The notes under the pieces were generated by a model, which saw only the letters and a program-made list of their open reading frames with translations, had not been told where the DNA came from and did no database searches. This document shows, one piece after another, positions 1 to 64,000 of a stretch of DNA of 64,000 nt. Both the position numbers and the translations under genes were made by a program. Origin of the DNA: Acidimicrobiia bacterium (GTDB lineage: Bacteria > Actinomycetota > Acidimicrobiia > Acidimicrobiales > JANYDT01); assembly GCA_031429095.1 (NCBI GenBank), contig JANOYY010000037.1, positions 4,883 to 68,882 on the forward strand. Reading direction: 5' to 3'. How positions within the stretch are numbered: the first letter of the stretch is position 1; each line of letters opens with the position of its first letter.

Positions 1-1804
1 GTCGATGCCCGCAGGCGACGACTGCCGCGGCGGCGATGGTGGAACTGGCGGCGCTGAAGCGGTCTTCGACCTCGACGGTGCCGGGGCTGACCCGGCGAAG
101 AATCGCGCGCTTATGAAGTGTGATGCCGCGACCGTGGAGCCTGTTCTGTGACGGCGCAAGGTCACCGGAAAGCGCGAGCTTTTCGCCGACCAGCAGGTCC
201 GGCGTGATCAACGTGACGTGATGCCCGTGGTCGGCCAACCACTCCGCCATCGCGATTGCGATTGGACCTCCGATGGGATCCCACACGGCGATGGGCCCGT
301 CGGGGAGCACCGCGCCGCCGAGCGCTTCGACATCGTGCATTACGACTGCGTCGGGGTCGACGTGAAACGGGAGCGGCCCCGAAACGCCGCCCGTCGCCAC
401 AATCGTGGGGCCGTTCGCCAACTCACTAGCGGAAACGCCGAACTCGAACGTGACGCCGAGCGCGATGCACTGCGACTCCAACCAATCGGCCGAAAGTGCA
501 AGACGCTCGCGTCCTGTCGCCACCGCGGCCGTGCGTACGACGCCACCCGCCTGACTACTACGTTCACGTATGGTCACCCGCCAGCCCTGGCGGGCTGCGA
601 CACGTGCTGCCTCCATGCCAGCCACGCCAGCTCCGATAACCGTGACCGTGCCTCGAGAGCCAGCCGCCAAGGGAACACCCTCAGCGGCGTCGTCGAGCTC
701 GTGGCCGGTCCGGGGATCCATGACGCAGGTGATGATCGGATTGCGGTTGTCGCGGACCTTGCAGGTCTGGTTGCACAACAGACACGGACGTATGGCCGCC
801 ATCGAATCGGTGCGCAGCTTCGACACCAGATCGGCCTCGGCGAGTTGGGCACGGGTCATTTCGACGGCGTCGCACGCACCGTCACCGATCGCCCATTCCG
901 CCTGACCCCAATCTACGATCGAACCCTGGGCCACGACCGGTACCGTGATCGACGCAGCGCGAAGCCCGTCACGAATCTGGCGGGCCAGACCGATGTTGAA
1001 CCCGGGCTCCACATGCATATCCGGTTGCGTCGCCGCTGATGTGTAGATGGCCCCGCGCACGACCGTGACCAGGTCGACGCCCAACGGGGCCAGCGCAGTG
1101 GCGACGTCGACCGCAGCTTCTGGGGTGACGCCCGCCCACGGCGCCAACTCGTCGCAGCTCAATCGGACAGCGAGGACCGCATCACCAATCGCAGAACGAA
1201 CTCCGGTGAGTACTTCGCGCGCAAAGCGCAGCTTGTCTTCCCCATACGCGTCGCCCCGCATGTTGGTAAGTCCACTGATGAATTGTCGAATGAGTGAGAA
1301 CTGGCCGATGTTGATCTCGACGCCGGCGAGCCCCGACTCAACCGCCGAACGCGCAGCGGCGACAAAGCCGCCCACGACCGCGTCGATATCGCGCTGCTCC
1401 ATGATCTTGGGCACTTCGCGAGTCGCGACCTCGGGAACGGGCGACGGTGCCCACAACACACCCTGGCTCCAATGAGACGTGCCCTGACCGCCACTGTGGC
1501 CCAGCCCGGCCAGCACCACACACGCCGGTGAGACGGCACGAATGGCGTCGCCGACGCCACGCCAGCCGGGACCACATCGCGAGGCGAGCGGCGCTCGCTC
1601 GTAGGGCCAGTCGCTCTCGTGCACGGACGCGATCTCGGTGACCACAATCCCCGCGCCACCCGCCGCTCGTCGCGCATAGAACGCCACGTGTGCCGGCGAC
1701 AGCGAACGGCCCGATCCCAGGTTCGTTTCCATAGGCCCGAACATCACCCGGGACGGTAATGACAGCCCCGAGGGCCCAATACGCAAAGGCTCCAACAGCT
1801 TCAT
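1..1804 (-). CDS. FadH/Old-Yellow-Enzyme family NADH:flavin oxidoreductase (2,4-dienoyl-CoA reductase-like); 3' end lies outside the window
   Basis: My translation of the minus strand from ATG at 1804 gives MKLLEPLRIGPSGLSLPSRVMFGPMETN... (OYE TIM-barrel N-terminus), CLLCNQTCKVRDNRNPIITC (FadH-type Fe-S cysteines) and VTVIGAGVAGMEAARVAA (dinucleotide fold). It is absent from the ORF track because no stop falls in the window. ATGA start/stop overlap with the upstream gene. Confidence 0.85.
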   Translation of the reverse strand, partial: MKLLEPLRIGPSGLSLPSRVMFGPMETNLGSGRSLSPAHVAFYARRAAGGAGIVVTEIASVHESDWPYERAPLASRCGPGWRGVGDAIRAVSPACVVLAGLGHSGGQGTSHWSQGVLWAPSPVPEVATREVPKIMEQRDIDAVVGGFVAAARSAVESGLAGVEINIGQFSLIRQFISGLTNMRGDAYGEDKLRFAREVLTGVRSAIGDAVLAVRLSCDELAPWAGVTPEAAVDVATALAPLGVDLVTVVRGAIYTSAATQPDMHVEPGFNIGLARQIRDGLRAASITVPVVAQGSIVDWGQAEWAIGDGACDAVEMTRAQLAEADLVSKLRTDSMAAIRPCLLCNQTCKVRDNRNPIITCVMDPRTGHELDDAAEGVPLAAGSRGTVTVIGAGVAGMEAARVAARQGWRVTIRERSSQAGGVVRTAAVATGRERLALSADWLESQCIALGVTFEFGVSASELANGPTIVATGGVSGPLPFHVDPDAVVMHDVEALGGAVLPDGPIAVWDPIGGPIAIAMAEWLADHGHHVTLITPDLLVGEKLALSGDLAPSQNRLHGRGITLHKRAILRRVSPGTVEVEDRFSAASSTIAAAAVVACGHR

Positions 1805-2844
1805 AACTGGATGTCGGTGCCGCTTACGCCGTAGGTGTCGGGCAGCACGTATCCCTCCGGGTACGGATCGGTGGGGTCAACGAACAACTGCGTGATTCCG
1901 GTAATCCACGCGCTACCCCGTATGGCGGGGAGGATGGCAGCCTTTCCGCCGACGGTCGTCGCCGCAGTGATGCGGCCATCGAAGGTCGAACCGATCGCCG
2001 ACGCGTGTGTCATGGTGTCGCCAACCTTCATTAGTCCGCGCGCATACAACGACGCCATTCGCGCCGAGAGGCCGGTGCCGGTGGCGCTGCGGTCGAGACG
2101 TCCGGGTGACACTACAACGGCATTGCGAGTTACCTTCCCAACGCCCTCCCACGGTGCAGCGATTTGTACGATTGAGACCCCGGCAATGCCGGGGTTCTCG
2201 GGATGTGCGCACGGCAACTGCTCCCGAGCGGCCAGACGGATCTTCTCACCGACCACCGAAAGCTCGCGCGCCTCACTCGGCTCAATCGCGAAGCCCAACG
2301 CCTTCGCGTCAGCAATGGCGTACCACATGCCCCCATAGGAAACATCAACGGTGATCGTGCCCAATCCCTCGACCTCAAGGGGTGCATCGAGACGATCCGC
2401 AAAGCACGCAACGTTGGTGAACTCGACGCTCTCGCATCGACCATTGCGACACCGCGCCCGTGCCTCAACGACGCCGCCGGGCGCTTCGAGTCGGACGATG
2501 GTTTCGGGTTCCGTCATCGTGACCATACCGGTCTCGAGAAGCACGGTCGTGGTCGCAATCGTGTTGCTTCCCGACATCGCCGCGTATTCGGTCGGCTCCA
2601 TAATGATGAACCCGGCGTCGCACTCCAGGCGCTTTGACGCGACGATCAAATTGGCATGACAGGCCACGCTGCCACGGGGCTCGCGGAGCAACAGGCGACG
2701 CAACCACTCGCCCTCTCGCTGCATCGTCTGCATCTGGTCGAAGACCGTGTCCCCGGCAAAGGGCAAAACGCCACCGGTGACGACATTGCCGATCTCCCCA
2801 CCAGCATGACAACCCACAACCGTAATGGCTCGCCTCGTTTGCAT
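1801..2844 (-). CDS. Proline racemase / hydroxyproline epimerase / 3-hydroxyproline dehydratase family protein, Ser/Thr active-site variant
   Basis: C-terminal 347 aa of the 502-aa track ORF: MQTRRAITVVGCHAGGE..., MSGSN (first catalytic position is Ser), DRSATGTG (second catalytic position is Thr). Start placed at ATG 2844. The upstream in-frame extension runs through a simple repeat and looks non-native. Confidence 0.85.
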   Translation of the reverse strand: MQTRRAITVVGCHAGGEIGNVVTGGVLPFAGDTVFDQMQTMQREGEWLRRLLLREPRGSVACHANLIVASKRLECDAGFIIMEPTEYAAMSGSNTIATTTVLLETGMVTMTEPETIVRLEAPGGVVEARARCRNGRCESVEFTNVACFADRLDAPLEVEGLGTITVDVSYGGMWYAIADAKALGFAIEPSEARELSVVGEKIRLAAREQLPCAHPENPGIAGVSIVQIAAPWEGVGKVTRNAVVVSPGRLDRSATGTGLSARMASLYARGLMKVGDTMTHASAIGSTFDGRITAATTVGGKAAILPAIRGSAWITGITQLFVDPTDPYPEGYVLPDTYGVSGTDIQL

Positions 2845-2971
2845 GAGTTGCGACGTTAGCCGGAGGCACGAACACACGACGAAGACGACGAAGACAAAGA
2901 CAACGAAGACGACGAAGACGACGAAGAGGTTGCAGGCGCTGGGCCGGGCTAACGTCATAGGTGATGTCTGA
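2843..2971 (+). CDS. Speculative 42-aa small ORF (Thr/Lys repeat peptide) occupying the position where mftA is expected
   Basis: ATG 2843 to TGA 2969-2971 gives MSCDVSRRHEHTTKTTKTKTTKTTKTTKRLQALGRANVIGDV. The stop overlaps the mftB start (ATGTCTGA). No similarity to the canonical MftA C-terminus (..CGVY). Composition is dictated by the repeat. Confidence 0.15.
   Translation: MSCDVSRRHEHTTKTTKTKTTKTTKTTKRLQALGRANVIGDV
2876..2926. repeat. Imperfect tandem repeat, 9-nt unit ACGACGAAG (5 nonamers plus one hexamer ACAAAG)
   Basis: Read directly: acgacgaag acgacgaag acaaag acaacgaag acgacgaag acgacgaag. Lies in the divergent intergenic region between the racemase-family gene and mftB. Confidence 0.85.
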
Positions 2972-3242
2972 ACTCCCCCTCGATCCCGCCGGTGTCTACC
3001 GCGTGCACGAAATGGTTGCGGTGCGCCCCGAACCATTCGGTGCTCTCGTCTACCACTACGGAAATCGCAGGTTGGTGTTCCTGAAGAACCATCGCATCGT
3101 GGCGGTCGTGAACAGCCTCGATGGTCAAGCCACGATCGCCGACGTCCTCGACGCCAACAACGTGCCCGTAGCGTCACGTCCGAATTATCTAAGTGCACTT
3201 CATTCTCTTCTGAAGTCCGACATGCTGGAGGTACCGGCCTGA
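2961..3242 (+). CDS. mftB: Mycofactocin biosynthesis chaperone MftB (PqqD-like RRE protein)
   Basis: VAVRPEPFGALVYHYGNRRLVFLKN motif typical of MftB. The stop overlaps the mftC start (TGATG at 3240-3244). The start may be ATG 2964 rather than GTG 2961. Confidence 0.85.
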   Translation: MMSELPLDPAGVYRVHEMVAVRPEPFGALVYHYGNRRLVFLKNHRIVAVVNSLDGQATIADVLDANNVPVASRPNYLSALHSLLKSDMLEVPA

Positions 3243-4375
3243 TGACAGCTCTTGTTGAACAACTCAAGGGTGGGCTCGACGCTCCCATCTGCCTGACCTG
3301 GGAGCTCACCTACGCGTGCAACCTGGCGTGCATTCATTGCCTGTCTTCGAGTGGACGTCGCGATCCGCGTGAGTTGACCACTGCCGAGTGCAGGGCCGTA
3401 GTCGACGAACTCGCCCGGATGCAGGTTTTCTACGTCAACATCGGCGGCGGCGAACCGACGATTCGTTCCGACTTCTTCGAAATCATCGAATACTGCGTGG
3501 CCAACGGTGTCGGTGTGAAGTTCTCCACCAACGGCAGCCGTATAGATGCGAATGCAGCGAAACGCCTTAGCGGTACGGACTACATCGACATTCAGATCAG
3601 CCTCGATGGAGCCGATCGCGAAACGAACGACGCGGTTCGCGGCGAAGGGTCGTGGGATAGCGCAATCGCGGCGATGGACCACCTAGCGGCGGCCGGCTTC
3701 GGACAGTTCAAGATCAGCGTGGTGATGACGCGCCACAACGTGAGCCAACTCGACGAGTTTGAGGCGCTGGCCAGCAAGTACGGAGCCGAGCTGCGCCTCA
3801 CACGTCTGCGTCCCGCGGGCCGCGGCGCCGACACGTGGGATCAGCTGCATCCCACCAACGCGCAACAGCGCGAGCTCTACAACTGGATCATCAAGCGTCC
3901 GAATGTGTTGACCGGCGATTCGTTCTTTCACCTGAGCGCACTCGGGGAGTCGCTGCCCGGCCTCAACCTCTGCGGCGCGGGTCGCATCGTATGTTTGATC
4001 GATCCGGTGGGCGACGTCTATGCGTGTCCGTTCGTGTTGCACGACGAGTTTCGCGCCGGCAGCGTTCGCGACGACGGCGGCTTCAAAAAGGTGTGGAGCG
4101 AATCGGACCTGTTCGTGTCGCTGCGCGAGCCACAGTCGGCCGGCGCTTGTGCGAGTTGCGGTTCCTTCGACGCCTGCCAGGGCGGTTGTATGGCCGCAAA
4201 GTTCTTCACCGGTTTGCCCCTCGATGGGCCCGACCCGGAATGTGTCTGGGGCAACGCCGACGACGAGCTCGCTCGAATCGCTGCAGCATCACCTCCGGTC
4301 GACAAACCCAATCCGGGGCCCGGGCACTCCAAGCCGGTGCCCGTGACCATCGGCCGCAAGTCTGTTTCCGTTTAG
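3242..4375 (+). CDS. mftC: Mycofactocin radical SAM maturase MftC (radical SAM/SPASM)
   Basis: GLDAPICLTWELTYACNLACIHC (CxxxCxxC), MQVFYVNIGGGEPT, CGAGRIVCLIDPVGDVYACPF, CASCGSFDACQGGCMAAKFFTGLPLDGPDPEC. Collinear with mycobacterial MftC as I recall it. Confidence 0.93.
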   Translation: MTALVEQLKGGLDAPICLTWELTYACNLACIHCLSSSGRRDPRELTTAECRAVVDELARMQVFYVNIGGGEPTIRSDFFEIIEYCVANGVGVKFSTNGSRIDANAAKRLSGTDYIDIQISLDGADRETNDAVRGEGSWDSAIAAMDHLAAAGFGQFKISVVMTRHNVSQLDEFEALASKYGAELRLTRLRPAGRGADTWDQLHPTNAQQRELYNWIIKRPNVLTGDSFFHLSALGESLPGLNLCGAGRIVCLIDPVGDVYACPFVLHDEFRAGSVRDDGGFKKVWSESDLFVSLREPQSAGACASCGSFDACQGGCMAAKFFTGLPLDGPDPECVWGNADDELARIAAASPPVDKPNPGPGHSKPVPVTIGRKSVSV

Positions 4376-4402
4376 CCCTATTGCGTTTAGCCCGGTCCAG
4401 CC

Positions 4403-5056
4403 ATGAACTCCGATGCCGACGTCGAACACGACGACGCTGGCCAAACCGACGAAGGTGCGCGTCGCCGCAAGCGTACGAATGCGTACGTAACGATGTGGGC
4501 TATTTCGGTTGACCTTGGCGCCGTGCCGGTTCCGCTGACCAGCGAGGTCGCGATCCCTTCGCTCGACGCAGTGACCGGTCGAGCGAAGGCGCTGGCGCTG
4601 TGTTCGCTGAAGGGACAGGGCCTTACCCAGTTTGAAGTCTTCGCATTCGCCGACGCGTATGAGGTCTGGGACCACCTGACTATCGCGGAGAACGACTACA
4701 TCCTCGATCCTTCTCCGTCGTCCGACGCCGATACGAACAATGCTTGGCGCTACGAGGGTCTGAAGGTGTTGGAGTGGTGTCTCGCTCTGGTGCCCCATCT
4801 CGGCTTTCCTGACAAACCCGGTGACTCGGGAGCGGCGATCAAGATCTGCATCGAAGAGCTTTGTGTCGCGACCGGTACCTCGCCGCAGCTTCGTCCGGTC
4901 AAGGAGTTGCTCGACGCCGCCGACGTCGCTCGTTGCCTGAACGTGGTGGCCCGTGCTCTGGCGCAAAGTGGCGCGGCAATGCCCTCGGGTCTGCACCCCG
5001 GCGTCGCCCATGAACGCGATGCGGTCTTTGCCTGGCTGCTCGCTCAGGGCATGTAA
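4403..5056 (+). CDS. Hypothetical protein, possibly DUF4272-like
   Basis: 217-aa ORF starting 27 nt after mftC. The WRYEGLKVLEWCLALV...LGFPD pattern and the length resemble DUF4272 as I remember it. No catalytic motif recognised. Confidence 0.5.
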   Translation: MNSDADVEHDDAGQTDEGARRRKRTNAYVTMWAISVDLGAVPVPLTSEVAIPSLDAVTGRAKALALCSLKGQGLTQFEVFAFADAYEVWDHLTIAENDYILDPSPSSDADTNNAWRYEGLKVLEWCLALVPHLGFPDKPGDSGAAIKICIEELCVATGTSPQLRPVKELLDAADVARCLNVVARALAQSGAAMPSGLHPGVAHERDAVFAWLLAQGM

Positions 5057-5173
5057 GTACCCGCATCCATGATCGACTGGTCGAAATCGCCGAGGCGTAC
5101 CTGGCCACAACGGGCCTGAGGTCCCCAGAAGTCGAAACTCAAGATTCCGTTCCTCGCAGTCGATACATCCGCA

Positions 5174-6709
5174 ATGGATCGGAGGGTTCTCTTGACGCGG
5201 CGTCGCCCGGATCCGTTGGTGACCCACGACGCCGACACAGAACCTGCGATCGGCGACCCGGAGATCACCGAAGCTCCTGCTTCCAGCAAGGCTGCGTCGA
5301 TTGGCGATGAGTTTGTGACCCCGACGCCCCAAGAGATGGCTGAGCTTGTGTTCGCGAGACGCCGCATCGGAAAACGTCGACGCTCGGAAATTCTGCGCGA
5401 ACTCGAGATCGGCAGCGGCGTCGACGCATTGGGCTACAACTTCCATGAGGCGCCCAGCGAACTTGTCGGCACCCAGTGTGTGCGCAGGTCCTTTCATGCG
5501 CTTCTTGCGCTCGCCGCGCTCGCCCTTTTCAGCGGCGTCCTCTACCGGCAAGATCGCGGCGGATATGCCCTTGAGCTGTGGGTAACTCTGCCCGACATAG
5601 CGCTCGTGGCGTGCGCTGCGCGTTACGGACCCTCGGCCTTCGGACGAGTCCAACGGTTTCGGGCCACGACGCTAACGACCGGCGGTGTCCTTCTCGTCGT
5701 GGCATTGGCGGTGAGCTTCGTTGTTCACCCCTCCGCGCGGGGTGTGTTCGTTCTGGTGCGCTTACTCGGAGCAGTTGGTGTTGCCGATCGGCTCCAACGT
5801 GCCAATCGAGCGGAGATCCGGCGGGCGGTGCAAGTCCTCTTCTGCGTCGCCGGCTTCAGCATCATGTTCGCAGTGCTGCAACACGCTCGGGGTTCGGCGC
5901 TGGGGTTGTACGCCTTGGGCGAGCGGGCGGAGCCGTTCTTTCATTTCGGCGACAACCTCGTCCCCTCAGCGTTTCTCGGACACCCCTATCCCTTGGGTGG
6001 CGCTGCGCTGATCGCGTCGTCTCTCGCTGTCGCGTTGGTTCTGTCCGGTCGTTTGCAGGCTCCGTGGCTCTATGTCGCTGGAGCGCTCGCCGGCTTTTCC
6101 TCTGTGTTCAGCGCATCTCGGACGAATGTGCTCGGCCTCTGTTTGTTCGCCGCAACGGTCATTTTCGGCGCAGCCCGAAGGGCGCCATTGCGGGCATTGT
6201 TGTTTGCCGCCGTCGTGGCGGCCGCGGCGAGCGCCGGGTACCTTGCCAATCCTCACATTTGGTCCTCGAAATCGCAGGCCTACAAAGCTGAGGGCGACGT
6301 GAGCGCGGGGCGGGTCGGCCTCTTCAAGGAAAACGTTGCGATGGTGACGCGCCATCTTCCGTTCGGTGTCGGTCCGGGGCGCTACAACATTGAACTGAAG
6401 AACGACGGAATCACACAGAGCACCGGGTTCGCGCACCCGCCGCAAGTTGTCGCCATGGCTGCTCTTGCTGAAGGCGGCATCCCTGCTGGTTTCGCGCTCC
6501 TCATCATCGGAGGTTCATTTGTCGGCCTGGCGCGACGTCGACGATTCGCCGCCTTCGTACCCGTGGCCGCGCTGGTCGCACCGCTGTTCAGCGACCATTA
6601 CATGTGGTCTGGTGCTGAGGGAATGGCGCTCGTGGCGATTGGCTTCGGTGTTTCGATGCGCTTGTCACGCGAAGCGAACGTTCGCGAGCTTCTCCCCGCC
6701 GCCCGGTAA
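5174..6709 (+). CDS. O-antigen ligase/polymerase (Wzy_C) family polytopic membrane protein
   Basis: Multiple TM segments. SASRTNVLGLCLFAATVIF and GRVGLFKENVAMVTRHLPFGVGPGRY resemble Wzy_C-domain motifs. Confidence 0.6.
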   Translation: MDRRVLLTRRRPDPLVTHDADTEPAIGDPEITEAPASSKAASIGDEFVTPTPQEMAELVFARRRIGKRRRSEILRELEIGSGVDALGYNFHEAPSELVGTQCVRRSFHALLALAALALFSGVLYRQDRGGYALELWVTLPDIALVACAARYGPSAFGRVQRFRATTLTTGGVLLVVALAVSFVVHPSARGVFVLVRLLGAVGVADRLQRANRAEIRRAVQVLFCVAGFSIMFAVLQHARGSALGLYALGERAEPFFHFGDNLVPSAFLGHPYPLGGAALIASSLAVALVLSGRLQAPWLYVAGALAGFSSVFSASRTNVLGLCLFAATVIFGAARRAPLRALLFAAVVAAAASAGYLANPHIWSSKSQAYKAEGDVSAGRVGLFKENVAMVTRHLPFGVGPGRYNIELKNDGITQSTGFAHPPQVVAMAALAEGGIPAGFALLIIGGSFVGLARRRRFAAFVPVAALVAPLFSDHYMWSGAEGMALVAIGFGVSMRLSREANVRELLPAAR

Positions 6710-6768
6710 CCTGCAGATCAAAGCGACTCGACGGAAACGACGTCAAGACGCGCAAAAGGAGCCTCGCC

Positions 6769-7905
6769 GTGCAAACTCGAGTATGCGACATGTTGGGCAT
6801 TGAATTCCCGATTTTGGCCTTCAGCCATTGTCGCGATGTTGTTGCGGCGGTCTCGAAGGCCGGTGGCCTCGGCGTCCTCGGCGTGACTGCTCACACGCCA
6901 GAGCAGCTCGAGATCGACTGCGCCTGGATTGAAGACGAGATCGGTCCGAACCGGGGCTACGGCATCGACGTGCTGATCCCCGCGAAATACACCGGCTCCG
7001 ACGAAGGTGGCCTGACCAAAGAACGACTCGAGCCGATGATTCCGCCGGAACACCGTCAGTTCATGACCGAGTTGCTGGCCCGTTACGACGTCCCGCCACT
7101 CCCCGAGGGCGAAAAGGCTCGCAGCGGTGAGGGCACATGGTCGCACAAAGGTGCGCAACCACTCGTCGATATCGCGCTCGCCCACAAGATCCGACTGATC
7201 GTGAATGCGCTGGGCCCGGCACCGGTGGATCTCGTGACCAACGCCCACCGCAACGACGTGTTGGTTGCCGCTCTGGTCGGCACCAAGGTGCATGCGGAGC
7301 GTCAAAAGAACAATGGCGTCGACCTCATCGTCGCGCAGGGCTACGAGGCGGGGGGACATACGGGAGAAATCGCCACCATGGTGCTCATCCCCGAAGTGGT
7401 CGACGCCGTCGCAGGCACACCAGTCCTTGCGGCGGGCGGCATTGGACGGGGACGTCAGATTGCGGCGGCAATGGCTCTTGGCGCGGAAGGCGTGTGGACG
7501 GGCTCGGTCTGGCTCACCACCGAGGAGGCAGAAACCCATCCCGTGGTGAAGAAGAAGTTCCTCACGGCAACGTCGTCGGACACCGTGCGTTCACGGGCCA
7601 GCACGGGCAAGCCTGCCCGCCAGCTTCGTACGGCCTGGACCGACGAGTGGGAAGCGGAAGCGAACCCGAAGCCGCTCGGAATGCCGCTTCATGGCATGTT
7701 GATCGCGGAAGCCCAGCAGCGCATCGCTCGATCAGCGAACACGCCGAACTCGGGCGCTGAGCGTTTGGTGAACTACTTCGTCGGTCAGATCGTTGGAACC
7801 ATGAATCAGGTCAAGCCGGCACGGCAGGTGGTGTTCGAGATGGTCGATGAATATCTCGACGTGGTTCGCCGTCTCGCCCACGGGCTCGAAGGTGCCGGGG
7901 CCTAG
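6769..7905 (+). CDS. Nitronate monooxygenase (NMO / 2-nitropropane dioxygenase) family FMN enzyme
   Basis: MLGIEFPILAFSH, GYEAGGHTG, VLAAGGIGRGRQIAAAMALGAEGVWTGS. AAGGAG Shine-Dalgarno about 7 nt upstream of GTG 6769. Confidence 0.85.
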   Translation: MQTRVCDMLGIEFPILAFSHCRDVVAAVSKAGGLGVLGVTAHTPEQLEIDCAWIEDEIGPNRGYGIDVLIPAKYTGSDEGGLTKERLEPMIPPEHRQFMTELLARYDVPPLPEGEKARSGEGTWSHKGAQPLVDIALAHKIRLIVNALGPAPVDLVTNAHRNDVLVAALVGTKVHAERQKNNGVDLIVAQGYEAGGHTGEIATMVLIPEVVDAVAGTPVLAAGGIGRGRQIAAAMALGAEGVWTGSVWLTTEEAETHPVVKKKFLTATSSDTVRSRASTGKPARQLRTAWTDEWEAEANPKPLGMPLHGMLIAEAQQRIARSANTPNSGAERLVNYFVGQIVGTMNQVKPARQVVFEMVDEYLDVVRRLAHGLEGAGA

Positions 7906-9124
7906 CATCTTGGGTCGTCGGAAGGCTTGTTTTCGCCAACGCGCGCAAACGGTCGTAGTCGGTCTTGGGTTCGCTGGAGTCTTGGGGTTGGGCGGAACCC
8001 TGGGGACTCAATCAGCCAACGCACAGAATGCGTCGTACCCGGCCGGTCCGCCCGTCAAGCTCTCGTTGGTCGCGACCGCGAGTCAACCGATCGGTGTCTA
8101 TGGGCGCCGCGGTGACGACCGACCGTACGTGATCGAGAAAGCCGGCCGTATACGGATACTTCAGGGGGCGACCTGGGGTCCGACCGCCCTCGATATCCGC
8201 GACCGGGTATCGGTCGACAACGAACGTGGATTGTTCGCGATGGCGTTCCACCCGGCAGATCCGACCCGGTTGTTCGTGAGTTACGCAGCGCTCGATGGGG
8301 CACTCATGTTGAGCGAGTTCACCATGGGGGAAATCGTTGCCGACGCTGCGTCGGAGCGAGTCCTGTTGCGGATACCTCACCCCAACAATGATCACTATGG
8401 CGCTGCGCTGCTCTTCGACAAGTCCCGCCACCTGTTGTTCTCGACGGGCGATGGTGGCGGAGTCGGAACAAAGGGCGGTGTTGGTGACAAACCCAACAAC
8501 GCCCAGAACCGAAACGTGCTGCTCGGCAAAATACTTCGCATCGATCCCAGCGCAGAAGATACGCGTGCCTATCAAATTCCGATTGATAACCCGTTCGTGA
8601 GCGGGCGGACGCAGTCGGGAACCTCCTCGCAACCTGCGGCGCCGGAGGTATGGGCGTATGGTCTGCGCAATCCGTGGCGGATGACCCTCGCTGCCGATGG
8701 TTACCTTTGGGTCGCCGACGTCGGCCAGGCTTCATGGGAGGAGATCAACCGTGTGCCGATCACCAAACCAGCGGTCGACTTCGGATGGCGGCTTCGGGAA
8801 GGTATGCACGCATATCGTGGTGGCAGAAAGCTACCCGAGACCACTGATCCGATCTTTGAGTTCGCGCATACGGGTGGCCGATGCGCTGTTATCGGCGGAG
8901 TGGTGGTCGACGATCGAGCGGCTCTCCCGGCACTCATCGGGCGCTATCTCTTCGGCGAGGTGTGTTCGGGCCGCATCGCCGCCCTGACCGTTTCAGGATC
9001 ACGAGCCCAGGCCGTCGACCTGGGGGACCGGACGGCCTACCTGACGTTTCTTGGCGCGGGACCCGACGGCAGGGTCTACGCGACGAGTCTCAATGGCGGC
9101 GTGTATCGCCTTGAGCCCGCCTAA
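7847..9124 (+). CDS. PQQ-dependent sugar (glucose/sorbosone) dehydrogenase family protein, secreted
   Basis: HPNNDHYGAALLF, STGDGGG, NAQNRNVLLGKILRIDP, AYGLRNPWR, VADVGQASWEEIN. Signal-like N-terminus. An alternative TTG start at 7910 would remove the 59-nt overlap with the previous gene. Confidence 0.8.
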   Translation: MNISTWFAVSPTGSKVPGPSILGRRKACFRQRAQTVVVGLGFAGVLGLGGTLGTQSANAQNASYPAGPPVKLSLVATASQPIGVYGRRGDDRPYVIEKAGRIRILQGATWGPTALDIRDRVSVDNERGLFAMAFHPADPTRLFVSYAALDGALMLSEFTMGEIVADAASERVLLRIPHPNNDHYGAALLFDKSRHLLFSTGDGGGVGTKGGVGDKPNNAQNRNVLLGKILRIDPSAEDTRAYQIPIDNPFVSGRTQSGTSSQPAAPEVWAYGLRNPWRMTLAADGYLWVADVGQASWEEINRVPITKPAVDFGWRLREGMHAYRGGRKLPETTDPIFEFAHTGGRCAVIGGVVVDDRAALPALIGRYLFGEVCSGRIAALTVSGSRAQAVDLGDRTAYLTFLGAGPDGRVYATSLNGGVYRLEPA

Positions 9125-9131
9125 ACCTCGC

Positions 9132-9440
9132 CTAAACCGGGTCGACCAACTCCAATGTGACGTCGACCGCCGAACCAGCGCCGAGTCCCTCACTCGTTCG
9201 GACCTGCTTCTTTACGGGAAGTATGTACGCTTTTCTTTTTGAGTCCGGGAATACCGACGTGTTCCACGATGTCGCCCCGATGGTTACCCGTACGCGGACC
9301 GATCCGAAGCCGCGTCGGGTCAGCGATGTCAGTTCCTCGATCTCATCGGATTGATCGTCGGGAACCGTGAAGAAGAACCACGAGGTGGGTCCCTCGTATT
9401 CCCACAGATGTGCGTGAAACCGATACTGCTTCACGGTCAA
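9132..9440 (-). CDS. DUF1905 domain-containing protein
   Basis: WFFFTVP..., GFGSVRVRVTIGATSWNTSVFP..., ILPVKKQVR is typical of DUF1905. 4-nt overlap with the upstream RDD gene. Confidence 0.75.
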   Translation of the reverse strand: MTVKQYRFHAHLWEYEGPTSWFFFTVPDDQSDEIEELTSLTRRGFGSVRVRVTIGATSWNTSVFPDSKRKAYILPVKKQVRTSEGLGAGSAVDVTLELVDPV

Positions 9441-10309
9441 CGCTTCAGCTGTTTCGCCTCGACCAGCAGTTCGAGGAAGCGCTCGTTGGAAAGAGTCGGA
9501 TGAACGCCTTGGACGCGGGGGCGCAACTTCGCCGCAAAATCATCGGCGATCTTGGTGCGGGCGTCGGTAGCAAGTGAGTTCCGCCGAGCTAAGAATTGGC
9601 GCACGATTGCCACGTCGTTGCGCGTAATGCCAACGACGTCCCAGGTGGCAAGTTCGCTTCTTGCCGCCTCCGAGAGCGTCACCGAAAAGTCATCAGGAGA
9701 CGAAACCGGTATGCCGAGAGGACCCAGCGGCGCGTTGGTGAACTGCACCTGCTTCTTCTTTGCCGCGCTCTCACGTCGCTTCAAGCTTGCGGGCTCCACG
9801 ATGACGATCGTGCCTGCCGCAAGGTCGCCAAGCCGCTGCGACCGACTGCTCGTCAAGATGGCGGTGATTCCGATGATGTACCCAAAGGGCATGAAGTCGA
9901 CAATGCGAACGAGATTTCGCACCAGAATCTGACGTGTTGATGCAGGCGAACCTTGATCGCTCACGACGCGCAGGCCGGTGATTCGTTTCCCCAGGGTGCG
10001 GCCCTTGAACAGCGCTTCGCAGAGTGCGAAGTAGAAAAAGATCACGAGGAAGACGCTCACGACGACGAATGCTGACCCCAGGCCGCCGTCTTGAAACGAT
10101 CCTTGGGATGTCGCGCTGACGATGGCGACGAGCATCGCTTGAACAAGAGCGTCTATGACGGCGCCGAAGGCACGCGAACCTAACCCGGCAATCGTGACTT
10201 CGAAGCCAACACCTTCGGGCGTCCGCAACATCGTGCGATCGGAGTCGTACGATCGAGTTGTGGAGCGAGCCACCTGGGTTGTTGTCGGCGGAGGAGGGGC
10301 ATCAATCAT
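9437..10309 (-). CDS. RDD family membrane protein
   Basis: GLGSRAFGAVIDALVQ and GRTLGKRITGLRVV motifs with TM segments. Confidence 0.75.
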   Translation of the reverse strand: MIDAPPPPTTTQVARSTTRSYDSDRTMLRTPEGVGFEVTIAGLGSRAFGAVIDALVQAMLVAIVSATSQGSFQDGGLGSAFVVVSVFLVIFFYFALCEALFKGRTLGKRITGLRVVSDQGSPASTRQILVRNLVRIVDFMPFGYIIGITAILTSSRSQRLGDLAAGTIVIVEPASLKRRESAAKKKQVQFTNAPLGPLGIPVSSPDDFSVTLSEAARSELATWDVVGITRNDVAIVRQFLARRNSLATDARTKIADDFAAKLRPRVQGVHPTLSNERFLELLVEAKQLKR

Positions 10310-10372
10310 GAGTTTGGCGCTGTATCGAAGAAGCTACAACGGCGACCGTAGGAGAAAGATGAACAAAGTGCA

Positions 10373-11383
10373 ATGACGCTCACTGGGGAACCGACAAAAA
10401 CTTCGGCTGTCGATGCCGTAATGACGCTGCGTTCGGAGTTCCTCGCTTCACGCACCCCCGGCTGGGACGAACTTGATGTTCTCGTGAAGCGTGGCTCGAG
10501 CCGTCGCTGCGATGAGCTTCGCCGACTCGGCACTCTCTACAGAGCTGTTGCGGCCGATCTCGCGTATGCCCGTCGTGAGTTCCCGAGCGATCCGATGTTG
10601 CAGCGTCTGGAGCAAACGCTTCTCCACGCGCGAGCGGTCGTTTACCCGCGCGAGCCATCGCATTTCTCGGTACGGGAGTTCTATCGAACGCGCTACTGGC
10701 GCCTGATTGCGGAGCGTCCGTGGCATCTCGCGGCCAGCGTGGCGATGCTCGTCGTCCCTACGATTGCTGTTTTCCTCTGGGCGCTGAAAGATCCTGATCG
10801 GGCTTCGACGCTGCTTGGAACTCGGTTCGAAGGCGGCCGCGAATCGTGGGGTGACCAGGGCTATTCGGGCAGTCAGCAGTCGTCAATCGCTGCTTCCATT
10901 TTTGTGAACAACATACGGGTCAGCTTTCTCGCCTTCGCTGCGGGAATCACCGCCGGTCTCGCCACGGCGTACCTCCTGTTCTTCAACGGAGCTCTTCTCG
11001 GTATGGTCGCCGGACTTTCAACAACTCAGGGACACGGCGACGTTGCGTTCACCCTTATCTACGCACACGGATTTCTCGAGCTCTCGATCATTGCGGTGAC
11101 CGCAGCTGCCGGGATGCGGATGGGATGGGCGATCGTTGATCCCGGCCTGTTGCCCCGACGCGTTGCGTTGCGTGACGCGTCGGTCCGAGCTGTCGAAGTT
11201 GTCATCGGCACCGTGCCCTTCTTCGTGCTTGCCGGCCTCATCGAAGGGTTCTTCACTCCGGCCGGATTCGGACCGATCTGGGCCGGATTGGTGGGGACGA
11301 TCTTCGGGGGCAGTTACTGGGCGTTGGTGGCTTGGCGCGGGCGGTCGAGAGCAACGCCACTCCCGGACCGTACGCGTACATAA
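10373..11383 (+). CDS. Stage II sporulation protein M-like (DUF95) membrane protein
   Basis: FVNNIRVSFLAFAAGITAG...FFNGALLG...HGFLELSIIAVTAAAG pattern. Confidence 0.75.
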   Translation: MTLTGEPTKTSAVDAVMTLRSEFLASRTPGWDELDVLVKRGSSRRCDELRRLGTLYRAVAADLAYARREFPSDPMLQRLEQTLLHARAVVYPREPSHFSVREFYRTRYWRLIAERPWHLAASVAMLVVPTIAVFLWALKDPDRASTLLGTRFEGGRESWGDQGYSGSQQSSIAASIFVNNIRVSFLAFAAGITAGLATAYLLFFNGALLGMVAGLSTTQGHGDVAFTLIYAHGFLELSIIAVTAAAGMRMGWAIVDPGLLPRRVALRDASVRAVEVVIGTVPFFVLAGLIEGFFTPAGFGPIWAGLVGTIFGGSYWALVAWRGRSRATPLPDRTRT

Positions 11384-12618
11384 GTCTGCACCATTGATTC
11401 GGAATACTTGCCCACCGATGCAGTAACGACAATCGCTCCGGTGTTTTGCACCAACTGGACGGTGTTTCGCAGTGCGGCGTCGATATCGGCCATCACAGCA
11501 AGTTCCCCGGGCGTGCCAAAGGTTCGTGCACGTACGTATTCGGGATCATCAATGCAGGCAATGAACACGATATGGCGTCGGCACAGGGCCGGAAGGGCAC
11601 TGAGAAGCAGGGCGGCCGCCGCCTCGTCGATCAAGTCGGTGAACACGAACACAAGACCGCGACGATTTGACGATGCGGTCGCGAACGCTGCCGCGTGATC
11701 GCTCTCGTCGTCCGTGGGCTCCAAGCCAAAGCTTGTCTCGACCAATCGGGCCCCGCCGCGTCGTCGCGGGAACATCACCTGTCCAACCTGCGAGGCATAT
11801 GACACGAACCCCACCCGGTCGTTGAGATCGTCGGCGACCAGCCCGAGGGCGGCAGCGGCGTCGAGTGCGAGATCCAGTCGAGTCACGGGCCCGGTCGTTG
11901 CTATCAGGGACGCTCCACTCAGGCGACCGGTGTCGACGAGCACCCAAAGGTCAGTGTCCTGTTCGACGCGGAGGTTGTTGCTCATCGGTCGACCGAGGCG
12001 AGCGGTGGCTCGCCAGTTGATCTGTCGAACGTCGTCATCGGTTCGATACTCACGAACGGATTCGAACTCGGTGCCGAGTCCGAGCGGACCGCGGCGGCGA
12101 GAGCCGACTGCGCGGATGGATCGCTGTCGGACGGCTTGGGCCAGACGCTGTGCGGCGGGAAGATCGGGGTACACGTTGAACGGCGCGTCGACGCCGAGTT
12201 CATGGAACCAGCTTCCGAGCCCGAGCGGGCCATCGCAGCGTACGGCGACACGGGGAAGGACGTACGAACCTCGTCGAAGGGGGATCAGGACCGTTTCCAA
12301 CGATCGGCCGGTCGTCGTCGACTCCGGCGACGTCATGTCCGGAGGAAGCGGTTGTCGAATCTGGACCCGTGACGCTCCTGCTGCATCGACGGAGATCTTC
12401 AACGGTGTTGGCGCTCCGCGGGAGAAAGCGCCAATTTCACGAATAGTTACAGGCAACTTTTTGACTGCAAACGCATCGATTGTCGACACGACGACAACGA
12501 CGACCATCGCGAACAGCATCAGTTGCGATTGGCCGACAAGCGCGAGGGTTGATGTCGCGACCATGAACAGCGCAGCTCGTGGCGTTGCGCGAAACGGGAA
12601 ACGCCACAGCGTATTCAT
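11314..12618 (-). CDS. DUF58 domain-containing protein
   Basis: REYRTDDDVRQINWRATARLGRPMSNNLRVEQD motif. N-terminal TM segments. 4-nt overlap with the upstream MoxR gene. Confidence 0.85.
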   Translation of the reverse strand: MNTLWRFPFRATPRAALFMVATSTLALVGQSQLMLFAMVVVVVVSTIDAFAVKKLPVTIREIGAFSRGAPTPLKISVDAAGASRVQIRQPLPPDMTSPESTTTGRSLETVLIPLRRGSYVLPRVAVRCDGPLGLGSWFHELGVDAPFNVYPDLPAAQRLAQAVRQRSIRAVGSRRRGPLGLGTEFESVREYRTDDDVRQINWRATARLGRPMSNNLRVEQDTDLWVLVDTGRLSGASLIATTGPVTRLDLALDAAAALGLVADDLNDRVGFVSYASQVGQVMFPRRRGGARLVETSFGLEPTDDESDHAAAFATASSNRRGLVFVFTDLIDEAAAALLLSALPALCRRHIVFIACIDDPEYVRARTFGTPGELAVMADIDAALRNTVQLVQNTGAIVVTASVGKYSESMVQTYVRVRSGSGVALDRPRQATNAQ

Positions 12619-13553
12619 CGAGGAACGGTGACCGAGCCGAGAAGGTTTCGGATGACGTCATCCACTTTGTAGCCCTCAAGTTCGGCTTCGGGTCGAAGGA
12701 TCAGGCGGTGTCGAAGTACCGGAGGAGTTGCGATGGCAAGGTCATCGGGGGTGAGGAAATCTCGTCCGGCAAGTCGAGCGGCCGCCTTCGCAGCGGCCAT
12801 GAGGTGTACGGTGGCGCGAGGTGATGCACCGAGTTCAATCGATGCAACCGATCGGCTCGCTCTGATGATGCGCACGGCGTAAGCCGAAAGATCGGGGTGT
12901 ACCGTTGTCAAGTCGACAAGCGCGCGTAGTTTCGCGATGTCATCTGAGTTCGCGACCTGCTGCACATCATCAATCGATGTTGCACGCACACCCGACCGGC
13001 GCAGCGCCAGCATCGCGACCTCTTCCTCCTCCCTGGGATAGCCCACCATGACCTTCAAGGTAAAACGGTCGAGTTGCGCCTCGGGGAGTGGATAGGTGCC
13101 TTCGTACTCGATCGGATTCTGCGTCGCAATGACAAGGAACGGATCTTCGAGCGGGTGGGTCGTACCGTCGACCGATACGGTGCCCTCGCCCATTGCCTCC
13201 AGCAGGGCTGCCTGTGTCTTCGGTGGCGTGCGGTTGATCTCGTCGGCCAATACGATGTTGGAAAAGATTGGACCGCGCCGAAAGGCAAGATCACCTATTT
13301 GTCCGCCGACGAGCGCCATCGTGCCCGTGAGGTCACTCGGCAACATGTCTGGGGTGAACTGCACCCGGCGGAACTTCACGCCCAGCGTCCGGGCGATTGC
13401 GTTGGCGAGCAGCGTTTTCGCAGTGCCCGGAGGCCCTTCGAGCAACACGTGTCCGCGGGTGGCGAGCGCGATCAAGATCTGGTCGACAACGTGGTCTTGA
13501 CCGAGCACCACCTTGTTGACTTCGCGAACGATGCTCTGACGGAGTTCCAACAT
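12615..13553 (-). CDS. MoxR family AAA+ ATPase
   Basis: LLEGPPGTAKTLLANAIA (Walker A), RVQFTPDMLPSDLTG, ADEINRTPPKTQAALLEAM. Confidence 0.92.
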   Translation of the reverse strand: MLELRQSIVREVNKVVLGQDHVVDQILIALATRGHVLLEGPPGTAKTLLANAIARTLGVKFRRVQFTPDMLPSDLTGTMALVGGQIGDLAFRRGPIFSNIVLADEINRTPPKTQAALLEAMGEGTVSVDGTTHPLEDPFLVIATQNPIEYEGTYPLPEAQLDRFTLKVMVGYPREEEEVAMLALRRSGVRATSIDDVQQVANSDDIAKLRALVDLTTVHPDLSAYAVRIIRASRSVASIELGASPRATVHLMAAAKAAARLAGRDFLTPDDLAIATPPVLRHRLILRPEAELEGYKVDDVIRNLLGSVTVPR

Positions 13554-13556
13554 GAG

Positions 13557-14639
13557 TTACCTGGTTTCTGGCTGGTCGGGAGCGACCGTGTCGGGATGGG
13601 GGATCGGCGAGGCAGTGGGCGCGGAGGGGGCACGTCGGAATCTTTCCCTCGGCCCCCGCTCCAGTTTGTCGAGTGACGTGGCCATCGAAGTCAGGTACAG
13701 GCTGCGAGGGGGCGCAAGCTCGCGATGGGCCAGTTCGGGTGGCCCGTTTCGTTTGCCTCGGGTGATCATGAGAAGAACGGTCGCTGCGACGAGACCCCAC
13801 AAGAAATGACGAACGTTTTTCGGAAGTCCGGTGGGCGTCAGCGAAGATCGGAATCCGTGTGGCTCCTCGGCGAACACGATTGGACGCAAGCCGCTGCCGA
13901 GTAGTTCGAGGGCAAATGCTGCGTTGTCCGCTTTGTCGAGTTGCGCGTTCGTGAACATCGAGGCATCCGATACCAGGGTCATCTGACCGGCATCGATGGA
14001 GACGGTCACCGCAATGGGCAGACCCTCTCGGAAAGCTATTGCGTCGACGGGAATCGTCTGCGCGCCTTCATCTTCTTTGAGGTGAAATGATTGCGTACCA
14101 ATGACCCGCAATTGTTTCGCGACGAGGCCACTGGACTCCGAAGTCGATGCATTGCCGACCGTATCGCCGGTCTGTCTATTCGGATCGATCTTCGGGAACG
14201 AATCGTCGAGGTCGACAGCGTCGGCAATCAGCGACGTCCACCCGCCAGGTCGATCGACGGATGCAACCAGCGTTCCCCCGCGGCGAACGAAGAGCGCGAG
14301 GTCGTTGGCCGCATCGTTGCTCACCTCTGCGTTCAGTACGACCAGGACTGAGTTCGTGGCCAGGGGATACGGGTCGGTAGTCGCCGACTGATCGAGAGAG
14401 GTTGTTCGTCGAGACACCGGATAGTTGTAAGTCGCCGCAAGGTCGGCCAGTGCAGCCACGCCCCCCTCGACGGTGGCGAACGACGACCCATCGGGTCCCT
14501 TTTGCGGCGGGTCGTTCACCAGGGGCCGCAACACCACCAAGAGCGCGACAACGACACCGGCGATGATCGTGACTCGTTTAAGAAGAGTCGCCCAGCGCGG
14601 TGTGCTCACCTCGCTGGCCCGAAGTGTTTCGGCGCTCAA
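13557..14639 (-). CDS. DUF4350-like protein (MoxR-operon associated)
   Basis: N-terminal TM segment followed by an extracytoplasmic domain. The position between MoxR and DUF4129 is typical of the conserved actinobacterial module. Confidence 0.6.
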   Translation of the reverse strand: MSAETLRASEVSTPRWATLLKRVTIIAGVVVALLVVLRPLVNDPPQKGPDGSSFATVEGGVAALADLAATYNYPVSRRTTSLDQSATTDPYPLATNSVLVVLNAEVSNDAANDLALFVRRGGTLVASVDRPGGWTSLIADAVDLDDSFPKIDPNRQTGDTVGNASTSESSGLVAKQLRVIGTQSFHLKEDEGAQTIPVDAIAFREGLPIAVTVSIDAGQMTLVSDASMFTNAQLDKADNAAFALELLGSGLRPIVFAEEPHGFRSSLTPTGLPKNVRHFLWGLVAATVLLMITRGKRNGPPELAHRELAPPRSLYLTSMATSLDKLERGPRERFRRAPSAPTASPIPHPDTVAPDQPETR

Positions 14640-15340
14640 CGCCGGCGGCCCGTTCTCTTTTGCTTCGCGGAGTCTTTTACCGCCATCTGCTGCGTCGCAA
14701 CTTGTCGGCGAGCCTCATTCACCACGCTGGGCCACTCCTGCTTCGATCGCTCGGCGGCGGACGCCGACCCTGGGTCGCTGCCGTAACGAACGCCGTCGAA
14801 TGTGGCGGCAATAGGGGGGAAGCTGTTTGGTGCGGTCGAGGCAATCACTCGGTTGGTCTGGCGCGATGCCGCTGGTTGCGGGCCCTTCTCCAACTTCACG
14901 ATTCCGGCTCGAAATCGGAAGACGATGGCAGATCGATAGTCGCCCTGGGCATACGCCTCATCGGCGAGGCGCTCCCAATGGGCACTGGACAGTTCTTCGG
15001 CGGAACCCGTGTTCGCCTGTGTACGTAGTGATCGTCGGCTGACCCGAGCGATTAGTACCTTCGCGAGAAGCGCAGCGACTGCGATCGCCACGATCACGAG
15101 CGCGATTGTCGATCCCCCGGAGACGTCAGGAAAGATTCGATCTATGACGTCGCCGATCCATCGAAGGAGCGATCGCACGGCGTCGCCGATCTTCGAAAGC
15201 GGCCCGTTCAGTGGCGTCTTTACCTCAAAATCGCGGTACTTGCGACTCGACAGAATTTCATTCGCCTTTCGACGGACTTCCTCTGGACTCTTGATTTCGG
15301 GGACCTGATCACGCCATTGGGCAACGAAGGAATGCATCAT
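14636..15340 (-). CDS. DUF4129 domain-containing protein
   Basis: C-terminal ADEAYAQGDYRSAIVFRFRAGIVKLE motif. Start set at ATG 15340 (MMHSF...) because the track ORF extends into the upstream gene. Confidence 0.65.
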   Translation of the reverse strand: MMHSFVAQWRDQVPEIKSPEEVRRKANEILSSRKYRDFEVKTPLNGPLSKIGDAVRSLLRWIGDVIDRIFPDVSGGSTIALVIVAIAVAALLAKVLIARVSRRSLRTQANTGSAEELSSAHWERLADEAYAQGDYRSAIVFRFRAGIVKLEKGPQPAASRQTNRVIASTAPNSFPPIAATFDGVRYGSDPGSASAAERSKQEWPSVVNEARRQVATQQMAVKDSAKQKRTGRRR

Positions 15341-15353
15341 GTGGTCGGCTCTT

Positions 15354-16274
15354 CTAGCCGAGAAGTGTCGGGCTTGACAGCTGACTGCTGAGTTGGCCGA
15401 TGTCGAGCGCTTCAAGTCGTACGCGAGAGTCGACATACATCGCGACGCCGAGTGCGGTGTACATCGGGAACCAAATCCCGAGGTATAGGAGATAGCCGGC
15501 GAAGGCGACGATCCCGATGCCGATGCTCCCTTCGATGGCCGAGAACACTGCTGCGCCGACGCCCCCGGCAACGACACCAAAGATCACTATGAGAATCAGC
15601 ATCAGGGCCTGGAGCGCCCCGTACTGCAACCACCGGCGCTTGGTCAGGCTGAACCCGCGTTTTAATGCCTCGACCGGTCCGATGTATTCGATGATCAACG
15701 CAATGAATCCGAGTTGGAACCGTCCCGTCAGGCCAAGAAGGCCGATGAACGTGGCGAGATAGCTGATTGCAGCGACCACAATCACGCCGACTGCCCCGGT
15801 GATGCGGGCGACCGCGAATATGGCGAAGAAGGCCAGAACGAAAACGATGGTCGTTGGAACCATGAGGCCGAGCAACGCCAGCGAAGAGAGGATGGCGTAG
15901 AGAATTGCGATCGGCACGCGTCGCAGTCCGTGCCGGAGCGCATCGCCCGACGAAATGGGCGCACCCATATGGATTGCGTACATCGCCGGGACCAACGTTA
16001 CAACGAGTAGCCCGACAACGATGGTCGAGACGAGCGAGAGACCGCTCTGACCGTTGGAGCTTGTGGTGAAGTCCCTTGCCGAAGCGGCGTTCTGCAAGCT
16101 CGCAATTTGGACCGCAGCGAGCGCCGAAACCGGAACAAGCACCGCAAGCATCACTGGCCACATCGTGTGAATGGCGTGTCTCGTGAGGCGGAATGCGACA
16201 TCCATCAACTCGCCGGCACGACGCGGCCGAAGTTCGAAACCTGAACCAATCCCGCCCTGCCCGGCAATGTTCAT
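15354..16274 (-). CDS. Polytopic membrane protein (GPDPase_memb / DUF975-like), paralog 1
   Basis: 306 aa and multi-TM. The N- and C-terminal patterns are shared with the adjacent 306-aa paralog. Confidence 0.6.
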   Translation of the reverse strand: MNIAGQGGIGSGFELRPRRAGELMDVAFRLTRHAIHTMWPVMLAVLVPVSALAAVQIASLQNAASARDFTTSSNGQSGLSLVSTIVVGLLVVTLVPAMYAIHMGAPISSGDALRHGLRRVPIAILYAILSSLALLGLMVPTTIVFVLAFFAIFAVARITGAVGVIVVAAISYLATFIGLLGLTGRFQLGFIALIIEYIGPVEALKRGFSLTKRRWLQYGALQALMLILIVIFGVVAGGVGAAVFSAIEGSIGIGIVAFAGYLLYLGIWFPMYTALGVAMYVDSRVRLEALDIGQLSSQLSSPTLLG

Positions 16275-16336
16275 CCCGCAACGGTACTCAGGTCGTCGTG
16301 TTTTTTCGTTGATCCCTCGTCACCGCTGGCTGTGCC

Positions 16337-17257
16337 TCAGACCCTAGAAAAGTCGGCCGCCAGCCGCTGTAGATCGAAGCCTTCTTTGCGGACACGAAGG
16401 TCGAAGTACAAGAACACCGAGATGGCCGCCGTGAGGGGAGCGAAAAGCGCGCCCGATGCAGTGCCGGCGACAGCAGCCCAGATGAACTCGAACGCTGCGT
16501 TGTTCCCGCCGAGGCCCTTTAAGACCGAGTTGAGGAGCCCGTCGACAATGTTTGATGGGATGCCGGTGACGAGTCCGGAGAGAAACATGATTCCAAGGAT
16601 CGGCCACCAGCGTCCCTTCGTAAGAGCGAAGGATCGGCGGAGCGCTTGTACGGGGCCGAGGCGCTCGAGTACGAGTGCGGGTCCGGCCATGGTGAATCGG
16701 ATGATCAGCCAAATACTCATGATCGACGTGGGAAGCACGAGCAGCAAAAGCGCGGGGGCTTTCGCAACGAGTGCGACTACCACGACAACGATCGTGGCGA
16801 TACCGCTCACCAGAAAGCCGAGAAGGGTAGTGGCGAACAACTTCGGAGCAATCTTCAACGCCATGATCAGTGCCGACTTGCTGTCGAGTTCTTCGCGGAG
16901 GACCAGTTTACCGATGATTGCGGTAAGCGCTGCGGACAACGCGTAGGTCGAGATGACCGAGAGGACGATTGCCGCAGTGAACGCGCCGATTTGGCCGCTC
17001 GTGAAGTCCGGTCTCGGGATCTCGCCACCTCTGGCATCGGAGACCGCCTGGATGTCTTTCTGCCATTGGGTCAAGGTGTCTTGGAAACTCGGTTCAACCG
17101 ATACGAAGAGATATGCGCTGATCAACTGAAATGGCACCAAAATGGCCGCTGCGAATGGGACCAGCCTGCGAAAGTTGCGCGACCAGATCTTGATTGCTGC
17201 ATCGAGAATTTCACTCGCCCGGCGCTCTCGAAGTTCTGGGGTCTGCTGGTCAGTCAT
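16337..17257 (-). CDS. Polytopic membrane protein (GPDPase_memb / DUF975-like), paralog 2
   Basis: 306 aa. ELRERRASEILDAAIKIW... N-terminus and ...YFDLRVRKEGFDL C-terminus parallel paralog 1. Confidence 0.6.
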   Translation of the reverse strand: MTDQQTPELRERRASEILDAAIKIWSRNFRRLVPFAAAILVPFQLISAYLFVSVEPSFQDTLTQWQKDIQAVSDARGGEIPRPDFTSGQIGAFTAAIVLSVISTYALSAALTAIIGKLVLREELDSKSALIMALKIAPKLFATTLLGFLVSGIATIVVVVVALVAKAPALLLLVLPTSIMSIWLIIRFTMAGPALVLERLGPVQALRRSFALTKGRWWPILGIMFLSGLVTGIPSNIVDGLLNSVLKGLGGNNAAFEFIWAAVAGTASGALFAPLTAAISVFLYFDLRVRKEGFDLQRLAADFSRV

Positions 17258-17324
17258 GAGCCACAGTCTCGCGGACGCGCGCGCCGGAGTGGACCATATG
17301 CGGGTGGACTACTACGTGCGCAGA

Positions 17325-18350
17325 TCAGCTGGCCGGCGGCCAGTTCGTTACCCGCGGCCACAGTTCGGACCCCGACGCGCAAAACGACCGGCCGACGGTG
17401 GCCGCCCACTCGGCCTCGGTTCCGAACTCATCGCGCCAGGCCCAAAGACGGCGGGTCGTGTACTGCAACCGGTGTTCGTCGGTGTACCCGATTGCTCCGT
17501 GGATCTGGTGGGCCAGCCGTGTCACGGTGCCTACGGCGCGGCCGGCATAGGCCTTGGCCGCCCCGATAGCGACGCGGTGCTCGTCTCGATCGCGACGAGT
17601 CACGGCAACATCGGCGGCGTTATCGACCGCCGCGTTGGCTGCGGCAGCCTCGCCAGCCATTTCGACCAGGTAGTGCTGGATGATCTGGAACTTCCCGATC
17701 GCCTTTCCGAACTGCTCTCGCTCGTTTGCGTATTGGATGGAGAGGTCAACCGCCTGTTCGAGTGCGCCGGCAAGGAGCATGGCGCGTCCGAACGCGCCGG
17801 CACCCAATCCGTCGGCCGACGTTGCGAACCCGCCAACCGCTCCCGCGCACAGGTCGGCGGGCTTGTAGCCTTTCCACGGCTCGCCCGCGTAGTTTGACCC
17901 GGTGTCGATTGGGGAAAGGTCTGTGGTCTGGTGGAGTGCAACCCCGGCGTCGGATACCGAGACAATGTGGCCGGCCACGCCTGCCCACGGGACCCGGACA
18001 ACGTCGCGGCCCTCGCGTACGACGGCCAGCGCGAGCGGTCCGGCCGGAACCTCTTGGCCGGGCAGAAAGCTAGCTGCAATGAGTGTGTCGGCCAGTGGAA
18101 CCGGAGCGCTGTGGCGTCCGGCTGCCTTGACGATTGCGACGAGATCATGCAGCGTGCCCCCTGCCCCGCCGCTTGCCTCGTCGCGACCGACGGCAGTGAG
18201 ACCGTTTTCCTCAAGAAGTGTCCAAAGGGATACATCCATGGAACCCTCGGCGGCGTGAATGCGCTCCGGTGTGCATTCCTTTTCGAGCAGGGATTCGATC
18301 GTCTCGACGAGCAATTCATCGGCGCGCATAGAAGTTGTGTTCGTCGTCAT
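17325..18350 (-). CDS. Acyl-CoA dehydrogenase family protein (short, possible beta-type subunit)
   Basis: YANEREQFGKAIGKFQIIQHYLVEMAGE motif. Start set at ATG 18350, 1 nt after the stop of the upstream ACAD gene. Confidence 0.8.
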   Translation of the reverse strand: MTTNTTSMRADELLVETIESLLEKECTPERIHAAEGSMDVSLWTLLEENGLTAVGRDEASGGAGGTLHDLVAIVKAAGRHSAPVPLADTLIAASFLPGQEVPAGPLALAVVREGRDVVRVPWAGVAGHIVSVSDAGVALHQTTDLSPIDTGSNYAGEPWKGYKPADLCAGAVGGFATSADGLGAGAFGRAMLLAGALEQAVDLSIQYANEREQFGKAIGKFQIIQHYLVEMAGEAAAANAAVDNAADVAVTRRDRDEHRVAIGAAKAYAGRAVGTVTRLAHQIHGAIGYTDEHRLQYTTRRLWAWRDEFGTEAEWAATVGRSFCASGSELWPRVTNWPPAS

Positions 18351-18351
18351 T

Positions 18352-19497
18352 TCAGCGCACTCCCAATTCCCGGGCAACGATGCCTCGAAGTATTTCGTTG
18401 GTACCACCTCGGAGAGTGAATCCAGGCGCGGCCAGGACGGCGTCTTCAACCAGCAGATCGAACGCCCGGTTCACGCCGGGGGGAACGAGTTGCCGGGCGA
18501 CCTCGCTGATCTCTGACTCCAATCGAGTTCCCATGTCCTTTACCAGAGCGGCCTCCGTGACGGGAAGGGCACCATTGTCGAGCGACACTGCCACCGAGAT
18601 ACACAATCGACGGAGCGCGCCGAGCCGAGTCACGAGCATGCCGATCTGTGCAGCTGCCTCATCGCTCGGATGGGGACCGACCGCCTCAATAAGTGCACTG
18701 AGCACCGGAAACGTGGAGAGGTAGCGTTCCGGGCCGGATCGCTCGAAGGCCAGTTCGCCAATTACCTGTGCCCACCCGTTGCCAAGCTGGCCGAGAAGCA
18801 TGTAGTCGGGAACGAACACGTCGGCCATTACGACTTCGTTGAAATGGTGGTGCCCACTGAGCAAACGAATCGGCCGGATCTCGACACCCGGGGCATGGAG
18901 GTCCATGACGAACTGGCTCATGCCAGCGTGCTTCCCGCCTGCCTCTGCCAACGGGGTCGTGCGCACAAGAACAATGAAATAGTGGTTGTTGTGTGCCTGG
19001 CTGGTCCACACCTTGGTGCCATTGAGCAGCCAACCTCCGTCGGTGCGAGTTGCGGTTGAACGAATGTTGGCCAGGTCCGAGCCGGCATCGGGTTCACTCA
19101 TTCCGATCGAGAAGTAAATCTCTCCGGACGCCATGCCGGGCACCAGTTCCCGTTTTGCCTGTTCGGATCCGTGCTTCAAGACGGCGGGACCGGATTGACG
19201 GTCACTCACCCAGTGCGCAGCGATTGGGGCCCCGTGGGCAAGGAGTTCCTCAGACACCACGAATCGATCAAGAGCGGTGAGCTCATGGCCGCCGTACTCT
19301 TTTGGCCACGACAGCCCAAGGAAACCATTCGTCCCGAGCTTTTTTGAAAACGTTGGGTCGTGTTGCGACAACCAGGTGTCGCAACGGGGCACGAACGACC
19401 CATCGGCGATTTCGGCGGCGAGAAACGAGCGCAGTCGAAGTCGAAGTTCTTCAGTTGACGCAGGCAGCGCCGCAGGGGGAAAAGAGAGTCGAGGCAT
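18352..19497 (-). CDS. Acyl-CoA dehydrogenase family protein
   Basis: GFLGLSWPKEYGG, FSIGMSEPDAGSDLANIRSTA, GTKVWTSQAH and a C-terminal GGTNEILR-type motif. Confidence 0.85.
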   Translation of the reverse strand: MPRLSFPPAALPASTEELRLRLRSFLAAEIADGSFVPRCDTWLSQHDPTFSKKLGTNGFLGLSWPKEYGGHELTALDRFVVSEELLAHGAPIAAHWVSDRQSGPAVLKHGSEQAKRELVPGMASGEIYFSIGMSEPDAGSDLANIRSTATRTDGGWLLNGTKVWTSQAHNNHYFIVLVRTTPLAEAGGKHAGMSQFVMDLHAPGVEIRPIRLLSGHHHFNEVVMADVFVPDYMLLGQLGNGWAQVIGELAFERSGPERYLSTFPVLSALIEAVGPHPSDEAAAQIGMLVTRLGALRRLCISVAVSLDNGALPVTEAALVKDMGTRLESEISEVARQLVPPGVNRAFDLLVEDAVLAAPGFTLRGGTNEILRGIVARELGVR

Positions 19498-19552
19498 CTC
19501 CTACAGTCTGGCCGACCGGGACAGGAAACAGCGAGTCGGCGACCATCGACCG

Positions 19553-20677
19553 TTAGGCCAATGCAGCGGCCAATGGGACTGCGGCTCGACCGAGGGATTG
19601 CGCGACGACATCGTTGGTGAGCACCCCTCCTACGCAATTGAATCCATGGGCCAGCGCCGGGTCGTGAAGGGGCGCGCCCCGGAGGTCGGCGGCGACAGCA
19701 GCGATGTAGGGGAGCGTTGCGTTCGTGAGCGCATAGGTTGATGTGAACGGAACGGCACCCGGCATGTTGCCAACGGCGTAATGCAGGACCCCGTGGAGTT
19801 CATAGGTGGGCGAGCTGTGGCTCGTCTCATGGGTGGTTTCGAAACAACCTCCCTGATCAACGGCGACGTCGACCACGACGGATCCGGGTCGCATTGACTT
19901 GATCATCGACTCGGTGACGACCACCGGTGCGCGTCCGCCGGCGACCAGCACCGCTCCAATGACGCAGTCGGCGTCGGCGACGGCGCGCTCAATCGCTCCG
20001 GCGTTCGACGCAATCGTCACGATCCGGCCCTGGTGGATCTGGTCGATGAACCGGAGTCGTTCCAGGTTCTTATCGATCAGGATCACTTCGGCTCCCATAC
20101 CGGCGGCGACCCGTGCTGCGCTCCACCCGACGTTGCCGCCACCAAGCACCACTACCTTGGCCGGTTTCACGCCGGGAACGCCGCCCATCAAGAGGCCGCG
20201 TCCGCCCTTGGGTCGTTCCAGGAAATGCGCCCCCATCTGAGGTGCCAACTTTCCGGCCACTTCGCTCATCGGGGCCAAGAGCGGCAGCGTGGCGTTGGCA
20301 AGTTCGACCGTCTCGTAGGCAATCGCGGTGGTCTTGGCCGACAGGAGTGCATCGGCCACCTTCGGGTACGCAGCAAGGTGTAGGTACGTGAAGAGCGTCA
20401 GGTCGCAGCGGAGGTATTGAAACTCCGATTCCTGAGGCTCTTTGACCTTCACGACCATTTCTTGGGCCCACGCGTCCTCGGCGGTCGGCACGATCGTTGC
20501 GCCGGCGAGCCGGTAGTCATCGTCGGTGATGGAGCAACCGCTCCCGGCACCGGCCTGCACGAATACCTCCGTGCCGTGGCGTTCGAGTTCGCGAATCCCA
20601 TCGGGAGTCATGGCGACGCGTCCTTCGGACGATTTGATTTCGGTGGGAACACCGACGGTTCGAGCGGTTGGAGCCAT
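19553..20677 (-). CDS. ald: Alanine dehydrogenase
   Basis: VGVPTEIKSSEGRVAMTPDG, VKVKEPQ, LFTYLHLAA, VVVLGGGNVG. Confidence 0.93.
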   Translation of the reverse strand: MAPTARTVGVPTEIKSSEGRVAMTPDGIRELERHGTEVFVQAGAGSGCSITDDDYRLAGATIVPTAEDAWAQEMVVKVKEPQESEFQYLRCDLTLFTYLHLAAYPKVADALLSAKTTAIAYETVELANATLPLLAPMSEVAGKLAPQMGAHFLERPKGGRGLLMGGVPGVKPAKVVVLGGGNVGWSAARVAAGMGAEVILIDKNLERLRFIDQIHQGRIVTIASNAGAIERAVADADCVIGAVLVAGGRAPVVVTESMIKSMRPGSVVVDVAVDQGGCFETTHETSHSSPTYELHGVLHYAVGNMPGAVPFTSTYALTNATLPYIAAVAADLRGAPLHDPALAHGFNCVGGVLTNDVVAQSLGRAAVPLAAALA

Positions 20678-20743
20678 GTCTTATCGTCCACGAATCGACG
20701 CCGTGGAGTCGGAGGAATTCGCAGGCTGGTAGGGTCATGTGCC

Positions 20744-21184
20744 GTGGAATCCAAGGCGATCGACCGGATTGACCAGACAATCATCGCCGCGCTTCAGGCC
20801 GACGGTCGAATGAGCTGGCGCGAGCTCGGTGATCGAGTCCATCTCTCGGCCACGTCGGTCGGTGACCGGGTCCGGCGTCTGGAGCAGATGGGTGTCATCA
20901 CGGCGTACCGGGCAATTATCGACCCGGCTGCGATCGGCCGCGAGTTGCGGGCCGTCGTGGAGTTGTCCTTGCGTCCCGAAGTGATCCCGGAAGACTTTGA
21001 AGCGGCGCTTGAGCTCCGTCCGGAGGTCACGTTCGCGGCCTATGTCACCGGCGCTGCGGACTATGCGATTCTTCTTGATTGTGCGGGCCCGCAGGGCCTT
21101 GACGCCTTTACCCGGTGGTGTAAGGCGAACGGAGCGGCACACACGGAGAGCCGGGTAGTGCTTCGCAGAGTTGTCGGCTATTAG
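20744..21184 (+). CDS. Lrp/AsnC family transcriptional regulator (AldR-like position, divergent from ald)
   Basis: In-frame GTG at 20744 gives (M)ESKAIDRIDQTIIAALQADGRMSWRELGDRVHLSATSVGDRVRRLEQMGVI. The upstream part of the track ORF is antisense to ald. Confidence 0.85.
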   Translation: MESKAIDRIDQTIIAALQADGRMSWRELGDRVHLSATSVGDRVRRLEQMGVITAYRAIIDPAAIGRELRAVVELSLRPEVIPEDFEAALELRPEVTFAAYVTGAADYAILLDCAGPQGLDAFTRWCKANGAAHTESRVVLRRVVGY

Positions 21185-21218
21185 GAGCCGACAACTCTGA
21201 ATTCGTGTTCCGAATTCA
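21166..21218 (+). terminator. Two consecutive hairpins after the Lrp gene: 14-bp perfect stem, then 8-bp stem
   Basis: cagagttgtcggct / agccgacaactctg (21166-21179 / 21186-21199, with the TAG stop in the loop), then tgaattcg / cgaattca (21198-21205 / 21211-21218). No clear T-tract. Confidence 0.45.
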
Positions 21219-21288
21219 TGTGTAAAACTCACGCCCCGACGGTTTTTCGATTCATACTCACTTCTCGGGAAACGGAGAGGGAAAATAC

Positions 21289-22431
21289 GTGACTCGCGGA
21301 CAGGGCTCAGTAGCGCTCGCCAGCGTCTCGAAACGGTTCGGGGCAATTACAGCCGTCGACGATGTCTCGCTTGCCATCGAAGCAGGCGAATTCGTTGCGC
21401 TCCTCGGACCATCGGGTTGTGGGAAAACAACCTGCCTCCGCATGATTGCGGGGTTCGAACAGCCCGACGAAGGCGAGGTGTTCATTTCCGGTACGGCGGT
21501 GCAAACGATCCCAGCCCACAAACGTGATGTGAATACCGTCTTCCAGAGCTACTCCCTGTTCCCGCACATGACCGTGCTCGACAATGTCGCCTTTGGCCCT
21601 CGGTCGCGTGGTGTCGAAAAGGCGATGGCACGTCGTCAGGCGCAGGAGATGCTCGAAATCGTTCGGCTGGGCGATTTTGGGTCACGCAAACCAGCACAGA
21701 TGTCGGGTGGACAGCAACAGCGCGTCGCGTTGGCGCGAGCCTTGGTCAATAGGCCAAGTGCACTTTTGCTCGATGAACCGCTCGCCGCGCTCGACCTCAA
21801 ACTTCGCCAGGCGATGCAACTTGAGCTCAAACGGATTCAGCGTGAGGTCGGTATCACGTTCATCTTCGTGACCCACGACCAAGCGGAAGCCCTGACCATG
21901 AGCGACCGCATTGCCGTGATGAATCAGGGACGGATCGAGCAAATCGGCTCGCCGGAGGAAATCTACGGACAGCCAGCGTCAGTGTTCGTTGCAGGATTTA
22001 TCGGTTCAGCGAACCTTCTGCCGGCCACAATCGTAGGTGTACAGAACGATTCGGTCGAGGCACGTCTCGCCGGTGGTGCCGCGGTGAGTTCGGTCCGCAA
22101 CGGCCGTACGTTCACAGAGGGTCAGAAAGTCACCGTAATGCTGCGTCCGGAGCGCATTGCTCTCGATGACAATGAGCGGTCCGGACGAGTCGGCCTCTGG
22201 ACGACCGTAACGAATCGAGTGTTCCACGGCGCATCAAGCGATGTGCACGTCTTGACCGACGAGGGAACCGAGTTGGTCGCCGACCTTGAGGCCGACGACG
22301 GATTGTCGTGCCAGGTCGGCGAACGTCTCTGGCTCAGTTGGGCAGTGGGGAGCGCATACGTGCTTCCAGAGGTGACGACGTTTGCCGGAGCAACCGGGAC
22401 CGACGTCGAGCAAGTCGAAGCATCCCTGTGA
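21289..22431 (+). CDS. potA: Polyamine-type ABC transporter ATP-binding protein (PotA-like)
   Basis: LLGPSGCGKTT, FQSYSLFPHMTV, LSGGQQQRVALARAL, LLLDEP and a C-terminal TOBE-like region. Confidence 0.8.
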   Translation: MTRGQGSVALASVSKRFGAITAVDDVSLAIEAGEFVALLGPSGCGKTTCLRMIAGFEQPDEGEVFISGTAVQTIPAHKRDVNTVFQSYSLFPHMTVLDNVAFGPRSRGVEKAMARRQAQEMLEIVRLGDFGSRKPAQMSGGQQQRVALARALVNRPSALLLDEPLAALDLKLRQAMQLELKRIQREVGITFIFVTHDQAEALTMSDRIAVMNQGRIEQIGSPEEIYGQPASVFVAGFIGSANLLPATIVGVQNDSVEARLAGGAAVSSVRNGRTFTEGQKVTVMLRPERIALDDNERSGRVGLWTTVTNRVFHGASSDVHVLTDEGTELVADLEADDGLSCQVGERLWLSWAVGSAYVLPEVTTFAGATGTDVEQVEASL

Positions 22432-22476
22432 TTCCGCGACAATTTCGTTGCGATCCGTCAAACCCCTGGAGAACCG

Positions 22477-23580
22477 ATGTCACTTTCCCGCCGTGAGTTC
22501 CTTGTTCGTTCCGGCTTGTTCGCCGTACTTTCGCCATCAGTGTTGGCCGCGTGCAGCAGCGGTGGGAAAACCAGTGGATCCAAGAAGACGGTAAGCATTG
22601 CTGCCTGGCCGGCCTACCTCGATGGCAGCGATGATCCGACCAAGTCGCCCACGATTGCCTCCTTTACGAAGACCACAGGGATCGAGGTGGACTACCAGGT
22701 GGCGATCGACGACAACGTTACGTTCACTTCAAAATTCGAAGCTGATCTGAAATCAGGAAAGGGCATCGGATTCGACATCGCCCAACCGACGTCGTGGATG
22801 GCCGCAAAGTGGATTGAGAACGGGTGGGTCGAATCACTTGGCGAAGTCCCGAACAAGGGCAATCTTGTTGATTCCCTGACCAACGTTGCCTACGACCCGG
22901 ACCGTTCGAAGTCGCTCCCGTACTCAATCATTCAGACCGGGATCGCGTACTACCCCGACAAGACCGGTGGCGAGATTGCGAGCATCAAGGATCTGTTCAA
23001 TCCGGCGTTGAAGGGAAAGATAACGATCCTCACTGAGATGCGTGACTCGGTCGGCTTCATGTTGCTGATGAACGGAATCAGCCCGGCCGATGCATCGCTT
23101 GGCGACATGTTGAAGGCGTGCGAGGAATTGAAGAAACTGCGCGATGCCGGTCAGTTCCGAAAGATAACTGGCAACGGGTACATCGAGGATCTCGGGACAG
23201 GCGACACCGCAGCATCGATGGCATGGTCCGGCGATGTGGCCAGTATCCAAGCCGATGCTCCCGACCTCAAATGGGTCATACCCGCCGAGGGCGGCATGTT
23301 GTCCAGTGACACGCTCGTGATTCCAAAGGGCGGCAACGTCGAGACCGCGTCCGCCTGGATCAACTATCTGTACGACCCGAAAGTGTCGGGTCCGCTTTTC
23401 GAGGCGATCAACTACGGATCTCCGGTGAAGGGTGCCAGCGAGTCGATGTCCGACGCTGCGAAGAACAGTTCGGTCATCAATCCGGGCCCGGAGGTAGCGC
23501 TGTCCACGTTCCGTTCCCTGACTGACGACGAAGCAACGCAGGTCGAGAACGCGTTCATCGCGGCGACGCAGCAAGGCTGA
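22477..23580 (+). CDS. potD: PotD/PotF family polyamine-binding lipoprotein
   Basis: Tat-like RREFLV plus lipobox LAAC. AASMAWSGDV motif typical of the PotD/F family. Confidence 0.8.
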   Translation: MSLSRREFLVRSGLFAVLSPSVLAACSSGGKTSGSKKTVSIAAWPAYLDGSDDPTKSPTIASFTKTTGIEVDYQVAIDDNVTFTSKFEADLKSGKGIGFDIAQPTSWMAAKWIENGWVESLGEVPNKGNLVDSLTNVAYDPDRSKSLPYSIIQTGIAYYPDKTGGEIASIKDLFNPALKGKITILTEMRDSVGFMLLMNGISPADASLGDMLKACEELKKLRDAGQFRKITGNGYIEDLGTGDTAASMAWSGDVASIQADAPDLKWVIPAEGGMLSSDTLVIPKGGNVETASAWINYLYDPKVSGPLFEAINYGSPVKGASESMSDAAKNSSVINPGPEVALSTFRSLTDDEATQVENAFIAATQQG

Positions 23581-23619
23581 TACAACGTGCACATAGCAAT
23601 CGACGGGATGTAGGGCGTC

Positions 23620-24477
23620 ATGGCGCTTACCGCTGGGGGTACAAAGGGAGTGGGCGACGGGCTGCGTCCTTCGCGAGTATCGGCCCCCTGGATCTTGCTC
23701 GCCCCTGGGCTGGCCTGGCTGACGTTCTTCTTCGTACTCCCGTTGTTCGAACTCGGTCGGGTCTCACTCCAAGACGGGGGTTTGTCGAACTACTCCAACG
23801 TCTTCGCTGATAACGGTAAAGTGATCATTCGCACCTTCGTCTACGCGTTTGTGGCTACCCTTCTGGCAATCGCGATCGGCTATCCGCTGGCGTACTTCAT
23901 AGCGATGAAAGCGGGAAGGTTGAAGACGCTGCTGCTTGCTGCAGTGGTCGTGCCGTTCTTCGTCACCTACCTCATCCGAACGTTGGCATGGAAGATCTTG
24001 CTGTTTGGCGACGGCCCCGTGACGGGGGTGCTTCGATCGGTCGGGCTTCTGTCGAAGAACGGTGAGATTCTGAACACCCACGCGGCCGTGATCGGTGCGC
24101 TGGTTTACAACTTCTTGCCTTTCATGGTGCTGCCCATCTATGTGTCGCTCGACAAGATTGACCGACGTCTTCTGGAAGCGGCGCCAGATCTGTATGCCGA
24201 CGCTCGCCGCACGTTTCGTCGGATTGTGTTGCCGCTTTCGCTTCCCGGGGTCTTTGCGGGCTCACTACTCACGTTTATCCCCGCATGTGGGGACTTCGTG
24301 AACGCAGAGTTGCTCGGCGGTGATCGTCAACAGATGATCGGCAACATTATCTCGAACAACTTCCTCCGACCGGCCTTCCGTCCGACGATGAGCGCACTGT
24401 CGTTCGTTCTGATGCTTCTGATCCTGTTCGGAGTGCTCATGTACGCCCGAGTTCTGGGAACCGAGGAGCTGGCGTGA
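23620..24477 (+). CDS. potB: ABC transporter permease (PotB-like)
   Basis: Six-TM MalFG-type permease with an EAAPDLYAD...R EAA loop. Confidence 0.8.
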   Translation: MALTAGGTKGVGDGLRPSRVSAPWILLAPGLAWLTFFFVLPLFELGRVSLQDGGLSNYSNVFADNGKVIIRTFVYAFVATLLAIAIGYPLAYFIAMKAGRLKTLLLAAVVVPFFVTYLIRTLAWKILLFGDGPVTGVLRSVGLLSKNGEILNTHAAVIGALVYNFLPFMVLPIYVSLDKIDRRLLEAAPDLYADARRTFRRIVLPLSLPGVFAGSLLTFIPACGDFVNAELLGGDRQQMIGNIISNNFLRPAFRPTMSALSFVLMLLILFGVLMYARVLGTEELA

Positions 24478-25292
24478 ACAAGCATTGGTCAAGTCGGCTA
24501 CTCGGGGCGTGGTCCGGCGTGGTCGTGGCCTATCTTTTTGCGCCGATTCTTGTCGTGGTGCTCTTTTCGTTCAACGAGCCCGGTCGCCCGTCAGCGTCAG
24601 GTTGGGTCCCGGCGAAGTACAACTACAAATGGGGTCGGTTCTCGCTCAAGGCGTGGCGAGAGTGGAACTCCGATCCCGCTCTGACGAAGGCCTTTTTTCT
24701 AAGCGTACGGATTGCTTTTGTCGTTGTTGTGATTGCGACCATTCTGGGAACGTTGATGTCACTGGCCCTCGTCAAGTACCGCTTTCGCGGGAAGGGAGTC
24801 GTCAATATGCTGCTGGTATTGCCGCTCACGATGCCCGAAGTGGTGCTGGGTTTCTCACTCCTGACGCTCTTCACGACGGCCAACGTCGCACGTGGCTTGC
24901 TTACGATCATCATCGCGCACGTGATGTTTTGCGTGAGCTACATCACCACCACCGTCAAGGCGCGAATCCGAGGGTTCGACTGGCGACTCGAAGAGGCGGC
25001 CGCCGATCTCGGCGCAAACTCCTGGTACACGTTCACTCGTGTGACTCTTCCGATCATCGCGCCCGGTATCGCCGCAGCTGCGCTCCTCACTTTCGCGCTC
25101 TCCCTCGACGACTTCATCATCACGTACCTCAATTCCGGCCGCGTCGAGACGTTCCCGATTCGCATCTGGCTGAAGAAGAAGTTCGGCGTACCGCCCCTGA
25201 TCAACGTGTTCGGAACCGTCGTCTTGTTGTTCTCCCTCGCCCTTTCCGTCGGTGGCGTCCTCGCCGGACGTCGAAAAGCCGCCCGGCTGTAA
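24474..25292 (+). CDS. potC: ABC transporter permease (PotC-like)
   Basis: EAAADLGANSWYTFTRVTLP EAA loop. 4-nt overlap with potB. Confidence 0.8.
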   Translation: MNKHWSSRLLGAWSGVVVAYLFAPILVVVLFSFNEPGRPSASGWVPAKYNYKWGRFSLKAWREWNSDPALTKAFFLSVRIAFVVVVIATILGTLMSLALVKYRFRGKGVVNMLLVLPLTMPEVVLGFSLLTLFTTANVARGLLTIIIAHVMFCVSYITTTVKARIRGFDWRLEEAAADLGANSWYTFTRVTLPIIAPGIAAAALLTFALSLDDFIITYLNSGRVETFPIRIWLKKKFGVPPLINVFGTVVLLFSLALSVGGVLAGRRKAARL

Positions 25293-25336
25293 CAACTGCT
25301 TGTCGAATGCTTACGGCTCGGCTTTACGGTGGCCGA

Positions 25337-26197
25337 ATGAACCCGGTACCAAACCCTGTCGTGCCCGTCGCAAATCGCTTCACGCGTCGACATGCCCTTC
25401 GGCTCGGCGGCCTCGGTGTCGTAGGCGCAATTGTCGCGGCCTGTGGTTCCACTTCGTCCAACACCACCGATGGTACGGGTGCGAGTACGGCGAGCGACGT
25501 TGGATCGGCCGCTGAAGCTACGACTGAAGCGACCGTGGACGCGGCAGCGGCGACTGCGGCGGAACTCGCCTCGCTAAGCGCCCGAGACTTTGCGTCACTC
25601 GGTGCATGCCAGCTTGCACCGGAAAAGACAGCCGGTCCCTACCCCCTCGATGAGCAGTTCAACCGCCGTGACGTCACTGAAGGGATGCCCGGTCATCCGA
25701 CTCGCCTCGGATTTCGCGTTCTGGATGACAATTGCGCGCCGGTGAGCAGCGCAACGGTCGAGATCTGGCATGTCGATGCCACGGGCGATTACTCCGCCTT
25801 CGTCGACAATGGAGGAGGTAAGGACAGCGGACCGGGCACCACGTTCCTGCGAGGTACACAGCCGACGAATGCCGACGGTATCGTGGAGTTTCATACGGTG
25901 TACCCCGGCTGGTATCGCGGCCGGGCGGTCCACATTCACCTACGTGTGCATATGAATGACCAGATCGTGCTGACCAGTCAGGTGTTCTTCGACGCCGACT
26001 ATACGGCGTCGGTGTACCAATCGGCTCCCTACTCCGACAACGGACTGCCCGATACGCCCAACGAGTCCGACAACATTGCCGGTGACGTGAAGGCGGAGGG
26101 CACGCTCATGGCTACGATCGCTGGACCGACCCTTCGCGGCACCGGAACGGTGGCCCTCATCAACCTTGGCATCAATCCGACAACCCTCTTCGGGTAG
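25337..26197 (+). CDS. Intradiol ring-cleavage dioxygenase family protein with Tat/lipoprotein signal
   Basis: In-frame ATG 25337 gives [36 protein letters not shown] (twin-Arg plus lipobox). [37 protein letters not shown]. The N-terminal 284 aa of the track ORF is an off-frame shadow of potC. Confidence 0.7.
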
Positions 26198-26249
26198 CGA
26201 CGGCGAGCTGTTGCGGGTCACGGTATCGGCTCTTGTAGCGTGTACGCCC

Positions 26250-27251
26250 ATGTCGAAACAGCACAAGGTTGCCATCCTCGGTGGCGATGGAATCGGTCCC
26301 GAAGTCACCGCCGAAGCACTGAAGGTCGTTGCCGCAGCGGGCGTGGGACTCGACACGAAAGAGTACGACCTCGGTGGACGCCGGTACCATACAACCGGCG
26401 AAACGCTTTCCGACGCGACTTTGGCGGAACTGCGAGGGTACGACGCAATCTTGCTTGGTGCCATCGGCACACCCAGCGTCGCCCCTGGAGTGCTTGAGCG
26501 CGGTCTGCTGCTGAAGATGCGCTTCGAGTTGGACCTGTACATCAACCAGCGTCCGTTCCTCTATCCCCAGAACAACGTCGACTGCATCGTGATTCGTGAG
26601 AACACCGAAGGCACCTACGCTGGCGAGGGCGGACTCCTTCGCAAGGGGACGGCCCACGAAGTAGCGACGCAAGGCAGTGTCAACACACGCATGGGAGTAG
26701 AGCGCTGCGTGCGTTACGCGTTTGAACTTGCCCGCAGCCGCCCGCGCAGGCACCTTACATTGGTCCATAAGACGAACGTGCTGCAATTCTCGGGCGACCT
26801 TTGGCAGCGCACGTTCAACGAGGTGGCTAGCGAGTATTGCGACGTCGAGACGGCGTATAACCATGTCGATGCAGCGTGTATCTACTTCGTGGATTCGCCG
26901 CAACGCTACGACGTGTTGGTGACCGACAACCTTTTCGGTGACATCCTTACCGACCTCGCAGGAGCAGTGAGTGGCGGTGTCGGCCTTGCCTCGTCGGCGA
27001 ACCTCAACCCTGCTCGTACAGGTCCCTCGATGTTCGAGCCGGTGCACGGTTCTGCGCCCGATATCGTCGGCACCGGCAAGGCCGATCCGCGTGCCGCGAT
27101 CATCTCTGCGTCGTTGATGCTGAACTTCCTCGGAGAGCCGGCAGCGGCCGCGAAGATCAAGGCCGTTGTCGAGGCAACGGTGACGGGTAACTCGGCAATG
27201 CCCGCCGGACCAACGTCGGCAATTGGCGACTACATCGCGGCGCACGTCTAG
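26250..27251 (+). CDS. leuB: 3-isopropylmalate dehydrogenase
   Basis: ATG 26250 gives [62 protein letters not shown]. Confidence 0.88.
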
Positions 27252-27265
27252 TCGCTGGCGTGTGT

Positions 27266-28048
27266 CTACGGGAGGCTTCTGAGGAACACGAGCCGGTCAC
27301 GATTTGATCGCACCGGATCAAACGCATAGCCGTTCTCGTTGAACGAACTTAGTTCATCCACTGACGTAATACGTTCGCGTATTATCCATCCGGCCATCAC
27401 TCCTCGGGCCTTCTTCGCGAAGAAGCTGATGGTCTTCGGATCACTGATTCCCTTGCGGTCAAGGAAGACCGGGGTAACGAGACCGGCGCCGAGTTTGGCG
27501 GGGCGAACGGAACCGAAGTACTCCTGCGACGCAAGGTTCACGAGCACCTTCTCGCCTGGACTGTCGGCAATTGCATCGCGAAGTGCATCGGTAATGGTGT
27601 CGCCCCAATAGTCATAGAGATTTGCACCGCGTCTGGTCTTGAGCCGGGTTCCCATTTCGAGCCGATACGGCATCATCAGGTCGAGCGGTCGAAGGAGTCC
27701 GTACAGGCCCGACAGGATTCGGAGGATCTTTTGGGCGTGTGCCCAATCCTCTTTACTGAACTTCGATGGTGCAGCCAGCCCGTCGTACACGTCGCCGTTG
27801 AACGCGAGGAGTGCCTGGCGCGAGTTGTGTGGGGTGAACGGCCGCTCCCAGTCCCGGTACCGCTCCACGTTCAGTTCCGCGAGGGCAGGCGAGATCGACA
27901 TCAGCCTGGCAACGTCTTTGGCAGACTTCTTCCGCATCACGCCGATCAAGACTTCAGATCGGTCAAGCATCGTCGGTTCGGTGTACTCGGTGGTTGCGAG
28001 TGGGGTTTCGTAGTCCAGCGATTTCGCGGGGGAAAGAACAATCAGCAC
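27266..28048 (-). CDS. yaaA: Peroxide stress protein YaaA (DUF328/UPF0246)
   Basis: MLIVLSPAKSLDYETP..., ALLAFNGDVYDGL, RILSGLYGLLRPLD. Confidence 0.88.
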   Translation of the reverse strand: MLIVLSPAKSLDYETPLATTEYTEPTMLDRSEVLIGVMRKKSAKDVARLMSISPALAELNVERYRDWERPFTPHNSRQALLAFNGDVYDGLAAPSKFSKEDWAHAQKILRILSGLYGLLRPLDLMMPYRLEMGTRLKTRRGANLYDYWGDTITDALRDAIADSPGEKVLVNLASQEYFGSVRPAKLGAGLVTPVFLDRKGISDPKTISFFAKKARGVMAGWIIRERITSVDELSSFNENGYAFDPVRSNRDRLVFLRSLP

Positions 28049-28135
28049 GCCTCAATAGTTGCGCACTCGGCGAACGTTGGTGGACGTCATGGAAATTGGG
28101 CCGGGAGGTCGGCCTCCGCTGGCTAGGGTCGAGCC

Positions 28136-29377
28136 ATGGACGAAGCCGTGTGGGCCACAGGAACCCGTCCCACCCCTGCCCTGCTTCGTGCGTACGTTCT
28201 GACCCTCGTCAACGTGTTCGGCAACGGTCTCGTCATGGCCTATCAGCTGATCTTCCTGACCGACGTCCGCCAGATCGATCTGCGGGTGGCAGGGCTGCTC
28301 ATGGGACTCATGGGAGTGGCGAGCCTCATCGCGTCACCGATCACGGGGACGTTTACCGATCGAATCGGGTCGGTCAACGCGATGTCGATCGGGTTCGCTC
28401 TCGGGATAGCCGGTTGGGCGGTATTGCTCGTCGGCGACGGCGTGGCGATGTCTGGGGTGGCGATGGTCCTCATCGGCCTCTCCATGGGAACGTCGTGGCC
28501 GGCCAGCGGCACGCTGGTTGCGAACCTGACGACCCCCGAAACCCGCTCGCGCGCTTTTGCGATTCAGCGAATGGTCATCAACGCAGCAATCGGGCTCGGG
28601 GGACTGGTGGGCGGGTTCGTTGCCGATGCGAAACGTCCTCGTACCTTCGAGGTTCTCTTCATGGCTGACATGGCGACGTTTGCTGTCGCGATGGTCCTCG
28701 GGTTGCATCTTGCTCGTGTCGTGCCGCGAGTGCGATCCGATGCCGCCACCCGCGTGGAGGAGCCAGGATACCGAGAGGTTCTGGCCGACCGATTCTTTTC
28801 GAGGACGTTGGCCTACGACCTTGCTACCGGTCTCACGTTCGCGTTCGCGTTTGATTTGCTCCCGAAATTTCTCACACTGCTAGGCGCGCGTACGAATGCG
28901 GTCGGCATCGTGTTTGCAGTCAACACGGCCGCCGTTGTGTTGTTGCAGCTACCGATAGTGCGCTGGACTGCTGGACGACGGCGGCTCCGCCTCCTCGAAG
29001 TGCAGTTCGGCGTCTTTGGGGTCGGGTTCGTGATTTGTTGGCTGGCGTCGAAAGTTGCGTCGGTGTGGATTCTGCCCTTTGTGATTGTTGCGGCCATCGT
29101 GTGGTCGGTCGGCGAGTGTGTCATGGGCACGGTGCGATCGCCGATGGTGGTGGACATGGCACGACCCCAGTTGGTGGGTCGGTACAACGCGCTCACCGCG
29201 ATGATGTTCCAGTTGGGTATGTCGATGGGGCGTCCGCTGGGGGCGATCGCGTTGAAGCGGGGGCCCGGTCCGCTCTGGCTCCTCGCGGTCGTGGTCAGCC
29301 TCGCTGGTATGGCCTATCTGCGAGGTTTGGAGGGCTCAATCTCCGACCGGCTCCGCCGTAATCCGGCACTGCAGTAG
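28136..29377 (+). CDS. MFS transporter
   Basis: About 12 predicted TM segments. GTFTDRIG motif (MFS loop 2-3). Confidence 0.75.
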   Translation: MDEAVWATGTRPTPALLRAYVLTLVNVFGNGLVMAYQLIFLTDVRQIDLRVAGLLMGLMGVASLIASPITGTFTDRIGSVNAMSIGFALGIAGWAVLLVGDGVAMSGVAMVLIGLSMGTSWPASGTLVANLTTPETRSRAFAIQRMVINAAIGLGGLVGGFVADAKRPRTFEVLFMADMATFAVAMVLGLHLARVVPRVRSDAATRVEEPGYREVLADRFFSRTLAYDLATGLTFAFAFDLLPKFLTLLGARTNAVGIVFAVNTAAVVLLQLPIVRWTAGRRRLRLLEVQFGVFGVGFVICWLASKVASVWILPFVIVAAIVWSVGECVMGTVRSPMVVDMARPQLVGRYNALTAMMFQLGMSMGRPLGAIALKRGPGPLWLLAVVVSLAGMAYLRGLEGSISDRLRRNPALQ

Positions 29378-29389
29378 TTTTGCTCCGCC

Positions 29390-30361
29390 ATGAATCAGTC
29401 CTCCTCTGCCCAGCTTCGACGTCGTGGGCAGTTGTACATCGTGGTTGCCGCCGTGGCGTGGTCTATCGCCGGGGTCATGCAGCGAGGGCTCACAGTCGAT
29501 ACGCCGACGCAGGCTGCCGGACGGGCGTTCTTCGCGTTTGTCGCGCTCAGCGGCGTCTGTGTCTTTGAGGCGCGCCGTACGAACCAACGTTTATCGGCGT
29601 TCGTTCGTGCGATTGGATGGGCCGGAGTCGCGATGGCCGTCTGTCTGGCCGGTGCCTCGGGCTCGTTCATCATTGCGCTAAACAACGCCAGTGTGGCCAG
29701 TGTGCTGTTCCTGCAGACTTTGTCGCCATTTGTGGCCATTGTGTTTTCGCAGCTTCTCTTTGGTGAGCGCGCACCGCGCCGTACCTGGATTGCAATGGCG
29801 ATAGCGGTTGTCGGCGTCGGTGTGATGGTTGGTGGCCCTCGAATCGGGTCGACGTTCGGATTGCTCTTCGCGCTATTGATGTCGTTCCTCTTCGGGTTGT
29901 CGATCGTACTGACAAGATATGCGCGCAGTGTATCGATGGCTCCAGGGTCGGCCCTCTCGCAACTCATTGTGTTCGTGGTCGCTGTCCCGTTTGCAGGTAT
30001 CTCGTCCATCACCGGCGGTGACCTGACAAGGCTGGTGATCCTTGGTGTGTTCCAAATGGGACTTGGCCAGCTTTGTTTCGTAATGGGTGCTCGGCTGATC
30101 GACGCCGGCGAGACAGGTCTGATCACGCTGCTTGAGGTGTTACTCGGTCCGCTGTGGGTGTGGATGTTCTACCGGGAGAACCCGGGCCCGGGAACACTCC
30201 TCGGCGGTGTGATCCTGATCGGTGCCGTCGTGTACCAGACCCGTTCCGGGGGTTCGTCGACCGAGCCGCCGAAAATCGGCGACGCGCCCCTGGCGAGGTG
30301 TACCCACGCGACCAACTCAGGCACTTTCGCGACCAACTCAGGCAAAACGTCTTCAAAATGA
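29390..30361 (+). CDS. EamA/DMT family transporter
   Basis: 10-TM profile. Duplicated EamA-like halves. AWSIAGV N-terminal motif. Confidence 0.8.
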   Translation: MNQSSSAQLRRRGQLYIVVAAVAWSIAGVMQRGLTVDTPTQAAGRAFFAFVALSGVCVFEARRTNQRLSAFVRAIGWAGVAMAVCLAGASGSFIIALNNASVASVLFLQTLSPFVAIVFSQLLFGERAPRRTWIAMAIAVVGVGVMVGGPRIGSTFGLLFALLMSFLFGLSIVLTRYARSVSMAPGSALSQLIVFVVAVPFAGISSITGGDLTRLVILGVFQMGLGQLCFVMGARLIDAGETGLITLLEVLLGPLWVWMFYRENPGPGTLLGGVILIGAVVYQTRSGGSSTEPPKIGDAPLARCTHATNSGTFATNSGKTSSK

Positions 30362-30410
30362 TAGGGAAAGTGCCAAGTTGGCTGACTTTGCGTTTCTCCC
30401 ACGAAGCTGA

Positions 30411-31229
30411 TCACCCGAGGCGGGCCTGAGTCCGCAACGCCTGTTCAACGAGTGCCGTGAACCCTGCGGCTGACGATGCGTGCGCGCCGTGGGTCGCGTC
30501 GGGGATCATTTCGAGCGCGACACGTGTATTGCCGGCCGCTCGTAGCATCGAGGCGACCTCAGTGGCGGATCGCTGCTGGTGCGGAAGCGATTTTGCGCCA
30601 CAGCCGATGACCGTCGGGCAGGTGATGCGCACTGGATCGTAAGGACAACCGCCATCTCGCAGGCCGGAGAGGTCGAGCAGGAGCGCCGTGCCCTCGGCGC
30701 GTCGCGCCGCTTGCGTCTCCTCGCCGAGCATGGCCCACACGCGATCACCGACGATTCGTCGCATGAACGATTCGGCTGCAGCTTCAGGACCGCCATCGGA
30801 ACCTGCGGCAATCGTCGAACCGCCCGCCGTGCTCGGCCACCAGTCGGTCCACGGCATCGGCGCCTCGTAGACGACGAGTGACTTGACCAACTCGGGGTTC
30901 TGGTCCGCAAGGCAGAGCGCGACGACGCCTCCGTAGCTATGCCCGACGAGCGTGGAGGGGGTGTGACCGACGACCCAACGGAGATCGTCCACGTGGTCCT
31001 GCAGCGACGTTGCTGGCGGCATCGAGTTCAATGACCGCGAATATCCGCGCCGATCATATGCGACAGTCGTATGTGTACTGAGGAATTTCCGAACTCGGAC
31101 AAAGCTCGTATGACGGTCCATTGCGCCGTGAATGAATACGAGTGTTTCGCCCGACCCTCCGGGTCGGGTGTCGACAAATACTTCACCTGTTGAAGAGGGC
31201 ACCTGGGCATTCAAGCACCAAAACGACAC
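30411..31229 (-). CDS. Alpha/beta hydrolase
   Basis: LVFIHG, nucleophile elbow GHSYGG, C-terminal His region (PDATHGAH). Confidence 0.75.
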   Translation of the reverse strand: MSFWCLNAQVPSSTGEVFVDTRPGGSGETLVFIHGAMDRHTSFVRVRKFLSTHTTVAYDRRGYSRSLNSMPPATSLQDHVDDLRWVVGHTPSTLVGHSYGGVVALCLADQNPELVKSLVVYEAPMPWTDWWPSTAGGSTIAAGSDGGPEAAAESFMRRIVGDRVWAMLGEETQAARRAEGTALLLDLSGLRDGGCPYDPVRITCPTVIGCGAKSLPHQQRSATEVASMLRAAGNTRVALEMIPDATHGAHASSAAGFTALVEQALRTQARLG

Positions 31230-31248
31230 CGGAGAGAGTCAGACCACA

Positions 31249-31289
31249 GGGATCGGGGGTCGGGGATCGGGGGTCGGGGATCGGAGATC
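31249..31289. repeat. G-rich 14-nt tandem repeat (GGGATCGGGGGTCG, about 2.9 units); potential G-quadruplex on the + strand
   Basis: Read directly. G-runs of 3, 5, 4, 5 and 4 separated by 1-3 nt. Contains three GATC sites. Intergenic between two minus-strand hydrolase genes. Confidence 0.8.
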
Positions 31290-31358
31290 ACCGGTCTCGC
31301 CCCGAGATGCGTCGCACGATGTGGTCCACCGCCCCGGCTGTCCGCGGGTGTGCCCCCG

Positions 31359-32234
31359 CTAAGAAAGCGACGCTATGAAGCCCGTGACCTCATCGACCCA
31401 GCGGTCCCAGAGTTGCGGGGGGTAGTCATGGCCCATGCCCTCGATAAGGACAAACTTTGCCCCGGGGACCAACTCGGCGCTTCGACGCCCACCGCTTTGA
31501 TCGATCAGGGTGTCTTTGTCGCCGTGCATCACTAACATAGGTATACGTACTGATTTGAGCTTCTCGGCCCGCTGCCCTGAAGCACGTATGGCGAGAAACT
31601 GTCGCCCTGATCCCGTTGGTCGGAACGAACGATCAAACGCCGCTTCGGCATCTCGTCGCCAACGGGCCTCGTCGGCAAACTCGGGGCTACCCCACTCGTG
31701 AAGGCCATCAATGCTGGCCCGCACATAGGACTCCCGATCGGTTGCTGGGGGAGCGGTCAGCAGCGCCAACGCTCGTGGTGTCGACTGACCGAATTCAGGT
31801 TCGCCCGTCGTGGACATCACCGACGTCGCCGACAGCAAGCGACCGGGGTGCTCGATAGCGATCGTCTGCACAATCATTCCGCCCATGGAAAGACCCATCA
31901 CATGTCCGCGTTCGATCCCTTCCGCATCAAGCACCGCGACTGCATCACGGGCCATGTCACTGACGGTGTACGCATTTCCCTCCGGGCCCACCGGCGCACC
32001 CTCGTACGATGTTGAAAGTCCGACGTCGCGGTTGTCGAAACGGATGACGTAGAAACCCTTGGCCACGAACTTGGTACACCAAGCGTCGTGGTAGTTGATC
32101 GATTGACTGCCGAGGCCGTTGATCAGCAGGAGCGCTGGGTCGCTCGACGAACCGAAGGATTGATAGAAGACTTCACAGTCACCGTTGCGCGCGATTGCCA
32201 TGGCGGCGAACTTAGTGCCCGACACCTCACACAC
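31359..32234 (-). CDS. Alpha/beta hydrolase
   Basis: LLLINGLGSQ, GLSMGG nucleophile elbow, MHGDKD, GMGHD. The start could be GTG 32234 or ATG 32201. Confidence 0.78.
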   Translation of the reverse strand: MCEVSGTKFAAMAIARNGDCEVFYQSFGSSSDPALLLINGLGSQSINYHDAWCTKFVAKGFYVIRFDNRDVGLSTSYEGAPVGPEGNAYTVSDMARDAVAVLDAEGIERGHVMGLSMGGMIVQTIAIEHPGRLLSATSVMSTTGEPEFGQSTPRALALLTAPPATDRESYVRASIDGLHEWGSPEFADEARWRRDAEAAFDRSFRPTGSGRQFLAIRASGQRAEKLKSVRIPMLVMHGDKDTLIDQSGGRRSAELVPGAKFVLIEGMGHDYPPQLWDRWVDEVTGFIASLS

Positions 32235-32235
32235 G

Positions 32236-33201
32236 CTACCTGGTGAGGAGCGCGACCTGGGCCGCTCGGATGGCCGGCGTCTGTCCCTGGACCAGCAAGA
32301 ACATCGCTTCCCGGGCGAGCCGTTGCGCGAGTTGGCCCTTCACGATCGATGATCCTCCGTTGCGAGCGACGAAGGCGGTCGCCGCGTGCAGCGCGAGTGC
32401 CGTTGCCTCGGCCCGGGCCGATGCGACCGACGTCGGGTCGGGCGCTGTGTTGAGGCTGTCACGGCAGCGAGTGAGTTGATCTCCGAGCTTGCCTGCCTCA
32501 GCGCCGAGGAGCGCAATGGTGCGGGCGGCGTGCCCGAGAGCCACGGATCCGTTGGTCCGCAGGCCCGCAGCGTCGCGCACCTTCCACGTCTCAAGAGGCT
32601 CGGTGCCGGCAACCCTGTCGGATGAAACGCGGTGTTCTCGAAGTGTGAGCTCGACAGTCGACGACGCATTCACCGCGACGAGGTCAAGCCGCTGCGGCAA
32701 CATCGTGGCGCATGCAGTCGCATCGACGACGAACCAAACAATCTGAGAGGGATCATCAGCGCGCATAGCAGCAAGGTGTACGAGATCGATTCGGGACCAG
32801 CCAGTTACCCAAGGAGCCTTGCCTGAGATCGTCCAACCATCACCGCTTGGCGTCGCCACGATCACTGGCGGACCACTCCGGCGAAGGTGTGCGAAGGCAA
32901 CCCCGCTGCGGAGATCTCCAGAAGCAAGCCGCGAACCCCAGCGAGCATCGGACGCGAGGAGCCGGGAAGGTCCGAGATGTTGGAGCCACACGAACGTACT
33001 CGTGAGACACGCGCCAGCGAGCGTCTCGATGACCTCGAAGAGCGCCGCCGGGTCGTCAGCCGCCGCCGCTCCGTAGAGTCCGGCCTGCGCCAATGCATCG
33101 AGGTTCTCCCGTGGCAGAACAGCCAATTCGTCTGTCGCTGACGCGGTCGGAAAGAGCAGATCTTCAGCGAGGGTCTTCGCACGCAGGACCAGTTCACTCA
33201 T
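32236..33201 (-). CDS. Acyl-CoA dehydrogenase-like protein (short, 321 aa)
   Basis: ATG 33201 gives MSELVLRAKTLAEDLLFPTA.... ACAD-like N-terminal and middle-domain pattern (GWTISGKAPWVTG). No clear catalytic base recognised. Confidence 0.6.
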   Translation of the reverse strand: MSELVLRAKTLAEDLLFPTASATDELAVLPRENLDALAQAGLYGAAAADDPAALFEVIETLAGACLTSTFVWLQHLGPSRLLASDARWGSRLASGDLRSGVAFAHLRRSGPPVIVATPSGDGWTISGKAPWVTGWSRIDLVHLAAMRADDPSQIVWFVVDATACATMLPQRLDLVAVNASSTVELTLREHRVSSDRVAGTEPLETWKVRDAAGLRTNGSVALGHAARTIALLGAEAGKLGDQLTRCRDSLNTAPDPTSVASARAEATALALHAATAFVARNGGSSIVKGQLAQRLAREAMFLLVQGQTPAIRAAQVALLTR

Positions 33202-33280
33202 CAAAATTGCCCCGAACACATCCCAGCATTGTGGTCGAAGCCGAATATGCAGTGTGCATCTTTCAGGGGCGGCTCCTACG

Positions 33281-34369
33281 ATGTCGGGCATGTCGTTGAA
33301 CTGCACTGTCACCAAAAACCCGAATCCGACCTCGGCGGAGCGCAAATCAGAGATTATGGAGGCCCCCGGGTTCGGCAAGTACTTCACGGACCACATGGTG
33401 CAGGTGACGTGGACGACAGAAGCCGGATGGCACGACGCCAAGGTGATGCCGTATGGCCCGATTGCCATGGACCCGGCGTCGGCAGTACTCCACTACGCGC
33501 AGGAGATCTTTGAGGGGCTCAAGGCGTATCGTCACGGCGACGCAAGCGTGTGGACGTTCCGACCCCGCGCCAACGCCGCACGGTTCAACCGTTCGGCGGC
33601 TCGGCTCGCCCTCCCCGAGCTTCCCGAAGAGGATTTCGTCGAAGCGATCACGCAATTGGTGTCGATCGACAGAGAATGGGTTCCAAGCGGCGCTGAGCAG
33701 AGTCTGTATCTGCGGCCCTTTATGTTTGCCTCGGAGGTCTTTCTCGGCGTGCGTCCGAGCGCGCACGTGACGTTCATGGTGATCGCGTCACCGGTGGGCT
33801 CGTACTTCGCAGGTGGCATCAAGCCCGTCAACATATGGCTCTCCCAGAACTACACCCGGGCTGCTCACGGAGGAACCGGTGCGGCAAAGTGTGGCGGGAA
33901 CTACGCAGCGGGTCTCGTTGCGCAACTGGAGGCAACCGAGCACGGTTGCGATCAGGTCTGTTTCGTCGACGCGGTCGAGCAGAAATGGATCGAAGAGCTT
34001 GGCGGCATGAACCTGTACTTCGTGCACGCCGACGGTCGGCTTCTCACTCCACCGACGAGCGGGACGATCCTGGAGGGCGTCACGCGAGATTCGATTCTCA
34101 AGCTTGGTGCCGAGCTCGGTCTCACTCCGGAAGAACGGCCCGTGTCGGTCGACGATTGGAGAGGGGGGGTTTCGAGCGGGGAGATTCGCGAAGTGTTCGC
34201 ATGTGGAACTGCTGCCGTGGTCACTCCGGTCGGACGCCTGATGTGGTCGGGTGGAGAAGTCGGCGATGGCAATGCCGGCGAGATGACCATGCGGATCCGT
34301 AATTCGCTGATCGACGTGCAGTACGGCCGGGCTGCTGACTCGCACTCCTGGTTGCATCGGCTGGCATAG
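33281..34369 (+). CDS. ilvE: Branched-chain amino acid aminotransferase
   Basis: GFGKYFTDHM, LHYAQEIFEGLKAY, LYLRPF, GGTGAAKCGGNYAA, EVFACGTAAVVTPV. Start ATG 33281 chosen by N-terminal similarity to actinobacterial IlvE. ATG 33254 is also open. Confidence 0.92.
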   Translation: MSGMSLNCTVTKNPNPTSAERKSEIMEAPGFGKYFTDHMVQVTWTTEAGWHDAKVMPYGPIAMDPASAVLHYAQEIFEGLKAYRHGDASVWTFRPRANAARFNRSAARLALPELPEEDFVEAITQLVSIDREWVPSGAEQSLYLRPFMFASEVFLGVRPSAHVTFMVIASPVGSYFAGGIKPVNIWLSQNYTRAAHGGTGAAKCGGNYAAGLVAQLEATEHGCDQVCFVDAVEQKWIEELGGMNLYFVHADGRLLTPPTSGTILEGVTRDSILKLGAELGLTPEERPVSVDDWRGGVSSGEIREVFACGTAAVVTPVGRLMWSGGEVGDGNAGEMTMRIRNSLIDVQYGRAADSHSWLHRLA

Positions 34370-35275
34370 GTGAAAGTTCGCATCGCCGTTGCGCCGCCCG
34401 CCTCGGCGCTCGCCGATGATCAGTTCGCTGACTATCTCGACGCGCTGGAGTCCTTCGGGTTCGACACGATTTGGCTGTCTGACGTCCCGCTCGGCCCGCT
34501 CGGTGACCCACTGATCAGCCTGACCTACGCAGCAGCGCGCACAGCCAAACTCAAATTGGGTATGAACGTTGTACCTCTCGGTCGAAACCCGCTGTGGTTG
34601 GCCAAGCAACTCGCGCAACTTGATCGACTGTCCAATGGCCGCCTACTTCTGTCGTTTGTCCCGGGGCTTGGTCAACCGGAGGAACGCGCGGCACTGGGCT
34701 ACGCGAGCGGCGACGCCGGCCCGGACCATCGAGGCAACAGCATCGATGAGATCATCGCGCTGCTTCGTTCCTGGTGGGCTGGTGAAGCGGTAACCGGATC
34801 CCTTGGCCCGTTTCGCTATGACGGCGTGAAGATTGTCCCGCAGCCGAAGCAGGACCCGCTGGAGTTGTGGCTGGGCGGCATCGGGCCGGCCGCGCTCGAC
34901 CGAGTCGCCCGACTGTCCGATGGCTGGTTAACAGCGAGCGCTACGCCACTGGAAGCTGCCGCCGGGCGAGTCACCATTGAGTGTCGTGCCTCCGCAATCG
35001 GTCGAACGATTGACGCCGATCACTTCGGCATCAGCATGCCATTCGCTCGTGAGGAACCAGACCCGGTATCCGTCGAGGCGCTGCGAAGGCGGCGCTCCGA
35101 TCGTGACTTGTCAGGGGTTCTCCCCATCGGCGAAGAACGGCTCGTAAATCTACTACGCGCACATATTGATGGCGGGCTGACGAAATTTGTGTTGCGCTCG
35201 CTTTCCGGACCGGGAGTTGACTGGCGCGACGATTTGAGCTGGCTTGCCGATACGGTCCTGTCGCTCCAAACCTGA
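34370..35275 (+). CDS. Luciferase-like monooxygenase (LLM) class oxidoreductase, possibly F420-dependent
   Basis: FGFDTIWLSD, RTAKLKLGMNV, GRLLLSFVPG. GTG start immediately follows the ilvE stop. Confidence 0.72.
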   Translation: MKVRIAVAPPASALADDQFADYLDALESFGFDTIWLSDVPLGPLGDPLISLTYAAARTAKLKLGMNVVPLGRNPLWLAKQLAQLDRLSNGRLLLSFVPGLGQPEERAALGYASGDAGPDHRGNSIDEIIALLRSWWAGEAVTGSLGPFRYDGVKIVPQPKQDPLELWLGGIGPAALDRVARLSDGWLTASATPLEAAAGRVTIECRASAIGRTIDADHFGISMPFAREEPDPVSVEALRRRRSDRDLSGVLPIGEERLVNLLRAHIDGGLTKFVLRSLSGPGVDWRDDLSWLADTVLSLQT

Positions 35276-35298
35276 CCTGTAGCATCTACACTCCGGCG

Positions 35299-36321
35299 AT
35301 GGCTCCTCCGCGGCTGGGCATCGTTGGCACAGGGTTCATCTCCGTCTCGCACGCCCGAATGCTGAAGCGAGCCGCGACGCCGTTCGTACGGGCGAAGGCC
35401 TTCGACATCAACACCAGGCGCTGCCAAGGATTCGCGCAGCGGGGCGGATGGACAGCGGCAACATCGCTCGACGAGGTCCTTGACTCCTGCGACGCCGTGT
35501 TGGTGTCGACGTGGACGTCGGAGCATCGATCCATCGTGGAGGCGGCAGCAGCACGCGGGCTTCATGTGTTTTGCGAGAAGCCCTTGGCTACCTCAGTCGA
35601 TGATGCCAGAGCGATGGTTCAGGCAGTGCGGCAGGCCGGGGTTGTGCACCAGTGCGGACTTGTCCTGCGGTGGTCCCCGGCCTACGTCGTGGCACGAGCC
35701 CTCGCTCATGAGCCCGATGCGGGCGACGTCATGGCCGTGGTGCTGCGAGACGACCAGTACCTTCCGGTCCAGGGGCGTTATGCATCAACCTGGCGAGGCG
35801 ATGTCTCCAAGTCCGGCGGGGGTGTGTTGATCGAACATTCTGTGCACGACATGGATCTTCTCGAATGGATTCTCGGCCCCGTCGCAAACGTACGTGCGCA
35901 TATTTCCTATCGAGACGGACTCATTGGAATAGACGACGTAGCTGCTGCGACGCTGGTGGGTCGCAACGGAGGAGTTGCGTCACTCACCACCGTATGGCAC
36001 GACAACACCGCACGTGAATCGAATCGACATCTTGAGATCATCTGCCAACGTCGAATCATCACAGTCGCCCACGATGACTGGTTCGGACCTGTCACCTGGC
36101 AAGACCCCGACGGAGTTCTTCACGAGTACACTCCAGACCAGGCGGTTTCCCGAGCGACGGAACTGCTTGGTGCCGCACCGAACCCCGATGACGGGTTTCT
36201 GCGAGCGATCACGACGGGCACCGACGCGATGCCTGACCTCACCTTGGCGTTGCGTGCACAGCGGCTCGTCGAAGCCGGGTATCTCAGCCACAACCGCGGC
36301 GGTGCTGTTGTCGACGTGTAG
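35299..36321 (+). CDS. Gfo/Idh/MocA family oxidoreductase
   Basis: RLGIVGTGFIS Rossmann motif, VFCEKPLA, and a C-terminal alpha/beta domain. Confidence 0.8.
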   Translation: MAPPRLGIVGTGFISVSHARMLKRAATPFVRAKAFDINTRRCQGFAQRGGWTAATSLDEVLDSCDAVLVSTWTSEHRSIVEAAAARGLHVFCEKPLATSVDDARAMVQAVRQAGVVHQCGLVLRWSPAYVVARALAHEPDAGDVMAVVLRDDQYLPVQGRYASTWRGDVSKSGGGVLIEHSVHDMDLLEWILGPVANVRAHISYRDGLIGIDDVAAATLVGRNGGVASLTTVWHDNTARESNRHLEIICQRRIITVAHDDWFGPVTWQDPDGVLHEYTPDQAVSRATELLGAAPNPDDGFLRAITTGTDAMPDLTLALRAQRLVEAGYLSHNRGGAVVDV

Positions 36322-36354
36322 GCCCTTCAATGCTGAGATTGGTACGCTGCAACG

Positions 36355-37440
36355 GTGACAACAGCCGAGGCCCTGATTGCGTGCGACGACATAAACGAGG
36401 CCCTTGCGTTTTACGTCGACCGACTTGGCTTTCGTGTCGATTCCATTTTCCCGGCCGAGGCTCCGAGCGTGGCAGTACTTCGCGGCTACGGTCTGCGGCT
36501 GCGGCTCGATCCGGCAGCTCCTCGTTCCCCGGCCGCAATTCGGATCTCTTCCACCGACCTTCACGCGATGGGAGGTGAAGGTCGAATTGTGGCACCCGAC
36601 GGAACAACGATCGACATTGTCGATGCGGACCCACCGATCGTGTTGCCCCCGCTTCAGCAGTCGTTTGTGTTGGAACGTGCGTCCGACGATGCAAGTTGGA
36701 CGGCAGGGCGCGCGGGCATGCGGTACCGCGATCTGATTCCCGATCGACAGGGCGGGCGATTCGTAGGTTCACATATTTGTATTCCAACGGCCGGCCCGGT
36801 GTCGGACTATGTGCATTTTCACAAGATCCGCTTCCAGATGATCTATTGCTACAAGGGCTGGACCCGACTGGTCTATGAAGATCAGGGCGAACCGTTCATC
36901 ATGAAGGCTGGCGACTGTGTTCTTCAGCCCCCTCGCATACGCCATCGCGTGCTGGAGAGTTCCGCTGGACTCGAAGTCGTCGAGATCGGATGCCCCGCGC
37001 TCCACGAAACCTTTGCCGATCCAGAGACCGACCTGCCGACGATGGACGTTCGTCCGGAGCGTGATTTCGGCGGGCAGCGATTCGCATTCCATCGAGCCGA
37101 GACAGCGACGTGGCGTTCGTCAGCCGATGGTTTCGCGCGACGCCGGTTTGGATTCCGCGAGGCGACCGACGGACTCGCCGAGGCGAGTGTTCTACGTACG
37201 TCGCCACAATCATCGACTGGTGCATCAGTCGCATTGCATGTCGCATTGCAGAGCGTTGACGCCGAGTTCTATTTCATGTTCGTTCTCGCCGGACACGCCA
37301 CGCTTCTCAGGAGCGAACATGGCGGCGAGGCTCTCGCGCCCGGTGACAGCTTTGTAATGCCGAGCAATCAGAAGTTTGCGCTGACAGAGCGATCTCCGGA
37401 CGTCGAACTACTCGAAGTCGTTCTTCCGGCACACCGCTAG
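36355..37440 (+). CDS. VOC(glyoxalase)-like N-terminal domain fused to cupin domains
   Basis: ALAFYVDRLGFRV (VOC-like). HFHKIRFQMIYCYKGW...GDCVLQPPRIRHRV (cupin metal motif). A second cupin-like C-terminal repeat. Confidence 0.6.
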   Translation: MTTAEALIACDDINEALAFYVDRLGFRVDSIFPAEAPSVAVLRGYGLRLRLDPAAPRSPAAIRISSTDLHAMGGEGRIVAPDGTTIDIVDADPPIVLPPLQQSFVLERASDDASWTAGRAGMRYRDLIPDRQGGRFVGSHICIPTAGPVSDYVHFHKIRFQMIYCYKGWTRLVYEDQGEPFIMKAGDCVLQPPRIRHRVLESSAGLEVVEIGCPALHETFADPETDLPTMDVRPERDFGGQRFAFHRAETATWRSSADGFARRRFGFREATDGLAEASVLRTSPQSSTGASVALHVALQSVDAEFYFMFVLAGHATLLRSEHGGEALAPGDSFVMPSNQKFALTERSPDVELLEVVLPAHR

Positions 37441-37450
37441 GCTCGATGTC

Positions 37451-38593
37451 GTGTCGACCGTCGCCGAAGAGTTCCGATCATCATTTCCGATCTTCGAACA
37501 TCGGGTGTATCTGAACTCCTGTTCCCAAGGTGCGCTGTCGCATCAGGTGCGTGGCGCCTACGAAACGTTCCTTGATGGTTGGGAACGCGAAGGTGCACAG
37601 TGGAATGCGTGGACGGAGCGCAACGAACTTGTTCGCGCCGGCTGGGCGGACCTGGTGAACGCATCTCCCGACAGCGTGGCGGTGACCACTTCAGTATCGG
37701 CTGGCCTCTCCGCATTCCTTTCGAGCCTGCAGTTCAAGCCCGAACGCAATCGGATCGTGATAACGGACTTCGAATTTCCGACGTCGGGCCAGAACGCGTT
37801 CGCGCAGGAGGCGCGTGGTGCGGAGGTCGTGGTGGTGCCCGCGCGCAACGCAACGGTAGAGATCGATGACATCGCGGCGGCCGTCGACGAACGTACTGCC
37901 CTCGTGATGATGACCCATGTGTGTTATCGCAACGGAAGTCGTCTTGACCCGAAAGCGGTCGCCGCAATCGCTCATGCCAAGGGCGCCCTCGTCGCCGTCG
38001 ACGCCTACCAGGCAATGGGTTCGGTTCCGATCGACGTGATCGACCTTGACGTCGACGTCCTGGTCGCCGGGGCGCTGAAGTACCTTCTCGGATCGGCGGG
38101 CCTCGGTTTCATGTACGTCCGGCCTTCCTTGCTTGGTGGTCATACCCCGACGTCGACAGGATGGTTCGCTGACTCCGACATCTTTGCAATGGATCATCGG
38201 CGCTACTCCCCGTCACCCACGGCGCGTCGATTCGAGTCAGGGACGCCGCCGGTACCGAACCTGTTCGCAGGGCTCGCTGGAATCAACCTGGTGCGCAGCG
38301 TCGGCGTCGACGTCATCGAAGCACACGTCCAGGACCTCGTCGATCGATTCCGGGCTGGCCTCGAAGAACTTGGCGCAACCATCGTCACGCCCGAGGCCCG
38401 GCCACAGCGGGGGGCGATGATCGCAGTTGCGTCGACCGATGAGAACGCATTGGTCGCCAAACTCGATGCCGCCGGCTTCGCAGTGTCGTGCCGTGATGGA
38501 AACCTGCGGCTCTCGCTGCATCTCTACAACTCCGTCGATGACGTCGACGCTTGCCTGCGTGAGATCCGTTACCACCGCAGCCTCCTGACCTGA
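37451..38593 (+). CDS. Aminotransferase class V-fold PLP-dependent enzyme
   Basis: YLNSCSQGAL, DAYQAMG, ALKYLLGSAG (PLP-Lys region), RLSLHLYN. Confidence 0.8.
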   Translation: MSTVAEEFRSSFPIFEHRVYLNSCSQGALSHQVRGAYETFLDGWEREGAQWNAWTERNELVRAGWADLVNASPDSVAVTTSVSAGLSAFLSSLQFKPERNRIVITDFEFPTSGQNAFAQEARGAEVVVVPARNATVEIDDIAAAVDERTALVMMTHVCYRNGSRLDPKAVAAIAHAKGALVAVDAYQAMGSVPIDVIDLDVDVLVAGALKYLLGSAGLGFMYVRPSLLGGHTPTSTGWFADSDIFAMDHRRYSPSPTARRFESGTPPVPNLFAGLAGINLVRSVGVDVIEAHVQDLVDRFRAGLEELGATIVTPEARPQRGAMIAVASTDENALVAKLDAAGFAVSCRDGNLRLSLHLYNSVDDVDACLREIRYHRSLLT

Positions 38594-38677
38594 CTTTCGG
38601 CCGCTCACTGCCTTTACCTGATAACTTTCGCCCGTTCCGGCAGCGGAATCGGCTGCCCGACTGAACAGGGGAAGAAT

Positions 38678-39952
38678 ATGCGTAAACGACTACTCATTGC
38701 ACCACTCGTGGTGATCGCGTTATCAGCGACTGCCTGCTCGAAGAGCGACAGCAACGATACGACTGCGGCGACCGAGGTGCCAGGATCGGAAGCTGGCGCC
38801 ACCGAAGCAGCGGCGACTGAGGCCGCGGCTACCGAGGCGGCTGCGGACACCGAAGCAGTAGCCAGCGAGGCCGCTGGTGACACGGCGGCCATGGCTGCTG
38901 GTTCAGGAAAGGACTGCGCCGCCGCGATCGGATTCATGGGTCCGTTCACCGGCGATGCAGCGTCGATCGGCCAAGAGCAGTTGAACTGGGGCAAGTTGGG
39001 CCTCGAAGACTTCAACAAGGCGAACGGCACAAAGTTCACCTTTGTCGAGACCGACACCCAACTTGACCCGGCCCAGGCCACCACGGGTGGACAGAAGCTG
39101 GTGTCCGACGCCAGCGTTGTTGGCGTCCTCGGACCAGCGGGTTCACAGGAAGTTGAAGCAATCGGGCCGGCGCTGACCGAAGCAAAGCTGGTGTTCGTAT
39201 CGCCGTCGGCGACTCGCACGAGTCTGACGCTAGAAGGCAAGTTCACGACGTTCGCCCGTGTCGTCCCGAACGATGATGCGCAGGGTCCCACGATCGCGAA
39301 CTTTGCAAAAGACGTCGTCGGAGCGAAGAAGGTGTTGATCGTCGACGATCAGACCTCGTACTCGACCGGCCTTGCCGATTCGGTCACCAAGGCACTTGAG
39401 TCAGGCGGTGTATCGGTCGTTCGCGAGTCGATCGCACAGAAGTCCACCGACTTCTCGTCGCTCGTCGCAAAAGTTACCGATGACACGGGAGCCGTCATCC
39501 TCCCGTGGCAGCTTGCCGCGAATGCTCAGCAGTTCGGAACCCAGCTCGCCGAGCAGGGCAAGAAGGCTGCGGTCATCGGCAGCGATGGCGTGTACTCACC
39601 GAAGGACTTCTCACTTGAGGGGGCCTACGTTACGTCGTTCGCCCCTGACGTCCGCGGCGTTGCTGCCGCCGCACCGGTTGTCGAGGCCTACAAAGCAGCC
39701 CATGACGACAGCTTCGGTACCTTCGGTCCCCCGGTCTATGTCGGTGCTCAGCTGATCGCAACCGGTATCGCCGCAACCTGCAAGGACGGCAAGCCCGGCA
39801 CACGTGAAGAGGTAACGGCAGCCGTGAAGGCCGCCAAGCTCGAGAACACGATCCTCGGCGGTCCAGTTGCGCTCGACGCAGCCGGTGATGTGGTTGGAGC
39901 GAAGTTCTACATGTCGAAGATCACGGGCGGCAAGTACGCCCTTGTACCCTGA
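38678..39952 (+). CDS. livJ: Branched-chain amino acid ABC transporter substrate-binding lipoprotein
   Basis: Lipobox LSATAC, a low-complexity ATEAA-repeat linker, then a type I periplasmic-binding fold (IGFMGPFTGDAASIG). Confidence 0.82.
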   Translation: MRKRLLIAPLVVIALSATACSKSDSNDTTAATEVPGSEAGATEAAATEAAATEAAADTEAVASEAAGDTAAMAAGSGKDCAAAIGFMGPFTGDAASIGQEQLNWGKLGLEDFNKANGTKFTFVETDTQLDPAQATTGGQKLVSDASVVGVLGPAGSQEVEAIGPALTEAKLVFVSPSATRTSLTLEGKFTTFARVVPNDDAQGPTIANFAKDVVGAKKVLIVDDQTSYSTGLADSVTKALESGGVSVVRESIAQKSTDFSSLVAKVTDDTGAVILPWQLAANAQQFGTQLAEQGKKAAVIGSDGVYSPKDFSLEGAYVTSFAPDVRGVAAAAPVVEAYKAAHDDSFGTFGPPVYVGAQLIATGIAATCKDGKPGTREEVTAAVKAAKLENTILGGPVALDAAGDVVGAKFYMSKITGGKYALVP

Positions 39953-39998
39953 TCTGAATTGATCTGAGCACGTACTACTCCTCGCACGCGTCGGACTG

Positions 39999-40919
39999 TT
40001 GATGGGCCAATTCGTTCAGTTGGTCGTCAACGGTCTGACGCTGGGGAGTTTGTACGCGCTCATTGCATTGGGGTACTCGCTTGTATACGGAGTGCTCAAG
40101 CTATTGAACTTCGCCCACGGTGAGGTGTACATGATCGGGTCTTTCATTGGTTACGCGATGTTGCAGATTCTCGGTGGCGCGAAAGATCCAGTGTTGCCGA
40201 TCGGGATTCTGCTTCCGGTCCTGTTGATCGTGGCCGCGTTGGGTGCTGGTCTCGTCGGAGTCGCGGTCGAGCGGTTTGCGTACCGTCCACTTCGCACGGC
40301 CCCACGTATTGCGCCCCTGGTGTCGGCACTCGGAACCTCGATATTCCTCCAGGCTGCGGTGTTGCTTGTCGTAGGTGCACGTATCGTTCGCTACGAAAGC
40401 GAACGCCTTGTCGACATTCGCAGCGGGATACATGTCGGCGTCCTCAATGTCAGCGTGATGCGTCTGTTTGTGATCGGCGTGAGCGCCGTTGTGATGATTG
40501 GGCTGTCGATCTTCACCCGTCGCAGCAAGCTGGGGAAGGCCATGCGGGCAGTGTCCTACGACGCTGAAGCTGCGCAGATGATGGGCATGGATGTGAACCG
40601 GGTCGTTATGGTGACGTTCTTCATCGGTTCCGCCCTTGCCGGAATCGGTGGCGTGATGAGTGGCCTGGTCTACAACCGGGTGTTTCACACCATGGGTTTC
40701 GTCGCTGGTCTCAAAGGGTTTACCGCCTCCGTCGTCGGCGGCATCGGGTCCGTGCAAGGAGCAATGGCCGGGGGCCTCATCATCGGATTCGCGGAGAGTT
40801 TCGCCCAGGGCTACGTGTCGACCACGTTCTACGACGTTGTGGTCTTCGTCGTGCTCATCGCGTTCTTGTTGATTCGCCCCCGCGGTTTGTTCGGTGTTCA
40901 GGAATTGAAGAAGGTCTGA
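39999..40919 (+). CDS. livH: Branched-chain amino acid ABC transporter permease
   Basis: QLVVNGLTLGSLYALIALGYSLVYG and GGIGSVQGAMAGGL motifs. Confidence 0.88.
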   Translation: MMGQFVQLVVNGLTLGSLYALIALGYSLVYGVLKLLNFAHGEVYMIGSFIGYAMLQILGGAKDPVLPIGILLPVLLIVAALGAGLVGVAVERFAYRPLRTAPRIAPLVSALGTSIFLQAAVLLVVGARIVRYESERLVDIRSGIHVGVLNVSVMRLFVIGVSAVVMIGLSIFTRRSKLGKAMRAVSYDAEAAQMMGMDVNRVVMVTFFIGSALAGIGGVMSGLVYNRVFHTMGFVAGLKGFTASVVGGIGSVQGAMAGGLIIGFAESFAQGYVSTTFYDVVVFVVLIAFLLIRPRGLFGVQELKKV

Positions 40920-42397
40920 TGACGGACGAACTCACACCCGCCCATGAGCCCAGCGACGTGCCCCGCAGCCGATCGATCGGAAAAGACGAGTGGGTCGAGC
41001 AGTCAGCCGGTCGACGACAAGAGTCCCCCGCAGCCAGACTTCGTCGGCGCGTCCGTGAGATTCCCGTGCACTTGCGAGTACTCGGTGGGGGCGTCGTTGC
41101 GCTGTTGTTCGCGCTCGTTTCACCGACCGATTACACCACGCGTGTCGCCTTCACCGTCGCCCTGTACACACTCCTGGCCACGGGTCTCAACCTGGTGGTC
41201 GGCTGGGCCGGCCTTCTCGATCTCGGTTATGCCGCGTTCTTCGGTTTCGGGGCCTATGCCTACGCCCTTCTGTCTTCCGACAAGTTCGATCTTCACTGGC
41301 CCACGTTGGTCTCGGTACCAGTCGTCGTGTTGGGAACTGCCCTGCTCGGCCTGGTGCTCGGTCTCCCGTCTCGACGACTGAGCGGGGATTACCTCGCAAT
41401 CGTGACCCTGTTCTTCGGCCAGATCTTTGTGAGCCTCGTCAACAACGGGGATCGACTTCAGATAAAGCTCGGAGGCGCGAACCTACCCCGCAAACCGTGG
41501 AACATTACGGGCGGTCCGAACGGGGTGACGGGGATCGATCCGCTCTCGGTTCTCGGATACTCGGCCCGAACGATCACCTCGTACTACGTGATTGCCGTGT
41601 CGCTTGCCGTGGTTGTAATGCTGTTGTTCTATCGACTGCGACAGTCGCGTTCAGGTCTTGCGCTTCGATCCATGCGAGAGGATGCCCTCGCCGCGGAGAT
41701 CCTGTCCGTGCCGGTGCGTCGCCTTCGTCTGCTTGCGTTTGCCGTCGGTGCGAGTGTCGCCGGACTGGCCGGCGTGGTGTTTGCTGCTGTCCAACTCTCG
41801 GTGTTCGGAAGCAACTTCGATCTTCCGTTTCTGATTCTGATGTACGTCGCCGCAATTCTCGGTGGCCTCGGGAACATAGGGGGCGGGTTTGCCGGTGCAT
41901 TCATCGTCGCAGTACTTCCCGAAATGCTTCGCACTCCCTCCACCGGTCGCCTTCTTGTTTACGGTGCCCTGGCCCTCTACGTCGTCTTGCGTCTCCGCCG
42001 TTCTGCTCCGTTCCTGCAATTCACAGGTGCACTTATCGTCTCCGGTGCGATCGTGCAGCTTGCGCTCAAGTTGTTCGATACCGCCCTTCGGCCGAGGAGT
42101 TCTGGCCTCGCCGGAATCACAGGGTCGCTTGTGCCTCATCTGCAAAACAGCACCCGTTTCGGCAACGCCGCCTTTTTGACAGTCATCGCGACAGGCCTCG
42201 CACTGACGACTGTGGCGAAGAAGTGGCGTCCGATGGGAGCGGGTGTGGTGGCCTACACCGGAATGCTCGCATGGGAAAACCGCCTGGCCGAACAAGCCTC
42301 CATTACCCGTCAGTTGCTCGTGGGGGCAGCACTTGTCGCAATCATGGCAAGTCGGCCACAGGGGATCTTCGGTACCAAACGCGTTGAGGTGCTCTGA
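40919..42397 (+). CDS. livM: Branched-chain amino acid ABC transporter permease with extended N-terminus
   Basis: LNLVVGWAGLLDLGYAAFFGFGAY and GGLGNIGGGFAG. ATGA-type junctions with both neighbours. Confidence 0.85.
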   Translation: MTDELTPAHEPSDVPRSRSIGKDEWVEQSAGRRQESPAARLRRRVREIPVHLRVLGGGVVALLFALVSPTDYTTRVAFTVALYTLLATGLNLVVGWAGLLDLGYAAFFGFGAYAYALLSSDKFDLHWPTLVSVPVVVLGTALLGLVLGLPSRRLSGDYLAIVTLFFGQIFVSLVNNGDRLQIKLGGANLPRKPWNITGGPNGVTGIDPLSVLGYSARTITSYYVIAVSLAVVVMLLFYRLRQSRSGLALRSMREDALAAEILSVPVRRLRLLAFAVGASVAGLAGVVFAAVQLSVFGSNFDLPFLILMYVAAILGGLGNIGGGFAGAFIVAVLPEMLRTPSTGRLLVYGALALYVVLRLRRSAPFLQFTGALIVSGAIVQLALKLFDTALRPRSSGLAGITGSLVPHLQNSTRFGNAAFLTVIATGLALTTVAKKWRPMGAGVVAYTGMLAWENRLAEQASITRQLLVGAALVAIMASRPQGIFGTKRVEVL

Positions 42398-43182
42398 TGG
42401 CGCTTCTCGATATTTCCGATGTCAGTTTGAGCTTCGGCGGATTGCAAGTGCTCAATTCCCTCAACCTGAGCGTCGACGAACACGAAATTGTTGCGGTGAT
42501 CGGACCCAACGGTGCCGGAAAGACCACCCTCTTCAACATGATCACCGGCGTATACCGGCCCGATCACGGCGACGTTCGATTCGACGGCTCGAGTCTGGTC
42601 GGGCTCGACCCGAACCGCATCAACGATTTGGGAATCGCCCGGACGTTCCAGAATTTGCGTTTGTTCCTGAACATGACGGTGAAGGAAAACGTATTGGCCA
42701 CGATGTACGGACGCAATCGTTCGGGCATGCTCGCCGGTGCGCTCGGGCTGCCCCGGGCGCGTCGGGAAGAACGAGCAATGCACGCTCATGCCGAGGAGCT
42801 GTTGGCCTTCTTCGGAACGCGCTTGCAGGGGTATCGCTTCGATCAGCCGGCGTACTCGCTGTCCTACGCCAATCGGCGTCGTCTGGAAATTGCTCGGGCG
42901 CTGGCGACCCGTCCGCGGCTCCTTCTCGTCGATGAGCCGGCCGCCGGAATGAATCCGACGGAAACACATGAGATCACCGAGCTCATCGGACGCCTTCGCA
43001 AGGAACTCGGACTCACGATCTTGATCATCGAACACGACATGCACGTTGTCGAAGGGGTGAGCGATCGAGTCGTTGCGCTCGACCATGGCACCAAGATTGC
43101 CGAGGGCAGTTTTGAACATGTGGCCATGGACTCGGCGGTCGTCGAGGCCTACCTCGGCAAGGGTGCGGCGATTACGAAATGA
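42397..43182 (+). CDS. livG: Branched-chain amino acid ABC transporter ATP-binding protein
   Basis: GPNGAGKTTLFN, RTFQNLRLF, LLLVDEPAAGMN. Confidence 0.88.
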   Translation: MALLDISDVSLSFGGLQVLNSLNLSVDEHEIVAVIGPNGAGKTTLFNMITGVYRPDHGDVRFDGSSLVGLDPNRINDLGIARTFQNLRLFLNMTVKENVLATMYGRNRSGMLAGALGLPRARREERAMHAHAEELLAFFGTRLQGYRFDQPAYSLSYANRRRLEIARALATRPRLLLVDEPAAGMNPTETHEITELIGRLRKELGLTILIIEHDMHVVEGVSDRVVALDHGTKIAEGSFEHVAMDSAVVEAYLGKGAAITK

Positions 43183-43892
43183 GCATGGAACCGCTGCTGC
43201 GGCTGTCGGGGATCAACACCTTCTACGGTCCAATCCATATTCTCCAAGACGTGGCACTCGACGTCGGTCCCTGCGAGTTGGTCTGTCTCCTCGGTGGAAA
43301 TGCCTGTGGCAAGTCGACGACGCTGAAGACGATCTTGGGGCTCGTGCCCGCGTCGAGCGGCACGGTGATGTTCGATGGCCGCGACGTGACCCGAGACGCC
43401 ACGCCCAAGCGGATCGCCGCTGGCATGGCTGTCGTGCCGGAGAACCGTAGAGTGTTTGCGCCGATGACGGTGCTCGAGAACCTCGAGATGGGCGCCTATC
43501 TCCGCACGGATGACCTTACCGACGACTTTATGCGCGCATACGACCTGTTCCCGTTGCTGTACGAGCGTCGGAATCAGCTGGCGGGGACATTGTCGGGAGG
43601 GGAGCAGCAGATGCTGGCCATGGGCCGGGCCCTCATGAGTCGCCCCAAACTGATTCTCATGGACGAGCCCTCCATGGGGCTGGCCCCGGTGCTGGTGGAG
43701 AAAAGCTTTCAAATCATCGAGCAGGTTAATCAGTCGGGTGTCGCCATGCTGATCGTCGAGCAGAACGCGAACCAGGCCCTCTCGATTGCGTCACGCGGCT
43801 TTGTCCTACAGACGGGACGTGTCGTCCTCGCTGGTACCGCTGGAGAGCTGGCCGCCGACGAGGAGCTTCGTCGGGCCTACCTCGGCCGCTGA
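43179..43892 (+). CDS. livF: Branched-chain amino acid ABC transporter ATP-binding protein
   Basis: LSGGEQQMLAMGRALM, LILMDEPSMGLAP, VEQNANQAL. Confidence 0.88.
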   Translation: MSMEPLLRLSGINTFYGPIHILQDVALDVGPCELVCLLGGNACGKSTTLKTILGLVPASSGTVMFDGRDVTRDATPKRIAAGMAVVPENRRVFAPMTVLENLEMGAYLRTDDLTDDFMRAYDLFPLLYERRNQLAGTLSGGEQQMLAMGRALMSRPKLILMDEPSMGLAPVLVEKSFQIIEQVNQSGVAMLIVEQNANQALSIASRGFVLQTGRVVLAGTAGELAADEELRRAYLGR

Positions 43893-43893
43893 G

Positions 43894-43931
43894 CTCGTCT
43901 TCGCCGTCTTCGTCTTCGCCGTCTTCGTCGT
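43894..43931. repeat. Second copy, in inverted orientation, of the 9-nt repeat family (CTTCGYCGT = reverse complement of ACGRCGAAG)
   Basis: ctcgt cttcgccgt cttcgt cttcgccgt cttcgtcgt. On the minus strand it begins cacgacgaagacg, as the 2876 copy does on the + strand. Lies between the livF stop and the hisS start. Confidence 0.8.
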
Positions 43932-43954
43932 GAATTGCGGCCACTGCCGCCGCT

Positions 43955-45319
43955 GTGCCCGATAGCCTGGCTACCCTCATGGCACGACTGATCGAACCCC
44001 GCACCCTCAAGGGCTTCCGCGACTATCTCCCGGCACTGGCCATTCCCCGAGAACGACTGGTCGACGCCGCCAGGCAAGTGTTTCGTTCCTACGGCTTTGC
44101 CCCAATCGATACGCCCGCCCTCGAACTCACTGAGGTCCTCCTGGCGAAGGTCGACGACGGCGCCGAGGTCCGCAAACAGTTGTATCGCTTCACCGACGCA
44201 GGCGGACGCGACGTTGCCCTGCGTTTCGACCTGACCGTGCCCCTTGCTCGCTTCGTAAGTCAACATGTGAACGAACTCGGCACACCTTTTCGTCGGTATC
44301 ATGTCGGCCCGGTTTGGCGAGGCGAGAACACGCAGGCCGGTCGCTACCGCGAGTTCATGCAGTGCGACTTCGACACAATTGGGTCGACTGATAACGCGGC
44401 CGACGTCGAGATTGCGCTCGTGATCTGTGACCTGTTGCGCGCACTGGGGTTCGAGAGGTTCGAAGTTCGCGTCAACAACCGGCAAGTGCTCAACGGTCTT
44501 CTTGCGGAGATCGGCCTCCCTGTCGACGCAGCCACCGCTGTGTTGCGCGCTCTCGACAAGCTTCTCAAGATCGGTGCCGACGCCGTGCGCGACGAGATGA
44601 TCCGCGAGGCTGGCGCGACCACGGAGCAGGCCGACTCGGTGATCGCGCTCGCGCAGACATCTGGTACGAACGCCGAGGTGCTCGACGCGCTCGGGCAGCG
44701 ATTCGCCGGTAACGATCCGGCGCTCGAGGGCGTCCGAAACCTTCGCCAGCTTGTCGACACCGCGACGAAGGCTGGCATACCGGATGGCCAAATCAAAGTG
44801 GACTTATCAATCTGTCGCGGTCTCGACTACTACACAGGCACGGTGTATGAAACGTTTCTCACCGACCTCCCTGGGATCGGGAGCATTTGTTCCGGTGGGC
44901 GTTATGACGACCTCACGGGACGTTACACCAAACAGTCATTACCGGGTGTCGGTGCGTCGTTGGGCCTCGACCGTTTGCTTGCGGCCATGGAACAGCTGCA
45001 CCTTCTGGACCAATCGGTAGCCACCGCAGCTCCGGTCCTGATCACTCGCCTGGAAGGCGATCGTCTTGGCGACTACCAGCGGGTGGCGCGTGAACTCCGT
45101 GCCGTTGGAATCGGCGTCGACGTTTTCCCCGACACCAAGAAGCTCGGCCAGCAACTCGCCTATGCGGAGCGAAAAGGTTTTGCACTCGCGTTGATCGCGG
45201 GGAGCGACGAGTTCGCAAGCGACATGTGGAAGGTCAAGCTGCTTGCGAAACGTGAGGAGCGCACGGTGCGGTCTGGCGACCTCATCGCTGCGATCCAAGA
45301 AATCCTCGCCGAGGATTAG
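43955..45319 (+). CDS. hisS: Histidine--tRNA ligase (archaeal/eukaryotic-like subtype)
   Basis: KGFRDYLP, RYHVGPVWRGENTQAGRYREFMQCDFDTIG, GGRYDDL and a C-terminal anticodon-binding domain. ATG 43979 (MARLIEP...) is an alternative start. Confidence 0.92.
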   Translation: MPDSLATLMARLIEPRTLKGFRDYLPALAIPRERLVDAARQVFRSYGFAPIDTPALELTEVLLAKVDDGAEVRKQLYRFTDAGGRDVALRFDLTVPLARFVSQHVNELGTPFRRYHVGPVWRGENTQAGRYREFMQCDFDTIGSTDNAADVEIALVICDLLRALGFERFEVRVNNRQVLNGLLAEIGLPVDAATAVLRALDKLLKIGADAVRDEMIREAGATTEQADSVIALAQTSGTNAEVLDALGQRFAGNDPALEGVRNLRQLVDTATKAGIPDGQIKVDLSICRGLDYYTGTVYETFLTDLPGIGSICSGGRYDDLTGRYTKQSLPGVGASLGLDRLLAAMEQLHLLDQSVATAAPVLITRLEGDRLGDYQRVARELRAVGIGVDVFPDTKKLGQQLAYAERKGFALALIAGSDEFASDMWKVKLLAKREERTVRSGDLIAAIQEILAED

Positions 45320-45353
45320 GGACCGCGAAGGCGTGTTGGCCTAGTTTGAGGGC

Positions 45354-46772
45354 GTGAATCCTCGGTCGACGACGAGCCAGTACCGGCTGGGCGTCGTCGT
45401 GGCGATGCTGGCGATGGCATCGCTTCCCCTGGGGGTTACCGGCGCAAACCTTGCGTTCCCGGCGTTGGAGGCTGAATTTGCCAACACGGCCCGAGAAACT
45501 CTTTCCTGGGCCCTCTCGGGTTACTCGATTGTTCTTGCCGCGTTCACCCTTCTCGGTGGGCAGCTGTCCGATCGGCTCGGATCGTTCCGAATGTTTACTC
45601 TCGGTATCGGCACCTACGGGGTGTTCAACATCGCCGCGGCGCTTGCTCCCTCCGCAGAGTTGCTCATCGCCGCCCGGGTTCTCCAGGGGGCCGGGGGAGC
45701 GTTGATAGTACCGTCGTCGCTGGCAATTGCGCTCGCCCGTAGTCCGGCGGAAAAACGCACATTCACCATTGGCGTGTGGACGGCGTCGTTTCCGATTGGG
45801 TCTTCGTTCGCGCCGGTTGTCGCGTCGCTGTTGCTCGACTGGTCGGGTTGGCGTGCCATCTACTGGGCGATCAGTGTGGTGTGTCTGAGCGCCCTCGGGC
45901 TGGCCTGGAGTTTGGGAAATCACACGTCTGGGTCGGGGTCGGTGGCGGTCGCCAGCGCAGGCCCGTCGGGACTTCCCGATTTCTTGGGGATCGCCGTTGG
46001 AACTATGGCGGTTGGGTTTCTGGCCCTCGGAATTGTTCAGGGTCGAAACTGGGGATGGACGTCGAGGTCGACGCTGGCCGCCCTCGGTGTCGCAGCGCTG
46101 CTGCTGCCGTTGTTTGTCGAGCGATCTCGACGCCACGACAACCCGCTCATCGAGCTTGACCTGTTCCGGATCCGATCGTTTCGAATCGCCAACATCGCGA
46201 ACGTCTTGGTTGCGATCGTGGGCACATCGACATGGTTGCTTTGGCCCCTTTTCATGCACAACGTGTGGAACTACAGCAACTTACGAATTGGTCTTGCGAT
46301 GACGCCGACTCCGGCGCTGGGTGGGATTGGTTCGATCCTGGCCGCACGGTATGCGGCGACCAACGGTCATCGACGTTTGCTCGTGGTCGGCTCTGCGTTC
46401 TTCACGTTGGCGTGCGCGCTGTTTGCGCTCCTTCCCACGGTCACGCCAAACTACTGGTCGGGCATGTTCCCGGGATTTGTCCTGATGGGATTCGGTATGG
46501 GGATGTCTTTTGCCCCGCTCAACGGCGCAGCGCTTGTCGATATACCCACCTCGTCAATTGGTCAGGCGAACGCGGCGTTTTCGACCGGACGCTTCCTCAG
46601 CGGTGCCCTTGGAGTGGCAGCAGTCATCGCCGCATTGAACGGAAAGTCCGCCAACCCCATCGACAACTTCGCTCGTGCGTTCTGGCTCCTCACCTTTGTC
46701 GGTGCGCTGGCGTTTCTTCTGCTGTTCCTCCTGTGGGAAAGTCGCTCACCCGGCCAGGCTCGCCGCAGTTGA
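45354..46772 (+). CDS. MFS transporter, 14-TM DHA2 (EmrB/QacA)-like
   Basis: LGGQLSDRLG motif. About 14 TM segments over 472 aa. Confidence 0.8.
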   Translation: MNPRSTTSQYRLGVVVAMLAMASLPLGVTGANLAFPALEAEFANTARETLSWALSGYSIVLAAFTLLGGQLSDRLGSFRMFTLGIGTYGVFNIAAALAPSAELLIAARVLQGAGGALIVPSSLAIALARSPAEKRTFTIGVWTASFPIGSSFAPVVASLLLDWSGWRAIYWAISVVCLSALGLAWSLGNHTSGSGSVAVASAGPSGLPDFLGIAVGTMAVGFLALGIVQGRNWGWTSRSTLAALGVAALLLPLFVERSRRHDNPLIELDLFRIRSFRIANIANVLVAIVGTSTWLLWPLFMHNVWNYSNLRIGLAMTPTPALGGIGSILAARYAATNGHRRLLVVGSAFFTLACALFALLPTVTPNYWSGMFPGFVLMGFGMGMSFAPLNGAALVDIPTSSIGQANAAFSTGRFLSGALGVAAVIAALNGKSANPIDNFARAFWLLTFVGALAFLLLFLLWESRSPGQARRS

Positions 46773-46844
46773 GGTGTACAAAATCGACACCCGAACGCAG
46801 CGTCGATACAAGACAGGGGACCGGGAGAAGCGTTCACTGAGGAG

Positions 46845-49800
46845 GTGAACGTTTCCGGATCCAACCCCGACGCCGTGACTGGTCTCGTTGAACGCGCCGT
46901 TGCCCTTGCTGGCGAAGTCGTCGCCGCGATCGAACCTGCCAACCGGCGGCTTGTTTCGGTGGTGCGCGATCGCGCGGCCGCCGAGTTCACGTTCGCGCTC
47001 ACCGACGAGATTCTTCGATGTCCGGATCCTCGAACTTCCGCGGCCGCGTTTCGGGCGTTGGTCGCGCGAGGTCTCCCGCGTTCGTTTCCTGTGTCGGACC
47101 GCGTACTGTTGGCTATTGGTGCTCAGTCGACGCGTCTCGCTCCGGGGCTGGTCATGAAGCTTGTGTCGTCGCGACTGCGTCAGGTGTCTGCGACTTCGGT
47201 GCTCCCTTCCGAGGACCCGGCCCTGGCGAAGCGGCTGGCCGCAACCCGGAGCGGTGGCTCCAGTACAAACGTAAATGTGCTGGGCGAGGCGATCATCGGT
47301 GAGGGCGAAGCCATTCGACGTCGAGATCGCGTCGTTGCGATGCTTGGCCGATCAGACGTCGACGCCGTATCGGTGAAGCTCAGCTCCATTGCAGCAAACC
47401 TAAGCCCACTTGCTTTCGATGCCACCGTCGCCCGCGTGGTCGATCGCCTGACTCCCATTTATCGTGCGGCGCTCGCTCGAGATGTACCCGCCCTGGTGAC
47501 CCTCGATATGGAGGAGTACCGCGACCTCGAACTGACGGCGGAAGTGTTGCTACGTGCACTCTCTAGCCCAGAGTTCGATCAATTGCGTGCCGGTATCGTG
47601 CTCCAGGCCTACTTGCCGGACGCCCACGCCATTGCCGAGCGGCTGATCGACTTCGCACTCCTTCGGCGCGCACGGGGCGGTGCTCCGATTCGCATCCGCC
47701 TGGTGAAGGGCGCCAACTTGGCCATGGAACGAGTCGAAGCCGAACAGCGAGGCTGGCCGCTGGCGACGTTTGGTTCCAAACCCGAGGTCGACGCCAGCTA
47801 CAAGCGTCTGCTGCGACGGCTCATGGCCGCTCAGCACAACGATGCAGTTATTGTGGGGTTGGCCAGCCACAACGTTTTCGACATCGCGTATGGCCTTACG
47901 CTGGCGATCGAGCAGCGCGCTACGGGTGCCGCCGCCTCCTTGGAGTTCGAAACGCTCGAAGGCATGGCCACTGGCCTGGCGGCTGCGCTCGCCAAACGTG
48001 GTGAATCATCGCTCGTGTATTCACCGGTGGTTGCCCACGGAGCCTTCGAAGCGGCCATCGCCTATCTGGTTCGCCGCCTCGATGAGAACACCTCACCCGA
48101 GAATTTCTTGCATGCCGTTCTCGATCTTGAACCCGGATCGCGTCGCTTCACTATGGAGGCCGACAAGTTTGTGGCGTCGCTTGAGGCGAGTTACACGCTC
48201 AATACGAGTTCGCGTCGAGAGCGCGATCGACGCGATCTTTCACCCAGCTTTGCCAACGAAGTCGACACCGACTTTGCGCTCGGGCGAAATCGGAAGTTGG
48301 CCATCGCCGCGTTGGATCAATGGTCCCCTCCCCGAGGCCCGGTGCAACCCATCGTGGCAGGTACCTCCCGAACCACGCACAATCAACGTGCACTTATGAA
48401 CCCGTCCGTTGGGGAGCGAATCGGCATGGTACAACTGGCCGATTTCGCTCTGGTCGATGAGTGCGTTGGAGCGGCCCGAGTTGCGATAAACGCGTGGGCC
48501 GCGCAGTCGCCGGCGCAACGTGGCGACGTAATTGCCCGGATCGGTGACGTGGTTGCTGTGCAAAGGTTCGAGATTCTTGCCACGATGGCGTTCGAAACGG
48601 GCAAGACGGTAAGCCAGGGTGACCCGGAGGTCTCTGAGGCCATCGACTTTGCCCGCTATTACGCGTCGAATGCCGATCTCCTTCGTGGCCTGAGCGACAG
48701 TGGCCCTGTCGCAACGCCCCACGGAGTCGTGGTCGTGACGCCACCGTGGAACTTCCCGTTCGCGATTTTGCTCGGTGGGGTTACCGGTGCGTTGATGGCT
48801 GGCAACGCTGTCATCATCAAACCGGCACCGCAAGCAGTGCTGTGTGCAGAACTGGTTGCGCGGTGCTGTTGGGAGGCGGGCGTTCCTCGCGACGTACTTC
48901 AGTTCCTCCCGTGCGGTGACGACGAAGTGGGTCAGCATCTGGTCGCCCACCCGGGAGTCGACACGATACTGCTGACCGGTGGCATTGAGACCGCCCGAAT
49001 GTTTCAGCAGTGGCGGCCCGAACGAAAGGTCCTGGCCGAAACGAGTGGGAAGAACGCAATAGTCATTACCGCCTCGGCCGACATCGACAGCGCGCTGAAA
49101 GACCTTGTGGCGAGCGCCTTTGGCCATGCCGGACAAAAGTGTTCGGCGGCGAGTCTGGCGATTTTCGCTCCCTGTTGGTACGACAACCCCGAAGTGTTGG
49201 AGCGATTGGCCGACGCAGTGCGGAGCCTCGAAGTTGGTCCGGCCTCGGACCCCGCTACCGATGTCGGGCCGCTTATCGAACCGCCGTCCCCGAAACTGCG
49301 ACGTGCGCTTACTGTACTCGATGCAGGTGAAGTATGGCTCGTTGAACCGCGACAGCTCGATGCTGATGGTCGGGTGTGGACGCCGGGGGTACGTGTAGGC
49401 GTCGCCCGCGGTTCGTGGTTCCACCAAACGGAGTGCTTCGGTCCGGTTCTCGGTGTCATGCGCGCCGAATCCCTGGCCGACGCACTCGCCACTCAGAATG
49501 GAGTCGAGTTCGGGTTGACGGCGGGCTTGCAGTCACTTGATGAACGCGAAGTGGCTACATGGATCGAGCGCGTCGAGGCCGGTAATCTGTACGTAAACAG
49601 ATCAATCACCGGAGCAATCGTGCGGCGCCAGCCATTCGGTGGTTGGAAGAACTCGTCTGTTGGCCCAGGCGCAAAGGCCGGCGGCCCGGGCTACGTCGTT
49701 TCTCTCCAGAACTGGCGTGAGTCGGGTGAGCCAACCAGCGATGTGGTCGCTGACGTTGCTGCTCGCTTTCGCGAGGTCGCCGACTCGTACTTCTTTGCCG

Positions 49801-50195
49801 AGCAGGACCCTTCCAAGCTCATTGCGGAATCGAACGTGCTTCGGCACCGACCGCTTCCCAACGGGGTCGCCGTGCGACTCGGGGATGGAGCGCCAGCGTG
49901 GGCGCAGAGCGTTCTGAGGGCGGCGGCTGTTGCGACCGGCACACCGGTTTGGTCCTCGGCTGCCTCTCTCGAATCGGAGGTGGACTTTCTCACTCGATTG
50001 GTGGGAACCAAGGTGGACCGAGTCCGAGTCATTGGGCAGGTCTCGCGTGAACTACATGCAGCCCTGCACGAGCATGGCGTTACTGTCGACGACGCTGCGC
50101 TCACCACGAACCCCCGTCTTGAACTGTCCCACTGGCTGCGCGAACAATCGGTGACGATCACTCGGCACCGTCATGGACATATGATCACCCCGTGA
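46845..50195 (+). CDS. putA: Bifunctional proline dehydrogenase / L-glutamate gamma-semialdehyde dehydrogenase
   Basis: PRODH barrel (VLQAYLPDA, IRLVKGANLAMER) followed by ALDH (PPWNFPFAI, ETSGKNAI, GQKCSAAS catalytic Cys). 1116 aa. Confidence 0.92.
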   Translation: MNVSGSNPDAVTGLVERAVALAGEVVAAIEPANRRLVSVVRDRAAAEFTFALTDEILRCPDPRTSAAAFRALVARGLPRSFPVSDRVLLAIGAQSTRLAPGLVMKLVSSRLRQVSATSVLPSEDPALAKRLAATRSGGSSTNVNVLGEAIIGEGEAIRRRDRVVAMLGRSDVDAVSVKLSSIAANLSPLAFDATVARVVDRLTPIYRAALARDVPALVTLDMEEYRDLELTAEVLLRALSSPEFDQLRAGIVLQAYLPDAHAIAERLIDFALLRRARGGAPIRIRLVKGANLAMERVEAEQRGWPLATFGSKPEVDASYKRLLRRLMAAQHNDAVIVGLASHNVFDIAYGLTLAIEQRATGAAASLEFETLEGMATGLAAALAKRGESSLVYSPVVAHGAFEAAIAYLVRRLDENTSPENFLHAVLDLEPGSRRFTMEADKFVASLEASYTLNTSSRRERDRRDLSPSFANEVDTDFALGRNRKLAIAALDQWSPPRGPVQPIVAGTSRTTHNQRALMNPSVGERIGMVQLADFALVDECVGAARVAINAWAAQSPAQRGDVIARIGDVVAVQRFEILATMAFETGKTVSQGDPEVSEAIDFARYYASNADLLRGLSDSGPVATPHGVVVVTPPWNFPFAILLGGVTGALMAGNAVIIKPAPQAVLCAELVARCCWEAGVPRDVLQFLPCGDDEVGQHLVAHPGVDTILLTGGIETARMFQQWRPERKVLAETSGKNAIVITASADIDSALKDLVASAFGHAGQKCSAASLAIFAPCWYDNPEVLERLADAVRSLEVGPASDPATDVGPLIEPPSPKLRRALTVLDAGEVWLVEPRQLDADGRVWTPGVRVGVARGSWFHQTECFGPVLGVMRAESLADALATQNGVEFGLTAGLQSLDEREVATWIERVEAGNLYVNRSITGAIVRRQPFGGWKNSSVGPGAKAGGPGYVVSLQNWRESGEPTSDVVADVAARFREVADSYFFAEQDPSKLIAESNVLRHRPLPNGVAVRLGDGAPAWAQSVLRAAAVATGTPVWSSAASLESEVDFLTRLVGTKVDRVRVIGQVSRELHAALHEHGVTVDDAALTTNPRLELSHWLREQSVTITRHRHGHMITP

Positions 50196-50917
50196 CCGCC
50201 GAAGATCGCGAGGAGTTGTTGCGTGCCGCGCTCCTCACTGCCGATCTGCTCGATGGTGTGCCGAACGTGATGTTTTGCGTGAAGGACCGACACGGTCGAT
50301 ACCAGCGCGTGAATCAGGCGTTCGCGGATCGGTGTGGAAAGCGTCGGCCAAGCAATGTCGTGGGCCGCACCGCCCGTGACTTGTTTCCGACGCTTCTTGC
50401 GGCCGACTACGAAGCCCAGGATCGGTCGGTGCTCTCTACGTCCCGGCCGATGCAAAACCAACTGGAACGCATCACACGCCTTGATGGCAGCGTCGGATGG
50501 TACGTGTCGAGCAAGGTCGCAGTTCCAGGGGCTGCGGGGCCTGTCGGCGTCGCATCGTTATCTGTAGACTTACGAAGTGCGGTTTCGGCAGAGGACGAGT
50601 TCGCTGGTCTCGCTGCAGCCTTTGAATTGTTGCGGACGCATTCGACAGGTCCACTTCGCGTCGACGAGGTCGCAGCCGTCGCCCAACTCAGTGAGACGCA
50701 ACTCGAACGCAGAATGAAGCGGCTGTTTGGTATCACGGCGAAACAAGTCATCGTGCGGATCCGGGTCGATACGGCAGCTCGGCTTCTCGTCACGACGTCG
50801 CTCAACGTGGCAGAGGTCGCAATTGCCGCTGGTTTCTACGATCACAGTCAAATGGCCCGGACGTTTCGCTCGGTTCTCGGGGTGTCGCCCACCCAATATC
50901 GACGTGCCGGGCGCTAA
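50192..50917 (+). CDS. PAS domain-containing AraC family transcriptional regulator
   Basis: N-terminal PAS-like region (FCVKDRHGRYQRVNQAF) and C-terminal AraC HTH (VAEVAIAAGFYDHSQMARTFRSVLGVSPTQYRR). GTGA overlap with the putA stop. Confidence 0.8.
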   Translation: MTAEDREELLRAALLTADLLDGVPNVMFCVKDRHGRYQRVNQAFADRCGKRRPSNVVGRTARDLFPTLLAADYEAQDRSVLSTSRPMQNQLERITRLDGSVGWYVSSKVAVPGAAGPVGVASLSVDLRSAVSAEDEFAGLAAAFELLRTHSTGPLRVDEVAAVAQLSETQLERRMKRLFGITAKQVIVRIRVDTAARLLVTTSLNVAEVAIAAGFYDHSQMARTFRSVLGVSPTQYRRAGR

Positions 50918-51058
50918 CCTGCAAAGCGCTGACGAAGTCACGCGCTATCACCATGGGCAGGAGCTCGTCGACTACGTCGAACCTCGGTTTGGGTTGAGTT
51001 TCGGGTGGCTCAGTCCCGGTCGTTGAGCTGGCCGTTTGATTCGTGGCATACTTTTGCG

Positions 51059-51136
51059 ATGATGTTCGCCGCCGACTTCCGTGTCTCCTTGCACGGCATT
51101 GTGCACGGCATTGCCTCGATCATCATTATTTGCTAG
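51059..51136 (+). CDS. Candidate Ile-rich leader peptide (25 aa) of cimA
   Basis: atg atg ttc ... tcg atc atc att att tgc tag gives MMFAADFRVSLHGIVHGIASIIIIC. Four consecutive Ile codons lie immediately before Cys-stop. No clear Shine-Dalgarno. Confidence 0.5.
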   Translation: MMFAADFRVSLHGIVHGIASIIIIC

Positions 51137-51196
51137 CGCGCACCGCCTATTCGGTGCGCGCATCCACGACCGCCTCCGGGCGGTCGTTTCGTATTT
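51136..51196 (+). promoter_or_regulatory. Candidate transcription attenuator: 10-bp GC hairpin abutting the leader stop, then a 9-bp hairpin plus T-rich tract
   Basis: gcgcgcaccg/cggtgcgcgc (51136-51145 / 51152-51161). acgaccgcc/ggcggtcgt (51166-51174 / 51179-51187) followed by tttcgtattt. ACCGCC occurs in both 5' arms. The cimA ATG is 46 nt downstream. Confidence 0.5.
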
Positions 51197-51241
51197 CAGG
51201 ACCAAACCCGCAACCCCGAACCAGTAGCCAAAGGAACCACC

Positions 51242-52897
51242 ATGAGCGGTAACCACGCCAACGAAACGAAGCGGGTGCTCGGAGCACTCGCCACCCAAGG
51301 TCGTGCCGTGGATATTTACGACACCACCTTGCGCGACGGGTCGCAACAAGAGGGTCTGTCGCTGACGGTCGACGACAAGTTGCGCGTCGCCGAACAGCTC
51401 GATCACCTCGGCGTGAAGTTCATTGAAGGCGGCTGGCCGGGCGCCAATCCAAAGGACTCCGAGTTCTTCCGACGGGCCGCGGCTGGCGAGTTGCAGCTCC
51501 AGACCGCCACGTTGGTGGCCTTTGGCATGACCCGACGCCCGAACGGCAGCACTACCGACGACAAGGTTTTGCGTGAGCTCCTCGACGCGCAGACCGAAGC
51601 CATTTGCATGGTGGCGAAGTCCTGGGACTACCACGTCACCCACGCGCTGCAAACTGATCTCGACGAAGCAGTACGTATGGTTAGTGACTCCGTGAAGTTT
51701 CTCCGCAGTGAAGGGCGTCGGGTCTTCCTCGACGCCGAGCACTTCTTCGATGGATACACCCGCAACCCCGATTTCAGCATGCGGGTATTGAGCGCGGCCG
51801 AAGAGGCTGGTGCCGAAGCGCTCGTGTTGTGTGATACCAACGGCGGCATGCTTCCCCATCAGGTCGCTGAAGTGGTTGAGCAAGTTCGTGCACGTACCTC
51901 TGCACAGCTCGGTGCGCACTTTCACAACGACTCGGGCTGCGCGGTAGCAAACACGCTCACCGCAGTGCAGTACGGGATCAAGCAGGTGCAGGGCTGCGTG
52001 AACGGTTACGGCGAACGTACTGGCAACGCCGATTTGACTTCCCTCGTGCCCAACATGGCGCTCAAAATGGGGATGGAGACGCTGCCCGAGGGCCGCCTGG
52101 AGCGGATCACCGTGGTGGCGCATCACATTGCCGAGATTGTGAACCAGACGCTGCCCTCGCAGCGTCCCTACGTGGGAGCAAGCGCCTTCGCCCACAAGGC
52201 AGGATTGCACACGAGTGCGATTGCGCGAGCCCGTGACGCCTACGAACACATCAGCCCCGAGCTTGTCGGAAACGGCACTCGTTTTGTGGTGTCGGAGATG
52301 GCCGGTCGCTCCACTATCGAGTTGAAGGCGAAGGAGATCGGCTTGAATCTCGAGGGTTCGTCGATGACGCACATTCTCGACACGCTCAAGCGACTCGAAT
52401 ACGAGGGCTACCACTTCGAAGTTGCCGACGCATCCCTCGAACTGTTGCTGCGCGAGTCCACCGGCTGGCGTCAGGACTTCTTCGAGCTGGAGTCGTTCCG
52501 GGTGATCACTGACCAGGTAGGCGGCGACCTCGACGCTAAAACGGAAGCCACGGTGAAGGTGTGGTTCCCGGGCATCGAGACCGAAGGCGTCGAACGCACC
52601 CGCGTGATCGCCACCGGCGAAGGCAACGGTCCCGTTAACGCACTCGACCGAGCTTTCCGTGCAGCAGTTGGTGATCGCTATGGAGCGTTGTCGTCGATCC
52701 ATCTGACTGACTACAAGGTTCGAGTGCTCGACTCGTCGAAGGGTACCGACGCGAAGACACGTGTGCTTATCGATTCGACCAACGGTGAGAAGGATTGGTC
52801 AACGATCGGGGTAAGCGCCAACGTGATCGAAGCATCATGGATGGCCCTCAAAGACGCCCTGGTATACGGCCTCCTCCACGCTCCGACGTCGAAGTAG
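51242..52897 (+). CDS. cimA: Citramalate synthase (2-isopropylmalate synthase/homocitrate synthase family)
   Basis: IYDTTLRDGSQQEGLSLTVDDKLRVAEQLDHLGVKFIEGGWPGANPKD, HFHNDSGCAVAN and a C-terminal LeuA-dimerisation-type domain. AAAGGA Shine-Dalgarno. The Ile-rich leader upstream fits an Ile-pathway role. Confidence 0.82.
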   Translation: MSGNHANETKRVLGALATQGRAVDIYDTTLRDGSQQEGLSLTVDDKLRVAEQLDHLGVKFIEGGWPGANPKDSEFFRRAAAGELQLQTATLVAFGMTRRPNGSTTDDKVLRELLDAQTEAICMVAKSWDYHVTHALQTDLDEAVRMVSDSVKFLRSEGRRVFLDAEHFFDGYTRNPDFSMRVLSAAEEAGAEALVLCDTNGGMLPHQVAEVVEQVRARTSAQLGAHFHNDSGCAVANTLTAVQYGIKQVQGCVNGYGERTGNADLTSLVPNMALKMGMETLPEGRLERITVVAHHIAEIVNQTLPSQRPYVGASAFAHKAGLHTSAIARARDAYEHISPELVGNGTRFVVSEMAGRSTIELKAKEIGLNLEGSSMTHILDTLKRLEYEGYHFEVADASLELLLRESTGWRQDFFELESFRVITDQVGGDLDAKTEATVKVWFPGIETEGVERTRVIATGEGNGPVNALDRAFRAAVGDRYGALSSIHLTDYKVRVLDSSKGTDAKTRVLIDSTNGEKDWSTIGVSANVIEASWMALKDALVYGLLHAPTSK

Positions 52898-52910
52898 TCG
52901 CAGGAGGTGC

Positions 52911-54806
52911 TCAGGTCGGACAGGAGAAGGGGATTGACTCGTACTCGACGCTGGTTACCGATTCGGGTAGCGCGGTGGGGATAAGGTCGGTGGTGTCGAA
53001 CCCGGCGCCGGACCCGACGGCTTCCCTAAGACATGTGGGAACGTGCACGATGTGAGGCCCGCCGGCGAGAGCGGCAGTGACCCGGGAGACGGCTGGACCG
53101 CCATTGATACCGAACAGCAGAGGTGTGTCGCGTAGCGTACGAAGCGCGCTTATGTTTCGTTGGAAACGTGCGACCACGAGAGTTTCGGGTCGGTCTCCCG
53201 GAGCAAAGGCCGGTAACGCGGTGGGGCGACCGCAGGCCGATGTCGCCCGCCGCGTCCACGCCGTCCAGCCGCCACCCGACGCGTTGGGGGAGTACCAGCA
53301 CACCATGGCAAGCATGGACTCCGGTGGCGTCCATCGGGGAATGCGCCCATCAATTGCCGTGTTCTGGCTCAGGATGACCTGCGGCGCCCGCTTCTTATTA
53401 AGAAGCACACGTACATTGAGCCGATCGAGCATCGGCGTGTTGGCCTGATACGTCTGAAAGACAGGGAGTGGACGCCACGCCCAGCCATGAACCCAGATCG
53501 CCGACGTCTCAAGCGGGTCGATGTGCACAGTTTTGCCACGTGCGACCGCTCGTACATTCTCCGGAATGCCTTGGAGCGGACCCAGTCGGTCATGCTCACG
53601 CCTCACACGTCCGACATAGCGAGTAACTGACACGGTGAACTCGAAAGTACGCCACGCATAACGAAACCCGGTCGTCGGATGGGCGAATGGAACTTCACCG
53701 CGAGGCCATCCGAATCGAGGAAACGGCTGGCCCGCGTCGTTGAGCGACATGCCCGTGACAACGAGAAAGGTCATACACAACACGCTCACCCACCGGTTCC
53801 GACGATTGGCGAACAGCAGCACGATCGCCGCGCAGAGCACCACGAGTCGCAGCACATGTCCGCTGTCGTAGCGTCCGAAGGACTGCTGGAACGTGGTGAG
53901 CGCGAGGCCCAAAAGTCCGAGCACGCCAAACACTGACGGACGCCGAAGCGAACGTGAAAGACCCACCGCGAGCAGCGTCGCTACGACGACGCCCGCGGAC
54001 GCACGCGTCGTCCACGACGAATGAGCAGACCAAGCCATTCCTCCGCCGTAACCTCGACCCAATTCGATTGATCCGTGTACATATGGAAACAACGTCGAGA
54101 TGGGTTGCCCGAGGAGTATCCACGCGACAAGCACGGTCGAGGCAAACATCGCGAATAGACGAGCGATTCGTCGCCATCCAACCTTGCGATCGAACGCAAC
54201 AAGCAACATGAGGAGAAACCCGACCAGGCCCGTGTCGAAACGAACCAGCAGGGCAAGACCGGAAGCCACTGCAGCGGTGGACAGTGCACGCTGCGGGACA
54301 ACCATATCGGTGAGCACCGCCCGCACCGCAAACGCAGCAGCGATGACATAGACGGCGACAATGAGGTTGCCGCCACCTCCGAGTCCACCGACGAGGAGCC
54401 AGGTGATGGGGAACGCTGCGGCAACGCAAACCGCCGCGGCCACAACTCGTCGGAATTGCGACCGTCCGGCTGGAACAATGCTGCGAAGCCGCCGAAGGAC
54501 CAACCAAGCAACGCCGACGAACGCCGGGAGGCGAATCCAGTACGCAGCGAGACCCGTGACCCGGTACGCCATGGTGGGGGAGACAAGGAAGCCGAGCGGG
54601 CCAAAGGTCCACATCACGTCGCGTCCGAAGGCCAGGTTCTGGGCATGGGCAGTGTGAAGTCCGAGTCCCCAAGAAGGATCGAGCCCAATGCCAACCACAA
54701 ATCCGACCACCGGAATAACGGAGATCCCAACGATCACCGAGGCCAAAAGCATCAACAAGTGATCCCAAGAGGGAATCTGGCGGACGATTCGGGGCAGGCG
54801 TGGCAC
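52911..54806 (-). CDS. Hypothetical polytopic membrane protein with a large C-terminal extracytoplasmic domain (GT-C-like architecture, function unknown)
   Basis: About 12 hydrophobic segments followed by roughly 250 hydrophilic residues. The track ORF (862 aa) is trimmed to GTG 54806 (AAGG..GGA upstream) because its first ~230 codons are antisense to a better ORF at 54882-55421. Confidence 0.55.
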   Translation of the reverse strand: MPRLPRIVRQIPSWDHLLMLLASVIVGISVIPVVGFVVGIGLDPSWGLGLHTAHAQNLAFGRDVMWTFGPLGFLVSPTMAYRVTGLAAYWIRLPAFVGVAWLVLRRLRSIVPAGRSQFRRVVAAAVCVAAAFPITWLLVGGLGGGGNLIVAVYVIAAAFAVRAVLTDMVVPQRALSTAAVASGLALLVRFDTGLVGFLLMLLVAFDRKVGWRRIARLFAMFASTVLVAWILLGQPISTLFPYVHGSIELGRGYGGGMAWSAHSSWTTRASAGVVVATLLAVGLSRSLRRPSVFGVLGLLGLALTTFQQSFGRYDSGHVLRLVVLCAAIVLLFANRRNRWVSVLCMTFLVVTGMSLNDAGQPFPRFGWPRGEVPFAHPTTGFRYAWRTFEFTVSVTRYVGRVRREHDRLGPLQGIPENVRAVARGKTVHIDPLETSAIWVHGWAWRPLPVFQTYQANTPMLDRLNVRVLLNKKRAPQVILSQNTAIDGRIPRWTPPESMLAMVCWYSPNASGGGWTAWTRRATSACGRPTALPAFAPGDRPETLVVARFQRNISALRTLRDTPLLFGINGGPAVSRVTAALAGGPHIVHVPTCLREAVGSGAGFDTTDLIPTALPESVTSVEYESIPFSCPT

Positions 54807-54881
54807 AGTGCTTCCAACCTTAGGCACCGGGTTCGGCGCGAGCGCGCCCTCAGGCCCGTCCGTCTGGAAGAATGGGCGACA

Positions 54882-55421
54882 ATGGCCGCACCAAAGTTCG
54901 TCCCCGTTTCCCCTGTCGGCGCGTTTCGTTCGAGCGAGACCCTTCCCGCGGCGCTTGAATGGCGCGCCGATCGCCCTGGCGATCTTGTTGGCGCACAGCC
55001 GAAGGGCACGAAGCTGGGAAGCCCCGGCCCCGATCAGGGGTACGCCATCAAGCTGGCGAATTCTTTCCACGGAAAGTTGTTCCTCCACCCGGGCGAGCAC
55101 GAGCACGATGTGCTGGTCGGGATCTTGGGTGTGGCGCTCAAGCGGGCGTCGCTCTATGGCCGCGCTCCGGTGATCCATGACATTACGCGCGCACTTGAAG
55201 TGTTCGGGTTTTTGAACGCCGACGCGCCCAAGGACCTGGTTGCGTTCCGCACCTCGCTCTTCGAAGCGGCCGGGCACCACTATGAACTGCAGCGAGCGAT
55301 TGCCGACGTCGTGCCGGAGTCGACGCTGCGCACGGGTGCCTTTGTGATCGAGCGAGCGGCAACGGGCAACTGGCGCTCGCTTCTCGATCTGCCGGGCGAT
55401 CAGGGCACTCCCGGGCGATAG
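54882..55421 (+). CDS. Hypothetical protein (179 aa)
   Basis: ATG 54882 gives MAAPKFVPVSP.... Protein-like composition compared with the Arg/Pro-rich upstream part of the track ORF. No family recognised. Confidence 0.5.
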   Translation: MAAPKFVPVSPVGAFRSSETLPAALEWRADRPGDLVGAQPKGTKLGSPGPDQGYAIKLANSFHGKLFLHPGEHEHDVLVGILGVALKRASLYGRAPVIHDITRALEVFGFLNADAPKDLVAFRTSLFEAAGHHYELQRAIADVVPESTLRTGAFVIERAATGNWRSLLDLPGDQGTPGR

Positions 55422-55445
55422 TCCCGAATCCGCCCCGAAATCAGA

Positions 55446-57008
55446 GTGGACGACCAGATGGCACAAGCGGTGATCAGTCCCGATTGGCTCCGATATCACG
55501 CCCGCTCACGGCCGGAGGCGGTAGCCGTTGTCGACATCGGTTCGGGGCGGCGATTCACGTACGAAGAGTTCAACCTCCGGGCCGAATGCCTGGCTGCGTC
55601 CATGCAACTTGACTTCGGGATCCAGGCGGGCGACCGAGTGGCCATCTACAGCCAGAACACATCGAACATCTTCGAGGTGCAGTTCGCCTGCTGGAAGCTC
55701 GGCGCCTCCTATGTTCCCCTGAACTGGCGTCTGGCGTTACGCGAACTCGTCTACATCGCCACCGACTGCTCGCCCAAAATGCTGTTCCACGAGGGAGAAC
55801 GGGCCGACGTAGCCGAGGCGTTCGCGACAACCGCGGGCATCACGCAACGCGTCTGCTGGGACGGTGTTAGCTCGGGTGCGGCGGACTACGAATCGATGCT
55901 CGTTACCTCGGATTCGACATTCGTACGCGCGCAGAACAGTCATGACACGCTCGCATGCGTTATGTACACGTCCGGCACGACCGGACATCCAAAAGGGGCG
56001 ATAATCACCCACGGCGCGATGCTGTGGAATATCCTCAGCGCAACGGCGCCCTTCGCATTCCGGGCGGGCATGGTGAACCTGTCCATCCTGCCGCTGTTCC
56101 ATATCGGCGGCATCAACGCGTTTGCCAACCCGGCCTTCCACTATGGCGGTACGAGCCACATCACCCGTGCCTTCGATCCCGCCCTCACCCTTGAGCTGCT
56201 GAACGACCCAACGATCGGTATCACCCACTTCCTCTGTGTTCCGTCGAACTATCTGTTCATGAGCCAGGACCCGCGCTTCGAGACGGCGACGTTCCCGACC
56301 CTCGTTACGGCCGGGATCGGTGGCGCCCCCACACCGCTGGCACTCCTGGAGCGTTGGGCCGCCAAGGGTGTGATCCTCCAGCAGGGGTACGGGATGACGG
56401 AAAGCGCAGCAACAATAAGCGCGCAGACGAAATCCGAGGCGATCGAAAAGGTCGGCTCGATCGGCACTCCGCTCTTGCACCTCGAACACCGGATTGTCGA
56501 TGAAAACGGAATCGACGTGCCGGTCGGGGGTGTGGGGGAACTGTGGGTACGCGCCCCGAACATCAGCCCCGGATACCTGAACCGGCCCGATGCCAACGAG
56601 TCGAGTTACACCGACGGTTGGTTCCACACGGGCGACGCAATGAAGGAAGACGCCAACGGTGCCCTGTACATCCTTGACCGATGGAAGGACATGTACATCT
56701 CGGGTGGCGAGAACGTGTACCCAGCGGAAGTAGAAAATGTGCTCTACGGCATTGATGGGATTCTCGAAGCGGCGGTGATCGGCGTACCCGACGAACGATG
56801 GGGCGAAGTCGGCAAGGCCTACGTCGTCCGCAAGCCAGACGACGCGGGCAGGTCACTGAAGGCACAAGAGATCACCGACCGTTGCGTCGCCGACCTGGCC
56901 AAGTACAAGGTGCCGCGCTACATCGAGTTCATCGACGAACTCCCCCACAACGCCACGGGCAAGATCCTTAAACGTGACCTCCGATCTCGCGCCGCGCCGG
57001 TCGGTTAA
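55446..57008 (+). CDS. AMP-dependent acyl-CoA synthetase/ligase (FadD-like)
   Basis: MYTSGTTGHPKGA (AMP motif), QGYGMTES, TGD, GKILKRDLR. Confidence 0.88.
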   Translation: MDDQMAQAVISPDWLRYHARSRPEAVAVVDIGSGRRFTYEEFNLRAECLAASMQLDFGIQAGDRVAIYSQNTSNIFEVQFACWKLGASYVPLNWRLALRELVYIATDCSPKMLFHEGERADVAEAFATTAGITQRVCWDGVSSGAADYESMLVTSDSTFVRAQNSHDTLACVMYTSGTTGHPKGAIITHGAMLWNILSATAPFAFRAGMVNLSILPLFHIGGINAFANPAFHYGGTSHITRAFDPALTLELLNDPTIGITHFLCVPSNYLFMSQDPRFETATFPTLVTAGIGGAPTPLALLERWAAKGVILQQGYGMTESAATISAQTKSEAIEKVGSIGTPLLHLEHRIVDENGIDVPVGGVGELWVRAPNISPGYLNRPDANESSYTDGWFHTGDAMKEDANGALYILDRWKDMYISGGENVYPAEVENVLYGIDGILEAAVIGVPDERWGEVGKAYVVRKPDDAGRSLKAQEITDRCVADLAKYKVPRYIEFIDELPHNATGKILKRDLRSRAAPVG

Positions 57009-57095
57009 TTCGAATCGCTGCTTCATTCATGGAGATTTTGTCGGAACCTTCGAAAGAAATTAGATCCAACCCGCGTTCGGCAGCGAACAGGCGGC

Positions 57096-58019
57096 ATGGC
57101 TACTCGACGACTTGGAAGTTTCGGTAGACGTAAAAGCGTTGCACTGGTTGGCGCAATCGCAATTGCGTTGGGAGTGTGGGCAGTCCTTGCTCGAGAGGAC
57201 AGACCAAGTTACGGCGGACGACCGTCGGAGTCGTTGAATTTCAAGGTGCCGGATCGAATCGGCGCAGAACGGACAAACGCGAACATCGATGCCTCGACGC
57301 GCCAGGTAGTCACGAGGGCAAGCTCCGCAAACAAACTGACGCAGCGAGTCGATCAGTCGACGGCACTTGCCTCAGGCAATTCATTCGTCGACGCAGTTGT
57401 CCGCAGAGACGCAGCCACCGCTTTTCATTTGCTGGTTAGAGAGGATCAGCTGTTCTTCGGGTCGCCCGCCCAGTTTGGCGCAGCGTTGGCTCGATCGGCG
57501 CCCTGGCTTGACGCGCAGGTGTCGGTCACTGGCCCTTCGATCGTGGCTACGGTCCGACGACAGCCCCAACTCGATGACGCACTCGGCCTGATCACCGCAA
57601 ATGCAACCGTGGAGCTCTCCGCCGTAAATGAATCAGGTTTGTGGCACGTCGACTGGAGAAACCGCACAGTCTCGGCCGAACCTACCCTGGCTAGTGCGCA
57701 AGCGATCACCGATGTCGCCCTCTGGGCCGAGACTCGCCAGAAGTGCCAGCCGGACTCAACCCTGGAACACGACACCGGCCTTGTCGGGGTGTCCGGATTT
57801 GCGGCGTCGCTTTGTAAAGCCGAGGGTGTCGTTTCGGTGGGCGACGTTTCGTCCTTGGACACTCTCGACGATGCCGGCCCATTTTTCGATGCCTTCGGTT
57901 CCGACGTTATGACCTGGGGTCGTGTCGTTCAACTACGTACACCTATGAATATGCAAGTCGTCGTGGCACCCATTGGCGAGCGGTGGGTCGTTGTTGGACT
58001 TGCTCGCCCCGAAACCTGA
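57096..58019 (+). CDS. Hypothetical membrane-anchored/secreted protein
   Basis: N-terminal basic region plus TM segment (VALVGAIAIALGVWAVL). No recognised domain. Confidence 0.45.
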   Translation: MATRRLGSFGRRKSVALVGAIAIALGVWAVLAREDRPSYGGRPSESLNFKVPDRIGAERTNANIDASTRQVVTRASSANKLTQRVDQSTALASGNSFVDAVVRRDAATAFHLLVREDQLFFGSPAQFGAALARSAPWLDAQVSVTGPSIVATVRRQPQLDDALGLITANATVELSAVNESGLWHVDWRNRTVSAEPTLASAQAITDVALWAETRQKCQPDSTLEHDTGLVGVSGFAASLCKAEGVVSVGDVSSLDTLDDAGPFFDAFGSDVMTWGRVVQLRTPMNMQVVVAPIGERWVVVGLARPET

Positions 58020-58182
58020 GCTCGAGGCACCGCACCCGTAGCCGCCGCCGCTTCCATATCCACTGAGTCTCGTTCTCCCGTCAACTACGGGCGATTGGGA
58101 ACGCTGTTCGCCGCGCTCCCGAATCAAACGTGACGTGCCATCCACTCGTCACGCTCCACCCACATGCAGTGAAAGGACTCAC

Positions 58183-59583
58183 ATGAAAAAGCATCGAAGA
58201 AGAAACGTGCTTCTGGCGGCTGGCATTTCTGCCATTGTCGCCGCGACCACGGCAGGGCCATCCTTGGCCTCAAGTCATCGCGAGGCCCCGGGAATCACCG
58301 AAGATCCCGTGGCCGACATCACCGACGTATATGCATTCGTCAGCCCTGACCGAGCTGAGACCACAACTCTCATCATGAACGTCAATCCGTTCGAACTCGC
58401 GGGCGGTGGCCCAAACTTCCACAAGTTCGGAGACGACGTACTTTATGAATTCAAGGTCGACAACAATGGCGATGCCGTTGAGGACGTTACCTACCAGTTC
58501 CGTTTCAAAACGACGACCACGAATCCGAATACCTTTCTTTACAACACTGGACAGGTCACAGCACTTGACGATCCCGATCTCAACGTGCGCCAGAGCTACA
58601 CGGTCACCGAGATCCGTGACGGCAAGCGGAGAAGGATCGGGGCCAACCTTCCGGTTGCTCCGGCCAACGTGGGACCGCGCTCGATGCCGGACTACAAATC
58701 CCTTGCCGCGGGAGCTGTCCGTCCGGTAAATCATGGGATCACGTCGTTCGCTGGACCTCGTGACGACCCGTTCTTCGCCGATCTTGGGTCAATATTTGAC
58801 CTCGGCGGTCTTCGGCCGTTTAACGAGGCGCATCTCATCAAGCTTCCGAAGGCGGAAGGTCAGGATTACCTTGCCGGGTTCAACGTCCATACGATTGCGC
58901 TTCAGGTTCCAACGAAACGACTCGTGGCCGGCGATCCTGTCATCGGCATGTGGGCAACCAGCTCCCGCCGACGCGGCGCGACCGATCGATGGAACCGCCA
59001 GGATGCCGGGACGGAAGAGGGCCAGAGCAACGGCCGTGAGGATGATGGGGGCAAGTGGCAACAAGTCGCCCGCCTTGGTCAGCCACTGGTCAACGAAGCA
59101 GTGATCCCGATTGGCCAAAAGGACCTGTTCAACAGTTCTCCGCCCAGCAACGACGCTCAGTTCGCAGCGAGCGTCATCGACCCCGAACTTGGCAAACTCA
59201 TTCCATTTCTCTATCCAGGGGTTGAGGTTCCGAAATCAGTGGACGTTGGCTTGGGTCTTGGTGGTCGTGAAGACCTCGCCACGATCTTCCTGACCGGCAT
59301 TCCGGGCGTGAACAAGCCGGCCAACGTGAAGCCAGCCGAAATGCTGCGTCTCAACACGACAACGAAGAGCGGCTTCCCGAACGGGCGCCTACTGAGTGAT
59401 GACGTTGTGGACGTGGCATTCCAAGTCATTGCCGGTGCAACGGACTTCTCACCGGAGTTCAAGAAGTTTCCCAACAATGCGTTGGGTGACGGGGTGAACA
59501 GCAACGACAAGCCATTTGGTACAGAGTTCCCGTACGTGGCTGAGCCGTTCTCGGGCTACGGCTCCGTGGCTTCCGCAAAGTAA
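58183..59583 (+). CDS. DUF4331 domain-containing secreted protein
   Basis: ATG 58183 with GAAAGGA Shine-Dalgarno. Signal peptide then SSHREAPGITEDPVADITDVYAFVSPD, the typical DUF4331 N-terminus. Confidence 0.8.
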   Translation: MKKHRRRNVLLAAGISAIVAATTAGPSLASSHREAPGITEDPVADITDVYAFVSPDRAETTTLIMNVNPFELAGGGPNFHKFGDDVLYEFKVDNNGDAVEDVTYQFRFKTTTTNPNTFLYNTGQVTALDDPDLNVRQSYTVTEIRDGKRRRIGANLPVAPANVGPRSMPDYKSLAAGAVRPVNHGITSFAGPRDDPFFADLGSIFDLGGLRPFNEAHLIKLPKAEGQDYLAGFNVHTIALQVPTKRLVAGDPVIGMWATSSRRRGATDRWNRQDAGTEEGQSNGREDDGGKWQQVARLGQPLVNEAVIPIGQKDLFNSSPPSNDAQFAASVIDPELGKLIPFLYPGVEVPKSVDVGLGLGGREDLATIFLTGIPGVNKPANVKPAEMLRLNTTTKSGFPNGRLLSDDVVDVAFQVIAGATDFSPEFKKFPNNALGDGVNSNDKPFGTEFPYVAEPFSGYGSVASAK

Positions 59584-59589
59584 AAGCAT

Positions 59590-60966
59590 ATGACCTCGAC
59601 AACGGATCCTCGCGAAATCAAACGTTCGACTCGGCCTCGGGGCCGTCGTCGAGGTCTTTTGCCTCTTCGATCAAAGCCTTCCCGGGTTTTGATAGCAATA
59701 GGTGCACTTATTATTGTAGTTGTGGTTGTAGGGGCTGTTGCTGGTTCGGTGACTCGAAGTTCTGAAACGGGCGTGCAGCAACCGTCCGGGAATTCTCCAG
59801 TTCCCGCAACCCTCGATTCTCGGATTAGCGAGCTTGAGCGGCGTGCGCGCCGATCGCCCGACGATGGGAATGCCTTTGTGGCCCTAGGCTCCGCACATAT
59901 CCGCAAGGTCTACGAAACAGGTGATCCGAGTTCGTATGCAGCCGCGCAGTCAGCGGTTCAGAAAGCTCGATCGCTTCTCGGGGATTCACCGGAGTCGCTG
60001 CTTGTCGCGGCAAACCTCGCCTTGTCCCAACACCGGTTCGGGGAAGCGCTCGAACTCGCCCGTCGTGTGCATGCGGATCAGCCGAATCGTGCAGCGGTAC
60101 TGATGCCACTTATCGATGCAAACGTCGAGACTGGCCACTACGACGATGCACGTATGTATGTAACGCAACTGGTGGAGCTGCGACCCAGCGTCGCTGCGCT
60201 GTCTCGGAGATCCTACCTTCGTCAGTTGGGCGGTGACCTGGAGGGTGCGGCGGCGGACATGCGCCAGGCCGTGCAGGCCGCGCCGACCGGAACGATCGAT
60301 CAGGCGGTGGCACTCGGATACCTCGGCGACGTGGAGCTCGAACGGGGCAACTTGAAGAAAGCCCAGCGTGCTTACGATCGAGCCCTGGCAATCTCTCCAC
60401 GCCTGCCGCACGCTGTGCTGGGTCGGGCGTTCGTTGATGTGGGTCTTGGCAACCTCGAAGCTGCGTCGAGCAGGCTTGACGTGCTAAATGGAAGTACTCC
60501 ATTGCCGGGCGCGATAGCTATGCGCGCAGAGCTTGCCCGAGGTGTAGGTGACGCCACCAATGCGCGTGTGAACGACGAATTGTTCGATGCAACCGCGAGC
60601 TTGTACGAGGCAAGCGGCGCCGTGCTTGACGTCGAGTTCGCCATTGCCCTCGCTGACCGGGGCGATCCCCGAGCCGTGGTGGTTGCGCAGCGAGCCTACG
60701 ATGCACACCACACGATCTTCACGGCCGATGCGCTTGGTTGGTCGCTCTACCGTGCCGGTCGCGCGGTGGAAGCAGCGCCCTATGCGCAAGAAGCAATTGC
60801 GACCGACCCGGCCGTGGGCTCGATCCACGCGCACGCAGCACTCATCTTTGCCACCGCCGGTGATACGTCGGCAACCGACCAGGAGCTTCGCAAAGCTCAT
60901 CGCAGCGCGGCGCTGATGCTCCCTCTTCCGAAGCTGTTGAGGCAGCTCTCCGCTGGCCGGCAATGA
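59590..60966 (+). CDS. Tetratricopeptide-repeat protein with N-terminal TM anchor
   Basis: TM segment (VLIAIGALIIVVVVVGAVAG) followed by repeated A/L/Y-rich TPR-like helices. Starts 6 nt after the DUF4331 stop. Confidence 0.7.
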   Translation: MTSTTDPREIKRSTRPRGRRRGLLPLRSKPSRVLIAIGALIIVVVVVGAVAGSVTRSSETGVQQPSGNSPVPATLDSRISELERRARRSPDDGNAFVALGSAHIRKVYETGDPSSYAAAQSAVQKARSLLGDSPESLLVAANLALSQHRFGEALELARRVHADQPNRAAVLMPLIDANVETGHYDDARMYVTQLVELRPSVAALSRRSYLRQLGGDLEGAAADMRQAVQAAPTGTIDQAVALGYLGDVELERGNLKKAQRAYDRALAISPRLPHAVLGRAFVDVGLGNLEAASSRLDVLNGSTPLPGAIAMRAELARGVGDATNARVNDELFDATASLYEASGAVLDVEFAIALADRGDPRAVVVAQRAYDAHHTIFTADALGWSLYRAGRAVEAAPYAQEAIATDPAVGSIHAHAALIFATAGDTSATDQELRKAHRSAALMLPLPKLLRQLSAGRQ

Positions 60967-61050
60967 ACTGATCGGCGAAGCCGGTGATCCACGAAGTCCG
61001 CTACTGCGGCAACTGACGCGCCACGCGAAAATCGATGTTAAACATTCGCC

Positions 61051-61440
61051 GTGCCGCATATAACTATTGAGTACTCGGCCAACGTGGGCGAGATTCACGA
61101 CATCGAGCGCTTGGTCGATGTGGTGCATGCCGCGGCTCTGGCGACGGGTATGCCAAGTCTCGATGCCTTGCGGACACGTGCCGTTGGACGCCAGCACTAT
61201 CGCGTCGCCGATGGACAACCGGATCGTGCGTTTGTCGCCATAACGGGTCGCGTGGCCCCCGGCCGTGAACCAGCGGCGAAGACCGCGTTCATAACCGCAA
61301 TTCTTGATGCGGCGATGGAGCAGTTGGCGTCGGAGTCCAACGAACTGGCGATCGCCTGGTCGGTCGAACTCCAAGAAGTCGACCCCGATTCGCGGATCAA
61401 CCGAAACGAAATTCGTACCCGTATGGCGGCGGGTCGTTAG
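61051..61440 (+). CDS. 5-carboxymethyl-2-hydroxymuconate isomerase (CHMI) family / tautomerase superfamily protein
   Basis: MPHITIEYSAN N-terminus (Pro1) and about 129 aa, typical of CHMI. Confidence 0.72.
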   Translation: MPHITIEYSANVGEIHDIERLVDVVHAAALATGMPSLDALRTRAVGRQHYRVADGQPDRAFVAITGRVAPGREPAAKTAFITAILDAAMEQLASESNELAIAWSVELQEVDPDSRINRNEIRTRMAAGR

Positions 61441-61449
61441 CTTGACCAA

Positions 61450-62751
61450 CTACGAGTCCCATTCCACGAAGAGCGCTTCAGGCCCTCGGAACGTGATGTT
61501 GGGAAAGTACGTCAACTTTTGATCGTCCACCAGACGTAGCGATGGAAGTCGTTTTGAAAGGAGTTCAAGTGCGATTCGTGCTTCGATGCGAGCCAGGCTT
61601 GAGCCCAGGCAAAAGTGGATTCCCTTTCCGAACGAGATGTGCTGGTTCGCGTTTGCTCGGTGGATGTCGAACGTATTGGGATCGTCAAACGTTTCCGGTT
61701 CGCGGTTCGCGGCCGCAAAGTTCAACATGAGCCGGGTTCCGGCGGGCAGATCTATCCCGCCCAAAGTCGTTGGCTGTGTGGTGATACGACGCCACGAGAC
61801 CTGGCTCGATTCGAACCGCAACGTTTCCTCCACTGCGGCCGCCGCAAGAGACGGGTCGTCGCACAGGGCATCCCACTGGTCTCGCCGGGTAAGCAAACAC
61901 AGCAGTGTGTTGCAGAGCAGCGAGGTGACCGGGTCGTGACCGGCGAACGAGATGCCGTATACGATCGACTCGACTTCGCGATAGGCGATGCCCGTGCCGT
62001 TCGTTGGGTCGGGGTCAGCGTCATGGGCGTCGAGTAACTCTGAGGTGAAATCGTCAGCGCGCGTATCACGGCGCTGCCCAACGAACTCTCGGCAGTAGCG
62101 CCAGTAGTCAAGCATGCCGGCAGCAATCTGCGATTGCTCTTCGGGGGTCGGCTTTCCCCATGAAAACGCTCGCCGGTTCACGCACCAAGTTTTGATACGC
62201 GCGTCGTCCGCTCGTGGAAAACCGATGAAACGAAACACAATCTCCGCGGGGAGTGGGAAGGCGAGTGCACGTACGTATTCAGCAGGAGAACCGCTCGAGA
62301 TCATCTGATCGAGTAGCTCGGTCGCGCGCTCGCGCATATATGCCTCGAGGGTCTTGAGGCGCCGATTGGAAAACCCCTTTCGGGTGTAGACGCGTAAGCG
62401 GCCGTGGTCGGGTTCGGGGCGATTCGACATCACCGCCACGGGATTGAAATCCGGTGCAGCGAGAACTGACGCAGCTTCGGGCGCCAATGCGAAAATCGGA
62501 TCCTGAACGTTGGTCGACGCAAACACGTCGGGGTTCAAAAAGACGGTCTCGATGTCGGCCATCTTCGTGACCACGACATGACCGAGCGATTCCGCAAAGA
62601 AGATCGGATGGCTCTCGCGCAGGTCCGACGCAATCGGATAGGGATCCGCCAAGTATTGATCGTCGAGCGGGGACCAACTCTGGTGCATCGGACACCCGGC
62701 CGGGGCGGTCCCCGCCGCGCTCGGCGCCTGGTGATAAGTATTGCCGCTCAT
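61450..62751 (-). CDS. Cytochrome P450
   Basis: Heme-binding loop FGKGIHFCLGSSLAR, ExxR (EETLRF), I-helix AGHD. Confidence 0.92.
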   Translation of the reverse strand: MSGNTYHQAPSAAGTAPAGCPMHQSWSPLDDQYLADPYPIASDLRESHPIFFAESLGHVVVTKMADIETVFLNPDVFASTNVQDPIFALAPEAASVLAAPDFNPVAVMSNRPEPDHGRLRVYTRKGFSNRRLKTLEAYMRERATELLDQMISSGSPAEYVRALAFPLPAEIVFRFIGFPRADDARIKTWCVNRRAFSWGKPTPEEQSQIAAGMLDYWRYCREFVGQRRDTRADDFTSELLDAHDADPDPTNGTGIAYREVESIVYGISFAGHDPVTSLLCNTLLCLLTRRDQWDALCDDPSLAAAAVEETLRFESSQVSWRRITTQPTTLGGIDLPAGTRLMLNFAAANREPETFDDPNTFDIHRANANQHISFGKGIHFCLGSSLARIEARIALELLSKRLPSLRLVDDQKLTYFPNITFRGPEALFVEWDS

Positions 62752-62769
62752 CGTTCTCCGATCGGATGT

Positions 62770-63201
62770 TCAGGAAGCGGAGTGGAGAAACTCAACCCAG
62801 TTTCCGTCGGGGTCCTCCACCAGCGAGATAGTCACGCCTGGACGCACCGTAGTCACCGGCACTGGAATTTTGTAACCCTCTAGACGCAGACGATCGACGA
62901 TCTCCTCAAGGTTCTGCACCCAGAATGTGAAGTACCGGATACCGACCGCAGCGTCCGGCCCTCCGGGCGGGTTCTGTGCGGCCGGAGGGGTGTTGTGCTG
63001 CGTGAACTTCAGGGTGACGGATCCGGCCTGCACGCGGTGCATGACACCGCCAGGGCCGAGCGGGAACGCGATGTCGGCCACATGGACGAATCCGAGAATG
63101 TCGACGTAGAACCGCTTGGTGGCCTCCCAATCACGAATGATTATTCCGAGATCGACGTTGTCCTTGTTTGCATCGAGCTTTACGAGCGGTGCGCTGTTCA
63201 T
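62770..63201 (-). CDS. VOC (glyoxalase/bleomycin resistance/dioxygenase) family protein
   Basis: ATG 63201 with AAAGGAAG Shine-Dalgarno. RFYVDILGF and DPDGNWVEF motifs. Confidence 0.8.
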   Translation of the reverse strand: MNSAPLVKLDANKDNVDLGIIIRDWEATKRFYVDILGFVHVADIAFPLGPGGVMHRVQAGSVTLKFTQHNTPPAAQNPPGGPDAAVGIRYFTFWVQNLEEIVDRLRLEGYKIPVPVTTVRPGVTISLVEDPDGNWVEFLHSAS

Positions 63202-63241
63202 AGTCGGCTTCCTTTTCGGTTGTGCGTTCGTGAGCATGGTT

Positions 63242-63376
63242 CGGGAAAGCATTTTGACCCGTCGCAGCCCGGAGGCAGATATGGTTCATTCCGAGTTCGG
63301 TGACGGTGCGCAGCTGCTCGTCGAAGTCGGCACTTATCTCATCGGCAAACCCGGAGATTGTCAGTCCCTCAATCAC
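63242..63376 (-). pseudogene. N-terminal remnant (about 45 codons) of a sugar phosphate isomerase/epimerase (xylose-isomerase-like TIM barrel) gene
   Basis: (M)IEGLTISGFADEISADFDEQLRTVTELGMNHICLR matches the typical N-terminus of this ~280-aa family. The reading frame then degenerates and runs into the VOC gene upstream region. Confidence 0.35.
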
Positions 63377-63405
63377 GGTTGCATTCTTACCTCAAGGATC
63401 CACGG

Positions 63406-64000
63406 ATGAACACAACCACACTCGACTCTTTCCGCCTCGACGGTCGTGTGGCGGTCGTGATCGGAGGCACCGGCGTGCTGTGCGGTCGGATGGCGGCATC
63501 GCTAGCCGGGGCCGGGGCGCGAACGGTGATCGTCGGCCGTGACCAAAGCAAGGCGACAGCTGCGCTCGAAACTATGCGTGCAGAGGGTTCCGATGTGGAG
63601 TTTGAGCCCTGTGATGTGGTCAATCGATCAGCATTGAAGAGCCTCGTTGACCGAGTCCTGACCTCTCACGGTCGCATCGATGTCCTGGTCAACGGCGCGG
63701 GGATAAACTCGGCAACGCCCTTCTTCGAGATCGACGACGACGAGATGGAACGGATCGTGGCGACGAACCAGTACGCCGTTGTCCGGGCGTGTCAGGAGTT
63801 CGGCAGGTACTTCACGAATCGCGCATCGACGACCGGTCAAGGGGCCAGCATTATCAATGTCGGCAGCGCGTCAGGCCTTGCGCCGCTATCGAGAGTATTC
63901 ACGTATTCGATGACGAAGGCTGCTATCCACAACCTTACCAAGAACCTGGCTCGGGAGTGGGGGCCGTTGGGGATTCGCTGCAATGTGTTGGTTCCCGGTT
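63406..64000 (+). CDS. SDR family oxidoreductase; 3' end lies outside the window
   Basis: My translation from ATG 63406 (AAGGA Shine-Dalgarno) gives MNTTTLDSFRLDGRVAVVIGGTGVLCG.... NGAG and YSMTKAA (YxxxK) motifs. Not in the ORF track because no stop falls in the window. Confidence 0.85.
   Translation, partial: MNTTTLDSFRLDGRVAVVIGGTGVLCGRMAASLAGAGARTVIVGRDQSKATAALETMRAEGSDVEFEPCDVVNRSALKSLVDRVLTSHGRIDVLVNGAGINSATPFFEIDDDEMERIVATNQYAVVRACQEFGRYFTNRASTTGQGASIINVGSASGLAPLSRVFTYSMTKAAIHNLTKNLAREWGPLGIRCNVLVPG

Follow-up and report, generated by a model that had tools for sequence, protein, structure and literature searches.

A mycofactocin mftB-mftC pair very probably served by a precursor gene encoded in trans in an uncultured Acidimicrobiia lineage

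The canonical mycofactocin cluster, mftA-mftB-mftC-mftD-mftE-mftF, is that of Mycobacterium (Rv0691A-Rv0696; Haft 2011, PMC3023750; pathway PMC11778925), and the pathway steps referred to here are those summarised in PMC11778925. A partial mft gene set has been described in Herbiconiux sp. L3-i23, in which loss of mftB, mftC and mftE has been reported (PMC11778925). Evaluating a 64-kb stretch of DNA from an uncultured Acidimicrobiia bacterium (hereafter the window, meaning that whole stretch), we found mftB directly 5' of mftC, as expected for mycofactocin biosynthesis, and a spacer without mftA ahead of them (Table 1). We consider the window very probably to carry one half of a split, otherwise ordinary mycofactocin pathway, and the locus is a rearrangement of a known pathway and not new chemistry.

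Table 1. Annotated features around mftB and mftC in the window, numbered from its first nucleotide.
Feature	Position	Strand	Remarks
trans-3-hydroxy-L-proline dehydratase-like gene, proline racemase family	1801-2844	-	NF047722, 419 bits
Divergent intergenic spacer between dehydratase-like gene and mftB	2845-2963		119 nt; without mftA
Tandem repeat, 9-nt unit ACGACGAAG/GAAGACGAC	2876-2927		6.1 copies; Tandem Repeats Finder score 76
mftB, RRE-type peptide chaperone	2964-3242	+	ATG 2964; alternative start GTG 2961
mftC, radical SAM/SPASM maturase	3242-4375	+	TIGR03962 match
DUF4272 gene	4403-5056	+	27 nt after mftC; PF14094

Both maturation proteins proved to be as canonical as the original prediction had them. 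MftB scores 99.3 bits against TIGR03967 (cut-off 33) in a profile search and is also matched by PF26520 (MftB_chaperone), MftC scores 622.2 bits against TIGR03962 (cut-off 265) with 1-338 of the 339 profile positions covered, and the mftB stop overlaps the mftC start in a TGATG at 3240-3244. Setting the threshold for a conserved column at 95% or more among canonical homologues (15 columns in MftB, 172 in MftC), we found that the clade of the window keeps 15/15 in MftB and 170/172 in MftC, the exceptions being L216I and V249I; replacements specific to the clade were not found at conserved positions. Within this clade dN/dS ranges from 0.02 to 0.09 in MftC and from 0.09 to 0.31 in MftB (at dS of 0.6-1.7), and both proteins are under strong purifying selection; its MftCs, all linked to a DUF4272 gene, form an exclusive monophyletic clade of normal branch length in which no rate acceleration was seen. 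The idea that the pair acts on a non-canonical peptide, one of three explanations first offered for the missing precursor, finds no support in this retention of conserved columns at an unaccelerated rate. On these sequence grounds mftB and mftC are predicted to be intact and functional, and the conservation of MftC residues suggests that decarboxylation and cross-linking of the MftA Val-Tyr would take place here too. A search for a solved MftC structure on which substrate-contact residues could be mapped returned none, the best match being a PqqE, to which we return below.

The gap ahead of mftB had been described as an empty mftA slot, and of that description the absence stands while the setting does not: the gap is a divergent spacer leading to a minus-strand gene, not an operon-internal position. 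Profile positions 1-340 of NF047722 align from the first residue of the dehydratase-like protein, that is from ATG 2844, which we take on this alignment to be the true start. Translating the gap reproduced the three earlier frame readings exactly and confirmed that none of them has a GVY terminus. One is an acidic frame, PEARTHDEDDEDKDNEDDEDDEEVAGAGPG*, spanning 2860-2952, in which no ATG, GTG or TTG, and no CTG or ATN, occurs after the TAG at 2857-2859; another, from ATG 2843, encodes MSCDVSRRHEHTTKTTK…VIGDV* (42 aa, or 48 aa from the in-frame ATG at 2825). Scanning the gap against Rfam gave no family, and a search of it for a sigma-70-like promoter or a terminator gave no match. Its conservation with sister taxa (L007, L087) is confined to about 25 nt at the mftB start and a part over the dehydratase start. 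These sister taxa carry an unrelated secreted-protein gene directly 5' of mftB, traces of which were sought and not found; another relative (L093) has a 0.55-kb stretch without a called gene in that position, and in more distant clade members (L008, L089, L091, L109) the position is taken by other genes or sequence. Across the window, L007, L008, L087 and L091 there is no conserved small ORF upstream of mftB. A 'VIGDVY*' that overlaps the mftB start in L087 was considered as a Val-Tyr terminus and rejected, because it has no start codon and arises from mftB codons 2-4.

The peptides that can be read from the gap are dominated by its tandem repeat, which is trinucleotide-periodic, (GAM)n, and slippage-prone. 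Among near-identical metagenome contigs its length differs by +3, -24 and -33 nt in relative terms, and two scaffolds carry N gaps at the repeat site. One mark of a simple-sequence contingency (phase-variable) locus, a promoter or 5'-region repeat that is polymorphic in copy number within the population, is present here; such a locus would also switch a flanking gene's expression with copy number, and the gap gave no promoter-like match. The repeat unit is not present in L007, L008, L087 or L091, and no further copies were found in relatives. Reading this repeat in its three frames yields the acidic, Thr-Lys and Arg 'peptides', none of which is a gene. We weighed two proposals to the contrary. 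The first, which we regard as highly improbable, is that the repeat is coding, either as the 42/48-aa Thr-Lys ORF (2825/2843-2971) or as a hydrophobic (VVF)n N-terminal extension of the dehydratase-like protein from a minus-strand ATG at 2958. Both frames are open, and in three window-type contigs (L001-L003; 386, 377 and 374 aa) the longer minus-strand ORF was the one called, running through the repeat to the upstream ATG. Every observed length variant is also a multiple of 3, as it would be on a coding frame, but this is explained by the trinucleotide periodicity of the repeat. Conservation of either ORF is lacking in L007, L087 and L093, the dehydratase orthologues of L004, L087 and L093 are 347 aa long, and the family profile aligns from ATG 2844; no family matches the Thr-Lys ORF, and its …GDV end lacks the Tyr that MftC requires.

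To the second proposal, which sees in the acidic frame (2860-2952, …DEDDEEVAGAGPG*) an mftA that has decayed or diverged while still in the ancestral slot, we give scarcely any credence, although several of its properties are suggestive. The frame ends 8-11 nt 5' of the mftB start, its acidity resembles that of MftA leaders, its 'EEV' is like the 'EE[IV]' ahead of the MftA core, and tandem repeats are frequent in the MftA leaders of other loci. The frame, however, holds none of the usual start codons, and it is acidic because it reads the repeat as GAA/GAC, in a number of copies that is not constant from one assembly to another. This position is occupied by the unrelated secreted-protein gene in L007 and L087 and by the uncalled stretch in L093, conservation being limited to some 25 nt at the mftB start; no tblastn match with MftA was obtained, and adjacency of mftA and mftB had already been lost at the base of the clade (L089, L109). 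The frame was also aligned to mftA 3' ends from 40 loci, and we set it aside as showing 'EEV'-level likeness alone and no evidence of homology. The relic named in the original prediction is therefore best read as the start-less repeat frame that it appears to be.

We then looked for mftA beyond the gap. A six-frame scan for VY or IY termini was applied to the 64-kb window and to all the loci; in the window it returned one unrelated match (30899-31081) and none MftA-like, so that the precursor is missing from the window as a whole. In tblastn searches of the window, MftA, MftD, MftE and MftF all went unrecovered, with matches at chance level except for 45 residues of FMN barrel over which MftD matched an NMO-like gene. 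The same four genes were not found in L001-L008 either. Among 78 other relatives, mftA (…EEISIDGMCGVY) lies directly 5' of mftB in 76, and the remaining 2 loci are cut by contig ends, leaving 76 informative canonical relatives. The contrast between these (76/76 with adjacency) and the distinct loci of the window clade (0/8) exceeds chance.

Canonical mftA genes were nevertheless found in the clade, at a distance from mftB. L089 and L109 have it next to mftF, at a distance of 5.6 kb on the upstream side of mftB, and a JGI contig (Ga0654605_0000149; 78,928 nt) carries mftB-mftC-DUF4272 at ~6.5-7.9 kb and mftA at 52,167-52,295, ~44 kb apart on the same contig. A sister-species MAG carries mftBC on one contig (JANOWU010000316.1, L007; its MftC 97% identical to that of the window) and mftA with mftF on another (JANOWU010000015.1, L102), a linkage that depends on MAG binning, which can err. 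In each of the three metagenome assemblies that contain the window's population (ERZ27315200, ERZ27315198, ERZ28573533), a window-type mftBC contig (L002, L003, L001) occurs along with an orphan mftA-mftF contig (L099, L100, L101), and identity among these orphan contigs is 99.8-99.9%. Trans-locus MftA scores 44.1 bits against TIGR03969 (cut-off 25), and with TIGR03965 (cut-off 280) MftF reaches 450.5 bits in L099 and 454.5 bits in L102; no MftB or MftC was found within ±10 kb of the orphan mftA loci. Tetranucleotide correlation with the window is 0.985 for L099 and L101, the two compared, a value that favours a link but does not discriminate, L091 and L102 being about equal, and no contig physically joining an L099-type mftA to the window's mftBC was seen. 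From co-occurrence in assemblies, composition, synteny and the binning of the sister MAG, we infer that the L099-type mftA contig probably belongs to the window's own genome. Canonical mftA occurs in trans in every clade member for which enough sequence is available, and the explanation that mftA is encoded elsewhere is the one that held up, with canonical MftA beside mftF on separate contigs of the sister MAG and of those three assemblies. With a canonical mftA found elsewhere in the clade, the locus is, in the terms set beforehand, very probably an ordinary split cluster.

The gene behind mftC sets the clade apart. PF14094 is recorded for the window protein and for all 59 homologues, and a DUF4272 gene lies directly 3' of mftC in all clade loci examined (the window, L007, L008, L087, L089, L091, L093 and L109) versus 0/78 canonical loci: it is a clade-specific operon partner of mftBC. 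Its dN/dS is 0.09-0.28, and its AF2 model is all-alpha with a pLDDT of 91.8. Foldseek with this model against the PDB gave no fold match (best E 1.3, TM at most 0.24), and a literature search on DUF4272 function found no paper. In several clade members, genes for an OYE/TMADH-like flavoprotein and ETF also accompany mftBC-DUF4272.

This tight coupling of a clade-specific DUF4272 to mftC is among the points that would favour an orphan maturase pair, that is, an organism without mftA whose MftB and MftC were recruited to another substrate, for example one encoded near DUF4272. So is the absence of mftA from -8.6 kb (L001) to +60 kb around mftBC, as is that of mftD (TIGR03966) and mftE (TIGR03964), neither of which tblastn found in the window or the clade loci fetched. 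We nonetheless hold such a pair to be very unlikely, given the trans mftA of the clade members, the conserved columns kept without acceleration in MftB and MftC, and the lack of a conserved small ORF upstream of mftB in the loci compared. A different reading accepts the trans mftA and supposes that the pathway has been rewired, with DUF4272 as a factor and with MftE and/or MftD replaced; taken jointly, these propositions seem to us unlikely. The trans locus has a YpfJ-family Zn-peptidase and an MBL-fold hydrolase beside mftF, and no mftE. Under rewiring, mftA would be expressed from this mftF locus along with the two enzymes, either of which would replace MftE non-orthologously, a non-orthologous FMN enzyme would replace MftD, and the DUF4272 protein would act in maturation as an accessory factor not described before.

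Returning to the split but ordinary pathway, the substrate of the mftB and mftC products would be the canonical 39-residue MftA (MGNTEIKPTENNDTVAAVEIDDEELLIEEISIDGMCGVY), supplied in trans from a second locus where mftA adjoins the mftF glycosyltransferase gene in divergent orientation. As in the established pathway, MftA would be translated at that distant locus and its leader then bound by MftB, the C-terminal Tyr would be oxidatively decarboxylated by MftC and cross-linked to Val, and later steps, including MftF, would complete the cofactor. As to history, ~6 kb of genes may have been inserted between mftA and mftB in the clade ancestor, a state kept in L089 and L109, with DUF4272 becoming fixed directly behind mftC and the mftA and mftBC halves coming to lie tens of kb apart in the window subclade. 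The 119-nt gap would be a divergent promoter/5'-UTR spacer, left once the sequence seen in sister taxa, including the small secreted-protein gene 5' of mftB, was lost.

For genome mining, this locus illustrates that MftB and MftC without MftA can reflect where one looks: RiPP precursors can sit tens of kb from their maturases, and window-limited scans therefore over-call orphan maturases. It also marks out a natural lineage whose mycofactocin precursor is genetically uncoupled from MftB/MftC, with DUF4272, a conserved protein travelling with the maturase, as a candidate extra biosynthetic factor, and with the clade genomes as a set for asking whether the lineage does without MftD and MftE or has replacements for them. 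The locus by itself implies no new chemistry.

Among known systems, PqqD/PqqE with pqqA (PQQ) is alike in pairing an RRE chaperone and an rSAM/SPASM maturase on a short precursor, and PqqE is the best solved-structure relative of the window MftC (6c8v, E 5e-15); it belongs to another family, however, and the window MftC falls below the cut-off of the PqqE model TIGR02109 (104.1 vs 381 bits). With the canonical mycofactocin cluster the clade shares MftA, MftB, MftC and MftF above the NCBIfam equivalog cut-offs, an identical MftA core and the same mftB/mftC stop-start coupling, whereas its mftA lies beside mftF, 5.6 kb to >44 kb from mftB, a DUF4272 gene follows mftC, the Zn-peptidase and MBL hydrolase stand beside mftF in place of mftE, and neither mftD nor mftE was found in the fetched neighbourhoods. 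The canonical Acidimicrobiia mftABC loci (L009-L086) are of the same lineage, with MftCs 67-75% identical, and they too are often without mftD/E/F within 6 kb, so that dispersed mft genes are normal in the class; unlike the window clade, all informative loci among them have mftA adjoining mftB and none has DUF4272. Herbiconiux sp. L3-i23 is alike in that mft sets can fragment and mftA can persist apart from mftB/C, but its reported losses of mftB, C and E mean that the pathway is decaying there, whereas mftB and mftC of the window are intact and under purifying selection.

The gap between the dehydratase-like gene and mftB holds no mftA. Retranslation returned exactly the three frames of the original prediction: an acidic frame (PEARTHDEDDEDKDNEDDEDDEEVAGAGPG, then a stop) without an ATG, GTG, TTG, CTG or ATN codon, a frame from the ATG at 2843 (with a further in-frame ATG at 2825) ending in …VIGDV and a stop, and an Arg-rich frame. 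A six-frame scan of the whole 64 kb for MftA-like VY/IY termini gave one unrelated match, and tblastn with queries from a complete Acidimicrobiia cluster found no MftA, MftD, MftE or MftF in the window, so the predicted absence of mftA from gap and window held; the rest of the window carries ordinary metabolic and transport genes. The context had been overlooked, as the dehydratase-like gene starts at its ATG at 2844 and 2845-2963 is thus a divergent intergenic spacer, with no empty operon slot. No Rfam family or promoter- or terminator-like site was found in this gap. MftB and MftC are canonical, as had been claimed, both exceeding their NCBIfam cut-offs, and the mftB stop overlaps the mftC start as TGATG (sequence of 2400-4500).

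Scanning GTDB species genomes with MftC yielded 80 loci, among which the nearest relatives of this Acidimicrobiia MAG lineage were L007 (sister species; 97% identical) and L008 (86%), all others being at most 75% identical. Canonical mftA (…EE[IV]SIDG[MI]CGVY, then a stop) lies directly upstream of mftB in 76 of the 78 more distant loci, the remaining two being cut by contig ends, and no mftA was found upstream of mftB in L001-L008. Even at canonical loci mftD, mftE and mftF are frequently missing within 6 kb, so that scattered mft genes are the norm for this class; the distinctive feature here is the lost mftA-mftB adjacency. Several canonical MftA leaders (L011, L057, L058, L083, L085) carry short tandem peptide repeats (e.g., VDAEPVDAELVD, LIDNELLIDNELL, KVHEHDKVHEHD), and this region seems generally prone to repeat expansion. 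Four Acidimicrobiia-like mftABC loci (L020, L021, L033, L058) have GTDB records titled Gammaproteobacteria or Bifidobacterium, likely through mis-binning or mislabelling of the MAGs.

Among relatives, mftA was recovered away from mftB. L089 is a contig of 591 kb with an MftC 82% identical to the window's; there, a canonical mftA (…EELLIEEISIDGMCGVY) adjoins mftF 5.6 kb upstream of mftB, and a second MAG contig (L109) has the same layout: one strand carries Zn-peptidase, MBL hydrolase, mftF and histidine phosphatase, followed on the other strand by mftA, acyl-CoA ligase, DinB, two acyl-CoA dehydrogenases, MarR, mftB, mftC, DUF4272 and an OYE-like flavoprotein. The L089 MftA as query led to a 42-aa MftA on JGI contig Ga0654605_0000149 (78,928 nt), which also bears a DUF4272 homologue; its MftC is 92% identical to the window's, the dehydratase, flavoprotein and Wzy_C synteny around its mftBC matches the window, and its mftA adjoins mftF ~44 kb from mftBC-DUF4272. 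The two halves, mftA-mftF and mftBC, are physically joined in these relatives.

A profile search with this MftA subfamily returned P0096 (MGNTEIKPTENNDTVAAVEIDDEELLIEEISIDGMCGVY), encoded on JANOWU010000015.1, from the same MAG as L007 (JANOWU010000316.1), and on contigs of ERZ27315200, ERZ27315198 and ERZ28573533, the assemblies of the window-type contigs L002, L003 and L001. These three mftA contigs are mutually 99.8-99.9% identical (cf. 99.4% for window and L001) and differ by ~22% from the sister-MAG version, and in tetranucleotide composition the orphan mftA-mftF contigs L099 and L101 each correlate with the window at 0.985 (0.99 for the L001 control). The trans-locus MftA scores 44.1 bits (equivalog cut-off 25) and its neighbouring MftF 450 bits (cut-off 280), and neither MftB nor MftC occurs in the 10 kb on either side at the orphan mftA loci. 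Since mftBC-only and mftA-mftF-only contigs lie in the same assemblies or MAG, two complementary orphan halves co-occur. The best explanation, which we consider very probable, is a mycofactocin cluster that has been split, MftA being provided in trans; the original prediction is thereby partly supported, only in its branch placing mftA elsewhere.

Its second branch, in which mftA decayed and left the acidic frame as a relic, is not supported: loss of mftA-mftB adjacency dates back to the base of the clade, in the sister taxa L007 and L087 the place just upstream of mftB is taken by a gene for an unrelated secreted repeat protein, and spacer conservation is limited to ~25 nt beside the mftB start. 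The short gap of the window would be a lineage-specific deletion, now host to a repeat. In L087 the secreted protein has 192 aa, a signal peptide and 'ANKARREATY'-like repeats; its L007 counterpart is an uncalled ORF, and the gene is absent from the window's species. An apparent Val-Tyr terminus in L087 (VIGDVY, then a stop) was rejected as a coincidence of mftB codons 2-4 without a start codon.

The third branch, in which MftB/MftC act on a non-canonical peptide, and likewise decay of the pair, are argued against by how the two proteins have evolved. Of the alignment columns with 95% or higher conservation in canonical homologues, the clade retains 15/15 in MftB and 170/172 in MftC (changes L216I and V249I). 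Nei-Gojobori dN/dS among window, L007 and L008 is 0.02-0.09 for MftC, 0.09-0.31 for MftB and 0.09-0.28 for DUF4272 (dS 0.6-1.9 over the three). Neighbour joining of 84 MftCs places the seven DUF4272-linked ones in an exclusive clade with ordinary root-to-tip length (0.124 vs 0.135). In L008, a ~54-nt tandem duplication crosses the mftB/mftC junction; the ATG of the first copy hits a stop, and MftC apparently starts at a TTG in the second.

The spacer repeat, which has equivalents in L001-L005, is a real, slippage-prone polymorphism that also disrupts assemblies: among six public contigs encoding an identical MftC, spacer differences from the window (+3, -24, -33 nt) all fall inside it, and two scaffolds have N gaps at exactly this site. 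Because the unit consists of GAA/GAC triplets, its length always changes by multiples of three, translation of the forward frames gives Glu/Asp, Thr/Lys and Arg, and that of the dehydratase-phase reverse frame gives (VVF)n. Gene calls in three contigs stretch the dehydratase ORF across the repeat (386, 377 and 374 aa, with 27-39 extra (VVF)n codons; orthologues in relatives have 347 aa).

Features of the window and of compared loci
Feature	Locus	Position	Strand	Remarks
Trans-3-hydroxy-L-proline dehydratase-like protein	window	1801-2844	minus	family profile aligned from residue 1 (ATG 2844)
Tandem repeat	window	2876-2927		9-nt unit, 6.1 copies (Tandem Repeats Finder)
mftB	window	GTG 2961 / ATG 2964 to 3242		TIGR03967, 99.3 bits (cut-off 33; NCBIfam scan)
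mftC	window	3242-4375		TIGR03962, 622 bits (cut-off 265; NCBIfam scan)
DUF4272 gene	window	4403-5056		directly after mftC
DUF4272 gene	clade relatives	L007 7148-7804; L008 6218-6856; also L087, L089, L091, L093, L109		
Flavoprotein/ETF/FixABCX regions	clade and window-type (L001) loci	L089 10615-19294; L091 10662-19145; L087 1-4708; L109 17705-19687; L001 5283-7205		
Nitronate-monooxygenase-like protein	window and L091	window 6769-7905; L091 4975-6087		
Zn-metallopeptidase/MBL-fold hydrolase	mftF-mftA loci	L099 6332-9931; L102 (JANOWU010000015.1) 6344-9931; also L092, L094, L095, L109		
Alcohol dehydrogenase	orphan mftA loci	L099 1-666; L092 2307-3440; L095 1404-2543		
mftB-mftC-DUF4272	Ga0654605_0000149	about 6.5-7.9 kb		
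mftA	Ga0654605_0000149	52,167-52,295		
mftB/mftC junction duplication	L008	5030-5110		
Secreted protein upstream of mftB	L087 and L007	L087 7934-8512; L007 about 4970-5480		

DUF4272 stands directly behind mftC only in the window's group and in no canonical locus; in most clade loci the two genes overlap by 4 nt or are no more than 27 nt apart (325 nt in L091). We found 59 homologous proteins, and all four traced to contigs directly follow mftB-mftC. Its invariant motifs are RRRKRT, LKGQGL and FAFADAY, and its AF2 model is confident (pLDDT 91.8) and all-alpha, with no fold match when searched against the PDB and an empty literature search. Several clade members carry OYE/TMADH-like flavoprotein and ETF/FixABCX genes after DUF4272, which may form a redox link for mycofactocin where no MftG is seen; the flavoproteins have 635-660 aa, some also matching Pyr_redox-type domains. 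A nitronate-monooxygenase-like FMN protein lies near mftBC in two divergent clade members (the two copies are 81% identical) and matches the MftD model TIGR03966 weakly (23.8 bits, cut-off 471).

The clade loci that were fetched yielded neither mftD nor mftE. Where canonical loci include mftF, its neighbour is usually mftE; in the clade, mftF-mftA instead lies next to genes for a Zn-metallopeptidase of the YpfJ/KPN_02809 family and an MBL-fold hydrolase, both present in no canonical locus, and this arrangement may reflect a non-orthologous substitution for the peptidase MftE. An alcohol dehydrogenase 6-9 kb from orphan mftA, 50-53% identical to NDMA-dependent ADH (Rxyl_3153 family, TIGR03989), may be a mycofactocin-dependent redox partner. 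The mftD/mftE result, the mftF neighbours, DUF4272 and the flavoprotein/ETF genes are compatible with a pathway re-wired through non-orthologous replacements but do not demonstrate one.

Following the steps summarised in PMC11778925, MftB would bind the MftA leader, MftC would decarboxylate and cyclise the C-terminal Val-Tyr, MftE would free the cyclised core (AHDP), MftD would deaminate it and MftF would glycosylate the product. This is a known pathway in an unusual gene arrangement: the short peptide ORF was noted always to fall within neighbourhoods that the MftC, MftB and MftF families define (Haft, PMC3023750), and here it stays with the MftF family only.

Follow-up and report, generated by a model that had tools for sequence, protein, structure and literature searches.

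The cimA gene of this Acidimicrobiia genome is very probably controlled by an isoleucine-sensing leader peptide and an intrinsic terminator, which together would constitute a ribosome-dependent transcription attenuator, as read from the nucleotides of the window, i.e., the whole stretch of 64,000 nucleotides analysed, and from the comparison with related loci. CimA, citramalate synthase, catalyses the reaction that opens the citramalate route to isoleucine. The first-pass annotation of this DNA had proposed that cimA is attenuated in response to isoleucine; control by a leader peptide and a terminator receives strong comparative support, whereas the classical mutually exclusive pairings that the proposal implied do not. 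The Acidimicrobiia, bacteria of soil and freshwater, are an abundant class with very few cultured members; if the reading is true, citramalate synthase and the threonine-independent isoleucine pathway would gain their first assigned attenuator, and this class its first described cis-regulatory RNA. Judged by its sequence, the module is a relative of a leader found before the leuB-ilvE-cimA operon of other Acidimicrobiia.

Leader, hairpins and downstream gene in the window

The unit comprises (i) a putative promoter, (ii) a short ORF ending in a run of isoleucine codons, (iii) two successive hairpins, A and B, the second being the stem of an intrinsic terminator, and (iv) cimA (Table 1). The 25-codon ORF with six Ile and two Val codons, four of the former in a row and ending 3 nt before the stop, was found exactly as first described, in both coordinates and codons, and its tail reads IIII-C-TAG. 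The string IIII is found once across the six reading frames of the window, the G+C content of which is 61%, and no stop-adjacent AT-rich codon run other than that of the leader was found there. The leader promoter was not called by a strict sigma-70 scan, and no Shine-Dalgarno sequence lies between the hexamer CATACT and the leader ATG. Because the -10-like hexamer stands 6 nt from the ATG and a Shine-Dalgarno sequence is absent between them, the leader mRNA is probably leaderless, with its 5' end predicted at the ATG of the ORF.

Table 1. Features of the cimA leader region, in window coordinates
Feature	Position	Strand	Details
-35-like hexamer TTGAGC, leader promoter	51023..51028	+	18 nt 5' of the -10-like hexamer; sequence inference only
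-10-like hexamer CATACT (NANNNT type)	51047..51052	+	6 nt 5' of the leader ATG
Leader ORF, 25 codons, MMFAADFRVSLHGIVHGIASIIIIC then stop	51059..51136	+	ATG at 51059, TAG at 51134-51136; 6 Ile, 2 Val
Run of four Ile codons, ATC ATC ATT ATT, putatively regulatory	51119..51130	+	followed by one codon (TGC), then TAG
TAG stop of the leader ORF	51134..51136	+	its G is the first base of hairpin A
Hairpin A, 10 perfect bp, 6-nt loop CCTATT, arms GCGCGCACCG / CGGTGCGCGC	51136..51161	+	abuts the stop codon; dG ~ -20 kcal/mol
Hairpin B, stem of the intrinsic terminator, 9 bp, ACGACCGCC-TCCG-GGCGGTCGT	51166..51187	+	4 nt 3' of hairpin A; picked up by the terminator scan
U-rich tract of the terminator, TTCGTATTT	51188..51196	+	directly 3' of hairpin B
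Shine-Dalgarno AGGA of cimA	51232..51235	+	6 nt 5' of the ATG
cimA, citramalate synthase, 551 aa	51242..52897	+	TIGR00977, 666.7 bits vs cutoff 450

Both hairpins of the first-pass annotation also stand: the perfect 10-bp hairpin abutting the stop codon, which in fact shares its first base with the TAG, and the 9-bp hairpin with its T-rich tail (51166-51196), called independently by the terminator scan. The 206-nt leader folds at -75.8 kcal/mol, compared with -58.9 +/- 3.8 kcal/mol for shuffled sequences (z = -4.5). The exact motif of hairpin B occurs once in the window and, among 80 cimA loci, solely in the orthologous leaders, a restriction that led to the rejection of a generic repeated terminator or REP-like element. 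Searches against Rfam 15 returned nothing at gathering score, either for the window leader (best, RNAI, 20.7 vs 47 bits) or for the leader of Aquihabitans (best, isrB, 29.5 vs 35 bits), and these best matches are chance matches to two-hairpin small RNAs.

The downstream gene had been assigned to CimA rather than LeuA partly on the strength of its leader, an assignment now borne out by the TIGR00977 equivalog score, with which the Ile run agrees. The LeuA equivalog models score the window protein at 205-264 bits, far below their cutoffs of 517-748, and its Pfam domains are HMGL-like, HCS_D2 and LeuA_dimer, with HCS_D2 rather than IPMS_D2. The relatives carry a separate leuA of the IPMS_D2 type, with an LLLL leader in front of it. 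No leuA or LLLL leader was found in the window, nor did the covariance model or direct reading disclose a further copy of the cimA leader ahead of the leuB that lies there (26250).

Conservation and covariation among related leaders

Eleven distinct cimA loci of related Acidimicrobiia were collected through the CimA protein, and one more (L148) through a hairpin-A pattern that does not include the Ile codons. The comparison of orthologous cimA upstream regions, suggested by the first-pass annotation as a check, shows that the Ile run and the stems are kept in the 11 loci; two-sided and compensatory stem changes emerge from the wider comparison with the leuB-type and Leu leaders. The cimA-type loci have in common a -10 box, a leaderless ORF of 12-25 codons starting without a Shine-Dalgarno sequence, the string IIII (once IITI)-X-TAG, hairpin A, a spacer of 0-5 nt, hairpin B, a U-tract and cimA. 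In most family members, the -10-like hexamer precedes the ATG, GTG or TTG start by 6-10 nt (mostly ~6-8), the boxes of about ten loci having been read by eye where automatic picks were wrong or missing, and three loci (L003, L004 and L207) display a -35-like hexamer, TTGACC, at 17 nt from the -10 box.

Conservation of the peptide is confined to its end, the N-terminal part having diverged among orthologous leaders and the C-terminal IIII-X-stop being kept. IIII is present in 10 of the 11 cimA-type leaders; apart from the exception, L209 with IITI, the Ile codons vary only at third positions, between C and T. The stop is TAG in all 15 Ile leaders retrieved with a query that did not contain it, the last Ile and the stop are a single variable codon apart in 32/34 Ile leaders (in L175 and L184 the last Ile lies 2-3 codons before the stop), and hairpin A starts inside the stop codon in every Ile leader, followed by hairpin B after a median of 3 nt. 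The third-position-only variation of the Ile codons, the conserved position of the stop and the in-frame start 6-10 nt 3' of a -10-like box would favour a translated ORF. T-rich terminator tails (TTTTGT..., TTTGTCGTT) are present in all relatives. The window leader ORF shares its frame with cimA, and no stop but the TAG lies between them; readthrough or frameshifting at this codon, producing a leader-CimA fusion or translation through the terminator, was rejected, since neither the frame relation nor the open frames are conserved in the 33 other leaders, several of which display in-frame stops 8-9 codons after the leader stop.

The gene located 5' of the unit varies (an AraC-type gene, ilvE, leuB and others; at L005/L006, tblastn disclosed no ilvE directly upstream of cimA), and the leader stays with cimA. 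This placement bears on the possibility that the ORF and its two hairpins form an independent small gene, encoding a micro-protein or a small RNA with no effect in cis on cimA. The unit has its own predicted promoter and terminator, the sequence of hairpin A is more conserved than a plain stem requires, and in other bacteria leader RNAs released by termination can have effects in trans. Against this, the peptide is not conserved beyond the Ile run, the unit always lies directly upstream, on the same strand, of cimA or leuB-ilvE-cimA, with a leucine twin 5' of leuA, and no other cimA promoter is evident in the 45-nt gap that separates the terminator from the cimA ATG in the window; independence of this kind therefore appears very improbable.

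The same gap speaks to control at the level of translation, in which the Ile-codon tract or hairpin A would sequester the ribosome-binding site of cimA until a stalled ribosome frees it. Such an arrangement has precedents in Mycolicibacterium smegmatis, where leaderless sORFs with 3' runs of cognate codons control the translation of the next gene (bioRxiv 10.1101/834739), and in the LEU element, where the Leu-codon run pairs with the leuA Shine-Dalgarno sequence (PMC1262725). It is hard to reconcile with the present family and is given little credence: the sequence of the gap is not conserved, the corresponding stretch in the relatives ranges from ~25 to 100 nt and is variable in sequence, no complementarity longer than 4 nt was found between AUCAUCAU and the cimA initiation region, and a canonical, conserved and covarying terminator stands between ORF and gene.

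A search with the hairpin-A pattern by itself retrieved ~20 further leaders, located before leuB (NF002898, 485-514 bits), in the order leader-leuB-ilvE-cimA in Aquihabitans sp. G128, in McL0605 and at two MAG loci. No description of this leader, from Aquihabitans or other Acidimicrobiales, was found in the literature. Its relationship to the window element emerges from a covariance model built from leuB-type leaders only, which detects all cimA-type leaders (E = 1e-10 to 1e-17) and scores the window element at 56.6 bits (E ~1e-15). The two types are alike in promoter type, leaderless ORF, Ile at position -2, TAG stop, a nearly identical hairpin A, and a short spacer followed by a terminator. 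They differ in the codon run, the Ile/Val codons of the leuB type being fewer and interspersed (MSRPALVIVIG, MSDPTPVRIIG; I/V-rich tails VIIIQ, IVIIR, VIVIG) where the window has IIII; in the terminator stem, which reads GCCGUCCAC/GUGGGCGGC with an invariant U-G pair; and in position, the leuB-type leader heading a three-gene operon whereas in the clade of the window it sits directly before cimA, and leuB (and ilvE where present) has no leader. The family would thus display a regulatory rewiring, with the Ile leader placed on the whole leuB-ilvE-cimA operon in some lineages and only on the committed, Ile-specific enzyme in others. Two cultured Aquihabitans strains carry the leuB version, which makes the mechanism directly testable.

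In the same genomes, leuA is preceded by LLLL leaders (MNFTGLLLLM, VTRFELLLLM, MSTFGLLLLM and MSLTISLLLLM, each ending at a stop codon), again with a stop-abutting hairpin and a terminator. With leuA behind LLLL and cimA behind IIII, the codon run matches the end product of the gene that follows. This match (Ile for cimA and leuB-ilvE-cimA, Leu for leuA) offers support, drawn from sequence only, for separating CimA from its LeuA paralogs.

In the structure alignment, 99% of the cells are paired and 10/20 pairs are changed on both sides, a result that leans towards structure because the alignment was fitted to the model. Between cimA-type and leuB-type leaders, 8/10 pairs of hairpin B show changes on both sides. 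Hairpin A is found in all relatives, with its pair 5 alternating among G-C, G-U and A-U, and its Ile and Leu versions differ by two compensatory pairs; its basal GCGC(A/G)C...G(U/C)GCGC and apical CACC...GGUG sequences are nearly invariant across cimA-type and leuB-type leaders, an invariance that is partly circular, since the pattern that retrieved 19 of the leuB-type sequences has hairpin A fixed in it. The near invariance might suggest that hairpin A is a protein site, either a repressor palindrome in DNA or an RNA hairpin, with the protein as main sensor and the Ile run secondary. The half-sites stand 3 to 8 nt apart, a spread unsuited to a dimeric DNA-binding protein, the G-U pairs would be mismatches in DNA, the Leu version shows compensatory changes, and the hairpin is invariably tied to the stop codon. 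A DNA operator palindrome was rejected on account of the variable half-site spacing, the G-U pairs and the compensatory changes, and there is scant probability left for a protein site as a whole, one for an RNA-binding protein included.

Pairing alternatives and a possible switch

In classical leader-peptide attenuators, sensing is presumed to rely on the stalling of the ribosome on hungry codons, and in the antiterminator design of the enterobacterial trp, leu and ilv leaders an alternative pairing excludes the terminator. Transferred to the window, a four-segment attenuator would have the stalled ribosome free the 3' arm of hairpin A, or the repeated hexamer ACCGCC, to form an antiterminator. 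The first-pass annotation had noted this hexamer in both 5' arms and suggested alternative pairings; the repeat is present (51142-47 and 51169-74), but the alternative pairing is neither conserved nor given by constrained folding. In the window and in L001, the GGCGGT of the terminator 3' arm could pair with either ACCGCC. The CGGU of the 3' arm of A can pair over 4 bp with the ACCG of the 5' arm of B, and an antiterminator between the P1 loop and the P2 3' shoulder has been proposed for the ilvB-II motif of Corynebacterium (PMC10272879). However, ACCGCC is restricted to the leaders of the window and L001, being absent from L002, L003, L004, L007 and the leuB-type leaders. Constrained folding left the terminator at p ~1.0 in all six modelled ribosome positions: masks of the ribosome footprint over each Ile codon, over codon X and over the stop gave hairpin B a probability of 0.997-1.000 in all six sequences folded. 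Furthermore, the segment from the loop of A to the 5' arm of B folds at -5.9 kcal/mol, compared with -7.1 kcal/mol for shuffles (mean of 33 leaders), the Ile codons lie 5' of hairpin A and not within its 5' arm, and A stays constant while the sequence of B changes between cimA-type and leuB-type leaders, so that the two do not co-vary. A classical attenuator is thus very unlikely here, and with no antiterminator the standard rules do not carry a stall through to readthrough.

On the favoured reading of an Ile-responsive attenuator, a ribosome supplied with ample Ile-tRNA would reach the TAG, unwind hairpin A and depart, after which the terminator would form and most transcripts would end near 51190-51196. 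At low Ile-tRNA it would wait at the Ile codons, 5-17 nt 5' of hairpin A, fewer polymerases would terminate, and cimA would be transcribed. The absence of antiterminator pairing argues for a geometric switch, and we tentatively propose a steric one in which hairpin A might serve as a mechanical relay. Hairpin A would remain folded ahead of the stalled ribosome, so that a tether of just ~4-13 nt would link this ribosome to the terminator base; a ribosome at the stop, having melted hairpin A, would leave a tether of ~20 nt of single strand. The bulky stalled ribosome would hinder the terminator stem from closing fully in the exit channel of the polymerase. Hairpin A may also pause the polymerase, letting translation catch up. 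No precedent for steric or antiterminator-free attenuation was found in the literature.

Another role for hairpin A, in which its folded form is needed at B as a pause site or enhancer of termination, seems unlikely. A ribosome at the last Ile codon or codons would then melt or occlude A and Ile starvation would lower termination, a departing ribosome letting A refold. With the last Ile codon in the ribosomal A site the footprint would extend ~4-5 nt into the hairpin, and the modelled masks leave only 4-8 bp of it in the Ile3 and Ile4 states. That the last Ile stands so strictly one codon from the stop suits any model that brings the edge of the ribosome into contact with hairpin A, and B alone may be suboptimal, given that the U-tracts are interrupted (TTCGTATTT, TTTGTCGTT). 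Nevertheless, ribosomes waiting at any but the last one or two Ile codons do not reach A, the longer last-Ile-to-stop distance of L175 and L184 does not fit, and a ribosome at the stop melts A fully, predicting readthrough at plentiful Ile too; moreover, we know of no mechanism in which a canonical terminator requires an upstream hairpin.

Taken with the steric proposal, the leaders might belong to a hitherto undescribed, antiterminator-free class of attenuators of the Acidimicrobiia, comprising a leaderless ORF, a codon run, one spacer codon, a stop placed in a stable hairpin, and a terminator 0-5 nt further on. Under this equally tentative classification, one chassis may have been re-coded for Ile (cimA and leuB-ilvE-cimA) and for Leu (leuA).

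Comparison with known leader systems

Full-text searches of the literature disclosed no attenuator, leader peptide or uORF for cimA or citramalate, and nothing relevant on leader peptides in Acidimicrobiia was found in the literature searched. Among the closest known parallels are the trpL, leuL, ilvL/ivbL, hisL, thrL and pheL leaders of E. coli and Salmonella, which likewise comprise a promoter, an ORF rich in codons for the end product, an intrinsic terminator and a biosynthetic gene. Compared to these classical leaders, the window element lacks the antiterminator (2:3) pairing, its mRNA is probably leaderless, its regulatory codons lie 5' of the first hairpin and not inside it, and its stop codon is part of that hairpin.

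Within the Actinobacteria, the ilvBNC leader and ilvB-II motif of Corynebacterium (PMC10272879) and the actinobacterial ilvB leaders (PMC1262725) also display an Ile/Val/Leu-rich peptide, a strong terminator and two hairpins, P1 and P2. These leaders have a uORF that runs across P1 and regulatory codons that overlap with P1 or the terminator (PMC10272879, PMC1262725), whereas in the window the ORF and hairpin A overlap by a single base and pairing of the P1-loop/P2-shoulder type is not conserved; in addition, there is no sequence or model similarity (Rfam), and the gene and the bacterial class are different. A comparative study of 2005 described actinobacterial leaders that possess terminators and are missing classical attenuator components (PMC1262725), and the consistent lack of an antiterminator across three related families of leaders bears on this puzzle of incomplete leaders. 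In Streptomyces coelicolor, mutation of the presumed regulatory codons of an ilvB leader is reported to have had no effect (PMC1262725), which indicates that an actinobacterial ORF resembling a leader is not in every case a working attenuator. The LEU element upstream of actinobacterial leuA is described as a pseudoknot, the base stem of which joins the Leu codons to the leuA Shine-Dalgarno sequence and implies translational control (PMC1262725); in contrast, both the Ile and the Leu leaders of the Acidimicrobiia have a stop-abutting hairpin and a canonical terminator, and show no pairing to the downstream start.

Finally, the poly-Cys sORFs of mycobacteria (bioRxiv 10.1101/834739; Shell et al. 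2015, PMC4633059) resemble the window leader in being a leaderless first cistron, with consecutive cognate codons at the 3' end, upstream of genes of the corresponding pathway. These sORFs free a sequestered Shine-Dalgarno sequence and act on translation, with no intrinsic terminator (bioRxiv 10.1101/834739), whereas in the window leader the conserved terminator is the obvious output element.

The Ile leader and its cimA gene

The leader ORF, its Ile run, the stem abutting its stop codon (hairpin A), the stem of the intrinsic terminator 3' of it (hairpin B) and the cimA start were recovered with the coordinates and sequence reported in the first-pass annotation, the first stem base of hairpin A being the G of TAG. 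The leader folds far more stably than its shuffled versions (z = -4.5), hairpin B was picked up by a terminator scan of the window, and a six-frame translation of the window (61% G+C) contains a single IIII. The cimA product, comprising HMGL-like, HCS_D2 and LeuA_dimer domains, matches the curated equivalog model of citramalate synthase (TIGR00977) with 666.7 bits (cutoff 450), and LeuA models score far under their cutoffs, in agreement with the earlier assignment as CimA rather than LeuA.

Coordinates of leader elements in the window (no prefix) and in related loci (L prefix)
Feature	Position	Strand	Sequence or context
Leader ORF	51059-51136	+	ATG ATG TTC ... ATC ATC ATT ATT TGC TAG = MMFAADFRVSLHGIVHGIASIIIIC
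Hairpin A	51136-51161	+	GCGCGCACCG-CCTATT-CGGTGCGCGC
Hairpin B	51166-51187	+	ACGACCGCC-TCCG-GGCGGTCGT
U-tract	directly 3' of hairpin B (51187)	+	TTCGTATTT
cimA start	51242	+	AGGA in front of start
leuB-type leader	L201:5818-5905		Aquihabitans sp. G128, CP077604.1
leuB-type leader	L210:1329-1430		Aquihabitans sp. McL0605, CP188252.1
leuB-type leaders	L084-L198, about 20 metagenome loci		Ile/Val-rich leaderless ORF
Leu leaders	L207:5729-5832, L204:6031-6132, L005:3436-3538, L202:7805-7910		upstream of leuA

The leader ORF shares its frame with cimA (51059-52897), the sole intervening stop being TAG 51134, readthrough of which would yield a leader-CimA fusion protein; the shared frame is probably a coincidence of the window, and readthrough or frameshift fusion was rejected on reading frames that vary among relatives. 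A PAS-domain regulator of the AraC family (50192-50917, +) ends 141 nt upstream of the leader ORF and is probably unrelated to cimA control, because it is not kept beside the leader in relatives. Convergent with cimA, and with 14 nt separating the two stop codons, lies an 862-aa ORF (52911-55499, -) with zero NCBIfam or Pfam matches at E <= 0.001.

Conservation of the cimA-type module

The nearest CimA relatives belong to Acidimicrobiia/Acidimicrobiales MAGs, with JANOWU010000195.1 at 95% identity. In the species representatives L001-L004 and L007 (CimA identity 74-95%), a short ORF ending in IIII-X-TAG, X being a single codon, is followed by hairpin A and hairpin B, and the same module occurs in L202, L204, L207 and L209, reached via CimA homologs, and in L148, reached via the hairpin-A pattern. 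Across the 11 cimA-type loci compared, the variable parts are the peptide N-terminus, the ORF length (12-25 codons), the X codon, the hairpin loops and the UTR 3' of the terminator; the two stems and the U-tract are retained throughout, together with TAG and the Ile codons, which change only by third-position C/T save for one exception (IITI). In each of them a -10-like box (NANNNT) lies 6-10 nt 5' of the leader ORF start, in many cases preceded at 17 nt by TTGACC, and a Shine-Dalgarno sequence before the ORF is absent. This arrangement is the sequence signature of a putatively leaderless mRNA, a type frequent in Actinomycetota (bioRxiv 10.1101/834739). L001, the window's closest relative, carries a 13-nt tandem duplication (GTATTTCCGAGCT x2; L001:1435-1460) immediately 3' of the terminator U-tract.

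The module accompanies cimA in related loci irrespective of the upstream gene and therefore belongs to cimA rather than serving a gene upstream of it as a terminator. Shine-Dalgarno sequestration is unlikely because the UTR varies, and a DNA operator was rejected on variable half-site spacing, G-U pairs and compensatory changes.

The first-pass annotation had proposed comparing orthologous cimA upstream regions, and the comparison found Ile run and stems kept. In a model-derived alignment of all Ile leaders, 99% of cells are paired, both sides change in 10/20 pairs (hairpin B, 8/10) and neither shuffles nor slid registers come near this pairing, the invariance of hairpin A being partly circular, given that the alignment is a fit to the model and that hairpin A served to select 19 of the sequences. 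Fifteen of the Ile leaders were retrieved without recourse to that hairpin; in them G-C, G-U or A-U occupies pair 5 of hairpin A, and A-U or G-U occupies pair 7.

Related leaders of leuB and leuA

A metagenome scan with a pattern comprising TAG and hairpin A only, leaving out the Ile codons and hairpin B, returned about 20 more elements with I/V-rich tails (VIIIQ, IVIIR, VIVIG, GIAIP and others), which also have a second hairpin and a U-tract. The downstream gene is leuB (NF002898, 485-514 bits), and the LeuB proteins behind the leaders come from Aquihabitans and other Acidimicrobiales. The complete Aquihabitans sp. G128 genome displays the order leader (MSDPTPVRIIG*)-leuB-ilvE-cimA, found also in strain McL0605 and two MAG loci; this occurrence in cultured strains makes the leuB-type leader open to experiment. 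A covariance model built from the 23 leuB-type leaders only matches every cimA-type leader at full length (E = 1e-10 to 1e-17; window leader, 56.6 bits), and both leader types are therefore related.

The leuB-type leaders, Ile/Val-rich peptides such as MPHPALVITIA*, have hairpin A and a terminator that differs from the cimA-type. Midway along their terminator stem (GCCGUCCAC/GUGGGCGGC; alignment A3, columns 62/76), a U-G wobble is invariant in 23/23 leuB-type leaders, where cimA-type leaders have C-G. GTA, a rare Val codon, is very commonly found immediately 5' of the Ile codons (..CCG GTA ATC ATC..), 3-9 nt upstream of them, e.g. in L084, L103, L119, L178 and L201, and many of the ORFs, C-rich in their 5' part, encode peptides beginning MS(R/D/T)P; these biases suggest nucleotide-level or extra Val-sensing constraints.

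One LeuB lineage (P0096; L211-214) has no Ile leader, and a ~280-nt G+C-rich 5' region (L211:1220-1500, identical in L213 and L214) precedes leuB-ilvE-cimA instead. In the distant cimA loci L008-L012 no leader lies within 1.5 kb of cimA, because leuB-ilvE is immediately upstream. The window leuB (26250-27251, +; Iso_dh), 73-76% identical to leader-preceded LeuB proteins, has no leader, the 52-nt gap after the preceding ORF (570 aa, Dioxygenase_C domain, stop at 26197) being free of hairpins; the leuB leader is likewise absent in L202, L204 and L209. The most economical account is the conversion of an operon leader into a cimA-specific one, a shift that would limit control by Ile to the committed step, which is specific to Ile.

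Weak full-length covariance-model matches led to Leu elements upstream of IPMS_D2-type leuA (567 aa). They comprise a leaderless ORF ending in LLLL-M-stop (MNFTGLLLLM*, VTRFELLLLM*, MSTFGLLLLM*, MSLTISLLLLM*), a hairpin from the stop codon, a 0-3 nt spacer and a terminator, an architecture like that of the Ile leader. The Leu hairpin (GCGAGCACC/GGUGCUCGC) is two compensatory pairs apart from the Ile hairpin (GCGCACACC/GGUGUGCGC), and Leu hairpins co-vary among themselves at the four loci. The strongest argument that the runs sense their cognate amino acid is that Ile runs go with cimA or leuB-ilvE-cimA and Leu runs with leuA, a match that also supports CimA over LeuA. Ile attenuation of cimA, as originally proposed, is well supported by comparison of the 11 cimA-type loci with leuB-type and Leu relatives, and the element is very probably an Ile-sensing leader-peptide attenuator.

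Mechanism and comparison with known attenuators

Alternative pairings through the ACCGCC repeat and mutually exclusive folds, both raised in the first-pass annotation, did not hold up. The repeat is confined to the window and L001; masking the ribosome footprint at any of six positions (the four Ile codons, X, the stop) leaves terminator probability at 0.997-1.000 (6/6 sequences); and the segment from A loop to B 5' arm, the place for a 2:3 antiterminator, averages -5.9 kcal/mol vs -7.1 for shuffles (33 leaders). The two hairpins are not co-evolving as competitors, because A is constant while B changes. A classical attenuation mechanism is unsupported for the cimA leader.

In 32/34 leaders a single codon separates the last Ile codon from the stop, hairpin A begins inside the stop codon in all Ile leaders, and hairpins A and B are 0-5 nt apart (median 3). 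The ribosome footprint usually extends ~15 nt in the 3' direction from the first base of the P site. By this estimate, a ribosome awaiting Ile-tRNA leaves A folded, or opens <=4-5 bp at the last Ile codon, and one that has reached the stop codon melts the entire 5' arm of A. The states thus differ in the folding of A and hence in the flexible RNA up to the terminator base, about 4-13 nt for a stalled ribosome and about 20 nt for one at the stop. Our preferred mechanism, advanced tentatively from this geometry, is steric: folded hairpin A would keep the Ile-stalled ribosome close to the terminator, where it would keep the terminator stem from closing fully inside the exit channel of the polymerase, and A may also be a pause hairpin, synchronising translation with transcription. 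That efficient termination instead needs folded A, which the stalled ribosome would disturb, is an unlikely rival reading. The steric arrangement, with its possible pausing by A, might represent a general antiterminator-free attenuator chassis, a conjecture we regard as doubtful.

Rfam returned zero family matches to the leader, and no publication tying a leader peptide, attenuator or uORF to cimA, citramalate or Acidimicrobiia turned up in the literature searched, which lacks most subscription-journal papers, an absence that does not by itself establish novelty. Poly-Cys leaderless sORFs differ from the element by translational action and an absent terminator (bioRxiv 10.1101/834739), and the LEU element pairs Leu codons with the Shine-Dalgarno sequence (PMC1262725), unlike the Acidimicrobiia leader. 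For ilvB leaders and the ilvB-II motif an antiterminator has been proposed (PMC1262725, PMC10272879), and their regulatory codons, unlike those of the element, overlap P1 or the terminator. Compared to classical attenuators, the element would share the leader-peptide mode but lacks one defining feature, the antiterminator.
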